A program made the position numbers and the translations under genes. A stretch of 64,000 bases of DNA from Mustelus asterias (Eukaryota), in contig NC_135808.1 in assembly GCF_964213995.1 (NCBI RefSeq), positions 91,760,001 through 91,824,000 on the forward strand, read 5' to 3'. A model generated the notes under the pieces. The model did not search any database, was not told where the DNA came from, and worked only from the letters and a program-made list of their open reading frames with translations. This document shows, piece after piece, positions 1-64,000 of this stretch (position 1 is its first letter; every line of letters begins with the position of its first letter).

Positions 1-19
1 CAGATCTTCACAAGGCAAG

Positions 20-425
20 GGGCAGCACAATGGCTAGCACTGCTGCCTCACAGCAAGAAGTTTAACAACACCAGGTTAAAGTCCAACAGGTTTATTTGGT
101 AGCAAAAGCCACACAAGCTTTCGGAGCTCTAAGCCCCTTCTTCAATTTCGGTCTTGGGGGATGTGTGTGTGGAGTTTGCATGCTCTCCCCATGTCTGCTT
201 GGGTTTTCTCCGGGTGCTCCAGTTTCCTCCCAGAGTCCTATGATGTGCAGGTTCGGTGGGTTAGCCATGCTAAATTGCCCCTTAGTGTCCAAAGGTGTCT
301 AGATCAGGTGGATTAGCCATGGTAAATTCACGGGGTTATGGGGATTGGGAGAGATGCTCTTTTGAAGAGTCAGTACAGAATCAATGTCTGAAGACCTCCT
401 TCTGCACTATAGGGATTCGATGGTA
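20..425 (+). mobile_element. HE1-type SINE with Penelope-type insert at ~56-145
   Basis: GGCAGCAC..TGGCTAGCACTGCTGCCTCACAGC head, GTGTGGAGTTTGCA core, CR1-like tail. Confidence 0.8.
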
Positions 426-1049
426 AGAGCATCAGGAACATGGATTAAATGCAGGTAAGTGCTTTGAATGTACAGAGCAACTATATTCAAGTCAATGACA
501 CAACAGGCTTCAGAAGATAAAGGGCCTACAGTCCAACTCCAATGTTCCACAGAAAGAAATTGGACAAAAAGGGTTTGCTTTTAATATTGTTTAAAAGCAT
601 AGTGTATTTAGATAGTTAATAAAAAGGTCTTTGAGATGGACAAAAGCATCAGAACTGCTGTAATTTTATCATAGACTGTAAATGAGTGATTTGTTAGATT
701 GTCTCAGCAATCAATAAATACCTCCCACCCATTGTGCCAAAATCTTTGATTAGCAAGTAGTAACATAAATTCAACAGGCAACAGGGGAATTGCCAGGGAC
801 ATTTGTAAGCATTTCCAGAGTCAAAAAGCTTACAGATGTTGGGCAATAGGTAGGAGTCACCTTATTTAAATTAAAACTGCCCATTAAAATGCGATAATGT
901 GGTACGTTGTTAATTTTGCATTATTACATGGGTATTGTGTGGATTGTATTACGTCAGTCCAATATCAGTTGACCTTGCCTCATCAAGCATTTACTTGGTT
1001 TGTCTTTTGAGAATTTTTTAAAATTCTAATGGCTGAGGAACAGGTATAG

Positions 1050-1590
1050 TTTTGTGTCAAGATTAACATTATATACAATGGTTTTGGCTGACAGAATGTG
1101 AATGGTTGTGATGCCACAAGGAATGGTTCACTCAAGGCCAAAAGTTCACTATATGGGCAATGGTCTGACTTGGAAAGCCACAGTCACAATTTCAACTGTT
1201 CCCCATAATTCATTTGTGGAGCAAGTGGCCACATCTTCTCTGACCTGCCCTCAAAGCTGTGGAGGGGTGTCCAGATTTTCTGCGGAAGGTGGAAACCTGG
1301 GACTTCACCACTCGGGTCTGTTACCAGCGTCTGTTGATGATATTTGCAGTCAACCAAGAGGTGCACAAGCAAACTGTTTTTTTTGGATGTGGATTGTGCT
1401 CCAGTAGGGACTACAGGATTTCAGATGAGTCCATGGGTTATATTTTGAGGTTCTATGTCAGTGGAAGTGCTTTGTTAGCTGTCAGCTGGTGGCGTTATTT
1501 GAGGAGGATGTTTTCCCTGCGAACATCAGGAAGTTCACTATGTGCTGGCACAGGAAGCCACTTGAAGATTAATGATGCGCACACACAAAA
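1050..1590 (-). mobile_element. Decayed non-LTR retrotransposon 3' part (Vingi/Ingi/RTEX-like), in MYSM1 intron 2
   Basis: Minus strand gives LKWLPVPAH, VPGFHLPQKIWT, CGHLLHK, CDCG..QTIAHIV with frameshifts. Confidence 0.55.
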
Positions 1591-1921
1591 TACATCAGTT
1601 ATCAGTCAAAAACATGAGACATCTTTGCATAACCTTATTAAACAAATAGATGTGGCACTACAGCCAACTCACACAAAAGTAAGAGACCGTGGTCTGTTTA
1701 CAGGAGCGACTGGTGCCATTGAACCTGAAAGGGTGACCCAAATTTATAATACAATTCATGAACTAGGTGTACGAGCTCAGTTGCAGAATTTGATAACTTG
1801 GTTTGTCAAATGCAGCACTGCATCCCATTGTTGAAATATTTCACATGAAATTATATTTTTATATTTAGTAAATTTGACTAATTTAAAATTATCCACCACA
1901 ATGCTGCGTTTTAGGACTTAC

Positions 1922-2000
1922 CAAAAATCCATTGTTACTCCTCCAGGAAGAATCGAGGTAATGGTCTTGCAGAAAACCAGGAACTGTACCACAATCCTCA
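1922..2000 (-). CDS. MYSM1: MYSM1 coding exon 2; later exons not found, presumably left of the window
   Basis: 79-nt exon bounded by TTTGAAG acceptor and GTAAGT donor, in phase with exon 1. Encodes (G)EDCGTVPGFLQDHYLDSSWRSNNGFL, matching MYSM1 DHYLDSSWRTENGL. Confidence 0.92.
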
Positions 2001-3439
2001 CTTCAAACACAAATTAATAATTTTTGGTAAGATTCAGAACCACAAAGAATATTGTTAATCTTATAATCAAAAAAATTACCCTCCACCTTTACTGGGGCAA
2101 GATTTGGGGGGGGGGGGGGCAGGGGTCTGGTCAGAAGTTGCATGGCTGGTTATTTCAAATGGGATCCCCATCTGGAAGCCAGTCTGGTACAGGTTGGTAT
2201 CCTGCTGCTTGTGTAGAGAGTGCAAGGAAGGTGGGTATAGCGTAACTGGTGTTGGTTTTTGTGCAATAGCAGAGATTTTTAAATTCATTTTTGGGATTTA
2301 TTACCCATCCCTAAAACTATACCATTCAGAGGGTTCTTAAGAGTCATCTACATGTGGATCTGGAGTCACATGTAGGCCAGACCAGGTGGGGATGGCAAAT
2401 TTCCTTCTCTAAAGGAAATGAGTGAGCCAGATGTTTTTTAAAAATAATTGACAATGGTTCCGTGGTCACCATTAGACAATTAATTTCAGATTTTTTATTA
2501 AATTCAAATTTCACCATCCGCCCTCCTTTCACAATACCACTTACCATCGCCTCCTAGTGGGTTCCCAGTGATTCTGAGGGGGTCTGGTCATAAGAAGGGG
2601 TGGTGCTTGCTGGGAGGGAAGCATTCCTACTCGCCCACAAACAATGCTTGGAAAGTATTTATCTCTTCCACACAGCAGTCCACTCCTCACTTTAGCTGCC
2701 AGGTTTCCCGAGCCCCATGAAACCTGGCTAGCCAGTGTTAAAGCTAGAAGGGAATTACATTTTGAGGCATGTAATTTCATTAAAATATCCTCAACTCCAC
2801 ATGTTCCTACTCCATTGCGCTTCCATTAAAACCGGAAGTGGCCATGTTGGAGTTTGAAATTTTAAACATTCTTATCCACCCATCTGACCCAAGCCCACCT
2901 GATGGGTTTAAAATCTCCCTCGTATTTATTATATTGTTAACTACTACAGCTTGTGGGTGCCATACTCCATCTCTTCTAAATTTGACATGCTAACTTTCAA
3001 ATCAGCAGTTTGACACTATTTTACAAGTGAGCAGAGGTAGTTAAACCAAATTTACAGGGTGAAATACAATTTCCAATAAGGATTGATAACCACTAATCAG
3101 AATCTTCAAACTGAATTATGTCACCCAAGTTCAACTGTACATCAATATAAATTGTAACTAAAATTTTCCATAAATAAAAATGCTACTTCATTTTTCTTTG
3201 AAGTTACTCCCTGAATTGTGTAGTTGAAGGGGATTGTGCAGGATGTGGAATCAGTCATAGCTAGAGGGCAAGCTGGAGGGCAGCAGAAAAAGGGGTGACC
3301 GAGGAATAGTTGGGTAACGAATATCACAGAGTGGTTGCATTCAATCGAATGGTGGAGGACAGACAAACATGCCATACCATCACAGCAAATCTACTGGTAG
3401 GAATAGCTACTAGCAGCAGAGGAATAAAGCATCAGAGGA

Positions 3440-3810
3440 TGCAGGGAAGATTCATGAACATGGTTCCAGGGAAGCAGAACTTCAGTTATGTCCCTGAAAT
3501 GTTTTGATGAAGGTATTCAAAATCATGAGGTGGCTGGATAGTAGCTGGGGAGAAACTGTTCCCATTGACAGAAGGAGCCACAGATTAAGGGAAAAGAAAC
3601 AACAGCAAAACATGTCACACATTGAGTTGTTAGGGTCCGGAATGAACTGCCTGAGTGTGTGGTGGAGGTAGGGTCAATTAAGGTGGTTCAAAAGGAAATT
3701 GGATCACTATCTGCAAAGGAAATATTTTCAGGGCTAGAGGGAAAAATGACAGGGAATGGCAGTAGATAAATTGGGGGCTAGCACTGACATGATGGGCAAA
3801 ATACAAATCA
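3440..3810 (+). mobile_element. CR1 3' fragment
   Basis: GAAGGTATTCAAAATCATGAGG...GAAACTGTTCCCA...GGAATGAACTGCCTGA resembles the ORF2 C-terminus at 19800-20118. Confidence 0.65.
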
Positions 3811-4496
3811 TTCCACGATTCTGGTTGTATTCATTTTGTTTGAGCCTCACGATCGTATTTCGTTCCCTTGTCTGCCTCTGAGGGTTCAAAGTAAGGTCGG
3901 GGACTCGAGCACACAAAGCACTCAGGTCAGTCTTGCACAGTCAGATGAACTGCGGCACTGCAAACCGTCTCAAGTGGATATAAATGCTGCCGTGTCACTC
4001 TTCAAAGGTTGTCAGTAGCGATCTCCCGCTACCCTGACCAACATTTACCCCGCAGCCAGCTGAATATCTCGACATTGAAGTGGGAACTCGCAGTGCGCTG
4101 GTTGGCTGCCGCGTTTGCTATACAAAGCCAGTCCTCAGATGTACTCATTTCATTCATTAGCTTTGGGAAAAGCCAAACCTTTTCCTGTAGGTTTGACCAC
4201 TGAAAATATTAAATACACATTAATTTTAATAAGGTTGCAGGGTACGTCGCTCTATTGTCAACAGGGAGAAGCAGCAGCAGCAGCTTACATTGGTTACCCC
4301 CCAGTGTAGACTCTCTGAATGTTTTACAGTAAATACTCTGACAGGTGAGAAATAAACAAACCCAGGCGGATCCCTCCCTCTCCCCCAGGCCGGCTTCAGC
4401 GGTGACAAACTACCCTCGCCTCCCCACTCCGGAACCAGCAGAGCGGGGAACAGCCCCTCCCTCTCTCTCTCCCCCCCTCAGGCCCTTTCCTCTTAC

Positions 4497-4552
4497 CCCA
4501 GGCTCAGCTCTGCTCCATCTCCTTCAATATCCACATCCACCTCCTCCGCCAT
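4497..4552 (-). CDS. MYSM1: MYSM1 histone H2A deubiquitinase, coding exon 1
   Basis: Minus strand from ATG at 4552 reads MAEEVDVDIEGDGAELSL(G), matching the human N-terminus MAAEEADVDIEGD as recalled. GTAAGA donor at 4496; 56 nt, phase 2. Confidence 0.9.
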
Positions 4553-4660
4553 ATTGGACCAGCAGCGTCATTTCCGCCCTCAACCAGGCACTTCCGCTCG
4601 CCTATCTAACTCCCCCTGCAGGACGACCATGGTATCTCCCGGGTTCAGTTCCTGATTTGA
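4540..4660 (-). promoter_or_regulatory. MYSM1 CpG-rich promoter/5' UTR
   Basis: Locally GC/CpG-rich. YY1-like CCGCCATATT overlaps the start codon (4546-4555). ETS-like CATTTCCG (~4569) and CACTTCCG (~4589). Confidence 0.6.
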
Positions 4661-4684
4661 ATTGAATAGATCTATTATAAAGTA

Positions 4685-4975
4685 AAGTTTACTCATCAGT
4701 GTCACAAGTAGACTTAGATTAACACTGCAATGAAGTTACTGTGAAAATCCCCACACTCCGGCGCCTGTTCAGGTACACTGAGGGAGAATTTAACATGTCC
4801 AATGCACCTGACCAGCACGTCTTTCGGACTGTGGGAGGAAACCGGAGCACCCGGAGGAAACCCACGCAGACATGGGTAGAACATGCAGACTCCGCACAGA
4901 CAGTGATCCAAGCTAGGAACCGAACCCAGATCCCTGGCGCTGTGAGACAGCAGTGCTAACCCCTGTGCCCACCAT
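4685..4975 (-). mobile_element. HE1-type SINE, alternative tail
   Basis: Reverse complement of the HE1 head/core with CACAGTAACTTCATTGCAGTG...TTGTGACA tail. Confidence 0.85.
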
Positions 4976-5059
4976 AAATTGGCTTTTGCAACCAAATCAA
5001 CCTGTTGGACTTTAACCTGGTGTTGTTAGACTTCTTACTGTGCCCACTATATATTGTCA

Positions 5060-5510
5060 CATGTATTGGGATACAGTTTAAAATATTGTTTCTTGCCAGC
5101 TAAACAGACAAAACACATCATTCATAGAGTACATAGGGGAAAAGCAAAGTATTGGGTGCAGAATGTAGTATTGAAGTTACCGATAGGGTGAGAAGAAAGA
5201 TCAGCTTAATGTGTGAAAGGACCATTCAAAAGTCTCATGGCAGAGTTGGTTGGTACGTGTTTTAAGACTCTTGTATCTTTTTCCCCGATGGAAGAAGGTG
5301 GAAGCAAGTATGTTCAGAGTGCATGGGGTCCTTGATTGTGCTAGCTGCTTTCCCGAGGCAGTGAGAACTGTAGATGGAGTCAATGGATGGGAGGCTGGTT
5401 TGCATGATGGCTACAGTCACAACTCTTTGTGGTTTCTTGCGGTCATGGTCAGAGCAAGGGTCATATCAAGCTGTGATGCATCCAGAAAGAATGCTTTCTA
5501 TGGTGATAGC
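5060..5510 (-). mobile_element. Rex1/Babar (L2-group) LINE 3' fragment
   Basis: GKRYKSLKTRTNQL motif followed by the typical 3' UTR. Confidence 0.6.
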
Positions 5511-5589
5511 ACACATACAATTTGGTTGCACCAAAAGAAACACATTGACTAAAAGGATTTTTTTTTAAAAATTGGGAATTTTGCCCTAG

Positions 5590-6900
5590 AATCCATTCAA
5601 ACCGTTGCTCAACTTATTTTGATGGTACCTGTGACAAAGTGTCTTTGTGTCCCCCTCTGGATTAAATCTGGAAGATCTTTGTAAATCAGCAGTTGTATCA
5701 CTACCTCAAAGACCAAATGTAACAATTTGCAAACTTCATTGAACGCTCAGCCACGAGTAACACAAATCAAAATAAATGTAAGAATCCTCAATCCTCATGA
5801 TGAGTGCAATGTGGAATTAGACCAATATGGGCAAAGGGAAAAAGGAACAAGAAATGCAACTTGTTAAGAATAATGGGGAGTCCAAAAAAAAGGTATACCT
5901 AAGTTTTATAGATTATACTAAGGCTTTTGAGAGTGAGGCAGGAACAGATGTTTGGAATATTACATGAACTTTTCCCTTCAATATTAAAATTAAGGCTGCT
6001 TCAAAACTTAGACAGACCAAACAGCAGTTAGAATAGACAATGAATAACGTGATCGGATAGCTACAAAGAGTGCAACATGGGGTTGTCTTCTGTCACCGAA
6101 TCCTTTCAATCTTTAAACTTAAGTGATTAAAATATGGTTATAAACTTACCACAAATTTCAGTGGCTGACAGAATATAAATAATCTGAGATATGCAATGAC
6201 AATAATAACAAATTGTAACATATAGATCATTAAACTGCAGCAAAACAGTAAGCATGGTAATATCAAAGGAGTATATCTGGATGCAAAATAATAGTGGAAT
6301 TGAAATAAACCAAGTTGAATCATTTTCTTATCTGGGTAGCCTCATAACATCTGATGGGAGAAGCGATTAAGACATCAGCATGCACAAAACTTTCAAAGAA
6401 AACCTTCACAAAAATGTCAGACCTCGAGAAATAACATCTTTATGGAAAGCAGAATAAGCTTATTAAAATTCTATTTTTGGTAAACTTTACTAAATGGATG
6501 CAAAAATTAAAATGCAAGCTTGGGGGAGGATAAATTAAAAGCAACAGAATGTGGCTTCTGAGACGCATCATGCGGATTCGTTGGACAACACACAAAACTA
6601 ATGAGGAAATTTTGAGGAAGGTGGGTACACAAAATCTTTTGCAGACAATAACCAAGTGGCAACTACATTTCTTTGGGCAAGTACTTAAGAGGGAGAAACT
6701 AGAACAATATATCTGATGGCAACTGGTAAAATTGAGGGTAACAAGGCAAGAGGGAGACAAAGGAGGGAATACACTGACAGTTTAAGAAGCAGAACAGGTG
6801 GAAATTTGGAGAACACTACCAAGATGTTGGCTGCTATCAAAGACCATGAAACTTGTAAAAGAGCTATGATTGCTAACATAAAGAATGGAATCTGGAGATA
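5590..6900 (+). mobile_element. Decayed RTE-clade LINE
   Basis: FIDYTKAF; MWLLRRIMRIRWTTHKTNEEIL; GKIEGNKARGRQRREY; many stops and frameshifts. Confidence 0.75.
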
Positions 6901-7557
6901 AAGAAAGACAGTACGTTTTTATTTGTTTTGGACAAATATTTGGGTCAGGATGTTGGCGAGACTGACTAGTCAATCAACAAAACTATAGACCTGCCAGGAT
7001 CAGGTATCAGATTACCACAGAAGCTTGCCCAAATTCCAATCTTTCAATGTCAGATCGGTCATAGTGATTCTATCTCAAGTCTTTGCCATTGAGGCAAGGT
7101 GTGAACTGATTCAGAAGAGTAAACTACAATAATGAAAAGCTATTTCCTCAACTTGGATGTTGTAGAGGCATGGGTACAAGCAGCTCGGTTGCAGACAGAG
7201 TGTAAAAATATTTTTAGAACACTGCTTCACCAGTGGCTAGATACCAATGGTTTTCATACATGCATTACACACTAATGACAGAAAATAAACAATATCCAAC
7301 AAGTATTTGAAATGAAGGGCATTTTTATTTCTAAAGATTTAAATTCATGTCAACTATGAGAGTTGGAAGTGTCAGTATTTGAATGTTTGGCACCATATTG
7401 CTCAGTATGAAAGTGAAATTCTACAACCACATTTATACAAATATCACAAAGCTGTGTAAGAACTCAAATTTTGAAAATATAGCATCTATATACATCTAGC
7501 AAATACAGAACTGGAGACAAAATGAGTTATGAATACGAATCAGTTGCTACTTGTCAC

Positions 7558-8021
7558 TTATGTGTCTTCATCTGAAGAATAGCAAGACAATCCCAGGATT
7601 CCACAGCTTTTATTCTGCAAAATAGTTTCCTGAGAATCTTCCGTCATCTTAAAGGCTTCTATTTCTTCTTTCTCTCTGTTCAACCCTGCTTTGGTTCCAC
7701 AGGAAGATGAGGTTTGTAAATTTGGTAGCTGCGATAAAAGAATTTTGGTCATGTGGTGTGAGCCTTCTCCGGATGTATTTTTTGGGGTTGAGCGCATGGA
7801 AAATCTCAGTGGAACTCTAGCAGGATTAAAAGTGAGGGGCTGGTCCTGAAACTTGGAATTAACCACTGAACAGTCATAGATGACACCATCTGCTACCTGT
7901 GGGCTGAGACAGCTCCTTTCCCTTCCTTCACCAGATTTCCTATCAGAGTCATACTCATGAGTTTCATCTTCAGTTTCATGTGAAGGAGGCATACGTAGTC
8001 CTTTCAAATTGTGCAACGTAT
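7558..8021 (-). CDS. ISY1-like protein, terminal exon 5
   Basis: TTTACAG acceptor in phase 1; open to TAA at 7558; contains QDQPLTF and ends GILGLSCYSSDEDT. Spliced CDS totals 846 nt = 281 aa. Confidence 0.8.
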
Positions 8022-9456
8022 CTGTAAATAGCAAAGCCATAATTTACTAAAAGAGAAACAAGTGCATCTGAATATGAATCTAATTACTGGATAGAAATAT
8101 TTGGGTGGTAAAATTGGCAAACATTGCTTTAAAAAGTGGAAGGTATGGGGATAAAACTACATTGTGGTATCATTAAAATAATCAACATTCCAATTTTTTC
8201 ATTAAAAAGGAAATATTCAGTGGTGGCTAAATCACTTTTCCAACACTTCACAGAAAATGTGCAAGATAAGTTTTGGTATTAAAAAGTCAATTGGAATTTA
8301 TATAAATTAACAATGTGTAAAGATCATTTTCAAAACATATTTTGAGGAAATCTAAATGAAGGGCTAAGGCTCAATGGTGTTTATATGGATGGTAGTAAAG
8401 GTGAGAGAAATCAATATTTCTAGACATAACATATTAAAAGAATAATTTTAAAAGGTGTCTTGTCATTAAATGGAAAACTGAACGGCACTGTCTGGCATAG
8501 GGCCTGGCAGTTTTAGAACAATTAATGGCATTACACAGTACAGCAACAATTAGAGGTTGGCATTTAAGTTACACTAGGTTAGATAAACCTTCAAGTGCCA
8601 GAAAATGTATTTCCAAAGATCAGCTGACTCTCCCATGAGTGGATTCATGCTCCCACCCAGTTCATTCAAGAAAAAAACTTTGTCAATGAGTTTCCAGTTA
8701 TGCTTCTTTTGTTAACAATCTCTTCAAAACTTCTCCCAGCAATGACAGACAAATCACCAAATAGTATATTTAGTATTTTTTTTTATAAATCTAATGACAC
8801 TAGAGGGCAAGGAAAGATGAACATAAATAGGCAATGGAAGGAAGTACTCAGCGGATCTGGCAGCATCTGTGGAGAGATAAGCAGAGTTAAAGGTTGAGGA
8901 CCTTTCTTCAGAGGATCTGAAGAGATGCTGCCACACCTGCTGAGTATTTCCAGATTTTCCTGCTTTTGTTTTAGATTCCAGCCTCCACAGTATTTTGCTT
9001 CTGCTTTAAGTAATGGAAGGAATTGACACCAAGTTGCATTAATGTAGGCAAGAAGAGATGAAGAGGAGTTAATGAAAGATGAGTTGTCGAAATGGGCTTT
9101 AAATAGGTTCAGAACATGAGTTAACAAGAGGCAGAAGGATGTAATTCTAAATGAAGGGAATCGCAAAGAGTTACTGAAAGCTATACCAATATTTCAGAGG
9201 CTCAAGGAATATGTTTCAGGCAAGAAATAAGAATTAATTACACGCCAGAATGGAGGACTAAAGGGTAATGAAGGGATAAGACTGGAGTAAGTTGCAGAGA
9301 TAGAGTGGCCAAAACTAAAACCATGAAGAATTGGAAGTTAACGATCAGGATTTTACATCGAGTGTGCCAAAATGATATTTACATCATTATGCTGCAATGC
9401 ATCAAGGCCTAATTGCTGCTTAGTTACAAATTGACCTCAAATATAATTTTGAATAC

Positions 9457-9655
9457 CTAGTTCGCTGATGGTCTGTGCTGCAGAGTTAGGTGGCCTTTTC
9501 CGCGTATAAGCACGGGGTTTCCAAGGGTGGTCCTTGTGGGAAGGATCTAACCGACGTAGCTTCCACAAGTAACGCTGATACTCCTTCTTAAGTTCTTCAA
9601 TATGATCCTGGAATTCCTTTATCTTCTTTTCTGAGTAATGGGATAATTGTGATTG
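9457..9655 (-). CDS. ISY1-like protein, exon 4
   Basis: CTTCACAG acceptor, GTATTC donor, 199 nt open: QSQLSHYSEKKIKEFQDHIEELKKEYQRYLWKLRRLDPSHKDHPWKPRAYTRKR... (coiled coil). Confidence 0.88.
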
Positions 9656-9704
9656 CTGTGAAGCAGAGAAAACATTTCCTCTTTATTGTATCATTATAAT
9701 GCGA

Positions 9705-10270
9705 TTCATAGAATGGTTACAGCAAAAAGGAAACCATTCAGCCTGCCATGTTTGTGCTTGCTCTCTGAAAGCACAAGTCACCAAGTGCCAATCCCCCACT
9801 TCTCCCTGTAACCCTGCGCATTCTTCCTTTTCAGATAATAGTCCAATTCCCTGTTGAATGCTTCGATTGAACCTGCCTCCATCACACTCTCAGGCAATGC
9901 ACTTCCAGAACCCAACTATACACTGTGAAAAATATTTTCTTCATGTCTCCATTGCTCTTTAGCCAATTTAAATCTGAGTCCTCTGGTTATTGATTCTTCC
10001 ACCAATGTAGTATTAACATATAGCAGGAAGAGCAGGGTCCCAACATCAATGCATGGGGAAGTCCATGATAAACATTCCTCCAGTCCAAAAAACAACCGTT
10101 CGGCACTGCCCTCGGTGTCCTGTCACAAGGCCAATTTTGTATTTATGATGCAACTGTGACTTTTATTCCATAAGCTCTAACTTTGCTCACAAGCGAATTG
10201 TGTATAGCATTTTATCAAATGCCCTTTGGCAGTCCATGCACATCACGGCAACAGAATTACCCTCAAAAAC
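9705..10270 (-). mobile_element. CR1 fragments in intron 3 of the ISY1-like gene
   Basis: Reverse complement resembles the CR1 3' end and the RT region (KAFDK, GVPQG-like). Confidence 0.65.
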
Positions 10271-10875
10271 TCAAGCATTATTTTATCATTTTGATTCTGT
10301 TAGACCACCCACCTAGACACATACAAAATAAATGAGCACACGATGTTACATCTGTAACAAACCCTGAAAAATATACTTTTAATAAAAGCAATTTGGTTAA
10401 CAAAAAGCCATGGCAAACATAAAAATAACTTACTGAACCAAGCATTTAGCAACTATATTTCTTTCATGTATCTGCTTTCTTTCAATTGGACTAATTAGAG
10501 CTATTAAAGATTGCATTGTATAAAGAGTGGGTACTGCAATTTAGTAGAATGATAATCCTTTCGTTGCAGACTTTTGTTTCGAATCCAGTCATGAGGAGAT
10601 GTCTCATCTTGATGCAAGTTCTTCGAATAAATCTGAGCAACATCAACTCATAGCAAGTAGTAATTAGACAGCACAAATCTGCCAATATATTGTATTTTTA
10701 CAGCAGAATCCATTACCAAGAAACTCCCTTGATACAACTCAGAAGAAAATATTTTTGACTGAAAAACTTGAATTTTTATCGCAAAAAATGAATTGATATT
10801 GTTGAACACCAGGAATTTTTCTCTCCCCAGAAGTGAAACATTGCTAATGTCCCTTTCATAAACTGAATTACTCAC

Positions 10876-10950
10876 CTGAAGATAATATTCAATCTCAGTT
10901 TTGATGCTTGGAATCCATTTTTTTACTTCAACAGCTGAAGTCAAGGATGA
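10876..10950 (-). CDS. ISY1-like protein, exon 3
   Basis: TTTCTAG acceptor, GTGAGT donor, 75 nt, SSLTSAVEVKKWIPSIKTEIEYYLQ. Confidence 0.88.
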
Positions 10951-11926
10951 CTAGAAATAGGATAACACAAATTCAAATCATCATCATTAAATGTGAAGTG
11001 GTCACTAAACAGAAGCTCCATGCACTACATTTCTTGATTTTAGGACAAAAAGTTTTGTTCGCATTGAAAGTGTACCTCTCAGTAAATTCAAAGGTATGAA
11101 TTCAAACATCTGGAAACACTTAGATTAAATCAATTTAACTTTTAAACAACGCTTGTTTCTAAGTCATGAATATTAATAAACTGCAACTGTAACACTGACA
11201 GCAAGATTATAACACTGCTAATCAAATCTAAAATATATCACTTTGGATGTTGCTCCAACAGATTGAGGTGAATTTTGCAGCAGATCCATGCTCTAAAACA
11301 GGAACCATCAACAGTCAACTCTGCAGTACAGCTACCACCCATTTCTGAAGACTTTCTGCAAGTGCTCACTTGACATGCCAAGTGACTATTTCAAAATTTC
11401 TTGTGCAAATTCAGAAGAACCATTACAATCAGTGACCACACTCCAAAAATAATTTGACTGTGGAACATACTGAAGTTGTGGTACCATATAAATGCAAGTT
11501 TCTTCCTCTTTTTTTTGAAGTAGGAGAGCAAGAAAGAAACATGCATCTCAGCCTTCGAACACAAATGGAGCGTGAATCTTGCATGGAGGGAAAATGATCA
11601 TTGGTACAGAATTAACATACACATTTAATTTCTAAAGTTTTGGGTATGGTGCACTAAGAGGTGCAACGGCAATCATTAAACATCTTCCTGTGCCTAACCT
11701 TCTGTAAAGCATTCTAGACCCTCTTAATAAATTTACTGTTTATGGCACCGTCAGATGGTAGGGACGCAAGCTTGGAACAATGGAGGATGAATTTTATTTC
11801 TCTTTACTGCATCGTGGCACATAAATACACCATCAAGAGGAGTCTGACTTCCACAGAGATTAAAGATCATGCTCTATTATAAAACTGCAATTTCAGACTC
11901 AAGAAAAAAATGGTTTGGTTACTCAC

Positions 11927-11967
11927 CAGTTTGGGTCGGTTTTGATGTATCTCTCTCAGGCGACCCT
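11927..11967 (-). CDS. ISY1-like protein, exon 2
   Basis: TTCAACAG acceptor, GTGAGT donor, 41 nt, (E)GRLREIHQNRPKL; phase-compatible with exons 1 and 3. Confidence 0.85.
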
Positions 11968-12543
11968 CTGTTGAACAAAAACAAAGTGATTAAAAATTGT
12001 AGTACATGACTAATGCCTTTAATACACTTAAATGTACTAAGATTAATATAATCTTTATGCAGGAGATGGGGGAAAAAGTGATTTGGCAAGCAAGTTTCAG
12101 AGCTCAGGGCCTCGGTAGCTGAAAATGGTGGAACACAGAAAACTGAGAATCTGCAAGAGGCCAGAGTCAGAGAAGTGCAAGGTTCCGAGGGCTCTGGGAC
12201 TGGAGAAGATTAGAGACATAGGGCAGGTGAAAATAATAAAAACTGAGTTTTAACTAAACTAGAAGCCATTGTAGGTCAGTGAGTACAGAGGTGAGTACAA
12301 CAATCAGTAAATGGTACCATATCTCCCAATTTCAGTAATACACATAAATTTCAAGTATCTAGAGCTGATAACTGTTAGCAGAACTGAAGTTTAGATAATA
12401 TTAGGTGATGTCCGAGTGGGTACAGTCACCACTTCTATCAAAAATTACATTTCCAATTTTATAATCATGTTTTTTGTGGGACTTAATGTTATGTCGTTAG
12501 CTGTTATTTTGCTAGTAGTGACTCATCATTGGAGCCTTCTTGC

Positions 12544-12601
12544 AGACAGAGTACACTGACAGAGTACACTGACAGAGTACACTGACAGAGTACACTGACA
12601 G
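12544..12601. repeat. 13-bp tandem repeat x4 in intron 1 of the ISY1-like gene
   Basis: (GACAGAGTACACT)4. Confidence 0.9.
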
Positions 12602-13619
12602 CCAGATTGAAAGTTATTTTAAAAGGTCATTTCATTCTTAATCAAAGATTAACAAGCAAAATGCAGAAATTTAACTTCGTGACTCAAGTAACATCCATAA
12701 ACCAGTCAAGAGCTTTTCCCTGGTGGTTTATACTACTTTAACTCTTGTTGTTGCACATTCCCAAACATCAAAAACCTCTCAGCAGAAAATAAAATGCCAT
12801 CTGAAGCTAAATTCTGTAGTATTCTTTGGCATATTATCCTTTGTGTGTGTGATTAGATTATATCACATGTGCACAAACCAAATGGCTTTTTAATTTTGTT
12901 TAAACATATGCAGTGTGCTGGCTAGTCAGATCAGTACTGTTACATTCTTGTCATTTACAGACCTGGACATAATCCCTCCTTGGTGCTCACTGTTTGTAGT
13001 AAAGCACTAAAAGATTAGGACATACAACAGTAATCGCAAAAAAGGGCGTTGACTGCTGCGGGCAGCTAGTATCCCATAAAATATGCATAGTGGAAGGAGG
13101 AGGAATTTCTTAAGCATATAGTTGATAGGACGAATGCTGAGCCATAGCATTCAAATGCAGTCAACTAACAGAGCTGTCGCTAAATCTATAAATTATATAT
13201 ACCCTGAAAGGGGTGACCGGTCACGCAAATCAAACCCGATTATGCAGTTAAGGATAACAATGAGAACACTTCATGAATTTTGGCTCAATTATAATGCCAC
13301 CCATGTCAAATGGCCTTCAAGTAACTTCGTGGCAGTGTTAATGGAAGCCTACTTGTGACACTAACAAATAATCTTTAAGCTTTAACTATCCTTTCTTCTG
13401 GCTGGGATTCGCAAAGTGGCCCAAGGAGGCCAGTGACGGGGAGGGGGTAGTTCTAGCATTGACGAACCAGCACTAAACCTCAGCACAACAGAGCAAAGAA
13501 AACCCAATGATGCCTCGTGAGGTGCTGTGTAAACTTGATAGAGAGCTGCTCACAGACAAACATTACATGGACATCCATTGACAGAGGTTGATAGAGGAAG
13601 ATGGAGCAGCTTCTTTTAC

Positions 13620-13686
13620 CCTCCTTCTCCCTCTGCAGCCACAGTCGGTTCAGTTTCCCCAGCTGTTTTTCTTCATTGCGGGCCAT
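13620..13686 (-). CDS. ISY1-like N-terminal domain protein (si:dkey-86e18.1-like), exon 1
   Basis: MARNEEKQLGKLNRLWLQREKE resembles the ISY1 start MARNAEKAM. GTAAAA donor; 67 nt, phase 1; in-frame TAG just upstream of the ATG. Confidence 0.85.
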
Positions 13687-13710
13687 CAGCTCCTACCATC
13701 GCACCAAGTT

Positions 13711-13843
13711 AGTCCTCCACATTCCCAGCATCCACCTCTCTGGTGCAGTCCTCCACATTCCCGACACCCTCCTCTCTCAGCAAGTCCTCCGCGTTCCCGG
13801 CATTCTCATCTTTCACTCAGTCCTCCGCCTTCCCGGCATCCTC
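13711..13843. repeat. 36-bp tandem repeat (~3.7 copies) immediately 5' of the ISY1-like start codon
   Basis: AGTCCTCC(A/G)C(A/G/C)TTCCC recurs at 13711, 13747, 13783, 13819. Confidence 0.85.
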
Positions 13844-13854
13844 AAGATAGGTTT

Positions 13855-13935
13855 GGTTCTGTCACGTGAGGGTGGAGGCTGGTATTATTTGAAGCTCCAA
13901 GTGTTTAATTTGAGTTTTCTCACGTGTAAGTGCGG
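13855..13935 (-). promoter_or_regulatory. Candidate promoter of the ISY1-like gene with two E-boxes
   Basis: GTCACGTGA at 13861-13869 and TCACGTG at 13920-13926 (USF/TFE-type), ~180-240 nt upstream of the ATG. Confidence 0.45.
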
Positions 13936-14317
13936 ATATCGAACTAAGAGACTGGCAAAAGCGTCCCAAGAGCTTCATACAACAAACCAGACAACACTAA
14001 ACAGTTCAAAGTATTAACACTGCTGTTGGCTGCAGGATTAACCCTTTCAGAATGTAACCATGGATCACCCAGAGACAGTTACCCATGTGCCCCCTCAGTG
14101 CTGAGTGGGAATGGAGGGATACAAAAGAATGGTCTAGTTTGGACCAGGGAGCGGCGTGGGCTTGGAGGGCCGAAGGGCCTGTTCCTGTGCTGTATTGTTC
14201 TTTGTTCTTTATGTATGGGAGATTTTTATGCTTGAAATTGCTCACTGCTCCACAACATCACCAGTGGCTGCTACCGAGAAGATGCCAGCTTGGTGATATT
14301 ATTGGAAATCTGAAATA

Positions 14318-14490
14318 AAAACAGAAAATGCTGGATAAATTCAGCAGGTCCGGCAGCATCGGAGGAGAGAAACAGAGTTAATGTTTTGGGTCTATATGAC
14401 CCTTCTGTGTGGACTTGAAATGTTAACTCTGTTTCTCTATCCACAGCTGCTGCCAGACCTACTGAGTTTATCCAGCATTTTCTGTATTTA
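14318..14490. repeat. Palindromic Penelope-derived element; relatives at ~8835-9000, 20650-20730, 35700-35770, 36005-36138, 36902-36993
   Basis: ACAGAAAATGCTGGATAAATTCAGCAGGTC...GACCTACTGAGTTTATCCAGCATTTTCTGT forms a long imperfect inverted repeat. Confidence 0.75.
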
Positions 14491-14879
14491 CTTCTTTATT
14501 CCACCAATATTTATATGGTGTGAGCTAAACCAGGCATGACCCACCGATAGGTAGTCCTGATAATGAAAACTTTTAAATTGAAACCATTTAAAGATGCATC
14601 TTGAAGATTTCAAGTGATAGAGCTAAGGCTATTTCCTTTGACAGATTGTTCCACTGTGGGATTGTCCTTGGGAAGAAATACTGTTGATACATTGTCTTGG
14701 AAACAAATGACCTTTGTAATTTGTGTGGATGACTACCTCATGTTTTGTCATTGCTGAAGGCCACTAGGTATTTCTGTCAATTCCTACCAGTCCATTCCAT
14801 AGTTTATAAAACGTGATCAATCTATTTTTTCCCCTTATTTGCTGCAATGATTCCACCTCCAAATCTTTAATCAAGGTTG

Positions 14880-15176
14880 CGACACTATCCTTGTGGATAT
14901 TGGTATATTTCCTGTACTGTTTCGTGCAGCATCATTCAGCATATCTTCGTGTCGCTTCAATTTTATTGATTACCCTTACTATATGAATATTCCATTCACA
15001 ACTCCCATACTCCAGGATTGGTCAAGCAAATGTTTGGTAAGATATAACTCTGATATTTTGTTGCAATACCAAAGATTCCTCCTCAGAAATCCCAAAATCA
15101 TGTTTGCTTTGGATGTTATCTCCTGAATGTGGAATCCCCATTGAAGATTGTCTTTTAAAATGAAACCCCAGGTATG
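14880..15176 (-). mobile_element. Old LINE RT fragment split by the young CR1 (continues at ~20227-20270)
   Basis: Joined flanks read DAKPYLGF...LQWGFHIQEITSKANMILGFLRRNL...LEYGS, typical of the post-RT region of CR1/L2-group LINEs. Confidence 0.7.
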
Positions 15177-16048
15177 TTTGGATTTAGTATCAGTTGTTTG
15201 GGTTTAATATCAGTTGTTTGGATTTAATATCAGTTGTTTGGATTTAGTATCTGTTGTTTGGGTTTAATATCAGTTGTTTGGGTTTAATCTCAGTTGTTTG
15301 GATTTAATCTCAGTTGTTTGGATTTAATATCAGTTGTTTGGATTTAGTATCAGTTGTTTGGATTTAATATCAGTTGTTTGGGTTTAATATCAGGTTTTTG
15401 GGTTTAATATCAGTTGTTTGGATTTAGTATCAGTTGTTTGGGTTTAATATCAGTTGTTTGGGTTTAATCTCAGTTGTTTGGGTTTAATCTCAGTTGTTTG
15501 GATTTAATATCAGTTGTTTGGATTTAGTATCAGTTGTTTGGGTTTAATATCAGTTGTTTGGGTTTAATCTCAGTTATTTGGATTTAGTATCAGTTGTTTG
15601 GGTTTAATCGCAGTTGTTTGGGTTTAATCTCAGTTGTTTGGATTTAATATCAGTTGTTTGGATTTAGTATCAGTTGTTTGGATTTAATATCAGTTGTTTG
15701 GATTTAGTATCAGTTGTTTGGGTTTAATCTCAGTTGTTTGGATTTAATATCAGTTGTTTGGATTTAGTATCAGTTGTTTGGATTTAATATCAGTTGTTTG
15801 GATTTAGTATCAGTTGTTTGGGTTTAATATCAGTTGTTTGGATTTAGTATCAGTTGTTTGGGTTTAATATCAGTTGTTTAGGTTTAATCTCAGTTGTTTT
15901 GGGTTTAATCTCAGTTGTTTGGGTTTAATATCAGTTGTTCTGGGTTTAATCTCAGTTGTTCTGGGTTTAATATCAGTTGTTTGGGTTTAATCTCAGTTGT
16001 TTAGGTTTAATCTCAGTTGTTTGGGTTTAATATCAGTTGTTAATATCA
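15177..16048 (+). repeat. 20-bp tandem array (~43 units) at the 5' end of the CR1
   Basis: GG(A/G)TTTA(A/G)T(A/C)TCAGTTGTTT repeated head-to-tail with no spacers. Confidence 0.95.
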
Positions 16049-16168
16049 GGGATTTGTTCCCAGGAGCAGGCTGAGGGTAAGAGAGTGGGTTTTCTGACTT
16101 TAATTAATTATTTATTTTTTTGTTTCCTTACACTCTTATTAACTTTTCACTGTCTTACTTGACATAAA

Positions 16169-17107
16169 GTGTCCAGTATGAGTGTGAAACCAGTGTGTTG
16201 TTCCCAGTGTAGGATGTGGGAGGTCCTGGAGGCATCTGGCCTCCCGGACATCCACATCTGTGAGGGGTGTGTCGAGCTGCGGTTCCTGAGGGACCGTGTT
16301 AGGGAGCTGGAACTGCAGCTCGAGGATCTTAGGCTGATGAGGGAGAATGAGGAGGTGATAGACAAGAGCTATCATCAGGTGGTCACACCAGGGCAACGGG
16401 AGGAGGCCAAGTGGGTGATGGCCAGGAAGGGTAAGGCTAGGGTGGTTGAGAGCACCCCAGTGGATTTGCCCCTGCACAACAAGTACTCCTGCTTGAGTAC
16501 TGCTGGGGGGGACAGCCCGCCTGGGGGAAGCAGCAGTGGCCGTGTCTCCGCAGTGGAGTCCAGCCCTGTAACTCAGAGGGCTAAGGAAAAGAGGAGGAAG
16601 GTGGTATTAATCGGGGACTCGATGGTGAAGGGGACAGACAGGCGTTTCTGCGGAGGTAGGCGGGATTCTCGCATGGTGGTCTGCCTCCCTGGGGCCGGGA
16701 TCCAGGATGTCGCTAGTCGCGTCCCGGAAATCCTGAGGTGGGAGGGAGAGGAGCCTGAGGTAGCGGTACATATTGGTACCGCTGATGTGGGTAGGAAGGG
16801 AGAAGGGGTCATGAAAAGGGAGTACAGGGAATTAGGGAGACAGCTGAGAAAGAGGAAAGCAAAGGTAGTAATCTCAGGATTACTGCCTGTGCCACGGGAA
16901 GGTGAGGGCAGGAATGGAGTGAGGTGGAAGATGAATGTGTGGCTGAGGGACTGGTGCAGGGGGCAGGGATTCAGGTTCCTGGACCATTGGGACCTCTTTA
17001 GGGGCAGGGGTGATCTGTATACAAAAAACGGGTGGAACTTGAATCACACGGGGACCAATATCCTGGCCGGTAGGTTGGCTAAAGTTACTGGGGAGAATTT
17101 AAACTAG
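16169..17107 (+). CDS. CR1 ORF1p (Cys zinc finger/leucine zipper + SGNH esterase-like domain)
   Basis: CxxC...CxxC then heptad LRDRVRELELQLEDL; VLIGDS, CLPGA, HIGT, VVISGLLPVPR motifs. The likely ATG is a few codons in (MSVK). Confidence 0.9.
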   Translation: MSSMSVKPVCCSQCRMWEVLEASGLPDIHICEGCVELRFLRDRVRELELQLEDLRLMRENEEVIDKSYHQVVTPGQREEAKWVMARKGKARVVESTPVDLPLHNKYSCLSTAGGDSPPGGSSSGRVSAVESSPVTQRAKEKRRKVVLIGDSMVKGTDRRFCGGRRDSRMVVCLPGAGIQDVASRVPEILRWEGEEPEVAVHIGTADVGRKGEGVMKREYRELGRQLRKRKAKVVISGLLPVPREGEGRNGVRWKMNVWLRDWCRGQGFRFLDHWDLFRGRGDLYTKNGWNLNHTGTNILAGRLAKVTGENLN

Positions 17108-17112
17108 ATAGG

Positions 17113-20100
17113 TTGGGGGGAGGGGAGCTAGAAGAGTTGACTAGGATCAAGGAACTAATTGATGGGGTGGAGGATGCAGGGGTAAGGGGAATTACAAAAT
17201 TAATGGTAGAGGAGAGGGTGCAAGTGAATGAAGGCGGTAATTTAGATAAGGGAGTAGAGGGAGAGGGTGTTCGCGACTCATCAAAGCGGGTCCAGATAAA
17301 AGCTGGAATAAGGACACTTTGCCTGAATGCACGAAGCATTCGGAACAAGGTATATGAGTTGATGGTGCAAATCAGCACGAGTGGGTACGATCTAGTGGCC
17401 ATTACAGAAACGTGGCTGAAAGGTGACCAGGACTGGGAGATGAATATCCAGGGGTATCAGGCGTTTAGGAAGAATAGACAGGAAGGAAAAGGTGGTGGGG
17501 TCGCGCTATTAATAAGAGATAATATCAGGGTAGTACTGAGGGATGACATAGGCTCTGAGGAACAAAACGTGGAATCATTATGGGTAGAGATGAGGAATAG
17601 TAGAGGGAGAAAGACACTAGTAGGTGTGGTATATAGGCCCCCAAATAATAATGTTGAGGTGGGGAGGGCTATAAACAAGCAGATAAGGGATGCGTGTAAA
17701 AACGGAACGGCAATAATCATGGGGGACTTCAACATGCACATTGACTGGCAGACTCAAGTCGGTAAGGGTGGAATGGAGGAAGAGTTCTTAGAATGCTGTC
17801 GGGATAGTTTCCTTGAACAGCATGTTACGGAACCGACGAGGGAACGAGCTATTTTGGATCTGGTATTGTGTAACGAGGTAGGTAGAATTAAGGATCTTAT
17901 TGTGAAGGACCCTCTTGGGTCTAGTGACCACAATATGGTCGAATTTCTGATTCAGATGGAAGAGGAGAAAGTTTGGTCCCAAACCAGTGTCCTCTGTTTG
18001 AACAGAGGGAAATATGATAGGATGAGGGATGAATTGGCTAAGGTAGACTGGGAGAGCAGGCTGGCAGGTAGGATAGCTGAGGAACAGTGGAGGATTTTTA
18101 AGGAGATCCTTTTCAGTTCTCAGCAAAAATATATTCCAGCAAAAAACAAGGATTGTAAGAAAAGGGAGAACCAGCCGTGGATAACGAAGGAAATAAAGGA
18201 GAGTATTAAAATAAAAACAGCTGCGTACAGAGTGGCCAAAAATAGTGGAGAAACAAGTGATTGGGAAAAATTTAAGAAACAACAAAGAGAGACTAAGAAA
18301 GCGATAAAGAAAGGAAGGATAGACTATGAAGCTAGGCTAGCAATTAATATAAAAAATGATAGTAAAAGTTTTTATAAATATATAAAAAGGAATAGAGTGG
18401 CTAGAGTGAATGTTGGACCCTTGGAGGACGAGAGGGGGGAGTTAATAGTGGGAAATGAGGATATGGCTGAGTCTTTAAATAAGTTTTTTGTGTCGGTCTT
18501 CACGGTGGAGGACACAAATAGTTTGCCAAATATTAACGATAGAGGGTTGGCAGCAGGAGAAATACTTAATACAATTAATGTAACCAGAGAGGCAGTGCTG
18601 GGTAGACTAATGGGACTGAAGGTGGACAAGTCCCCGGGTCCGGATGGAATGCATCCCAGGGTATTGAAAGAAATGTCAGAGGTAATAGTGGATGCGTTAG
18701 TGATTATTTATCAAAACTCGTTGCATTCTGGGGTAGTGCCGGTTGATTGGAAAACGGCTAATGTTACGCCGCTGTTTAAAAAAGGAAGGAGACAAAAGGC
18801 GGGTAACTATAGGCCGGTCAGCTTAACGTCTGTAGTAGGGAAAATGCTGGAATCCATTATTAAAGAGGAGATAGCAGGGCATCTGGATAGAAATGGTTCG
18901 ATCAATCAGACGCAGCATGGATTCATGAGGGGAAAGTCGTGCTTGACGAACATGTTGGATTTTTATGAAGATGTGACTAGGGCGGTTGATGGAGGAGAAC
19001 CGGTGGATGCGGTGTTTTTGGATTTCCAAAAGGCGTTTGATAAGGTGCCCCATAAAAGGCTACTGAAGAAGATTAGGGCACACGGAGTTGGGGGTAGTGT
19101 GTTAAAGTGGATTGGGGACTGGCTATCCGACAGGAAGCAAAGAGTCGGAATAAATGGGTGTTTTTCCGGTTGGAGGAAGGTAACTAGTGGCGTGCCGCAG
19201 GGATCGGTACTCGGGCCGCAACTATTTACCATTTATATAGATGATCTGGAGGAGGGGACGGAGTGTAGGGTAACGAAGTTTGCAGACGACACAAAGATAA
19301 GTGGAAAAGTGAATCGTGTGGAGGACGGAGAAGATCTGCAGAGAGATTTGGACAGGCTGAGTGAGTGGGCGAGGATATGGCAAATGGAGTATAACGTTGA
19401 GAAATGCGAGGTTATACACTTTGGAGGAAATAATAACAAATGGGATTACTATCTCAATGGAAACAAATTAAAACATGCTACCGTGCAAAGGGACCTGGGG
19501 GTCCTTGTGCATGAGACGCAAAAGCCCAGTCTGCAGGTACAACAGGTGATCAAGAAGGCAAATGGGATGTTGGCCTATATTGCGAAGGGGATAGAATATA
19601 AAAGCAGGGATGTCTTGATGCACCTGTACAGGGCATTGGTGAGGCCGCAGCTGGAATACTGTGTGCAGTATTGGTCCCCTTATATGAGGAAGGATATATT
19701 GGCATTGGAGGGAGTGCAGAGAAGGTTCACCAGGTTGATACCGGAGATGAGGGGTTTGGATTATGAGGAGAGGCTGAGGAGATTGGGTTTGTACTCGTTG
19801 GAGTTTAGAAGGATGAGGGGGGATCTTATGGAGACTTATAAGATAATGCGGGGGCTGGATAGGGTGGAGGCGGAGAGATTCTTTCCACTTAGTAAGGAAG
19901 TTAAAACTAGAGGACACAGCCTCAAAATAAAGGGGGGTCGGTTTAAGACAGAGTTGAGGAGGAACTTCTTCTCCCAGAGGGTGGTGAATCTCTGGAATTC
20001 TCTGCCCACTGAGGTGGTGGAGGCTACCTCGCTGAATATGTTTAAAGCGCGGATGGATGGATTCCTGATCGGTAAGGGAATTAAGGGTTATGGGGATCAG

Positions 20101-20118
20101 GCGGGTAAGTGGTACTGA
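17113..20118 (+). CDS. CR1 ORF2p (AP endonuclease + reverse transcriptase)
   Basis: CLNARS, AITETW, MGDFN, SDH (APE); KSPGPDG, NYRPVSLT, DFQKAFD, GVPQGSVLGP, KFADD (RT); TRGH...FFSQRVVNLWNSLP C-terminus. No stops over ~1000 codons. Confidence 0.95.
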   Translation: MGGGELEELTRIKELIDGVEDAGVRGITKLMVEERVQVNEGGNLDKGVEGEGVRDSSKRVQIKAGIRTLCLNARSIRNKVYELMVQISTSGYDLVAITETWLKGDQDWEMNIQGYQAFRKNRQEGKGGGVALLIRDNIRVVLRDDIGSEEQNVESLWVEMRNSRGRKTLVGVVYRPPNNNVEVGRAINKQIRDACKNGTAIIMGDFNMHIDWQTQVGKGGMEEEFLECCRDSFLEQHVTEPTRERAILDLVLCNEVGRIKDLIVKDPLGSSDHNMVEFLIQMEEEKVWSQTSVLCLNRGKYDRMRDELAKVDWESRLAGRIAEEQWRIFKEILFSSQQKYIPAKNKDCKKRENQPWITKEIKESIKIKTAAYRVAKNSGETSDWEKFKKQQRETKKAIKKGRIDYEARLAINIKNDSKSFYKYIKRNRVARVNVGPLEDERGELIVGNEDMAESLNKFFVSVFTVEDTNSLPNINDRGLAAGEILNTINVTREAVLGRLMGLKVDKSPGPDGMHPRVLKEMSEVIVDALVIIYQNSLHSGVVPVDWKTANVTPLFKKGRRQKAGNYRPVSLTSVVGKMLESIIKEEIAGHLDRNGSINQTQHGFMRGKSCLTNMLDFYEDVTRAVDGGEPVDAVFLDFQKAFDKVPHKRLLKKIRAHGVGGSVLKWIGDWLSDRKQRVGINGCFSGWRKVTSGVPQGSVLGPQLFTIYIDDLEEGTECRVTKFADDTKISGKVNRVEDGEDLQRDLDRLSEWARIWQMEYNVEKCEVIHFGGNNNKWDYYLNGNKLKHATVQRDLGVLVHETQKPSLQVQQVIKKANGMLAYIAKGIEYKSRDVLMHLYRALVRPQLEYCVQYWSPYMRKDILALEGVQRRFTRLIPEMRGLDYEERLRRLGLYSLEFRRMRGDLMETYKIMRGLDRVEAERFFPLSKEVKTRGHSLKIKGGRFKTELRRNFFSQRVVNLWNSLPTEVVEATSLNMFKARMDGFLIGKGIKGYGDQAGKWY

Positions 20119-20849
20119 TCCACGTCAGATCAGCCATGATCTTATTGAATGGCGGGGCAGGCTCGAAGGGCTAGATGGCCTACTCCTGCTCCTATTTCTT
20201 ATGTTCTTATGTTCTTATGTTCTTATGTATGGTTTTGCATCCACTATTGGAGAATTTGACTACACAACTTAAAGGAGATAGAATGTGGGGTTTAGGGAGA
20301 CTAGAGAACGGGGTTCTGGAAAGAGAGTAATATTCTGGAAAGCCAATTGGTGAAGGTTGATGCTGAAGTCAATCTTTACTCTGTCTTACATTTATTTACA
20401 GAGCAAACATTACAAGCAAATGCCTCCATGATGTGTCTCTATATGCTCAAGTGAAACCCCAATTATTACCGTCCATCTGCACATAATTAAACACAAATTT
20501 ATATACAAATAACAAGGTTATTGGATGGAGCAGAAGGAGACTGGGTTATTTGTTTGAGTCTTAACTGATGACATCTTTTTAGCATCAAAGGACAGAATAT
20601 CATGTGGGACAGATCAGTTGAATTCTTAAGTGCAATGTACAATAGGTTCACAGATGCTGTCAGACCCGCTGAATTTTTCCAGCATTTTGTGTTTTAGATT
20701 ACATTTCTACCATCCCCAGTTTTTTTACTGTATACAGTAGGATTTGGGGGTACAGTGATGATTTTCAGAAATTGCTAGTTGGTTGAATTGTCCATAATTA
20801 GACCAGTTCAAAGTGATCAGAAGCAGAAAATCTACAGCAGAGAAAAAAA

Positions 20850-21975
20850 CCATTCATTCAATCCATTGTGCCTGTGCCAGGCGAAAAAGGTTATCATGTC
20901 TAATTCCACATTCCAGTTCTTGATCCATAGTCCTATAGGTTACGGCAATTCATGTGCATATCTAATTTTCTAGTAATGCAATCAGGACTTTGCTTCTAGA
21001 AACCTTTCAGTGAGTTCCAGATTTCCATCACCTGGGTGAAAAATATCCTCAACTCCCCTCTAACTCTGCCAATTACTATAAACCTATTCCCCTTTGCGAC
21101 TGACCTCTCTGCTAAAAGAAATAGATCCTCCCTGCCACTCTAGTTGAGCCCTCATAATTTTATACACTCAGATAAGTTTTCCCTCAGTGTCCTTTGTTTC
21201 AAAGAAAACAACCTCAAGTTTTACTCATTGGAGATTTGCAAGGAACGTTACATTTTAACTATACTCGCTAGTACATTTCTCATCCATCCTGTAATTTGGT
21301 GACTACAACTGTGTCCAGTACTTCAGCATGTACCCTAACTAGTATTTTATACAGTTCTAGTATGATTAACCTCCCAGTCTTTATGCTTGATGCCTTGACT
21401 AATAAATGAAAATATCTCATAAGCTTTCTTGACCACCTGATCTCCCTGTCCAGCTACCTTCAGGAATCTGTAGAAAGACGCACTAAGATCCCAGTTTCCT
21501 CTGCACTTCTCAATATCCTGCCATTTATTGTGTATTCCCTTTCCGCCTTTGCACTCTCAAAATGCATTACCTCACACTTCTTCGATTGAATTTAATTAGT
21601 CAGTTTTCTGCCCACATGACCAGTTCGTTGCTTTCTTCTTGCAATCGACAGCTTTCTTTCAAGCACATAGCCATTGTTTGCATAATTTCCAAACCTCTTA
21701 ATTATGTCCCCTACATGTAAGTCCAAATCATTGATATATACCATCAAAAGCGTAGGAGCTACTACAGTTCTCTGAAGAACTCCATTGGAATCAATCTGCC
21801 AGTCACAACCCATCAACCAGTATCCTTGTTTCCTGCCGGTGAGTCTATTTTGGATCCAATTTTGACAGTTGAGCTTGGATATGGATTCTTAATTTTCTAA
21901 CCAGTCTGCTATATGGGACCTTGTCAAAAGCCTTGCAAAAATCCATGAAGACTTCACCAAATGTGCCACCCTCAA
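20850..21975 (-). mobile_element. Old CR1 ORF2 fragment
   Basis: Degenerate DFCKAFDKVP, VYINDLD and 3' end on the minus strand. Confidence 0.7.
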
Positions 21976-22715
21976 CACTGCAGCACAAGCCATTAGGCAA
22001 GGGATTCCACCAAATTCGCCAGTAAAGAGAACTGCTTTCATTTACAATAAAATATGTTCATGATCCCTTGTTGTAGTCATAGTCAAACATTCATCCAATA
22101 TGTTTAAATCTCTCATATCTTCTGTTAGAGAGGACAATCACAAACGATTATCATGTTAAAGGTTTAACAGGAAATTTCCATGGAAAAAATACACAAATAT
22201 ATTGAATTGCAAAAAATTACAAGTGCACCACCATTTTGTCCATTTATTTGTGCTTTTGCTACTTGATATTACTGAGACTATCCTTTGTGTTTAAAACTCT
22301 TTTCACTTGTGATACTGAACTACCTCAGTGCCAGTTTGTGAGGTTTCTGACTGGGGCTGTACTGATAGAGCCATTGATAAATGAAGTGGTATTCACCTCA
22401 GCAATGCCAACACTCCAGTGGACTTGCTCTAGTGCTACATCACTCGTGTATCCAATGTCTTCCTGGCCCAGACCACAATATCTCAATATCCTGCCATTTA
22501 TTGTGTATTCCCTTTCTGCCTTTGCTCTCGCAAAATGCATCATCTCACACTTCTTTGATTGAATTCAGTTTGTCACTTTTCTGCCCACATGACCAGTTCA
22601 TTGCTCTCTTCTTGCAATCCACAGCTTTCTACAATGTACTGTCACTGCCTTGAGAAGCAGTGACATTTGAACCTATTCCTTATAGCTCATTAGTGTTGGG
22701 GAATGGTTTGCACCA

Positions 22716-23166
22716 GATAAGACAATAAGACATAGGAGCAGAATTAGGCCACTCGGCCCATCGAGTCTGCTCCGCCATTCAATCATGGCTAATATTTTTC
22801 TCATCCCCATTCTCCTGCCTTTTCCCCATAACCCCTGATCCCCTTATTAATCAAGAACCTATCTATCTCTGTCTTAAAGACACTCAATGACCTGGCCTCC
22901 ACAGCCTTCTGCGGCAAAGAGTTCCACAGATTCACCACTCTCTGGCTAAAGAAATTCCTCTTCATCTCTGTTTTAAAGGATCGTCCCTTTAGCCTGAGGT
23001 TGTGCCCTCTGGTTCTAGTTTTTCCTACTAGTGGAAACATCCTCTCCACGTCCATCCTATCCAGGCCTTGCAGTATCCTGTAAGTTTCAATAAGATCCCC
23101 CCTCATCCTTCTAAACTCCAATGAGTACAGACCCAGAGTCCTCAACCGTTCCTCATACGACAAGCA
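22716..23166 (-). mobile_element. Young 5'-truncated CR1
   Basis: ORF 22801-23163 SYEERLRTLGLYSLEFRRMRGDL...; 3' UTR and short tail. Confidence 0.9.
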
Positions 23167-23239
23167 CTATAGATCAGGCACTATAGTTAAAAAATGAGTT
23201 GTGAAAACCTGGGCAAAGCTGTCCTTCAGGACATTTATG

Positions 23240-25031
23240 GAAGCCGTCATTGTCGCCTCCGTCAAAATAACAAATGCCCTTTGAAACTTTTTCTGGCATC
23301 TTCAGGTTGCAATGATTTGGATTGCATGATCGCACAAGGCTTCTGCAGCACTTCCATCAAAGATATAATGGACAAGGAGTTGAAAACACGTAAATTCATA
23401 TCCTCCATGAACATAATAAATAACAACACATCACATTCAAAAAAGATAAACACTTTTAAATAAAACACATCCTTTTTATTCATATTTTCTGAATACCTCT
23501 ACAGTCATCTTCAGAATTATTCAAGAAAAACTGATAATATTCATTCTGCAAGCTTTCACAGGCATAAATGTAAAACAAGGGCAAAACTGATATAAATGTA
23601 AGGACAATATCTATTCTGATACCTTGATACTGAAGAGATTAGTAAGTACAGGTTATTTAGTAATACTTTATCAACTATATTAGACTTACATATTTCTGAG
23701 TTATCAGTTAAACAAGACTGCCTGGTTATTTTGCAAAAATATGTAGGGGCTGAATTTTCATGGGCATTTTCTGAATTATCATGGGCATTTTCTGAATTAT
23801 CATGGGCATTCTCTGAATTATCCATTGTAACTCTAGTAGGAAACGCGTGTAAATCGCCATTAAATGAGGCAAATGCTATTTTCCAAGGTTTCAGAGGCTC
23901 TTTTGCTGAACTGCTTTGCAAGTATTATGATATGCTGGCTTATACTAAGTAATTTGATCTGTAAATGTGACCACGACACGTCTGACTTAAATGTCCCTTT
24001 CCATGAACTCTACAAGACTGGCATTTTCTATTTATTGATGTAATTTATTTGATTATTGAGTCTTATGATAAACTGTCTTGATTTTTCCCATCTTGCTCAT
24101 CTCTGTGAGAATTACATTAAAATTTCAAAAACCTGTTGTCACAACCTATGTAATTTTCCCCAAAACAATACAGCTCTCTATAGATGCCCATAAATGCTAT
24201 ACTTTTTAGACAATAGTTTCATTATAGGTTAATTAAACCATGGTATTTAACCACTTCTACCATGCTATACAACCCATAAACTAAGAAGGTTCCATTAGAA
24301 AAACAAATTATACTGTTAAAAAATGAACATATTGTGCATATTGTCTATAATTTAGGGTCATAAGACGTATCTGTCTGGTCTCTTGTAACTTGCCTTTTCA
24401 TCATGCATTCCAGTACATGATCAGTTGCAGTTAGTGATCGATGGTTCAAGGCATTGGGCAAGGAGAAAGAAATCCACTTTGAAACAGGGAGGAAACAGCT
24501 TTTGGTTGGTCACTTAACACATTTGGAAGCATCCACGCCAATAATTTTAACGTAAGCACTAGGTTGTTAACACTAGGAAAATTAGAGTAGGGGATTACAG
24601 AAGACATTTTTGGTAAACAGCTAGTTTTCTTCTGGCAACACTGTAACTGCCACATACAGAATCAAACTGGAGACTGAGACATTAGATTGATGTCCAAAGT
24701 TTTGTTTGCTATCCTTCAGGATACCTTTAGGACATTTTTAAAAGTCTTTTTGGAATTTATGTCTTGCTCAGGAATTTAAATAAATTGCCTTTGATCTGTT
24801 GCAAGAAGCAGGTTTGATTTGGCAGATTTTTTTTCCCTCATTCCATACTTTAATGTGTTCTTACCAATACTTCAAAAGGTCTTTAGTTGTGTAACTTAAA
24901 ACAGATGTTGCTTCTGTGATTCAAAGGTGCTATGAGGATAGGTTTAATGTTATTAAGTTCTAAAGGTGAACCACAGTGGGTTTCAGGATGAAATTAAGCA
25001 AACCCCAACACTCTCTGTGCTACCTTTGCAC
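23240..25031 (-). pseudogene. Decayed Toll-like receptor pseudogene, C-terminal part (LRRs, LRR-CT/TM, TIR)
   Basis: Fragments in TLR order across shifting frames: NLITLNLSS*HL (24924-24959); TQLKTF*SIGKNTLK; Cys-bearing then hydrophobic segment TYFC...EIC...VLLNNLYLLISS...YIYISFALVL; TIR box1-like NEYYQFFLNNSEDD (~23504-23545); TIR end-like MQSKSLQPED...HLLF*RR (TGA where W is expected, 23262). Many stops. Confidence 0.6.
23752..23822. repeat. 21-bp tandem repeat, ~3.3 copies
   Basis: CTGAATTATCATGGGCATTTT repeated; gives ENAHDNS repeats in the minus-strand ORF. Confidence 0.9.
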
Positions 25032-25290
25032 CTTAAAATAATTGCATTACTGTGTATGGTTTGGGGTAAATATGAAGCAAAAATACATTTTATGTCCATT
25101 AAAACAACAACATGAACCAAGATTCACTAAAACGAATCACCAATAGGATATTTTTGTATGCACAGTAATTATACATTAGTCATAAATACTCTAAATTTTA
25201 CATATCTTACAATCAAATTACAAATGTTACAATCTGATGCACGCTCACTGTATAGTATTGCCACGTTTTGTACAGATTTTAAAATTCCAA

Positions 25291-25597
25291 GGGCATGATG
25301 GCACAGTGGTTAGCACTGCTGCCTCACAACGCCAGGGACCCAGGTTTGATTCCCGGCTTGAGTGACTGTCTGTGTGGAGTTTGCACGTTCTCCCCGTGTC
25401 TGCGTGGTTTTCCTGTGGGTGCTCCAGTTTCCTCGCACAGTCCAAAGACATGCTGGTTAGGTGCATTGGCCATGCCAAATTCTCCCGCAGTGTACCTGAA
25501 CAGGCGCTGGAGTGTGGCGACTCGGGGATTTTCACAGTATCTTCATTGCAGTGTTAATGTAAGCCTACTTGTGACACTAATAAATAAACTTTAACTT
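25291..25597 (+). mobile_element. HE1-type SINE, alternative tail
   Basis: A box TGGCACAGTGG, B box GGTTTGATTCC, core and AATAAATAAAC tail. Confidence 0.9.
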
Positions 25598-26514
25598 TAT
25601 ATCTGTATTTACTATGTAATTTATACACATTTACAAATTTTCTAAAGTTCCTCAATTAAATATAGTTTTTTGGGTTTTTTTCTTAAAACAAAGAATGCCT
25701 AGATAATGACCATGGTGCCACAACAGTGGAGGCTCACAAACAAGTTACAAAACACGATCTAAACACCACAATACATTCATTACAAATGCAAAAAATACAA
25801 TAAAGTTTACTTCAGAATGGAAATAATACTTGTCAAAGAGCAGAGTTAATCAATGAAACTGGATAGCAAAACTACATTAACAATTCATAGCATGCGTCAA
25901 CCACTTCAAAACCATTGTTGGAGACACTGAATTTAAGAGGAGAAAAATGCTCAAAGTATCGGTTCACCTGATTTGTAAATTACTTGATTGAGCACCCTAA
26001 TTGTAAGAAGCTTTTTAAAAAGGTAATGTTCTCATCGAGTAGTTTTGTCAGATATTCTGACAATTAATTTTATTGATTGATTTGAGAATCACAAAGCAGT
26101 AAGTTGAACCTCTGTCAAATGGTATCAGTTTCACAATGATTGTCCAAATCTGATGCACGCTCACTGGTGTAGTATTGCCATGTTTTGTACAGATTTTAAA
26201 ATTCCAAAGGCACAAAAAGTAAACATAAAATAGAAATTTAAAAATGAAATACGGATTCCTGCCGTGAAAAAGCAAACAAAGGGAAACTGCAATAATTAAT
26301 TCTAATCAAACAACACTGAGATTTAATTTACTTAATGCATCACTGCATTGATCACAAAAGGAGGTAGAGGTGACCAGAGTAAAGAGTTCTGTGTGCTTTT
26401 ACAACTGATAATTTTGCTTTTTTTTCCACTAGGCGTGTGTCTTTTTTTCTTTGTTTTGTCCTTGGGGGTCACAATAAATTGCACAGATTTAGAATGAACT
26501 TTGTTTTTTTTTTA

Positions 26515-26702
26515 CGACTTTTGAATGGACCTACCTCGCATTGAGTTGATCTTTCTCTACACCCTAGCTATGACTGTAACACCACATTCTGCACTCTCTC
26601 ATTTCCTTCTCTGTGAACGGTATGCTATGTATGGCGCATAAGAAACAATACTTTTCACTGTATACTAATACAGGTGACAATAATAAATCAAATCAAATCA
26701 AA
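26515..26702 (+). mobile_element. Rex1/Babar-type LINE 3' end with (AATCA)n tail
   Basis: ...TTTTCACTGTA...GTGACAATAATAAATCAAATCAAATCAA; same family as 5060-5200 in the opposite orientation. Confidence 0.6.
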
Positions 26703-27120
26703 ATTTTCCCCATTCCTCTAAAACCACCGCCATGCTAAGTTTGAAACATGCCAGCAGCCCTTTGATACCTCATTGAAGTGATAATTTTTCAAGTGTGAAC
26801 CCTGACAGTGAGCACTGGTTGACTAGATAAATTTGAGATAGATACCAGCAACTTGAGTCTCATCTTGTCCTCATTCAAGGTTCACACCATACATTTTTGA
26901 ATAAAGGGTCACTGGATAGCAAATGGAAGCAGGAATGCCAATTCCCTCCATCGCACCTTCCCCAAACCTACGCACATCCCACGAGCTCCAGCATACTGTA
27001 TCTTGTTAACTCCACACAGCACAAAGGTGAAACGGGGATGATAGTGGTCCATGAATCTGGGGTTCACACTAGATAATGCATTGTCCAATTAAACCATCAA
27101 GCATGTTAAGGTTTTGTTTC

Positions 27121-29370
27121 TTACCTAGTTAACAACATTTTCTTTTTCAATAATGTTGCTATTTGATGGTGGTTATCTGTTTCTCCACTTTCTGCAACTT
27201 GAAGAGGTGTCTTTTTTAAACTATTTGTCAACTGAAACTTAGGTTTCTCACCTTCAGACCAGTTGATTAGTTTTTGAGCAGTGCTAAGGTTGCCAGATTT
27301 GCAAGCACAATGCAGAGGTGTGTCTTTGGCATTATCTAAGGCATTAATGGCAGCTCCACTGATCAACAGCAACTCTATCAGGTCCTTGTCACTATGTTCT
27401 GCTGCTAAATGTAATGGTGTTTTCCGCCAAATATTTTTAACATCTATGTTTTTATTTTTTCCAGCCAATAAAAGAGCTTTGACAACAATGCTATGGCTAT
27501 TGCTGGCTGCATAGTGCATTGGAGTATTCCCATCCATATCCTTTGCAGTAAACTTGGCCCTTCTGGTTAACATCAAAGATACAAAGTCCAAATGGCCTTC
27601 ATTAGCAGACAAATGGAGTGGGGTCTTCTTCTCCATATTTACTGCATTAGGATCTGCCCGGTTTGACAGAAGGAGCTCTGCAATTGAGGCATCTCCAACT
27701 ACAGCAGCCATGTGCAAGGGTGTTTTCATACCTCTATCTTTGGCATTTACATCTGCTTTGTTCTGGATGAGACACTCAGCCGTATCTCTGTTACCTTTTT
27801 GTGAAGCGATATGTAAAGGTGTAACTGCTTCTTTAGTGACAGCATTGACTTTTGAACCTCCTGCTATCAAAGTTTCTATCATTAGTCGTTGGTTCTGAAA
27901 GGATGCAACATGTAAGGGTGTTTGGTTGCCAGAGCCAATTATGTTTGCATCCATGCCCATGTCAATCAACAGCTTTGCAACAGAAAGAGACCCAGTTTGG
28001 ACTGCAAGGTGTAATGCACTGTCCATATTTGGTGTCCTTTCATCTAAACGTGCACCTTTATTTATCAGGATATTGACAGATTCAACATGGCCAAGTTCTG
28101 CTGCTAACAGTAAAGGGGTATATTGCATTCCATTTCTGGTGTTGATGTCAATGCCCTGTTCAATGATAATGCCCACAGTTCTGTATAGATTTTTCTGAAC
28201 TGCTTTAAACAGTGCATTGACTAAGACGGTAGAGTTAATTTCACTGGCATGCTCCAAGATCAGCTTCATCAGGAATTGGTCATTACTATCAAATGCTGCA
28301 TGAATTAAATCAATATTCACCTTGGCTCCAGCCTCCAGCAGTACTTTCACAGTATTGAGATGTCCTTGGGAAATAGCATGAAACAATGGGGTCCTGTTCT
28401 TCTCATCCTTAGCATCAACTGGAGCTCCATATTGGAGAATGATTCGCGCTAATTTACTCTCATCTCTGAGTGCAGCCATGTGCAAGAAAGATTTCTTCCT
28501 TTTATGGTTTCTGGCTTCTTCTTTCAACATCAACTTCACCATGGAGAAATGACTGTTCTCTGCAGCTAATTGCAATGGACTTCTGGATTCTTTATCCAAA
28601 GCATAGATGTGTGCTCCAGCTTGGAGAAGCATTTTAGCTGCACCCAAATGTCCCTCCACTGCAGCCCGGTGGAGGGGTGACTGCCGTTTATTATCCCTCA
28701 CCTCTACCTTTGCTCCTTTATTCAATAAATATTCAATAATTGTAACATGCCCATGAGCAGCAGCAATGTGCAACAGGGTTTCATTAGAAGCATTTGTGCC
28801 ATTTACATCATTGTCTCCAAAAGCTCTATCCAGACTGGAAAGATCTCCTAATGCTGCAGCTTGGAAGAGCTCAGTTATTTCGATCCAGATGGGTTGAGGT
28901 CTAGCAACTCTTTTTAACGTTTGACGTGGGTTCTTTTTATGTGTCATGTTCTGTCTGAATTCCTCTGACGTTTTTTGGCTGTTCCTGGGGATTTCATCCT
29001 TATCTCTTTCCAAAAGGTATCCCACCAGCTGTCTCTTGGCTTTCCCAAAGCTGCTAGACACATTACTGACATAGCATCTGATGTGATCATACAGAGTTGG
29101 TTCCACACACTTGAGGCAAGGATAGAAGAACAGCCTGCAGGCTCTCTCTCCGCAAGAAACCAACATATCCAGAATTCTTGCGTTCTTCTCCTCTCGCGTC
29201 TTATAGCTTAACACAGCCATTTTCTTGTCCAGTGAAATGATACGATTCTCAACCAACCAGTCCAGAAGATGATCGGTGTTGATAATCCCTGCTACAAGTT
29301 CCTTCTTCTTGCTCTGTAGAACCTCAATTGCATATGGATTTGTAAAAATACCTGTACTGTTTATAGCCAT
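27121..29370 (-). CDS. caiap: CARD- and ankyrin-repeat-containing inflammasome adaptor protein, 749 aa, uninterrupted CDS
   Basis: ATG in strong Kozak context GCCACAATGG. N-terminal CARD (NPYAIEVLQSKKKELVAGI...LDMLVSCGERACRLFFYPCLK) followed by many TPLH-type ankyrin repeats. Confidence 0.9.
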   Translation of the reverse strand: MAINSTGIFTNPYAIEVLQSKKKELVAGIINTDHLLDWLVENRIISLDKKMAVLSYKTREEKNARILDMLVSCGERACRLFFYPCLKCVEPTLYDHIRCYVSNVSSSFGKAKRQLVGYLLERDKDEIPRNSQKTSEEFRQNMTHKKNPRQTLKRVARPQPIWIEITELFQAAALGDLSSLDRAFGDNDVNGTNASNETLLHIAAAHGHVTIIEYLLNKGAKVEVRDNKRQSPLHRAAVEGHLGAAKMLLQAGAHIYALDKESRSPLQLAAENSHFSMVKLMLKEEARNHKRKKSFLHMAALRDESKLARIILQYGAPVDAKDEKNRTPLFHAISQGHLNTVKVLLEAGAKVNIDLIHAAFDSNDQFLMKLILEHASEINSTVLVNALFKAVQKNLYRTVGIIIEQGIDINTRNGMQYTPLLLAAELGHVESVNILINKGARLDERTPNMDSALHLAVQTGSLSVAKLLIDMGMDANIIGSGNQTPLHVASFQNQRLMIETLIAGGSKVNAVTKEAVTPLHIASQKGNRDTAECLIQNKADVNAKDRGMKTPLHMAAVVGDASIAELLLSNRADPNAVNMEKKTPLHLSANEGHLDFVSLMLTRRAKFTAKDMDGNTPMHYAASNSHSIVVKALLLAGKNKNIDVKNIWRKTPLHLAAEHSDKDLIELLLISGAAINALDNAKDTPLHCACKSGNLSTAQKLINWSEGEKPKFQLTNSLKKTPLQVAESGETDNHHQIATLLKKKMLLTR

Positions 29371-30354
29371 TGTGGCAGATCGACATGTGTACTGATTAAG
29401 GTGTAGGTCGATTGGCAACAAAAAAACTTTATCCTTCCGTCAATTGTCAATTCTCGAAGGAGAGTCTCTGTGTTTCATGAAGTAGACAGACAATTCCTTC
29501 TACTGCTGAAAGTCAATCACCTTTAAGCTGATATAACTTCACATCAAAATCGAGTCCTCAGGGGCTTGCAAGATTGCAACTGGCATTAAATGAGTCCTAA
29601 TCCCGAATGAATCGTAAACTGTCCCACCAAACCATAGCAACAAGGTTGGGTTGCTTTATTCCGATACAATAATGATATCACAAACATTTTGGCAAACATG
29701 TAGAGTTTGGTCTGAACAATAAACTTTTGAGAGATTCCATCAGGTTTTGAGCATTAAACTATCAAAAAAAGTCACCTTTCTCTCCCGTGAGCCAAACCTT
29801 TGTGATTGCCATCCACTCACCTGGTTAATCAGTCTATCAGATGACGTGGAAATCTACACCTTAACTACTGTTGCTTAGAGTCTGTTAGGTCTTTGTGTGA
29901 AAAAGCAAAGGCAAAACAACAACACACAACTAATGCCATGAGAAAACCATAAGCTGTGGAGTATGCATCTGAATCTATTGATGGGCACCGTTCCCAACTA
30001 ATATTTGCAGTTGTACAGTTTAGTTTGCTTACTTCGGGAGCAACTAGTGGTCAATTTTTTCCCTGTGTTGATAAAAATAACCTACCACAATATACCTATG
30101 TATTAAGCTCTGCATACTTGTATGGACAGACAAAATTAATTGACAGTTTGTTGCTGCAAATGACTTATTTGTTTATTGGGCTGCAACCACTGATTGAGTT
30201 TTAAAAGACTGAACAACAACATTTCAGTGACTTAAACCACAGCTCCTGAGATGGTCACATATTGGCATGAATGTACCTTACAAATTCTAAAGCTGTTAAC
30301 GATGGGGTCAGGCTTTATCAAAGTCAATCACTTCAGAGGAATGTGAATGGCCAT

Positions 30355-31355
30355 ATCCCTTTTCTGAATGGAAAGCTGTGACTAGCGATGTTCCACAGGG
30401 ATCAGTTCTGGGACCTTTGTTGTTCATAGTATGTATAAATGATTTGGAGGAAAATGTAGCTGGTCTGATTAGTAAGTTTGCAGATGACATAAAAACTGGT
30501 GGAGTTGCAGATAGTAAAGAGTCAACAAGATATATACTGGTTGGAGAAATGGCAGATGGACTTTGATCCGGACAAGTGTGAGAAAATGCATTTTGGAAGG
30601 TCCAATGCATGTAAGAATTATACCGTAAATGGTAGAATCCTTAGGAGTATTGACAGGAAGAGAGATCTGGGTGTACATGTCCACCGATCACTGAAAATGG
30701 CAACACAGGTGGATAAGGTAGTCAAGAAGGCATATGGCATGCTTCCTTCATTGGTCGGGGCATTGAGTATAAAAATTGGCAGGTCAATTGCAGCTGTACA
30801 GGCCTCATTTAGAATATTGTGTACAATTTTAGTCGCCACACTACCAGAAGGATGTGAATGCTTTGGAGAGGGTACAGAAGAGGTTTACCATGATGTTGCC
30901 TGGTCTGGAGGGTATTAGCTAAGAGGAGAGGTTGGATAAATTCAATTTGTTCTCACTGGAACAATGGAGGTTGAGGGGTGACCTGATTGAAGTTTACAAG
31001 ATTATGAGTGGCATGGAAAGAGTGGATAGTCAGATGCTCTTTCCTAGGGTAGAAAAGTCAAGTACTAGGGGAGATAGGTTTAAGCCGCTTGGGGAAAAGT
31101 TTAGAGGAGATGTGCAGGCAAGTTTTTTACACAGAGGGTGGTAAATGTCTGGAACGCATTGCCCGGAGAGGTGGTGGGAGCAGGTACGATAGCAGAATTC
31201 GAGAGGCAACTAGACGAATACATGACTAGGATGGGAATAGAAAGATACAGACTCCGTAAGTGCATACAGTTTTAGTTTAGGCAGGCATCATGATTGGCGC
31301 AGGGTTGGAGGGCCGACGGGCCTCCTGTTCTGTGCTGTACTTTTCTTTGTTCTAT
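30355..31355 (+). mobile_element. 5'-truncated, frameshifted CR1
   Basis: VPQGSVLGP, ISKFADD, RLRGDLIEVYKIM and CR1 3' UTR. Confidence 0.88.
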
Positions 31356-31483
31356 CCCCTGAGCCATTCACAAAACATCCAACCTGTGCATTCAACTGAG
31401 CGCGGATCAAGCCATTTGATGTAATCGCTTTGGACAATGCACTATGGTTTGGAAGGGAACTTGTCTAGCCATAAACTAAACAT

Positions 31484-31826
31484 GCGGCATGGTAGCACAG
31501 TGGTTAGCACTGCTGCTTCACAGCTCCAGGGACCTGGGTTCGATTCACGGCTTGGGTCACTGTCTGTGTGGAGTTTGCACATTCACCTCGTGTCTGCGTG
31601 GGTTTCCTCCGGGTGCTCCGGTTTCCTCCCACAGTCCAAAGATGTGCGGGTTAGGTTGATTGGCCATGCTAAAAATTGCCCTTAGTGTCCTGAGATGCGT
31701 AGGTTAGAGGGATTAGCGGGTAAATATGTAGGGATATGGGGGTAGGGCCTGGGTGGGATTGTGGTCGGTGCAGACTCGATGGGTCGAATGGCCTCTTTCT
31801 GTACTGTAGGGTTTCTATGTTCTATG
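31484..31826 (+). mobile_element. HE1 SINE, CR1-type tail
   Basis: Full head, core and TTCTATG tail. Confidence 0.9.
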
Positions 31827-32894
31827 CCCAAACCATGGACCTGGAATTAACTTGCTATGACCATGTTTGGTTAACTGGTCAGTTGGTGAGGAGGGGATCA
31901 TGATTAGACCAACTAACTCTTTTCAGAAGCTGTTTTTCTTCCAGACTGGAAAACTGGAAAAGAAGGTCCCTGAGTGGACACACTCTCTCTCTCTCTCTCC
32001 ATCCATTCTCCAAGTTTGAGCCTGTCTGTTGTTTGATCAACCACATGCTACAGACAGTGTTTTAAGGAGGCCAGTCAGCCCATTATATTCATTCTGGAAA
32101 ATCAGGCCGTATTCCCGCTTCTGACTGTTTCACAGTGACTCATGTAGAAAGTTCACTTGTGTAGCTACTGGATGAAACCGGGAAGATATTCTGCTGCTTC
32201 CCAGCCTATGCTCACAAATGAAGAATGGTCAGAGTGGGTGGCTGCACATTAGAACCAGAACTCAGATCTAATCAATCCTTTCAGGAGACAGAGGGTGAAA
32301 ACTTGTTGGGGTAGGTTACAAAAAAATTCTAGAGATGGCGATGTCACGGGAATGTGGGATTTCACAAAAGCTACATTAATTGCAATCCAATAATGGGATT
32401 TTTACTGAAAAATAAGTAAGAGCAGCCTGCCAGAGAACTCTCATGTACGTAGGTACATGGGATGGGAAGTAGGTGGGCAGAAATAATGTTGGCCAAGTGT
32501 AGTGGGTGAGAAAAAGGGGAGCATGCAGCATTTGGGATATCTGCTCCTGAGCAGGATCATGGGTTCTTTGGAGATTACCAAGTGAGGCTGAGAGGGAAGT
32601 TGAGGATTTAATCAATGAGTCAAAAGTGATGAGTTGGGATTGGGATGGGAGAGACAAAATACCCAAGAGGAAATCAATGACATGGGATTAGTGGGACTAC
32701 ATGACAGGCAAGGGAACAAACAGAAGAGAGAAAAAAAAGACATAAACCATCAATAATCCCTCAGTAGAAGGAAATCAAGTGTTAGAAAATGGGTCGATTT
32801 GGAGCCTGCCCTCACCATCTGCGGGAATGGCGGCATGGGGCAAAATCCGAAGAGCGCGATTCGCACCGGTGAGTTCCGAGTTTCAATCTTACTG

Positions 32895-33190
32895 GTTGGC
32901 CCATCGAGTCTGCACCGACCACAATCCCACACAGACCCTATCCCCACAAGCCCATGCATTTACCCTAGCTCGTCCCCCGACACTAAGCGGCAATTTAGCA
33001 TGGCCAGTCCACCTAACCCGCACATCTTTGGACTGTGGGAGGAAACCGGAGCACCCGGATGAAACCCACACAGACACGGGGAGAACATGCAAACTCCACA
33101 CAGACAGTGACCCAAACCAGGAATTGAACTTGGGTCCCTGGTGCTGTGAGGCAGCAATGCTAACCATTGTGCCACCGTGCCGCCGCACTG
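32895..33190 (-). mobile_element. HE1 SINE
   Basis: Reverse complement of HE1 head and core. Confidence 0.88.
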
Positions 33191-33199
33191 TGCCATTGT

Positions 33200-35690
33200 G
33201 CCGCCCCAGTTGACAAGCACTCTCTCCAGGACTTCCCCCCGCACCAGATATTCAGAAGGTGACGGGGTGGCATCCTGCCAGCATATGCCTTCACCCCCAA
33301 GGGGGGTTTCAGAGCTAAGTGCTCAGGCAGTCAGCACTATCCACAGTGTGCACCGCTCAGGGGGAACCAGAGAGGACTCGGGCAGGGGTGGGGGTCCCAG
33401 AATCGCCATTTCAGGGAGAGGGATTGGGAGGGATCACTTGCAAACCTTACCTTCCCTTCATGTCAGGTTGCTCCTTGCTTTAAAGGAGTTGTAAAGGCTG
33501 GTATGCAGGCAGTGCTTCCCATGTCCACCTTCCTGGGTTCCTGTCCATTTCACAGCTGAAGGAGTGTCCTTCCTTAGTGGGGGCTGGCAAGAGGGTGGGA
33601 GGGATATGACATTGCCATTCTCACACTCTAAGAAGTTTAACAACACCAGGTTAAAGTCCAACAGTTTAACAACACCAGGTTAAAGTCCCACAGTTGAGTC
33701 ACACTCCACAGGGATGAGGTGCCGGGTGAGCGCGGTGGTTCCCCCAAAGCTTGGTGGCATGAACAAACAGGGTGGAGGTTCTGTGGGTGAATGAAGTGAA
33801 ATTCATTGACAAATATTCAAAACAAAATGGTCACTCATCTACACTAGTGCTTATATTCACCCGTGTCCACTAAGTGCCTACAGTTTCTTAATTTTCCTGA
33901 TCCTCCTACTACATCTAGGTATATCCCCAGGATCCACAGCTGAGGTTGAGGTGGGCCTGCTGACTTCCATGCCTGGGATGACCTTGGTGTGCATCCCCTG
34001 GGGTGGGCTGGGACCTTGAGGGTCTCGGTCTATTTTCGAGCAGCACAGTTGACTGCTTTCCTCCTCGGTGTCAGGGGCTGAAGGTGTGTCATTCATGGGG
34101 GGGGTGGTTTCAGATGGGCTGGAGATGCCCAGGGTCCCCTGGCTGTACTCCTGCTGTTCCTCTTCCATTCAGGTTCCCGGCGGCCCCTGTACTCCTCCAT
34201 GGGATGGTGGAGCAGCTGGAGTGAGATCCAGAAGCTCCGCCGTCCTCTGGCACCAACACTCATGGATTCCCACCAGTGCCGGAACCATCTCCTGCCATGG
34301 AGGGCATGTCCTGCACTAAGGTCTCCACTGCGGACGCCAACCTCGCAGTGTTGGCCATGGTGGGCTACAGTGATGGCACCATCTCCTCAAATAGAAGGCA
34401 ATGGGACTCCTCCAATCAGCCTTGCGGTCTGAGGAGGGCTGCTGTCATCCCCTCCTGATACTAGTGACTCTGCCTTTGCAGATCCAGCAGCTGAGGGACG
34501 ACCGGACCCAGGGGCACGTCATCGGCCAGGGGTTCAGCAGAGTTCTGGGCTCTGGCATCCCTCCAAGTGCTGGTTTCCTTGCCGTCTCCACCTGCTGTCA
34601 GCTGTGAGGTGCTCACCCAGTGAGTGACCCAGAAGCCTATCTAATTATTGGACCCACCAAGGTATGAGTATCTGTGCTGGTGCCGGATGAGGGTGACAGC
34701 TGTGACGTCTCTTTAACGGTAAAATTGGAGAATTCACCCTCAGAGCTGCTGAAGTCCGGGGTGTCTAGAGGATGCGAGGATAGTCTGGCCAGCCTGCAAG
34801 AGAAGGGGATACAAAGGGAACATTGATTACTCATTTGTACCTTGAGGAATGACAGCATACGTGTTGAGGATTCTCACATTTCTCTGCTGCTCCCACTTTA
34901 CCAGCAGCGCAGGCACACTCTTCCTCCTCCCTGGCCAGGTTGAGGGCTCACTCCTCAAAACTTTTGAGGGTTCTCAGCTTGGGCATGACTCCAGCTGGCT
35001 GTGCCCATTCACGCCTGTTGTGGTTGAGTTTGTCCTGCAGTGACACAGAGAGGAAGAGTGTAGGTGGGAGTGTTGACATTTAAGATGGTGATGAGGTGTG
35101 GCAGGCGTGTGGCTTGGGTGGGAGCTGGAATGTGAGGAGCGTAGCTGCTACTGGGGGAACATAGTGATTGTGGGAGGGAGGAGAGAACCTGGCGCCTGGT
35201 GTTGGCAGAGGTGGCTGAGTGGGAGAAAGGGTTGGGGATGCGAAGTGTTTGCGGGGGGTTCAGTAGGCGACTGGGGGTGGTTCATTTACCTTGGCTGAGC
35301 GAAGAACATCATTGATCTTCTTCCAACTGCTGCCCTTCCTGACCAGGGGCTGCCACTGCATCCCAGGCGGGGTGGTGGCCCTGCTGGAAGACCTCTCCTG
35401 GAGAGAGGGTAAGGTGTGTTCTGCCTCTGCTCCACTCCATCCAGCATCCTAATAGGGGCCATCTCAGAAACGCGCGGTGCTGCTTTCTTGGCTGTCATCC
35501 CCAGCAGTTGTTGTGGAACAAGTGCTGGGGAGCCGTTTATGTGGCGCTCCCCAGTGTTTGTAGCAGTGTGGGGCAGAGGGGATGAAATCAGAGGGGATAT
35601 GCTGCTTCACATGGGCATGAAAATTATCGCTGATGAGGCATAAGATTCCGCCCCGAAACACACTGGCGTCAGTGGCAGGAAACACTCAGT
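33200..35690 (-). mobile_element. PIF/Harbinger DNA transposon remnant with spliced Myb/SANT-like gene fragments
   Basis: MTAKKAAPR..RMLDGVEQR at 35498 ending at an AAG|GTAAAT donor (~35290); next segment QDKLNHNRRE...LRTLKSFEE (~34860-35040). GC-rich, with stops and frameshifts. Confidence 0.6.
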
Positions 35691-36104
35691 TTTTCGCAAC
35701 AAAAACAGAAGATGCTGGAAAATTTCCAGAGGTCTGACAGCATCTGTGGAGAGAGAATAGAGCCAACGTTTTGCTGGGTTTTTTTCGGTTGGAATCCACG
35801 TGGGGTAAGCCGGTGACCGAGACCGTAGCTGAGGAAGGCAATATGGTTTTGGTAAACACCTTGTCGAACACCATGAGGGAAATGGAAAACAATGAAGGTG
35901 GGCAGGGTGAATGTGACAAATGGAAATCCCGTGGAAGGGAAGAGCAGTACTTCTTCAGGGCAGGCATTTCTGGAAGAGAAGTGGCACTGAGTTAAACACT
36001 AAGAGAAAAGCACATTACTGCGGATGCTGGAATCTGAAACAAGAACAGAAAATCCTAGAAAATCTCAGTATATCTGACAGCATCTGTGGAGAGAGAATAG
36101 AGCC

Positions 36105-36135
36105 AACGTTTCGAGTCTGGATGACCCTTCGTCAG
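36105..36135 (-). ncRNA. Minimal hammerhead ribozyme motif (Penelope type)
   Basis: Minus strand CUGACGA-A-GGGUC-AUCCA-GACUC-GAA-ACGU-U: both conserved core boxes, paired helix II, palindromic ACGU. Confidence 0.6.
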
Positions 36136-36179
36136 AGCAAAAAACTCAATTTTAATTTCATGCTGGAACCAACACTTAC

Positions 36180-36790
36180 CAGCAATTTTTTGGTAAGATT
36201 TCACCCAAAATTTGAAGTAATGCATCCTCTTCCTGATTAATTATGCCCTTCCTGGATTGCAAGAGGTAGCCCTATATTGCTATCCTACAAAGTCGGAACA
36301 TTGATAAATCTAATGTTGGATTTACAGCTGAAAACTAGACATCATTGATGGTAATGTCATTCCAGTGTACTGTTGATGGTTAAGTGGTCAAGTTCATCAA
36401 TTTAAATTTCCATGGTTAAAAAAAAACTTTTCATATTTAACGTTGGAAATTCTTTAGCAATTAAAGTGATTTCAGGGATATGAAAGTGAGCAATTTTGGA
36501 CAGTTGCTTGCTTACAGTAACTGCATCTGCCATGTAGCATGTAATAACGTTGCATGACCACTCGGGGTCAGTAGTACTTCAGGAATAGTGTCACCGGATG
36601 CCTGACAAATTCACTGTATAATTGATGGTAGGTTGGGATATAATTAGACATTGACAGATGGTATCTTTATTATACAACACCAAATGACACTGCAAATTTC
36701 TGTGACTGGAACTGCCAAGCAGTTCTTTTCTTCAAAAAAATAATTTGTAGATTGAACCATGCTACTTGTGATGAGAAAATTCATAATTCA
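36180..36790 (-). pseudogene. Possible N-terminal exon of the same TLR pseudogene
   Basis: Stop-riddled frames with Cys cluster KNCLAVPVTEICSVIWCC, LPSIIQ*IC, LTFISLKSL*LLK, FKLMNLTT and TLDLS, ending at a consensus TG|GTAAGT donor at 36180. Similarity is weak. Confidence 0.3.
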
Positions 36791-38536
36791 CTTTATCATA
36801 GACACCAAATTTAATACAAATGTATAAAATTTGCAGCGAGAATACTTTCAGGGTTTGAAGGAAGAGTGCAAATCAACATGAACAGTTCAAATTAGAAAGA
36901 TATCAAAAGAGAAAATGCTGGAAAATCTCAGCAAGAAAAGAGCTGATGTTTCGAATCCAGATGACCCTTTGTCAAAGCCCATTTGCTTTTATCCAAATTA
37001 GAAAGATTTTTTGACTTCTTGCGAGGACAATGCAGCGAGTATTCAATAAGGTTAATAAACCACAGATAACAATATCAGTTTAAGATCTGGTCTACGAGCA
37101 CCAAAGAAAGAAGGCTAAAGGCGAATCTCTGCCGCATTGGTCAAATGTGCTAGGGCCGTGGAAGTCGACATGTCTTGCACTCTTGGTATCCTAAAATAGT
37201 ACTGAAGGAAGTGGAAAGCTGAAAGTGCTGGTCTCTTAAAGTCTAAAAATACTGCACAAAATCAGGATTCATTTTCTCTCGTTTTGCTTGGGGGGGAGAG
37301 AGAGCGAGAGAGAATATGAAAGTACTGTGTACAGAAGGTAATTCCCTCAAATTTCCTTTCTTTCTCCTTTAAGCATTTTACTGAGACCACCTCTGCCGAA
37401 CTCTTCAGTGATGTGGAAATGCCGGCGTTGGACTGGGGTAAACACAGTAAGAAGTTTAACAACACCAGGTTAAAGTCACAGGTCTCCCAAACTGATCACC
37501 AAAACAAGTTCTATTTTCAGAAACGACACTTGTGGGAACGTGGAGCAAATTGCACAAGGATACCTTAGGTTTCCAATGTCAACCTCCCAGGGTGCAACAT
37601 GGTATTAAAAGGGCCGTAAGTGTTCCCTGTGCACACTTGGATCTGGCTTCAGACACAAATGGCTGTGATAATTAGTAAACTGACGTTTGTTTACATGGAT
37701 CATAAGCATATCACATTTCACAAACATCCGCTTTGAGTCCACCCGTCGTCATTCACTGCCACCAGTCCTGACAAGTTGCGTGAATCCAAAAGTCGGCACA
37801 GAAATCGGGCAGTAAAACCTTCACACACCTCTCCAAGTTGGATTTCTGTCTTTCACAGGTAGTCACGATCAATACACAAAATAATCCACACTTGTTGAGC
37901 CAGAATGATTGCAGTAAGTATCGAGCTATGGGAAGCATTGGCAACCCAAACAGGTTTCTGTTTGCCTTAAGAGAGACACCTTTCCCTTTTAGATCCATTT
38001 TAGATATGCCACCTAATATTTAAAGGAAACATTAAACTCTGAATAAATTAAATTAAAAGTTCAACCAGACTTCAATGACGAGACGATTTTATAGTATAAC
38101 ATTTTTAATCAAATAATGAATGTTCTAGTCATAGTTTACAACACTTCATTAATTACTTAATACCACAGAATTATAGCCTTGCAAGATAAAGATAAGGTTG
38201 GAGCGTAAAAATCACTGCTGGTCCAAAGACATTCATGTGATATTCCTCAGTCCTAGTTTATTGCACGTGTTAACCAGTTGTTTCAAATGGGGTTAATCTC
38301 TAAAAATAAGGGACTGAAGAATGTCAAGAAAGCCATATTAAATACAAGTTCACTAATATCATCAACAGGAATTTCAATTTAGATTTCCATGAAGAAACTA
38401 CTTGCACTTTTACATGGCATACTTGTTATCCCAGTGGTTCAGTAGGTAAAGACATTGCCTGCTGTTGTTTTGGACAAAGCAGACCATATCTGTCCCAGTT
38501 TTGATTTGGGGTTTGTTCTGTGGTGGCACAATAGGG

Positions 38537-39150
38537 TTGCATGGTGGCACAGTGGTTAGCACTGCTGCCTCACAGCACCATGGACCCAAGTTTGATTCCC
38601 AGCTTGGGTCACTTTGTGTGGAGTTTGCACGTTCTCCCCGTGTCTGCGTGGGTTTCCTCCAGGTACTCCGGTTTCCTCCCACAGTCTAAAAGACATGCTG
38701 GTGAAAGTTTGAACTTTATTTATCAGTGTCACAGGAAGGCTTACATTAAATGCAATGAAGTTACTGTGAAAATCGCCTCGTCAAGATACTCCTCCACCTG
38801 TTTTCGGTACACAGAGGGAGAATTTAGCATGGCCAATGCACCTAACCAGCGCATCTTTCAGACCATGGGAGGAAACCGGAGCACCCAGAGGAAACCCACA
38901 CAGAAGGGGGGAGAACGTGCAGACTCTGCACAGGCAGTGACCCAAGCTTTGAGTCGAACCTGGGTACCTGGCGCTGTGAGGCAGCAGTGCTAACCATTGT
39001 GCCACCATGCCGCCCTTGGTCCATTGGTCATGTTAAATTCTCCCTCAGTGTACCTGGACAGCTGCCAGAGTGTGGCAACGAGGGGATTTTCACAGTAACT
39101 TCATTGCAGTGTTAATGTAAGCCTATTTCTGACACTAATAAATAAACTTT
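38537..39150. mobile_element. HE1 SINE (+) with a second HE1 nested in reverse at ~38706-39016
   Basis: Plus copy breaks after AGACATGCTGGT and resumes CATTGGTCATG at ~39021. Confidence 0.85.
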
Positions 39151-40467
39151 ATAACTTTCTCAACTGTTCTGAGCCACAGCAGCTTTTAGTTTCAGTGTCC
39201 ATTAGTTGAGAGGAAGGGTAAATGGCCAGGATTTCTCCACCTGATCATTTCTCACTCTGGAAATAGGTGTGCAGATCTCAATTCCGCGAGGCAGTGTGAA
39301 AAGGGTGACAGCAAGGCAACAACAGCCAGGTTTACAACCCTCCTCATTGTTGACCCACTGATGCCAATTGGAGTAAAAATCAAGAGAGATTTGTAGCTGG
39401 CAGCTGACTTTCCGTCACCCCTTTCACAATGCTCATGGAATTGAGATTTATTCCTCTGGTGTGTGGATGTCTGGTAAGGGCAGAATCAAGCTGTTCTTCT
39501 TCGTAATCTATTAAAGAATGACCACTTGGGCAAAGGGCATGAGGGTGGCTACAAAAATGTAAACCAGCCTGTGAGTGTGCCTTCAGGAGAGAGAAATAAA
39601 AAAATGCAGAGAAATAGAGGGGAAGATGGAGTCTTGTTCTCAAAAAAGCGGCACACTTTTTTTAGTTCTTATTTTCACCACTTTTTGGGGGGAGGGGAAA
39701 CACACCTATTCTACTAAGGAGGAAGCATGTATTGAAAAGCAGTTTGCACTTCACTTCCTCATCCACGTAAATTGGTAAAATGTGAGACTGGGCGGGGGGG
39801 GGTGGTGGGGGGGTTAGTTTATTTTCATCGTAATGTTAAATACTGGAGAGTTTGTCAACCACTCTCTTGGAACAAACCAGGCATTATTTGCATACATTTC
39901 AGTCATGGGATAAATTAAATAATGTGAATTATTTATCTGCATTCTTAAACTGTACCGCTAGAAATAACAAGACATCTTCAATCAGTTAAGATATTCTGCT
40001 TTATTCGATTGTCATGGTAAAAGCTAAGAACAGTGATAGTAGGTGGGCAAGGTTGAGTCCACAGGCAACGCCAGACGATACCAGCCACCGACTCTCTCAG
40101 ACTGATTACTCAGTCTTCAATGGTTTGACCTTTTGTGGCCTTGCAGTAATAAACCCAGCTCATAAACTCAATTGATAGCAACATGCTGTGAGAGCCTTGG
40201 AGGTACATTTTGTCAAAATATAGCCTTGTAGCCTTGAGAGAATTTCAGTAAATGAGCCATTCGCACCAAACAAGTGGGATTTTTCTGTTGCAGTTGCTAT
40301 GGTAATATTCCTGACATGTTTTGTGTCATATTAAAATGATAAATATTGAGTTTAAAAACATTAATTTACAAGCACAAGTTAATGGTACACTCAAGTATCA
40401 GTGCTCTTGCACGACCTCTCACAGTTTCTGTCACTGTCTCTGAGAGGAGAAAGGCTCTTCCAGATTG

Positions 40468-41139
40468 ATGTGGAGATGCCAGCGTTGGACTGGGGTAAAC
40501 ACAGTAAGAGTTTTAACAACACCAGGTTAAAGTCCAACAGGTTTATTTGGTAGCAAATGCCATTAGCTTTCGGAGCGCTGCTCCTTCGTTAAGACCTGGT
40601 TGGCTGTAGAGATTCGCATTCTAATCAGTATTCTGTAACTTGGTTTTGTGTGTCTGTGCCCTGTTTGAGAGCAGATTTCATAGAATCATAGAATCATAGA
40701 AACCCTACAGTAAAGAAAGAGGCCATTCGGCCCATCGAGTCTGCACCGACCACAATCCCACCCAGGCCCTACCCCCATATCCCTACATATTTTACCCACT
40801 AATCCCTCTAATCTACACATCCCAGGACACTAAGGGGCACTTTTAGCATGGCCAATCAACCTAACCCGCACATCTTTGGACTGTGGGAGGAAACCGGAGC
40901 ACCCGGAGGAAACCCACGCAGACACGAGGAGAATGTGCAAACTCCACACAGATAGTGACCCAAGCCGGGAATCGAACCCAGGCCCCTGGAGCTGTGAAGC
41001 AGCAGTGCTAACCACTGTGCTACCCTGCCGCCGATTTCCACTCCATCTGACAAAGGAGCAGCGCTCCGAAAGCTAATGGCATTTGCTACCAAATAAATCT
41101 GTTGGACTTTAACCTGGTGTTGTTAAAACTCTTACTGTG
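40468..41139. mobile_element. Penelope-type element with ~90-bp inverted termini and nested HE1 SINE (~40680-41030, minus)
   Basis: 40500-40590 is the reverse complement of ~41050-41139; TCTTCCAGATTG duplicated at 40456-40467 and 41140-41151. Confidence 0.75.
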
Positions 41140-42424
41140 TCTTCCAGATTGCTCAGTGGGTGAGTGTAGCTCATTGACGTGTTGCTGAACCGCACCAGCC
41201 AGGAAACCAAGATAAAATCCCAATTCGGGACTTTCCACTGCTGCTGTGGTTTCTGTATACATGTACGACAGAAAGTATTGTCACAATTCATAATAGTTTC
41301 TTCGACAGCGCCTCCCTTGTCGAGGCCTCATGCCACTGGGAATCAATTGTGTTTACTTTGACAGTATCCTAACTCGAACACCTAAAACAAACTTCCGCCA
41401 AATGAGTTATGTTGGTAAATGCAGCCGACTGCCCATTACATTCTGATGTCTGAGCCTCATTGGAAATCAGACAGTGAGCTTCAGATTTTGAGAACTGAAA
41501 ATCCGACAGCTCCCCCCCACCCCCCTCACCAAATCGAGCCACCAGGGGAGAGTAAATGGAGCGAGGAGGTGCACTGGGGATGGGGGGAATGTGTGGCCTA
41601 CCCAAAGGACAAGAGTATTCTTATGGAACCATTGAGATAATTCCTGCTCCCCCTGACACTCAAATAATTCCTCCCCTAAAAACGTGCCCAGGCCACGTTT
41701 GGAGCTCTGGTTAGGGGGTTGGGGGGGGGGGGGGGTGTCACCACCCGGTGCAAAATAATGAAACATGTACTTGTGCACTTGCAGAGGAATTGCAAACGGT
41801 GCCCTCGCCATTGTGTGCTCCGGATTTGTGAGCTGTTTCCCATCTGTTTAATGTTCTCTGGAAAGAAAGTCGATTCTCAAATTTCTTCTCTTTATGTTCT
41901 GAGAGAAAATCTCTGGTAACATCCTGAAGTCATGAATCTGACCATTTCCCTGAGTTAGCTCATGGATATAGGGTGCAATTATTCTGCAAACCTCTGCTGA
42001 TAGGCAACCACATTTCCTGATCTGATAACTCATGAAATGCTCACAACAAGCTCACAACAAGAAACAAGTTTCCACAATATGAAGGGGAAGTATCCTCGTG
42101 AAGTCTCGTCAATGAGCGATGTGCTTCCTACACATTTTTGGAGACAAGTGAGTGCTACAACTTGCCAGCAACCTCACTGTAACAAAAACAGCGCAAAGTT
42201 CTTCCTCCCTCCCCGAAAGCTGTTTGTCTTGGGATCAGTTGAGTGGTAACTGCAGTTATGTCCAAGTGGTTTGCAGTGCAGCGGGGGACACATGATTGTG
42301 AATTAGAAAATGTGAAACTGCCGAGGCGACAATCTCTCGAGAGTCTGGAGGGGCCGCTCCGGTGTCAAAGGCAGCCCGAGGGTCTCCATGGCTGGGAGTG
42401 CAGTGGGGGCGGTGGGGATGTGGT

Positions 42425-42690
42425 TCAATCTATGTGTGTGTGTATGTGTTGTGTGTGTCGGCGGGGAGGGGGAGGGGAGGTCAGCGTGTGTGTGTTTGTG
42501 AGGTGGAGTTCAGTATCTGTGGAGTCGGGGTACATAGTGTCTGTGTGTGTGTGTGTGTGTGGGCGGGGGGGGGGGGGGTTCAATGTGTGTCTGTGTTTGT
42601 TGGGGGGTCCAGTGTGTGTGCAAGAAGGGTGAGGTTTCAGGGTGCATGTTTGTGCGGTGTGGGGGGTCCCGTGTGTGTGTTGGGGGGAAT
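42425..42690. repeat. Degenerate (GT)n / poly-G low-complexity tract
   Basis: Alternating GTGTGT and GGGG runs. Confidence 0.8.
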
Positions 42691-42984
42691 ACATAATCAG
42701 TTTTAAATGATTCATGAGTTACAAAAGTTGAACACAATTGGGGTCTGTCTCAATTCTGTGGCGAACAGTCGGTGTTTTTAGTCATGACAGTGAATGATAA
42801 CGTCAGTTGTTAAATGTTGACGCTCTGTGTCCACTCATTTGGAAATGTGCAGCTGAGGAGAGTGGGTCAGAGGTATGAAATTTACTGAATTCGAGAGTTC
42901 ATGAAATACGTTCAGCCTCTCAAACACCCCGCCCACATCATGGACTGACGACAAAGCAACGCCTCTAAGAGCCAGTCCCCACTC

Positions 42985-43820
42985 TCCACCTCCAGCCCCA
43001 AACCCCAGCTCATCCCCAAACCCCAGCTCAGTACCAAACCCCAGCTCCAGCCCCAGCCCCAAACCCCAGCTCAGTACCAAACCCCAGCTCCAGCCCCAAA
43101 CCCCAGCTCATCCCCAAACCCCAGCTCAGTACCAAACCCCAGCTCAGTCCCAAATCCCACCTCCAGCCCCAAACCCCAGCTCAGTACCAAACCCCAGCTC
43201 CAGCCCCAGCCCCAAACCCCAGCTCAGTACCAAACCCCAGCTCCAGCCCCAGCCCCAGCCCCAAACCCCAGCTCAGTACCAAACCCCAGCTCCAGCCCCA
43301 GCCCCAAACCCCAGCTCAGTACCAAACCCCAGCTCAGTCCCAAAGCCCACCTCCAGCCCCAAACCCCAGCTCATCCCCAAACCCCAGCTCAGTACCAAAC
43401 CCCAGCTCAGTGCCAAATCCCACCTCCAGCCCCAAACCCCAGCTTAGCCCCATCCCCAGTTCAGCCCCAAACCCCAGTTCAGCCCCAAACCCCAGCTCAG
43501 CCCCAAACCCCAGCTCAGCCCCAAACCCCAGCTCATCCCCAAACCCCAGCTCAGTCCCAACCCCAGCTCAGTCCCAACCCCAGCTCAGCCCCAAACCCCA
43601 GCTTAGCCCCATCCCCAGTTCAGCCCCAAACCCCAGCTCAGCCCCAAACCCCAGCTCAGCCCCAAACCCCAGCTCAGTCCCAACCCCAGCTCAGTCCCAA
43701 CCCCAGCTCAGCCCCAAACCCCAGCTCAGCCCCATCCCCAGCTCAGCCCCAAACCCCAGCTCAGCCCCAAACCCCAGCTCAGCCCCATCCCCAAACCCCA
43801 GCTCAGCCCCATCTCCAGCT
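42985..43820. repeat. 18-bp C-rich minisatellite (CCCCAAACCCCAGCTCAG)n
   Basis: Roughly 45 degenerate units with higher-order blocks. Confidence 0.95.
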
Positions 43821-44409
43821 CCTGTCCCATTCTCCTCCACCCCCCTCGCTCTGCCCCGCCCTGCCGCCTCCAGGCCCATTCACCAGCTCATTCCCAATGC
43901 CAGCCACAGCTTGTTCCCACTCTCACCTTGGCCCAAATGCCAATAAATCCCAGTTCCAGTCCTATTCCCAGCTCCAGCTCATTCACAATCTACGTCCTTG
44001 GTGCCAGACAAGGTGTAGTCTAAAATGTCCTCAATAGCAGAACAGACAAAGGAAGACTGTGCATCTCACCAGCTGCAAAGATGGAAGAAGGCTATGGCGG
44101 TATCGTGGTTCAACATGTCACTGAAATCTGATCGCCAAACCATCACAATCATGTGGAGTGGACAATGATGTCGCCACAAGGATTACACATCCAAGGTGAA
44201 ATAACAACTTGTCCAGCAAGCTCTCACGAGTCAAAATATCTTAATGATGAGGCAAATTGACAGAGAGGAAACAAGAAAGAAAAGGAAGCAATCCTGCATT
44301 CGGGATCCCATTACCTTATGGGACATGCTTCCCACGTGCCCAAAAATCGATGGGTCAGAATTCAGCCTGAAGACCCATGGCACATGACACTGAATAGACA
44401 TCATCCTTG

Positions 44410-45695
44410 AATCAAGGGGCAGCCTAGGACAGTGTCCTAGACCCAACCATCTTCAGGTGCTTGATCAACAATCTTCCTTCCATCGTAAGGTCAAATGTGG
44501 AGATGTTCATTGATGATTGCACATTAGTGACTCCTCAGATACTGAAGCAGTCCATGTCCAATGACTTGGACAATATCCAGGCTTGGGTTGACAACTGACA
44601 AGTAACATTCGTGCCACACCAGTGCCAGGCAATAACCATCTCCAACAAGAGAGAATCCAACCATCACTCCATATCATTCAATGGCCTTACCATTGTTGAA
44701 TCCCCCATCATCAACAGCTATCATTGACCAGAAACTGAATTGGACTAGCCATATAAATATTGTGGCTAACAATAGGCTAGGAATCCTGTGGCAAATAACT
44801 CACCTCCTGACTCCCCAAGGCTACAAGGCACAAGTCTTAGGGGCGGCACGGTGGCACAGTGATTAGCACTCCTGCCTTACAGCGCCAGGGACCCAGGTTC
44901 AATTCCATCCTCGGGTCACTGCCTATGTGGAGTCTGCATGTTCTCCACGTGTGTGCGTAGGTTCCCTCTGGGTGCTCCGGCTTCCTCCCACAGTCCAAAG
45001 ATGTGCTGGTTAGGTGGATTGGCCATGCTAAATTGACCCTAGTGTCAGGGGGACTAGCAGGGTAAATGTGTGGGGTAATGGGAATAGGGCTTGGGTGGGA
45101 TGTGGTCAGTACAGATTCAATGAGCTGAATGGTCTCCTTCTGTACTGTAGGGATTCTATGATACAAGGCACCAAGTCAGGAATGTGGTGGAATACTCTTC
45201 ACCTGCCTGGATGAGTGCAACTCCAACAACACTTAAGAAGCTTGACACCATCTCGAACAAATCAGCCCACTTAATTGGCAGCCCATGAACAAACATCCAC
45301 TCCCTCCACCACCAACACAAAGTGGCAGCAGTCTGTCCCATCTACAAGATCCACTGCAGGAACTCCTGTAGGCTCCTTAGACAGCACTTTCCAAACCCAC
45401 GGCCAGTATCATCTGAAAGAACAATGACAGCAGACACATGAGAACAGCTTCACATAGAAGTTCTCTTCCAATCCACTCATCATCCTGACTTGAAAATATG
45501 TCACTTTTCCTTCACTGGCACTGGGTCAAACTCTGAAACTCCCATCTCTAACAGCACTGTGGGTATACCTACACCACATGGACTGCAGTCATTCAAGAAG
45601 GCAGCTCATCGCCGCCTTCTCTAGGGCAATTAGGGATGAGAAATAAATGCTGGCTTCGTCAGAGACACCCACATCCCATGATTAAATTAAAAAGC
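44410..45695 (+). mobile_element. CR1/L2-group LINE 3' fragment interrupted by an HE1 SINE
   Basis: Degenerate RT region and 3' end GGGCAATTAGGGATG...ATAAATGCTGGC; same family at 55800-56580 and 46485-46645 (minus). Confidence 0.75.
44840..45160 (+). mobile_element. HE1 SINE
   Basis: Full element flanked by TACAAGGCAC duplication. Confidence 0.9.
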
Positions 45696-48333
45696 TGAGT
45701 CCCAGTCCGAGCCCAAGCAAGCTTCGCCCACCTGTAAACATGACCAACTATCAGACCCTTCTATATTCAGGCAGAAGAACAAAGAGGGTTGGCAGCGGGT
45801 GCCAGGACTTTTGTATTTTGTTGTTGGCACATTCAGCTATCTGTCTTCCACATTTACCCACCCCTCTGTAACTTTCTTTTGAGAAATAAAATTGCATCAA
45901 AAAAACTCTGAGAATTCATCTCTAACAGATCTACATGTCAGTAACGTTTGCAATTTTAGAAATTATACCAGGAAATTGCAACAACAGCCACCTGTTTTTC
46001 CAGCATAACATTGGTGTTCGACCACTGAGTTTTCTGTTGTGATCTGCCATGTCCCATTTCTCCAGAAATGTGCTGGACAACATAATGGCTCCGTGGCATT
46101 TAGCTGCAGGAACTCAAGTGTGAATTTCAGATATAAATAGGCACGTTTAGTTGTATCAAATATTAAATGCCCAAATCAGCAGCCCTTAGGAACTTTTCCG
46201 TTTTTACTTTTGTGTATAGTTGCCACCTTTGATTGGAGATATTCCTGGAGGTTTGCTCGCATGACATTTCACCAAGTGACACTTAATCATTTGACATCAA
46301 TCCCATGACATCTGGTCACATGAGCTGGATCAAATGGCACTTGCAAATGTTACTGTGCTTATCGTACAAAGGTTGCGTCCCTGTATTTGAACATCTTTGC
46401 TCAGCTGCACACCAGAAGCTATTGTACAGAAAGCTCCAAGAACTAGGAGAAAGAATGTTATGTTTACAGTATTCTTTAATTTTTTAATTATTTCATGGGA
46501 AGAATGCAAGGCTGGCTAGACCAGCATTTATTGCCTGTTTGCCCTTCAGAAGGTGGTGGTGAGCCACCTTCCTGAACCACTGCAGACCATGTGGTGTAGG
46601 TACACCCACAGTGCTGTTAGGGAGAGAGTTCCAGGAATTTGACCCATAATGTATAAAATGTAATAATGTAGGAAATGCAGCAGATGATTTGCACTCATTG
46701 ATCTCCCACAAACAGCAATTAAATAAATGATAAAAGTATGTGCTTTAGATATTGGTTGAGAGTAAGTGTTGGCTAGGACACTGGGGAACTGCCCAGCTCT
46801 GAATCATGCTCTTTTATGTTATTCTATGGGATCTGTTATGTTTATCTGAGAGAGCAGGGAGGAGCTTAGCTTCATATCTCATCCAGAAAATTCCATTTGC
46901 TTTGCTTTTTATCTGCTGTACCTGCATGCCAGTTTTCTGCGACTCATGCACGAGGACACCCAGATCCCACTTCACCGAAGCACCCCAAAGCCTCTTTCCA
47001 TTGAGATAATAAGTTGCCTTTCCATTTTCCGACCAAAATGGATAACCTCACATTTTTCCACGTTAAACTCCATCTGCCACATTCTGATCGCTGCCTCAAT
47101 ACCTCCTCCCTAGCCAATGGCCAAAAAACCCCCAGGCTGATTGCCACCCTGATAACCAGCACCCCCTCCCATCCGATTGCAGTCCTGACAAATCCCCAAT
47201 GCAGAGTACCTCCTGCCTCCCCGTCATTTTCCCGCTCCATCGTGGCCCTGCCCCATCATGGTCCCACCCCTTCCAATAGGTATCTCCCCTTGGCACTGCC
47301 CAGTGCCTGGTAGGCACCATGAGGGTGCCCGTCTTCCAGTGCCAAGGCACCCAATAGCCAGTGCCAGGATGCCAGGCTGGCAGTGCCAAGCTGGTACTTC
47401 AAATTAGCAATTACTTACCAATCAACAAGTGAACATGTAACTGCCCTGATCCATATAATTGAGTAAGCCATACCGCTTTTACCTGCTAAACCACTGAAAA
47501 GTTGCTTTTTATATTCAGTGTTATGTATGGTAATTCAGTTAAATTAACTACTGTAATTTAGTTTGTGTTAGGCACCATATTTCAGTTTGAATAAGGTGCT
47601 GTAAAACATTGATGCAGTCTGTTTCCTCATTACCTGATGAAACCATCAATACCAAGAGGGACTCAGGTTCTGATAATTGATAACATGACTGATAATTAGT
47701 ACAGCAGCAGTGAAATGTTACTACTCAGTTTGTCAATGCTATAGCTTCCTGAATGCTCACATTGCTTCAAGATGCGGTGAGGGGTTATAAAACCGAATGA
47801 CCTCAAACACCTGGGCTCATATTTATAAAGAATTTATTGCACACTTTAATACCGAAAGCTTTTGTATGTTTTCACATGTGTTCATTCTTTTAAAGTTGAA
47901 AATGTGCAGCAAATTACTTGTAGATTTTGTTCCAACTGCTCAAAGTGTCTTCAAGTACACATAATTTACATGAGCCTAACTCCACAAACTTAGTGGCATG
48001 AAACTGCCAACTCCAGACTGAGTTCAAAAAAGAAATCAGCCCAAAGCCACTTGCCAAGGAATCACCGGTATTCTGCTTACACATACCAAACTGAACACAA
48101 CTTTCACACTTACAACATCTTTTTTTTCAATTTACTGACTCCTGTTAGGTAATATAGATAGGTTAATTTATATTACCTTACCTTCATGTGTGAGTGCAGA
48201 CAGCATTGGTAAGATATTCAGCCTGTATTGTCCTCACCCAGAGTCCACGCTGTAGCAGAAGCCATTAGATAGATTTCAGGGAGGGAACTCTGGAAGACTT
48301 TCCCCTAACTGGCCAGAGAATGCTAAAATCTAT

Positions 48334-49410
48334 TAGAACATAGAACATTACAGCGCAGTACAGGCCCTTCGGCCCTCGATGTTGCACCAACCAGTGGAAC
48401 CAATCTAAAGTCCCTCTAATCTACACTATTCCAATATCATCCATATGTTTATCCAATAACCATTTGAATGCTCTTAATGTTGACGAGTCCACTCCTGCTG
48501 CAGGCAGGGCATTCCACGCCCTTACTACTCTCTGAGTAAAGAACCTACCTCTAACATCTGTCCTATATCTCTCACCCCTCAATTTAAAGCTATGTCCCCT
48601 CGTGCTAGCCATCACCATCCAAGGAAAAAGGCTCTCACTATCCACCCTATATAATCCTCTGATCATCTTGTATGCCTCTATTAAGTCACCTCTTAACCTT
48701 CTTCTCGCTAACGAAAACAACCTCAAGCCCCTCAGCCTTTCCTCATATGATTTTCCCACCATACCAGGCAACATCCTGGTAAATCTCCTCTGCACCCTTT
48801 CCAACACTTCCACATCTTTCCTATAATACGGCGACCAGAACTGTACGCAATAATCCAAATGCGGCCGCACCAGAGTTTTGTACAGTTGCAGCATGACCTC
48901 CTGGCTCTGAAACTCAATCCCTCTACCAATAAAAGCTAACACACCGTACGCCTTCTTAACAGCCCTATCAACCTGGGTGCCAACTTTCAGGGATCTATGC
49001 ACATGGACACCCTGATCCCTCTGTTCGTCCACACTACCAAGTATCTTACCATTAGCCCAGTACTCTGTATTCCTGTTACTCTTTCCAAAGTGAATCACCT
49101 CACACTTTTCCACATTAAACTCCATTTGCCACATCTCAGCCCAGCTCTGCAGCATATCTATGTCCCTCTGTAACCGGCCACTTCCCTCTGCACTGTCTAC
49201 AACTCCACCGACTTTAGTGTCATCCGCAAATTTACTAATCCATCCTTCTACGCCCTCATCCAGGTCATTAATAAAAATGACAAACAGCAGTGGCCCCAAA
49301 ACAGATCCTTGCGGTACACCACTAGTAACTGAACTCCAGGATGAATATTTCCCATCAACCACCACCCTCTGTTTTCTTCCAGCTAGCCAATTCCTGATCC
49401 AAACCACTAA
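48334..49410 (-). mobile_element. Young 5'-truncated CR1 with open RT C-terminal frame
   Basis: ORF 48421-49407 (GVPQGSVLGP, KFADD, TRGH); (TTCTATG)n tail at ~48334. Confidence 0.92.
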
Positions 49411-50239
49411 ATCACTATTGTCGCTGCTATCTCAGCAGGGATCAGCTGACTTGACAAACCAGGGCTTAATAGATTGATTATGACGGTAAGTTGCATAAAA
49501 ACAGCAGTATCCCCCTTGGGTTGAGAAGATTGAGGGGTGAACTAAATGAGGTGTTTAAAATTAGAAAAAAGGATTTGGTAAAGTAGGTCCTCCAAAAGGC
49601 TTTGGATATTAAGCCAATTGAAATTGTCAAAACTGGGGATTGATAGATTTCTGTTGGGTCAAAGGATATGAAGCAAAGCTAGATAAATTTGGTTGAGGGT
49701 TCGATCAGCCATGGTCTAGCCAACTGGTGGAATAAGCTTGAGAGACTGAACTGCCTACTTCTCCTCCTATGTTCAAAAAAATGTGTTTCAGTGTTTCGTC
49801 ATAGCTGCATCACATAGGCCAACTGATAATTTTAACTACACACATGCGAACAGGAAGATGTTTCTGTACACATTTTACCTCTTCTATGTACCTTTGTTAA
49901 AATTGAAATAAGCAAGTATTCAGCAGAATAGTGACGTATTGTGGTAGAATACTAACATACTATACAACCATAAGAACATAAGAAATAGGAGCAGCTGTAG
50001 ACCAAATGGTCCATTGAGTCTGCCCACCATTCAATCTTTGGCTTCAACTTTCTGTTGCTTTCCATAGCCTTGATTCTTTGAGAGATCAAATATCTGTCCA
50101 TCACTGCACCACAGAATTGAGGTTATTTGATCAATTTCTCTATGTTGCTCTGTTCTAGATTCAGTCATGATACCGCGGGATTGGTGCAAGTTGAGGCAAG
50201 AGCTCCATTCTAGGAAGAAAGGAAAGTTGTTAAATTTTT

Positions 50240-51000
50240 ATCAAAACCTCCCTAGCCAATCACTGACCTCTCTAGTTGATCACTGACCACTGTGGCTAAT
50301 CACTGACCTCTCTGGCTGATCGCTGACCTCGCTGGCTGATCGCTGGCATCCCCAGTCGATCATCACCACAGTACTTCCCCCCCCGCCCCCCCCCCCCCCC
50401 CCCCCCCACCAGCCAATTGCCACCCCTATAGCCTCTCAGGCCGATTGCCAGTCTGATAACCCCCCACCTCCATCTGATCGCCGCCCCAGCTAATCCCCAA
50501 TCTGTCATTTTCCCACTCCATCACGGCCCCGCCCCATCACAGCCCCACCCCTCCCAATGCCTGGTGGCCACCACCAGAGTGCCAGTCTGACAGTGCCAAG
50601 GTGCCCAGTAGGCAGTTCCAGGGTGCCAGGCTGGCACTGCCCAAGGGGCACTGCCCATCCTTGCCCCCGACCACTCAGGAAGCCTCAACGGCCTCTGGTC
50701 CCACCAGCAAGGTCATCATGTTTGGTCCTCGTTGCTAGGGACCATATGTGATCCTCGCCGGTGAGAACCTCCACCAGCGAGGCCACTAAGGCAAGTGAGC
50801 TTGAATAATTGCATCCTGGGCTCACTAATAATATTTAAATTATCAAATGAATATTAAAATCAGCCTCGCGCCCCTCCCGGATGTGAGGCTATTTATGCCA
50901 GCAAAACATGGCCAGTAAGATCACGAGAGGTGAGAAACTGGGTGCGATGCTGGTTTTTCACCTCTTGCACAATTTTACCAGTTTGCAAGATTGCCCCCTG
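50240..51000. mobile_element. GC-rich non-autonomous DNA-transposon-like repeat; relatives at ~47090-47400 and ~63605-64000
   Basis: Clustered GTGCC/GGCAC motifs and shared CCCTAGCCAAT...TCATTTTCCC.CTCCATC blocks between the 47.1 kb and 50.2-50.6 kb copies. Confidence 0.5.
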
Positions 51001-54000
51001 TATCTCGATGGCAGAAAAGAGTCTACTCTGCCAAGTCCTGTCTTCTCAACTCTCAGACAGTCAATGTTCCAGCAGAGGAGATAGAAAATGCTTCAAGGAC
51101 ACTCTGAAGTTCTCGTTGAAGTGTGGCAGCATTAAGATTAATGACTGGGCGAAGATTGCTATCAATCATTCAAAATGGTGACAACTTCTCCATCAAGCTG
51201 CATCATGCTTTGACTCCCAACATCTTAATGATAATGCAGAGCAAAGACAGAGAAGGAAAGAAAATGATGCAAATCCCGCATTCTGGATCCCACTACTCCA
51301 TGGAACATCCTGCTCAATGTGCCCAAAGATCTCTGGGTCAAAAATCACCCTGTTCAGTCACATAAAGACCCATGGCAGAAACTCATGACCCGAGAGACAG
51401 TCAACAACAGGTTTCCTAAAGGCAATTGATCAAAGCGCAGCAGCAAAATTGCAGTTAGTTTTTCATATAAGGCAGCCCATCAACAACCTGGAGCTGCCTG
51501 CACTCATCCTCACCTCCCACACGGACAATATTGGAAGTCACCCCCACCCACCTCTCCCCGCAGCCGCCTCTCCCCCCGCCCCCTCTGCTCCTCAGGAGGA
51601 GGATAACATTCATTCCAGTCTCTTCATAGAAATGATCCTGATCTAGGTTTTGGGAGAGGGTCAATGCTGGAGCATGCTAATGATCAGAATGTTATCCTGC
51701 TGCAGTTCTGCAGCCAGCGCAGAATTTCTGGTCCAGTGTTTTTAACGGATTTTGTTAATACTAGCAGATCTCCGATGCTATTGCTTGTCAGTGTTGTTCT
51801 GTAATGGGAAGAATGTCATAAAAAAGGATAAAACTTGTATTTGTATCGCATCTTATTATATGCTCAGGATACTCCAAAATATTTCCCAATCAATGAACTA
51901 TCTTTTGAAGTCCAGTTAGTTTTATATAGCCAAATGCATATGGTACTATGACATAACATTTCAACATAATGAGGTGTAAATTCAGAATATTTTACAAATC
52001 AAAATAAAGAGAAAAGTGTTCAAGCAGATCTGAATTTGGAAAGAATATTAATGAGAGATTTGCTGTAGAGAGTGATTCTTAGACCTTTGAGCCATCGATA
52101 GATTGTTTATTAATGTTACAAATTTACATTATCTGTGACAGAAAGGTGTGTTCATATTAATGCTTAATATATTGCCAATGGGTCTAACAAGCATTTCTCA
52201 CAGCATGTCAAAGAGTATATTGTTTATAAAGAACTGGAGCGAAATGTCATGAAATAGACAACAAATTATTATGCTGCTATGGAGAACTCTACTTAATTTG
52301 TACTATCTATTTAAAGTCCAAATGTAAATAACCAAATACTAAGGTCCATTACAGTTTGATTTTTTCATTTTCAGTTATTATTTTATGATGTTTGATCAAT
52401 AGGACATTTTTGTTCAATTATAATTGGTATTTATTAATATGATATATGAGACAACAGCATACAATTTTGACACACATGTATGACACTTTCAAATGTAACA
52501 TTTTGAGGTATGATGAGTGTGTTTGTCGCCTATTAGCCATTAGACTTTGAACATATGCAGCAACAATTTCATTTATGTGGAATATATAAAGTTCCTTCTG
52601 TTTTTTTTAAATATTACAGCAAATCCCCTCACATCCATTGAATGTTTGGAAAGGAAATATGTAACTATACTGCGATAGGTATGCTGAACAGAAGTATTTT
52701 ATTTATTTGGCTATTAATGATGAATGTGATGTTATTATCAGGGACAGCACTATTTTACAGACTGTATTAATCAGGAGTTTCTATGTTGAAAGTCTGCTAG
52801 ACACAATTTGTTACAGATTAATTTCTTGGGTCTTATCATTATGATTTACAAATGGATGAGAGGATGTCATGGTGACCAATGAACATTGAATGAACTTTGC
52901 CTTCTGTCTGTCTCAATTTGCCAAGGAATGCCAAACCTTGCAGCTCACACTGATTGCTTCACAGAAGGTTGGCAATAGATACCATTGATCTCCACTTTCT
53001 TTGCAAAGTTATCTTTTGAATGCAGGATGTTAAAAAAGAGAAATCTAAATGAAACATTAAGGTTGGTGCCACCAAAGGTTGGGAGTGATATGGTAAATCA
53101 AGGAGTAGTGGGCTGCAGACATTCATCTTCGATTTTAAAAGCCTGGAGAAGGTAGGAAATATGGAAAATGGGATCATCCCTCCACAGTTTTTGAAAAAAC
53201 AATTAGAACAGGAGATAGTATTTAGTCTTGATTCCAACCTAACTTAAATAATACTTGCTGAAAGTTTAGCCAGTGAGAAATCTCTTATCCATATTTTTCA
53301 CAAGAGTTTACATTCCCAATAGTGGCCAGGATAAATGTTGTGAAACATTTGTTTTATTTTCACTGTTGTCTTCCAGGTGTATTCTTGATTTGCATTTAGT
53401 TATACAAAAAGGGAGAATTATGGAATAGAAATTCAATCAGGGTCTGTACGATAGTTGAATGTGTCATATATTGTCCATTCATTCATGTGTACTCTGTCTG
53501 AAGGTAGGTCCTTACCTGCTGATACTACACAAGAGCTGTTTTCGTGACAGCTTTTGTCAGTGGTGGTTTTCCGTTGTCCTCCATTCTTCGGGCCAGGGCA
53601 AGGAGGCGGGTCCCAAATCTACCTCTGTCAGGATGGGAATTGAACCCCTGCTTTTGGCATTATTCTGAACCACATACAAGCAATCTCGCCCACTGAGCTA
53701 ACTGCATCCCCAAATTGTCCCTAAAAGCTTCATTAATAGTCCAACACAATATAACACCAGCTATATAACACACCTCTTTCACAAGTCCCGACTCAGGTAA
53801 TCTATCGAGCTAGATTAGCAACAGACAAATGCACGCTATAATGAAAGGCATAGGTCATGAGTGATTTTGCAAACAAGATTGTAAACTATCCAGGTGTGAG
53901 AAACGGCAGGTTTACTGTGCATTGTATTGCAACACCCTATTTATAACATGTGCAAACATATTCTAAGCTGTATACAACTGGAATCCAAATGCATCAAAGT

Positions 54001-54189
54001 TTTACACTTTTTAAAGCTGTCTGATACTGCTGGAAATGCACGTTGATAGCTGCAATATATGGTGACGGTGCTAATTTTATTCTGGTACTCCAAATAATTC
54101 ACAATTTCTTTTCACCTGAAATATGAAATGAGTTTTCCCAGCCTAACAGCTTTGCATTGTTCTCAGCCCAAATTCTTCACCACCATACC

Positions 54190-54513
54190 AGAATCATAAA
54201 ATCCCTACAGTGCAGAAGGAGGCCATTAGACCCATCAAGCCTGCACTGACAACAATCCCACCCAGGCCCAATCTTCGTAACTCCACGTATTTACCCTACT
54301 AGAACCCCTGACCCTCAGGGGCAATTTTGCATAGTCAATCAACCTAACCTGCACATCTTTGGAGTGTGGGAGGAAACCAGAGCACCCAGGGGAAATACAC
54401 GCAGACACAGGGATAACGTGCAAACTCCACACAGACAGTGACCTGAGTCTGGAATTGAACCTAGGTTCCTGGCGCTGTGAGGCAGCAGTGCTAACCCCTG
54501 TGCCACTGTGCCA
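54190..54513 (-). mobile_element. HE1 SINE
   Basis: Reverse complement of HE1 with CR1-type tail. Confidence 0.88.
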
Positions 54514-55409
54514 CTGAAGACCACAGGAAAACCTTGGTTGTCTCCCAGCAGGTTCTGGGGTGTGGGACTCATCTTGATGGGCACTCCATAGCAGCAACAA
54601 TAACCGCCCCACAGTAATGGCACTGCTGGTACATCACAATCCCAACACCACCACTCCTCCACCCCCCCCTCCCTCACCCCACCTTGATTGTTGGGGTCTG
54701 CCTGCCTGGCTCCTGCTTTCCACAATCAATCTCACTTCGATTCAAGAGCATCCCACCATTGAACTGCCTTCTCCCTGGTGATGCAGCCTCACTAATGGCC
54801 ATTATTAGCAGTGGTTTGCTTAGACTGATGGACTGCCAGCCACCTGCAATGGGCTGGCTGCTCTTGGGAGTGGATAACCATCTTCAATTGGATGACGGCC
54901 CCCGTATCAACCTCTTAACTGTCTGCCACCAGTAGAATGCTGTATAATAAACTTGCGATAAAAATAAAATATAAGCTTTTATCTGTAAATTGAAAAAGCT
55001 GATCCTTCCTAAAACAGTTTAATGGTAGCCTCATAGCTGTAGTGACATGTCCTTAATTATACTTCTCTTTTTTCACATATTAATTAACACATTATATCCC
55101 ATTATATTTTCATCTAAAAATAAACTGGTCTTGTATTAAACATCTGTAGCCTTATATTCCATCACACAGGTTCCAGCAAACTAGGCAGAAATCAGACTTA
55201 CATGATATCATAATGTGTTTTAATCTGTAGTGTCTCTTTATCTAGGTCACACACTTCACTTCAAACACTTTGGGCTGGGAAGCTCTGTTGCAAGATGTGA
55301 TTTTGCTTACAAGAAGAGGATCATGCATTTATACAGCACGTTTGATGACCTCAGGACATCAAAAAGCAGGGAGTGTGGGGTGGGGGGGGGGGGGGTGTAG
55401 GGGATGGTG

Positions 55410-56580
55410 CTGGCAGTGGTGTAGTGATATTTGCCACTGGACTAGAAATCCAGAGATCCAGGGTAATGCTCTGGGATTCCAGGTTCGAATCCCATCACAA
55501 CAGATCATCAAATTTGAATCCAACAAAAATCTGGAATTAAAAATCTAAAGATGACCAGGAAACTGTTGTCAGCAAAAAAAATCTGTTTCACTAATATCCT
55601 TTTCTAATGTGCCTGGTCTGGCCCATGGCCCAGCTTGTCAGCCCTGCAAAGCCGTCCTTACTAACATCTGGGCTTGCCCCAAAATAGGGGGAGCTGTCTC
55701 ACAAGTCAATCAAAGGCCTGACATAGTCATACTCATGGAATCATGAGTATTACACAATGTCCTAGACACCACCATCACCATCCCTGGGTATGTCCTGTCC
55801 CACTAAGCTTGAGCTGACAAGCAGCATGTGACATTCATGCAACACAAATGGCCAGGCAATGGCCATCTTCAATAAGAGGGAATCTAACCATCGCCCCTTG
55901 ACATTCAATGACATTACCATCACTGAATCCCCCACTATCAACATCCTGGGGGTTACCATGGACCAAAACCTGAACTGAAGTAGCCATATAAATACTGTAG
56001 CTACAAGAACAGGACAGAGGCTAGGAATCTTGCAGTGAGTAAGTCACCTCCTGACTCCCCAAACCCTGTCCAACATCCACAAGGCACAAGTTAGAAGTGT
56101 AATGGAATACTCTTCACTTGCCTAGATGCATGCAAATCCAACAATACTCAAGAAGCTTGATACCATCTAGGACAAAGCAGCCCATTTGATTGGTACCCAA
56201 TCCACAAACACTCACTCCCTTCACCATCAACACACAGTGGCATCAGTGCGTACCATCTACAAGATGCACTGCAGGAATTCACCAAGGCTCAATTGATAGC
56301 ACCTTCTAAACCCAAGATCTCTACCATCTAGAAGGACAACAGCAGCAGATATATAGGAACACCACCACCAGAAAGTTCCCATCCAAGCCATTCACCATCC
56401 TGACTTGGAAATATATCACTGTTCCTTCGGTTTCGCTGGGTCAAATTGCTGGAATTCCCTCCCTAACAGCACTGACTCCATATGAACTGCGGTGGTTCAA
56501 AAAGGCTGCTCAGCATTAACTTCTCAAAAGCAATTAGGGATGGGCAATTAATACTTCCCTAGCCAGTGACGTCCACATCA
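55410..56580 (+). mobile_element. Internally deleted CR1/L2-group element with tRNA-like head
   Basis: GCAGTGGTGTAGTG...GGTTCGAATCCC head, then LINE 3' region homologous to 44580-45680. Confidence 0.7.
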
Positions 56581-56584
56581 GTAT

Positions 56585-57050
56585 GGTCACTGTTATAATA
56601 CAGAAAATGTAGCAGACAACTTGTAAGCAGCAAAATATCACAAATAGCAAGGAGATAATGGTTATATTAGAACATAGAACATAGAACATTACAGCGCAGA
56701 ACAGGCCCTTCGGCCCACGATGTTGCACCGACCAGTTAAAAAAAAAAACTGTGACCCTCCAACCTAAACCAATTTCTTTTCGTCCATGAACCTATCTACG
56801 GATCTCTTAAACGCCCCCAAACTAGGCGCATTATCTGTTATGATGTTTTAAGATGAGCATTGGTCAGAACTACTGGAAGAATTACTCTCTGAACATTGCT
56901 ATGGATTATTTTACATCCACTTGGAGGTTAGATGGGTCCTCAATATAATATCTCATTCAAAAGATGACGCCTGCAACAGCAGTCACAGAATACTGCACTG
57001 CAGTCAATTTAGGGTATATGGCCCCAGTATCCCTGAACCTGCATACTGAC
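56585..57050 (-). mobile_element. Old Deu-domain-type SINE, interrupted by a short CR1 3' end (~56667-56830); relatives at ~11280-11505 and 46670-46890
   Basis: Degenerate TCTCATTCAAAAGATGACGCCT core; the 11.5 kb copy has the TATAAATGCAAGT tail. Family recognised from memory. Confidence 0.4.
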
Positions 57051-58357
57051 TAACCAATCCCTCACAACATCCATTTGTTCTTGCACTGACTAATCCATTT
57101 TCAAAAAAGTCTTTCCCCCTCACACTGACTCACTGACCCTCTCATCATTCCTTCTTCCTTTCGCTGATTAGCCTCTCCATCACAGGGATCTTCCTTCAGA
57201 TATCGACTGACTCATCCTTCAAAGTATTTTTTCCCCATAAACTGACTAATCCGTCCTTCACAATATCCCTTCCTTCTCACACTTACTAAACTGACCTTCA
57301 CCACACTCTATCTTTTACATTGACTAACAATGTTGCTTAACATTATAAAACTGTATTTTTAAAACTCGAAGGAAGCCATACATTTCTGAGAAAATAATTG
57401 AACACAGTAGAGATTTTTAAATAGTTGGTTTACATTTTGTATAAGCTCCCCCCACAGCACACTGTCTCTATTAATACTTTACATACTTGTGGGTAACTGA
57501 ATCTAAAATAACATTATTATTAAAGAACTTTATCCCCAGTGAACTGTGCAAAAATCCCCCAGTGTATTTCTGATTAATTAGTAGCACAGTAACAGTCACT
57601 GACAGTCAAACATAAAGCGGGAGTATCCCTCTGTAGGTGGATCCTTTTATCACTTTCAGGGAGTGTAAGCCAAGTACATCGAGTTTCATGGCTGTTTAGC
57701 ACATTCTTCTCTCACCTCTGGGACCTGGGCTTGAATCCAATTTCGACTGCTGAAATGAAACTATGCTTTCACTGCTAACTTTAAAGGATACTTTGTGAAA
57801 TAAGTTTGGGCATGTTGCAACTGGGGCCTAATAAGTGCTTGTCAATAGTGAAAAAGAAACTCCTCGCAAATTGACAAAATAATAAGAAATAAGGCTCACT
57901 CAGAAAGGCGTTAAGGATGATTCAAAGTTATAAACGTAAAAATCAGGCTGGAGTGTAGCGTTCAAATTAGGATTAACATGTGTTGTTGGTGTGGTGCTGA
58001 ATAAAGGGAACTTTGTGGCCTATTTTATACCTGATGTTGATAGTGAAAGTCAAGAAGTGAGAAATCTCTCATGCCGAGCACAAAATTCAATAATAATCAT
58101 ATTCAATAACTTTTAATTAAGCCTGCAATAAAAACTCATAAATTGCTCCAGAGATCACAGATGAAAATTGAAATGGTTTAAAAATTAATTATTTTAAAAC
58201 ATCAGTATTCTCTCAATGGGTCCGAATCATTGCTTTCAAGTATTTAAGCCTGAAGTTAAATATAAGATATTACCTGTTCCTTGAATATTTAAATATGAAG
58301 TTTCTTTCTCAGAGGGATTGAATCCCATGCACTAATGCATATTATAAATTAACATGT

Positions 58358-58478
58358 AGGGATTTTACAGCCTCGCTTGCCCTGAAACCGTAAAATCCCA
58401 CCCGAGGTCAACAGACCTTCCCATGCTCTGCCCCTTGCCCACTCCGATTCCCATGGCAGGCAGGTCGGTAAAATTCTG
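58358..58478. mobile_element. Short MITE-like element
   Basis: GGGATTTTAC...GTAAAATCCC internal hairpin and GTAAAATTC at the right end. Confidence 0.45.
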
Positions 58479-58629
58479 GCTGCAACAATTCCATGCTGAT
58501 ATGCTGAAGTTTTCGTATATAGACATATAGCTACTTAGCAGGTGTTTGGTGTGGAGGTTTGAGGGGTACATTTGCGACTCTTAATTGAATATAAGGAAAG
58601 TCCTATTGTACTGCTCTTTACAGTAGGTC

Positions 58630-59292
58630 AATGCTGCCCTCGAAGTGGCTGCGGGGGTGATGAGACGGTCACACACCTCCTTGTGGAATGTGCCTTTGCA
58701 AAGAAGGTCTGGAGTGAGATGCAGTGGTATTTGTCGAGGTTCGTCCCGAGCAGCTTGGTGACGCAGGACTCTGTGCTCTACGGGCTGTTTCCAGGGATGC
58801 ACACCGAGACAAATATCAACTGCTGCTGGAGGGTCATCAACTCAGTGAAGGACGCACTTTGGTCCGCCCAAAACTTGCTGATCTTCCAGTTGAAAGATTT
58901 GTCCTCGACCGAGTGTTGCAGACTGGCACATTCCAAGGTCCAGGACTACGTGCTGAGGGACGCGCTCAAGCTTGGGGCAGCCGCCGCAAAGGCACAATGG
59001 GGAAAGGCCACCGTGTAAAGCCTTTCAACCGAGGCAGACCGAGGGCCCGGTAACTGTAGAACACCCTCGGCCTGCGTAACTGTATGCTAATCTGAAAAGC
59101 AACAGCACACAGTAAAACCTGATGTATGTATATAGTTTCAAATACTGAAATGTAATGTCGTGTAAATAAGCATCGTATAGTACTGTAAAAATGACGGGGT
59201 TTTTTTGCACTGTTTGTAATTATTGGATATGCTGTTTTGCAATGGCTTATTTGAGAGTTTTTTAATGAATAAAGTATATTTTTGAAAAAAAA
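58630..59292 (+). mobile_element. Tx1/L1-clade LINE 3' fragment
   Basis: Zinc knuckle CPRSGCGGDETVTHLLVEC, VKDALWSAQN, stop at 59018, then AATAAA and an A tail. Confidence 0.8.
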
Positions 59293-59629
59293 ATTGAATT
59301 TCTGGAAATGGAATAACCATATACCATGATCCAATTATCTTGGTATGGAGTCATAATATAAACGTGATACCAAATAATCAAGGTGTACATTAGTAGAGCG
59401 ATCCTGGCTTAAGTTATAAATTTACACAGCTTTCACAGTTTACCTTACAAACTTTTACATATGTCAACCTGCAAAATGAGTAGATGCTGACCAACAACAA
59501 CTTGTATTTAAATAGCTCTATATAACAGAGTAAAATTTCCCAAAGCACTTTACAGGAATGATAATGAAACAACATTTGAAACTGAGCCCCTTAAAAAGGT
59601 AATAGTAGATAACCAAAAGCTTGGTCAAA

Positions 59630-59943
59630 GTTAAGTTTTTTAAGTTTATTAATTAGTCACAAGTAGGCTTACATTAACACTGCAATGAAGTTACTGTGAA
59701 AATCCCCTCGTCGCCACACTCCGGTGCCTGTTCGGGTACATTGAGGGGGAATTTAGCATGGTCAATGCACCTAACCAGCACGTCTTTCAGACTGTGAGAG
59801 GAAACTGGGGCACCCAGAGGAAACCCACGCAGGCACGGGGAAAACATGCAGACTCCACACAGACAGTGACCCAAGCCAGGAATCGAACCCGAGTCCCTGG
59901 CACTGCGAGGCAGCAGTGCTAACCACTGTGCCATCATGTCGCC
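59630..59943 (-). mobile_element. HE1-type SINE, alternative tail
   Basis: Same structure as 25291-25597, inverted. Confidence 0.88.
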
Positions 59944-60112
59944 CAAAGTGGTAGGTTTTATGGATTGTCTTGAAGGAAGAGATAGAAGTAAAGAAGCAAA
60001 TAGGTTTATAGGAGAAATTCCAGTACTTCAGACCTAGGCAGCTGAAAAAAACACATCTCAAAAAGCCATTAGACGTCCTGAATACAGATTTATGAGAGGT
60101 AAGGCACAGTAT

Positions 60113-60440
60113 TCATAGAATCATAGAATCCTACAGTGCAGAAGGAGGCCATTCGGCCCATCGAGTCTGCACCAACCACAATCCTACAAGCCTTATCCCC
60201 ATAACCCCATGCATTTACCCTAGCTAGTCCCCCTGACATTAAGGGGCAATTTAGCATGGCCAATCCACCTCACCCGCACATCTTTGGACTGTGGGAGGAA
60301 ATTGGAGTACCCAGAGGAAACCCACGCAGACACGGGGAGCACGTGCAAACTCCACACAGACAGTGACCCAAGCTGGGAATCGAACCTGGGTCCCTGGCGC
60401 TGTGAGGCAGCAGTGCTAACCACTGTGCCACCCTGCCACC
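60113..60440 (-). mobile_element. HE1 SINE
   Basis: Reverse complement of HE1 with (TTCTATGA)n tail. Confidence 0.9.
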
Positions 60441-63400
60441 CACCTGTTATTGTCATTACCGAAGCACAGTCATGTCCATCACTCTGCCACTCCTATAGCA
60501 AAGTTTTGTGGCAAAATTTGTGGTGATTTCTTCTTTGTTTCTTGCAGAGAGATAGAGGGATATCATAAAGGTGTACAGAAAAGGGCTGTGAGACTGGTGC
60601 TGATAGTTTTAGTGGTTTGAATTATGAGGAAAGACTGGGGTCTCTTTTCATCCTTGAAAGGAGGTTCCTGTGAAGCAATTTTATAGAATTATGTGGGAGA
60701 TTAAACAGAATGCAAAGGTAAAGCAAGCAAAGTGTTTTAAATTAATTCTGAGTAAGGCAATCGGGCCATAGGTTCAATGCAGTAAAAGACAAAATTAGGT
60801 CTGATATAAAGATTTTTTTTCTCCAGAAAGAGTGATCAATTTATAGAAAAAACTCCTATGTTGATGAAGTGGACATTTATATAGACTTTCAAAAGACATT
60901 CAATAAAGTGAAACATACAAGACTGAATCAGAATTGAATTAAATGGATGGTGATAACTTGGCATGTAATTGGCTAAAGGATAGGAGGCAGATGGTTTCAG
61001 TGAACAGAGAAGCATGGTATGCGATCATACCACCGCTTCCCCCCCCCCCCCCCTCCATTTGATAAGCAGTATAATCTAAATTGTACTATTGGAAGGAGAG
61101 TGCAAGGGTCGAGACGCCTGAGGGTACAGATCCTTCTTGAAGGTGACTGGGTAAGTTGGTAAGGTAATTAAGGAGGTGCATGCAATACTTTTCCTTATAA
61201 GTAGGGGCATTGATTTCATAGAATCACAGTGCAGAAGAGGTCATTCGGCCCATCATGTCTGTCCCGACTCTCTGACAGAGTATCTTACTTAGGCCCTCTC
61301 CCCTGCCCTATCCCTGCAACCCCACATATTTCCCATGGCTAATTCATCTAACCTACACATCTTGGGACACTAAGGGGCAACTTAGCATGGCCAATCCACC
61401 TAACCTGCACGTCTTTGGAGTGTGGGAGGAAACCGGAGCAAATGTTATTTAATGTGGCAATGTGTGAAGTGAAACACTTTGGGAGAAACAAAATAGAGAA
61501 GCAATGTAATCTAAATTGTACTATTTGAAGAGGAGTGCAAGAGGGTGAGACCTGAGGATATAAAATCTTAAAGGTGACTGGGTAATTTGTTAAGGTAATT
61601 AAGGAGGTGCATGCAATACTTTTCCTTATAAATAGGGGCACTGATTTCATACAACCCCTGCAGTGCAAAAGAGGCTAATTCATTTAACCTACACATCTTG
61701 GTACACTAAGGGCAATTTACCATGGCCAATCCACCAAACCTGCACATCTGTGGACAGTGGGAGGAAGCCGGAGCACCCAGAGGAAATCCATGCAGAGAGT
61801 GTGTAAACTCCACCACAGTTCCACAATACTTTACCTAAAAAGATGGTGGAAACAAGTTCCACCGGAACTTTCAAAAGGCAATTTACACACACTTGAAGAG
61901 GATTAATTTGTAGAGTTATGGGGAAACGGCTAGGGCGTGGGACTAAAGTAGACAGTTCTTTCAAAGAGCTGACAGAGGCATGACAGAATGGCCATCATCT
62001 GTGTTTTAAGATTCTATGGACTGGATTTTCAAAGGGCTGTGGGAACAGAACCTGATGTGGAAAAATTTTAAAGTTGTAGTGCTGGAGGTTCTTTTGAGAT
62101 TCTGATGCCTCTGGGACAGATTTGAATTTTCAAACCACCAGTGGTGGGGAGAGAATGGACAACCTGCTCACTACCAATTACCAGCTTAATGAGCTTTTAA
62201 GGGACCTGTGTATATGCAATTGCAATTTTGAATCTTTAATTTGATGAACTTGACCAGTCTATCTTATTCTCTGTGGGGCCATCAGAAACTTTCTCTCCAT
62301 TTACTTAAAACTGACTTTTCATGGACTTCCTTGTGCCAGTTCCAGCAGTCTACCATAATCTAACCTGTACAGCTTCTTTCATTGCTAATGGTTTTCTAAT
62401 CATTCTCTTCCATAAAGGCAGTGACAGCCCCCAACATGGCTACTTCTGCTGCCGGTACCGGGCAGTTCCAACTTCCTGGCAGAGCTTGATGACTCGAATT
62501 GGGTATCAATTGAGCACTTTCTTGCCAATTAGGCCATTTGACTTCCAAAATAGTGTTGTGAGAACGACGCAGCTCGGGCGTGGGGTTGGGATGTTTGGTT
62601 TCTGATCCAATATTGAAATTCCAGACCTATAATTCTGTAACACAAAAATCCTGGATATATTTAAGCACCAACTAGATGCTGGAACCAAGGGAGGTCTGAA
62701 CGCACAAAACATGTACAAAGTGACTTTTTTTTCCCATAATTATGTTGCATGATCTTTTTTGTGGCACTCTGTTGTTGTCAGGTTCTTCATTATTTTTACA
62801 GTTGTCACAATGACATGGAGACACTCTTTATTCCCTACTCCCTACTTTACATTAGCATCTGTGTTCACCTTTCATCTCTCCCCACCCTTACTGTCGGCAC
62901 ACTTCACCCCCTCCCTTTGTTCCAGCGGCCATTTGCTTCACACGGCTCATGCTGGCACTATTCTCCCCTCCTCTTTCCCAGTACATCCTTCTTGCAGCTG
63001 CATCTGGGGGAAGGAAGCAACTCTGCTTCTTGCTCAAGAACTGAATTCCTGATTCAGCAAAACAATTTGGAGAATTTCTACCCTCAGCATTCATTTCCAG
63101 AAACAAAGATAGAGCTGGAGTGGTGAGTGGCAGAAGGAGGACGATGAACCCTGATGAGAGAAAGAATCAGGAGAGCAAAGAGGTTCAACGATGGAAGTGG
63201 TGCTGGATTTTCATCTGGGAATGCAAACAATTGGATGTTGTTCTGAATTGCTGATGCCTTTATGAAGCACAGTTGGAATGTATTAATTTATCTTTGGAGT
63301 TAATCCATTTAGAATAGAATTGTTGATGTGCAGTTAAACTGTCCTTTGGCACCCATCCAAAGCAATTCTCGGTGCGCATCAACACAGAAGTGACTGTACA

Positions 63401-64000
63401 GTAGATGAAAGCCCATGGATATGGGACCTCCCCTCTCCCCAAAAACAGGTGATTTTAACCTTGCATAGCACAATCTTAGACTTTTAAAAGGATACTTTTG
63501 GGCAGCGACAAAGTAGAGGACAGCACATTAAATCTCTATTTAATGGGGTAAACAAGTACACCATGGCCAGACTTCCTCATGACAAATGGCAGTAGGAGAA
63601 ATCATGGCCGTGATTTTCCCAAAAGTTTCATGATGGTGAGAACATCGGAGCGATTGGTGTGGTCCGGACCACAATCGTCCCACATTCAATCATATTTTTG
63701 GAGAGTGGTAAATTGCGTGCTGGTTCTGGGGGTGAGGAGATGGGGGCAGGCTGTGGGGGGTCGGGGGGGGTTGCTGAAAGTGATTTGGATGGATACCCTG
63801 ATCTCACAGTGCACTGGGAGAACCTTGAATCCCCCCCGGGATCTTAGAATCCTCCTCATCAGTGCATGTTTTTTCACCCCCTCCCTAACACAGATTGCCA
63901 GCGTCAGGGCACAGGGGCCCTCCCAATGGACCCCCCTTCATGACACCAACATGTCCCCCCTGCTTACTCTACCCTGCATAACCCCCCTCCCCCATCATAG

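What the first reader, a model, noticed from the sequence alone, without database searches (positions are those of the whole stretch)
17080..17145. Canonical -1 ribosomal frameshift heptamer (U_UUA_AAC) joins ORF1 to ORF2 of an intact CR1 LINE
Seen: ORF1 ends AAT TTA AAC TAG (17096-17107), so T_TTA_AAC is correctly phased as X_XXY_YYZ directly before the stop. The -1 frame (TTT AAA CTA GAT AGG TTG...) is the ORF2 frame. It is open from 17083 and has no ATG until ~17203. A G-rich tract GGTTGGGGGGAGGGGAG starts ~7 nt downstream, at typical stimulator spacing. Known: UUUAAAC is the coronavirus slippery site, whereas LINE ORF2s are usually thought to be made by reinitiation. Inference: this family may make a Gag-Pol-like ORF1-ORF2 fusion. 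I recall TTTAAACTAG at the ORF1 end of other vertebrate CR1s but cannot verify it, nor whether this has already been published.
Basis: partly seen in the sequence, partly recalled or inferred. Interest (0 to 1): 0.8.

Follow-up and report, generated by a model that had tools for sequence, protein, structure and literature searches.

The report
Conserved frameshift site in CR1 retrotransposons
A very common jumping gene of vertebrates (a CR1 LINE) ends its first gene with a virus-like slippery sequence, and its second gene, which usually lacks a start codon of its own, continues one base back, so the copying enzyme is most likely made by ribosomes slipping one base into a single fused protein.

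Summary
Observation confirmed: U_UUA_AAC (17098-17104) is in phase before the ORF1 stop; ORF2 is open in the -1 frame. It is not chance. 221 of 239 analysed CR1 junctions in this genome carry the exact heptamer. All 15 lineages with a modal linker length put the endonuclease in the -1 frame; 11 have no AUG before it. The three codon third positions of the heptamer are invariant in 13 lineages (background 4 of 43). ORF1 homologues end in Asn in 71 of 104 distant clusters; one 'Gly-Asn' relative uses G_GGA_AAC, another top slippery site. No downstream hairpin exists; a linear G-tract at +9 to +11 is conserved instead. This family is a chimera, crossing over at 17153-17154; it and a second chimera kept heptamer, G-tract and -1 frame. 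Best reading: programmed -1 frameshifting gives an ORF1-ORF2 fusion (about 0.85); no translation data were available. Ten literature searches found no report for CR1; the closest is Dictyostelium TRE5-A/TRE3-A. This scan noted the same signal before in another shark genome (e1-8041403).

The parts
15175..16041 (+). Array of about 43 copies of a 20-bp unit forming the 5' end of the element (5' UTR)
   Evidence: the same array abuts the same 5' UTR in 9 of 12 family copies checked
16178..17107 (+). ORF1, 309 aa, SGNH/GDSL esterase type
   Evidence: Pfam PF13472 E=4.7e-10 above its cut-off
17098..17104 (+). Slippery heptamer U_UUA_AAC, in phase with ORF1
   Evidence: exact in 221 of 239 analysed junctions of this genome; all seven positions invariant in 13 lineages
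17105..17107 (+). ORF1 stop codon TAG directly after the heptamer
   Evidence: TAG 115, TAA 102, TGA 3, TAT (stop one codon later) 7, other 4 of 231 anchored junctions
17115..17125 (+). Conserved unstructured G-tract (G6-A-G4), candidate 3' stimulator, 10 nt after the heptamer
   Evidence: positions +11 to +13, +18 and +19 are G in 13 of 13 lineages; G fraction 0.72 against 0.36 further downstream; no fold
17083..20118 (+). ORF2 reading frame (-1 relative to ORF1): linker, APE endonuclease, reverse transcriptase; intact
   Evidence: PF03372, PF14529, PF00078
17104..17310 (+). Linker between heptamer and endonuclease: 0 stops in the -1 frame, 11 in frame 0, 6 in frame +1
17153..17175 (+). Recombination breakpoint (17153-17154) and remnant of the ORF2 donor's own junction (last three letters of its heptamer, stop, G-tract)
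   Evidence: window 16128-17154 is 93.8% identical to L241; 17153-18561 is 89.7% identical to L146
17203..17205 (+). First in-frame ATG of ORF2; lineage-specific; preceded by two out-of-frame ATGs at 17162 and 17174
   Evidence: ATG in the I lineage, Lys codon in sister lineages J and K
17311..17931 (+). APE endonuclease domain (start motif from about 17311; Pfam match 17371-17931)
18784..19431 (+). Reverse transcriptase domain (PF00078)
20196..20228 (+). 3' terminal 8-bp microsatellite, four copies, the end of the element
   Evidence: that this is the CR1-type end is recalled knowledge

Best explanation
The junction is a programmed -1 ribosomal frameshift signal. Ribosomes translate ORF1; most stop at the UAG and release the 309-aa esterase protein; a fraction slips back one base on U_UUA_AAC and reads on through a length-variable linker into endonuclease and reverse transcriptase, giving an ORF1-ORF2 fusion of about 1,310 aa (1,313), as Gag-Pol is made in retroviruses. 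The pause that favours slipping is probably supplied by the adjacent stop codon and by a linear G-tract 8-10 nt downstream, acting through a bound protein, rRNA contact or a G-quadruplex-like state, not through a hairpin or pseudoknot. Shown: sequence, phase, conservation, lack of AUG, lack of predicted structure, two frame-keeping recombinations. Inferred: slippage, its rate, the fusion protein and the role of the G-tract.
For: (1) Exact heptamer in 221 of 239 analysed junctions, one-letter variants in 10 (5 of them U_UUA_AAU, still slippery form), none in 8. (2) In 13 lineages with ORF1 C-terminal domains as little as 42-45% identical the three codon third positions inside the heptamer are invariant, against 4 of 43 upstream third positions; the codon before Leu encodes Gly, Ala, Ser, Asn, Asp, Thr, Cys, Arg or Val but ends in T in 231 of 231; TTA is only 20 of 130 Leu codons elsewhere. 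(3) All 15 lineages with a modal linker have the endonuclease in the -1 frame, over 10 different lengths from 119 to 275 nt; modal copies carry 0-0.5 stops in the -1 frame against 1.2-11 in the others. (4) 11 of these 15 have no in-frame AUG before the first endonuclease motif; the other four have it at +47, +68, +98, +107. (5) In lineages I, J and K the ORF2 frame opens only 3 nt before the heptamer; in J the stop has moved one codon away and the heptamer stayed. (6) ORF1 homologues end in Asn in 23 of 26 close and 71 of 104 distant proteins that reach the C-terminal part, background 3-4%; 55 Leu-Asn, 10 Gly-Asn. (7) The one Gly-Asn locus with DNA has G_GGA_AAC + TAG + G-tract (L142); U_UUA_AAC and G_GGA_AAC are named among the four most shifty heptamers for mammalian ribosomes (PMC5009743, passage). 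(8) Two independent chimeras (this family; L234/236/237/238) joined the same 5' parent to different ORF2s downstream of heptamer and G-tract and kept the -1 frame open. (9) Published consensus CR1s labelled from crocodilians, lizard, frog, coelacanth, bowfin, chimaera, sharks and rays show heptamer + stop, mostly followed by a G-run (PMC13343379 supplement).
Against: No translation data: no reporter, ribosome profile or peptide. No canonical folded stimulator and no consistent long-range partner for the G-tract, so efficiency may be low. This family does have an in-frame ATG 36 codons before the endonuclease, and the old lineage D has a UAAUG stop-start overlap. An open -1 linker and frame-keeping chimeras are equally expected from a restart fixed at the stop codon. 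33 of 104 distant homologues do not end in Asn, and DNA outside this genome was phase-checked for one locus only (L142, 38 nt past the match, endonuclease not seen). 45 of 217 copies with a placed endonuclease are out of the -1 frame; I read these as decay after insertion but did not test each. Lineages share ancestry, so counts are not independent.
Confidence: 0.85

Rival explanations
1. Termination-reinitiation: ribosomes stop at the ORF1 stop and restart, AUG-independently or at a near-cognate codon beside the stop, to make a separate ORF2p; the G-tract or heptamer helps hold the 40S subunit.
For: Known for LINEs: SART1 uses a UAAUG overlap (PMC3708506, passage); mammalian L1 ORF2 is thought to start independently of its AUG (PMC5009743, passage). 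It explains the fixed -1 phase, the open linker and the chimeras. Lineage D has UAAUG; a UGGGA motif lies at +17 in many lineages.
Against: It does not explain why all seven letters before the stop keep the X_XXY_YYZ form, nor the switch to G_GGA_AAC, nor retention of the heptamer when the stop moved (lineage J). The letters after the stop vary, so no restart codon is conserved. UGGGA upstream of the stop is not at one position and lies in Trp codons; the window lacks it downstream.
Confidence: 0.09
2. ORF2 starts at its own downstream AUG (17203 here) by scanning reinitiation or from a separate or spliced RNA; the heptamer is a by-product of a conserved Leu-Asn protein end.
For: An in-frame ATG exists in this family in 30 of 30 copies; a conserved C-terminal Leu-Asn could be a protein constraint; CTAG could serve as a splice acceptor here.
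Against: 11 of 15 lineages have no such AUG; the codon is Lys in sister lineages; two out-of-frame ATGs precede it; protein constraint cannot fix synonymous positions; the AG is missing where the stop is TAA (102 of 231) and there is no pyrimidine tract before it; the linker upstream of the ATG is kept open.
Confidence: 0.04
3. The heptamer and G-tract are an RNA or DNA signal for something else (ORF1p or ORF2p binding, packaging, RNA processing), unrelated to frame change.
For: Nucleotide-level conservation alone does not name the function; the G-tract is unstructured and could be a protein-binding site.
Against: The motif is always in slippery phase with ORF1; its one known replacement is another slippery heptamer; it leaves AUG-less ORF2s unexplained; the donor's heptamer was cut through without harm in this chimera while the one at the ORF1 end was kept.
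Confidence: 0.02

Closest known systems
Dictyostelium TRE5-A and TRE3-A (APE-type non-LTR retrotransposons)
   Same: [quoted passage not shown]
   Different: Different clade and host; the primary papers were not read, so whether the shift was measured or which site is used is unknown to me. Here the site is a canonical heptamer conserved across vertebrates with an esterase ORF1 and a G-tract.
Coronavirus ORF1a/1b and retroviral/LTR Gag-Pol -1 frameshifting (U_UUA_AAC; G_GGA_AAC)
   Same: Same heptamers, named among the most shifty in mammalian ribosomes (PMC5009743); same logic of much structural protein and little polymerase fusion.
   Different: No pseudoknot or stem-loop 5-9 nt downstream; the stop follows the heptamer directly; the host is a non-LTR element without protease.
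Frameshift signals with linear 3' stimulators (arterivirus nsp1beta/PCBP, cardiovirus, Semliki Forest virus)
   Same: An unstructured sequence motif at a fixed, longer spacing; the review gives 11-14 nt spacers and trans-acting factors for these, and rRNA pairing for Semliki Forest virus (PMC5009743).
   Different: The motif here is G-rich, starts at +9 to +11, and no factor is known; its stimulatory role is untested.
SART1 UAAUG translational coupling and human L1 AUG-independent ORF2 initiation
   Same: The accepted ways LINE ORF2 is made from a two-gene RNA; SART1's overlap is also a -1 arrangement.
   Different: UAAUG is present in one old lineage only; a slippery heptamer is fixed instead.
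Vertebrate canonical CR1 with esterase ORF1
   Same: Esterase ORF1, APE + RT ORF2 (PMC13343379 passages; PMC3905857 passages).
   Different: The main texts of PMC13343379, PMC4120745, PMC3708506 and PMC3905857 hold the word 'frameshift' 0 times; the junction signal and the junction-level chimerism are not described in the passages seen.

Membership tests
CR1 LINE, esterase-ORF1 type | ORF1 with SGNH/GDSL esterase domain | tested here: met
   PF13472 E=4.7e-10, 40.7 bits over cut-off 32.9
CR1 LINE, esterase-ORF1 type | ORF2 with APE endonuclease then reverse transcriptase | tested here: met
   PF03372, PF14529, PF00078
CR1 LINE, esterase-ORF1 type | 3' end in short tandem repeats, dispersed copies | tested here: met
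   8-bp unit x4.1 at 20196-20228; copies on 17 large contigs
CR1 LINE, esterase-ORF1 type | RT phylogeny inside the CR1 clade | not tested
   No tree built; junction and flanks resemble published consensus sequences labelled CR1 by eye
Canonical -1 programmed frameshift signal | X_XXY_YYZ heptamer in phase with the upstream ORF | tested here: met
Canonical -1 programmed frameshift signal | Downstream ORF in the -1 frame, open from the heptamer | tested here: met
   15 of 15 lineages with a modal linker
Canonical -1 programmed frameshift signal | Conservation beyond protein need, or change to another slippery heptamer | tested here: met
   3 of 3 third positions invariant against 4 of 43; G_GGA_AAC in L142
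Canonical -1 programmed frameshift signal | Stem-loop or pseudoknot 5-9 nt downstream | tested here: not met
   z between -0.8 and +2.0 in 9 lineages; no consensus structure downstream; pseudoknots not modelled explicitly
Canonical -1 programmed frameshift signal | Measured frameshifting or trans-frame peptide | not testable with these tools
   needs reporter, ribosome profiling or proteomics
SART1-type UAAUG termination-reinitiation | AUG overlapping the ORF1 stop | tested here: not met
   absent in the window and in all 15 modal lineages; present in old lineage D only
SART1-type UAAUG termination-reinitiation | RNA structure downstream of the overlap | tested here: not met

The most novel reading that the evidence does not exclude
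Esterase-type CR1 LINEs across jawed vertebrates and some invertebrates make their polymerase only as a Gag-Pol-like ORF1-ORF2 fusion by -1 frameshifting, driven by a new kind of stimulator: a stop codon plus a linear G-tract about 10 nt downstream that works through a host RNA-binding protein or a G-quadruplex. The review read here says natural use of G-quadruplexes for this was not known (PMC5009743). The cassette also acts as a swap point at which ORF1 and ORF2 modules recombine in frame.
Probability: 0.4. Interest if true: 0.88.

Novelty: new variant of a known kind. Interest (0 to 1): 0.72.

Why it matters
How LINEs make their second protein is an open question, usually answered by reinitiation. 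CR1-group elements are the dominant retrotransposons of most vertebrates (PMC13343379 abstract). If they use -1 frameshifting, their polymerase is an esterase-endonuclease-RT fusion, ORF2 annotations starting at an internal Met are wrong, engineered CR1 vectors need the junction, and vertebrate genomes hold a very large natural set of frameshift cassettes with a non-standard, unstructured stimulator. The 60-nt cassette is directly testable in a reporter.

Tried and rejected
Folding of the downstream region, singly and as an alignment: no stable or covarying structure. Upstream hairpin at about 17067-17090: not better than shuffles and not kept across lineages. Long-range partner for the G-tract in 13 elements: no consistent site; a recurring hit near -655 lies in Pro-Leu codons. 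Splicing across the junction: no GT-AG joint in four laid runs, but these are contigs and cannot show absence. Expression: no RNA holder listed; no evidence either way. DNA for distant clades: viral contigs gave 0, 1 and 0 loci for three alignments, the one locus (L111) not usable; metagenomes gave one locus; prokaryote genomes gave one weak 19-residue match, ignored; broad alignments were too divergent to search with. Supplements of PMC4316615 (one of three files not searched) and PMC4120745 held no junction sequence. Kapitonov and Jurka 2003 was not held. My first idea that the internal donor cassette had decayed was dropped: the breakpoint cuts through it.
Full report
What is there. The window holds an intact two-ORF LINE at about 15175-20228: a 20-bp tandem array, ORF1 of 309 aa with a GDSL/SGNH esterase domain, ORF2 with APE endonuclease and reverse transcriptase, and a terminal 8-bp microsatellite. 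Named ORF1 homologues come from rays and sharks. The family is very young: all 40 scored matches in the 3.68-Gb own genome, this copy among them, are 100% identical over 16900-17400. ORF1 ends AAT TTA AAC TAG; the heptamer is at 17098-17104; the ORF2 frame is -1, open from 17083, with its first ATG at 17203, after two out-of-frame ATGs at 17162 and 17174.

Conservation inside the genome. Identical copies prove nothing about function, so I pulled other lineages with divergent ORF1 proteins as queries, which does not select for the heptamer (regions). Of 240 loci (not de-duplicated, unevenly spread over lineages), 239 were analysed: 221 carry the exact heptamer, 10 a one-letter variant (5 U_UUA_AAU) and 8 none within reach, several of these rearranged. 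The codon before Leu encodes nine different residues but ends in T in 231 of 231. In one real copy from each of 13 lineages, all seven heptamer letters are invariant, including three codon third positions, against 4 of 43 third positions in the 47 codons upstream. Elsewhere in ORF1, TTA is 20 of 130 Leu codons and AAC 26 of 55 Asn codons. The esterase C-terminal domains of these lineages are as little as 42-45% identical.

Phase and start codons. Fifteen lineages have a modal distance from heptamer to endonuclease: 119, 122 (twice), 131, 140 (four), 167 (twice), 170, 182, 206, 257 and 275 nt. All are 2 modulo 3, i.e. the -1 frame. A sixteenth, old lineage (D, 10 copies) has no mode. Over all copies 172 of 217 are in the -1 frame; the 45 others I take as indels after insertion, untested one by one. 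Modal copies carry 0-0.5 stops per linker in the -1 frame and 1.2-11 in the other two. Eleven of the 15 lineages have no in-frame AUG before the first endonuclease motif; four have one, at +47, +68, +98 and +107; the window's +98 is the same inherited codon as +47 in lineage I and is a Lys codon in sister lineages J and K. In I, J and K the ORF2 frame opens only 3 nt before the heptamer, and in J the stop has moved one codon downstream while the heptamer stayed. Against this, lineage D has a UAAUG overlap.

Conservation outside the genome. Among proteins whose match reaches the C-terminal part, 23 of 26 close homologues and 71 of 104 distant cluster representatives end in Asn (background 3-4%): 55 Leu-Asn, 10 Gly-Asn, 6 others; 33 do not, some with Phe-Phe or Leu-Asn one to two residues before the end, others with no such sign. 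Named Leu-Asn members include a lizard and two turtles. I predicted that Gly-Asn ends hide G_GGA_AAC; the only such locus I could fetch has G_GGA_AAC, TAG and a G-tract, with the -1 frame open over the 38 nt left on the contig (L142). Both heptamers are among the four named most shifty for mammalian ribosomes (PMC5009743, passages). In the consensus table of PMC13343379 (supplement; about the first 400 letters of each entry shown, and probably only these searched), 17 of 20 hits for heptamer + TAG/TAA lie, by eye, between esterase-like and endonuclease-like sequence, in entries whose labels I read as alligator, crocodile, bullfrog, coelacanth, bowfin, chimaera, sharks, rays and one teleost; a lizard entry has TGA. 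This search has no denominator and the consensus sequences are too noisy for a phase check.

The downstream element. Nothing folds: z-scores lie between -0.8 and +2.0 in nine lineages and the alignment gives no structure downstream. What is conserved is linear: G at +11, +12, +13, +18 and +19 in 13 of 13 lineages, G fraction 0.72 against 0.36 further on; the run starts at +11 in most lineages and at +9 in I, J and K, so it is read in two codon registers. Contigs of relatives in three public runs part from the window at 17124, just at the end of the tract. No long-range partner recurs. The review gives 5-9 nt for folded stimulators and 11-15 nt for linear, factor-dependent ones, and describes an unstructured stimulator in Semliki Forest virus. 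The G-tract's role is inference; a Gly-rich peptide constraint or plain G-bias of the sense strand is not fully excluded.

A natural experiment. The window's family is a chimera. Its ORF1 end is 91-93% identical in protein to lineage N (L235, L241), whose endonuclease is only about 50% identical; its endonuclease is 91% identical to lineage I (L146), whose ORF1 is 45% identical. In DNA, 16128-17154 matches L241 at 93.8% and 17153-18561 matches L146 at 89.7%: the crossover cuts through the ORF2 donor's own heptamer, 50 nt after the retained one. The 28 nt of heptamer, stop and G-tract are identical to the 5' parent while the next 29 nt differ at 7. A second chimera (L234, L236, L237, L238) joins the same 5' parent to a J-type ORF2 at +179/+180; 4 of 4 copies are open in the -1 frame over 257 nt, 3 of 4 without AUG, and L236 stays open for 983 codons. 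Both kept heptamer, G-tract and frame. This shows that ORF2 translation enters at or before the ORF1 stop, not at an AUG of the ORF2 module; it does not by itself separate slippage from a restart at the stop.

Mechanism. Most likely: -1 slippage on U_UUA_AAC with the stop codon next in line, giving mostly free ORF1p and a minority 1,313-aa ORF1-ORF2 fusion in which a variable, charged linker joins esterase to endonuclease. On the tandem-slippage model the junction reads Asn-Leu-Asn then Leu-Asp-Arg. Confidence 0.85. The main rival, reinitiation fixed at the stop (0.09), has precedent in SART1 and L1 (PMC3708506 and PMC5009743, passages) and explains phase and open linker, but not the slippery form, its swap for another slippery form, or its retention when the stop moved. 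No translation was measured.

What is known. Ten searches of the held library found no paper reporting frameshifting in CR1. The 2016 recoding review (first 300,000 of 449,034 characters held; passages read) has no mention of CR1 and treats mammalian LINE ORF2 as unusual initiation. PMC13343379, PMC4120745, PMC3708506 and PMC3905857 (term searches and passages) hold 'frameshift' 0 times; PMC4255032 and PMC5006619 use it in other senses. PMC5911963 states in a legend that Dictyostelium TRE5-A and TRE3-A need a -1 frameshift, so frameshifting in a LINE is not without precedent. The original chicken and turtle CR1 papers of 1997 and Repbase notes are outside the library; I recall, unverified, that the turtle paper reports a 22-nt ORF overlap, the value seen here in most lineages, and it may have raised frameshifting. 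bioRxiv supplements and one file of PMC4316615 could not be seen. This scan noted the same signal in another shark genome (e1-8041403) and a similar one in an L2 element (e1-7350016); these are unchecked notes and not independent support.

Verdict. Real, strongly conserved, most likely a programmed -1 frameshift; a new variant of a known kind, apparently undescribed for the largest vertebrate LINE group, with a non-standard linear downstream motif and in-frame module swapping at the junction. Interest 0.72.

Noticed in passing
window 17153-17154; L241, L146: The young, highly amplified family is a recombinant of two CR1 lineages about 50% apart in protein, joined just after the frameshift cassette.
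   Followed up: yes
L234, L236, L237, L238: A second chimeric family with the same 5' parent keeps the first residues of the parent's endonuclease as part of its linker and then switches to a J-type ORF2.
   Followed up: yes
window 15175-16041: A 43-copy array of a 20-bp unit is part of the element's 5' end (9 of 12 copies checked share it); it may be the promoter region.
   Followed up: partly
window about 16077-16176: The 5' UTR has a splice-donor-like GTAAG, a long pyrimidine tract and a CAG just before the ORF1 ATG, like a 100-nt intron; three of four other lineages show a donor-like site and a T-rich tract but no clear acceptor at the same place.
   Followed up: partly
window 16178-17104: The window's ORF1 has G-W-N-L where relatives have D-G-L-H-L in the last esterase block, so the catalytic His position (recalled SGNH block V) appears changed in this active family.
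   Followed up: no
L174-L176, L182, L184-L186: Lineage J has a Tyr codon between heptamer and stop.
   Followed up: yes
L164, L175, L179, L182, L183: Some copies have much longer G-runs in the tract, suggesting it is unstable or prone to slippage during copying or assembly.
   Followed up: no
window 10035-10202, 21322-21979, 22807-23193, 30360-31248, 46886-47085, 48427-49401: Further truncated, older LINE ORF2 fragments, 27-89% identical in protein pieces.
   Followed up: no
window 12545-12601 and 13711-13841: Short tandem arrays of 13-bp and 36-bp units upstream of the element.
   Followed up: no
P0068, P0072, P0107, P0135 and other distant ORF1s: Phe-Phe-x and Lys-Asn protein ends would fit other slippery heptamers; no DNA was available.
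   Followed up: no
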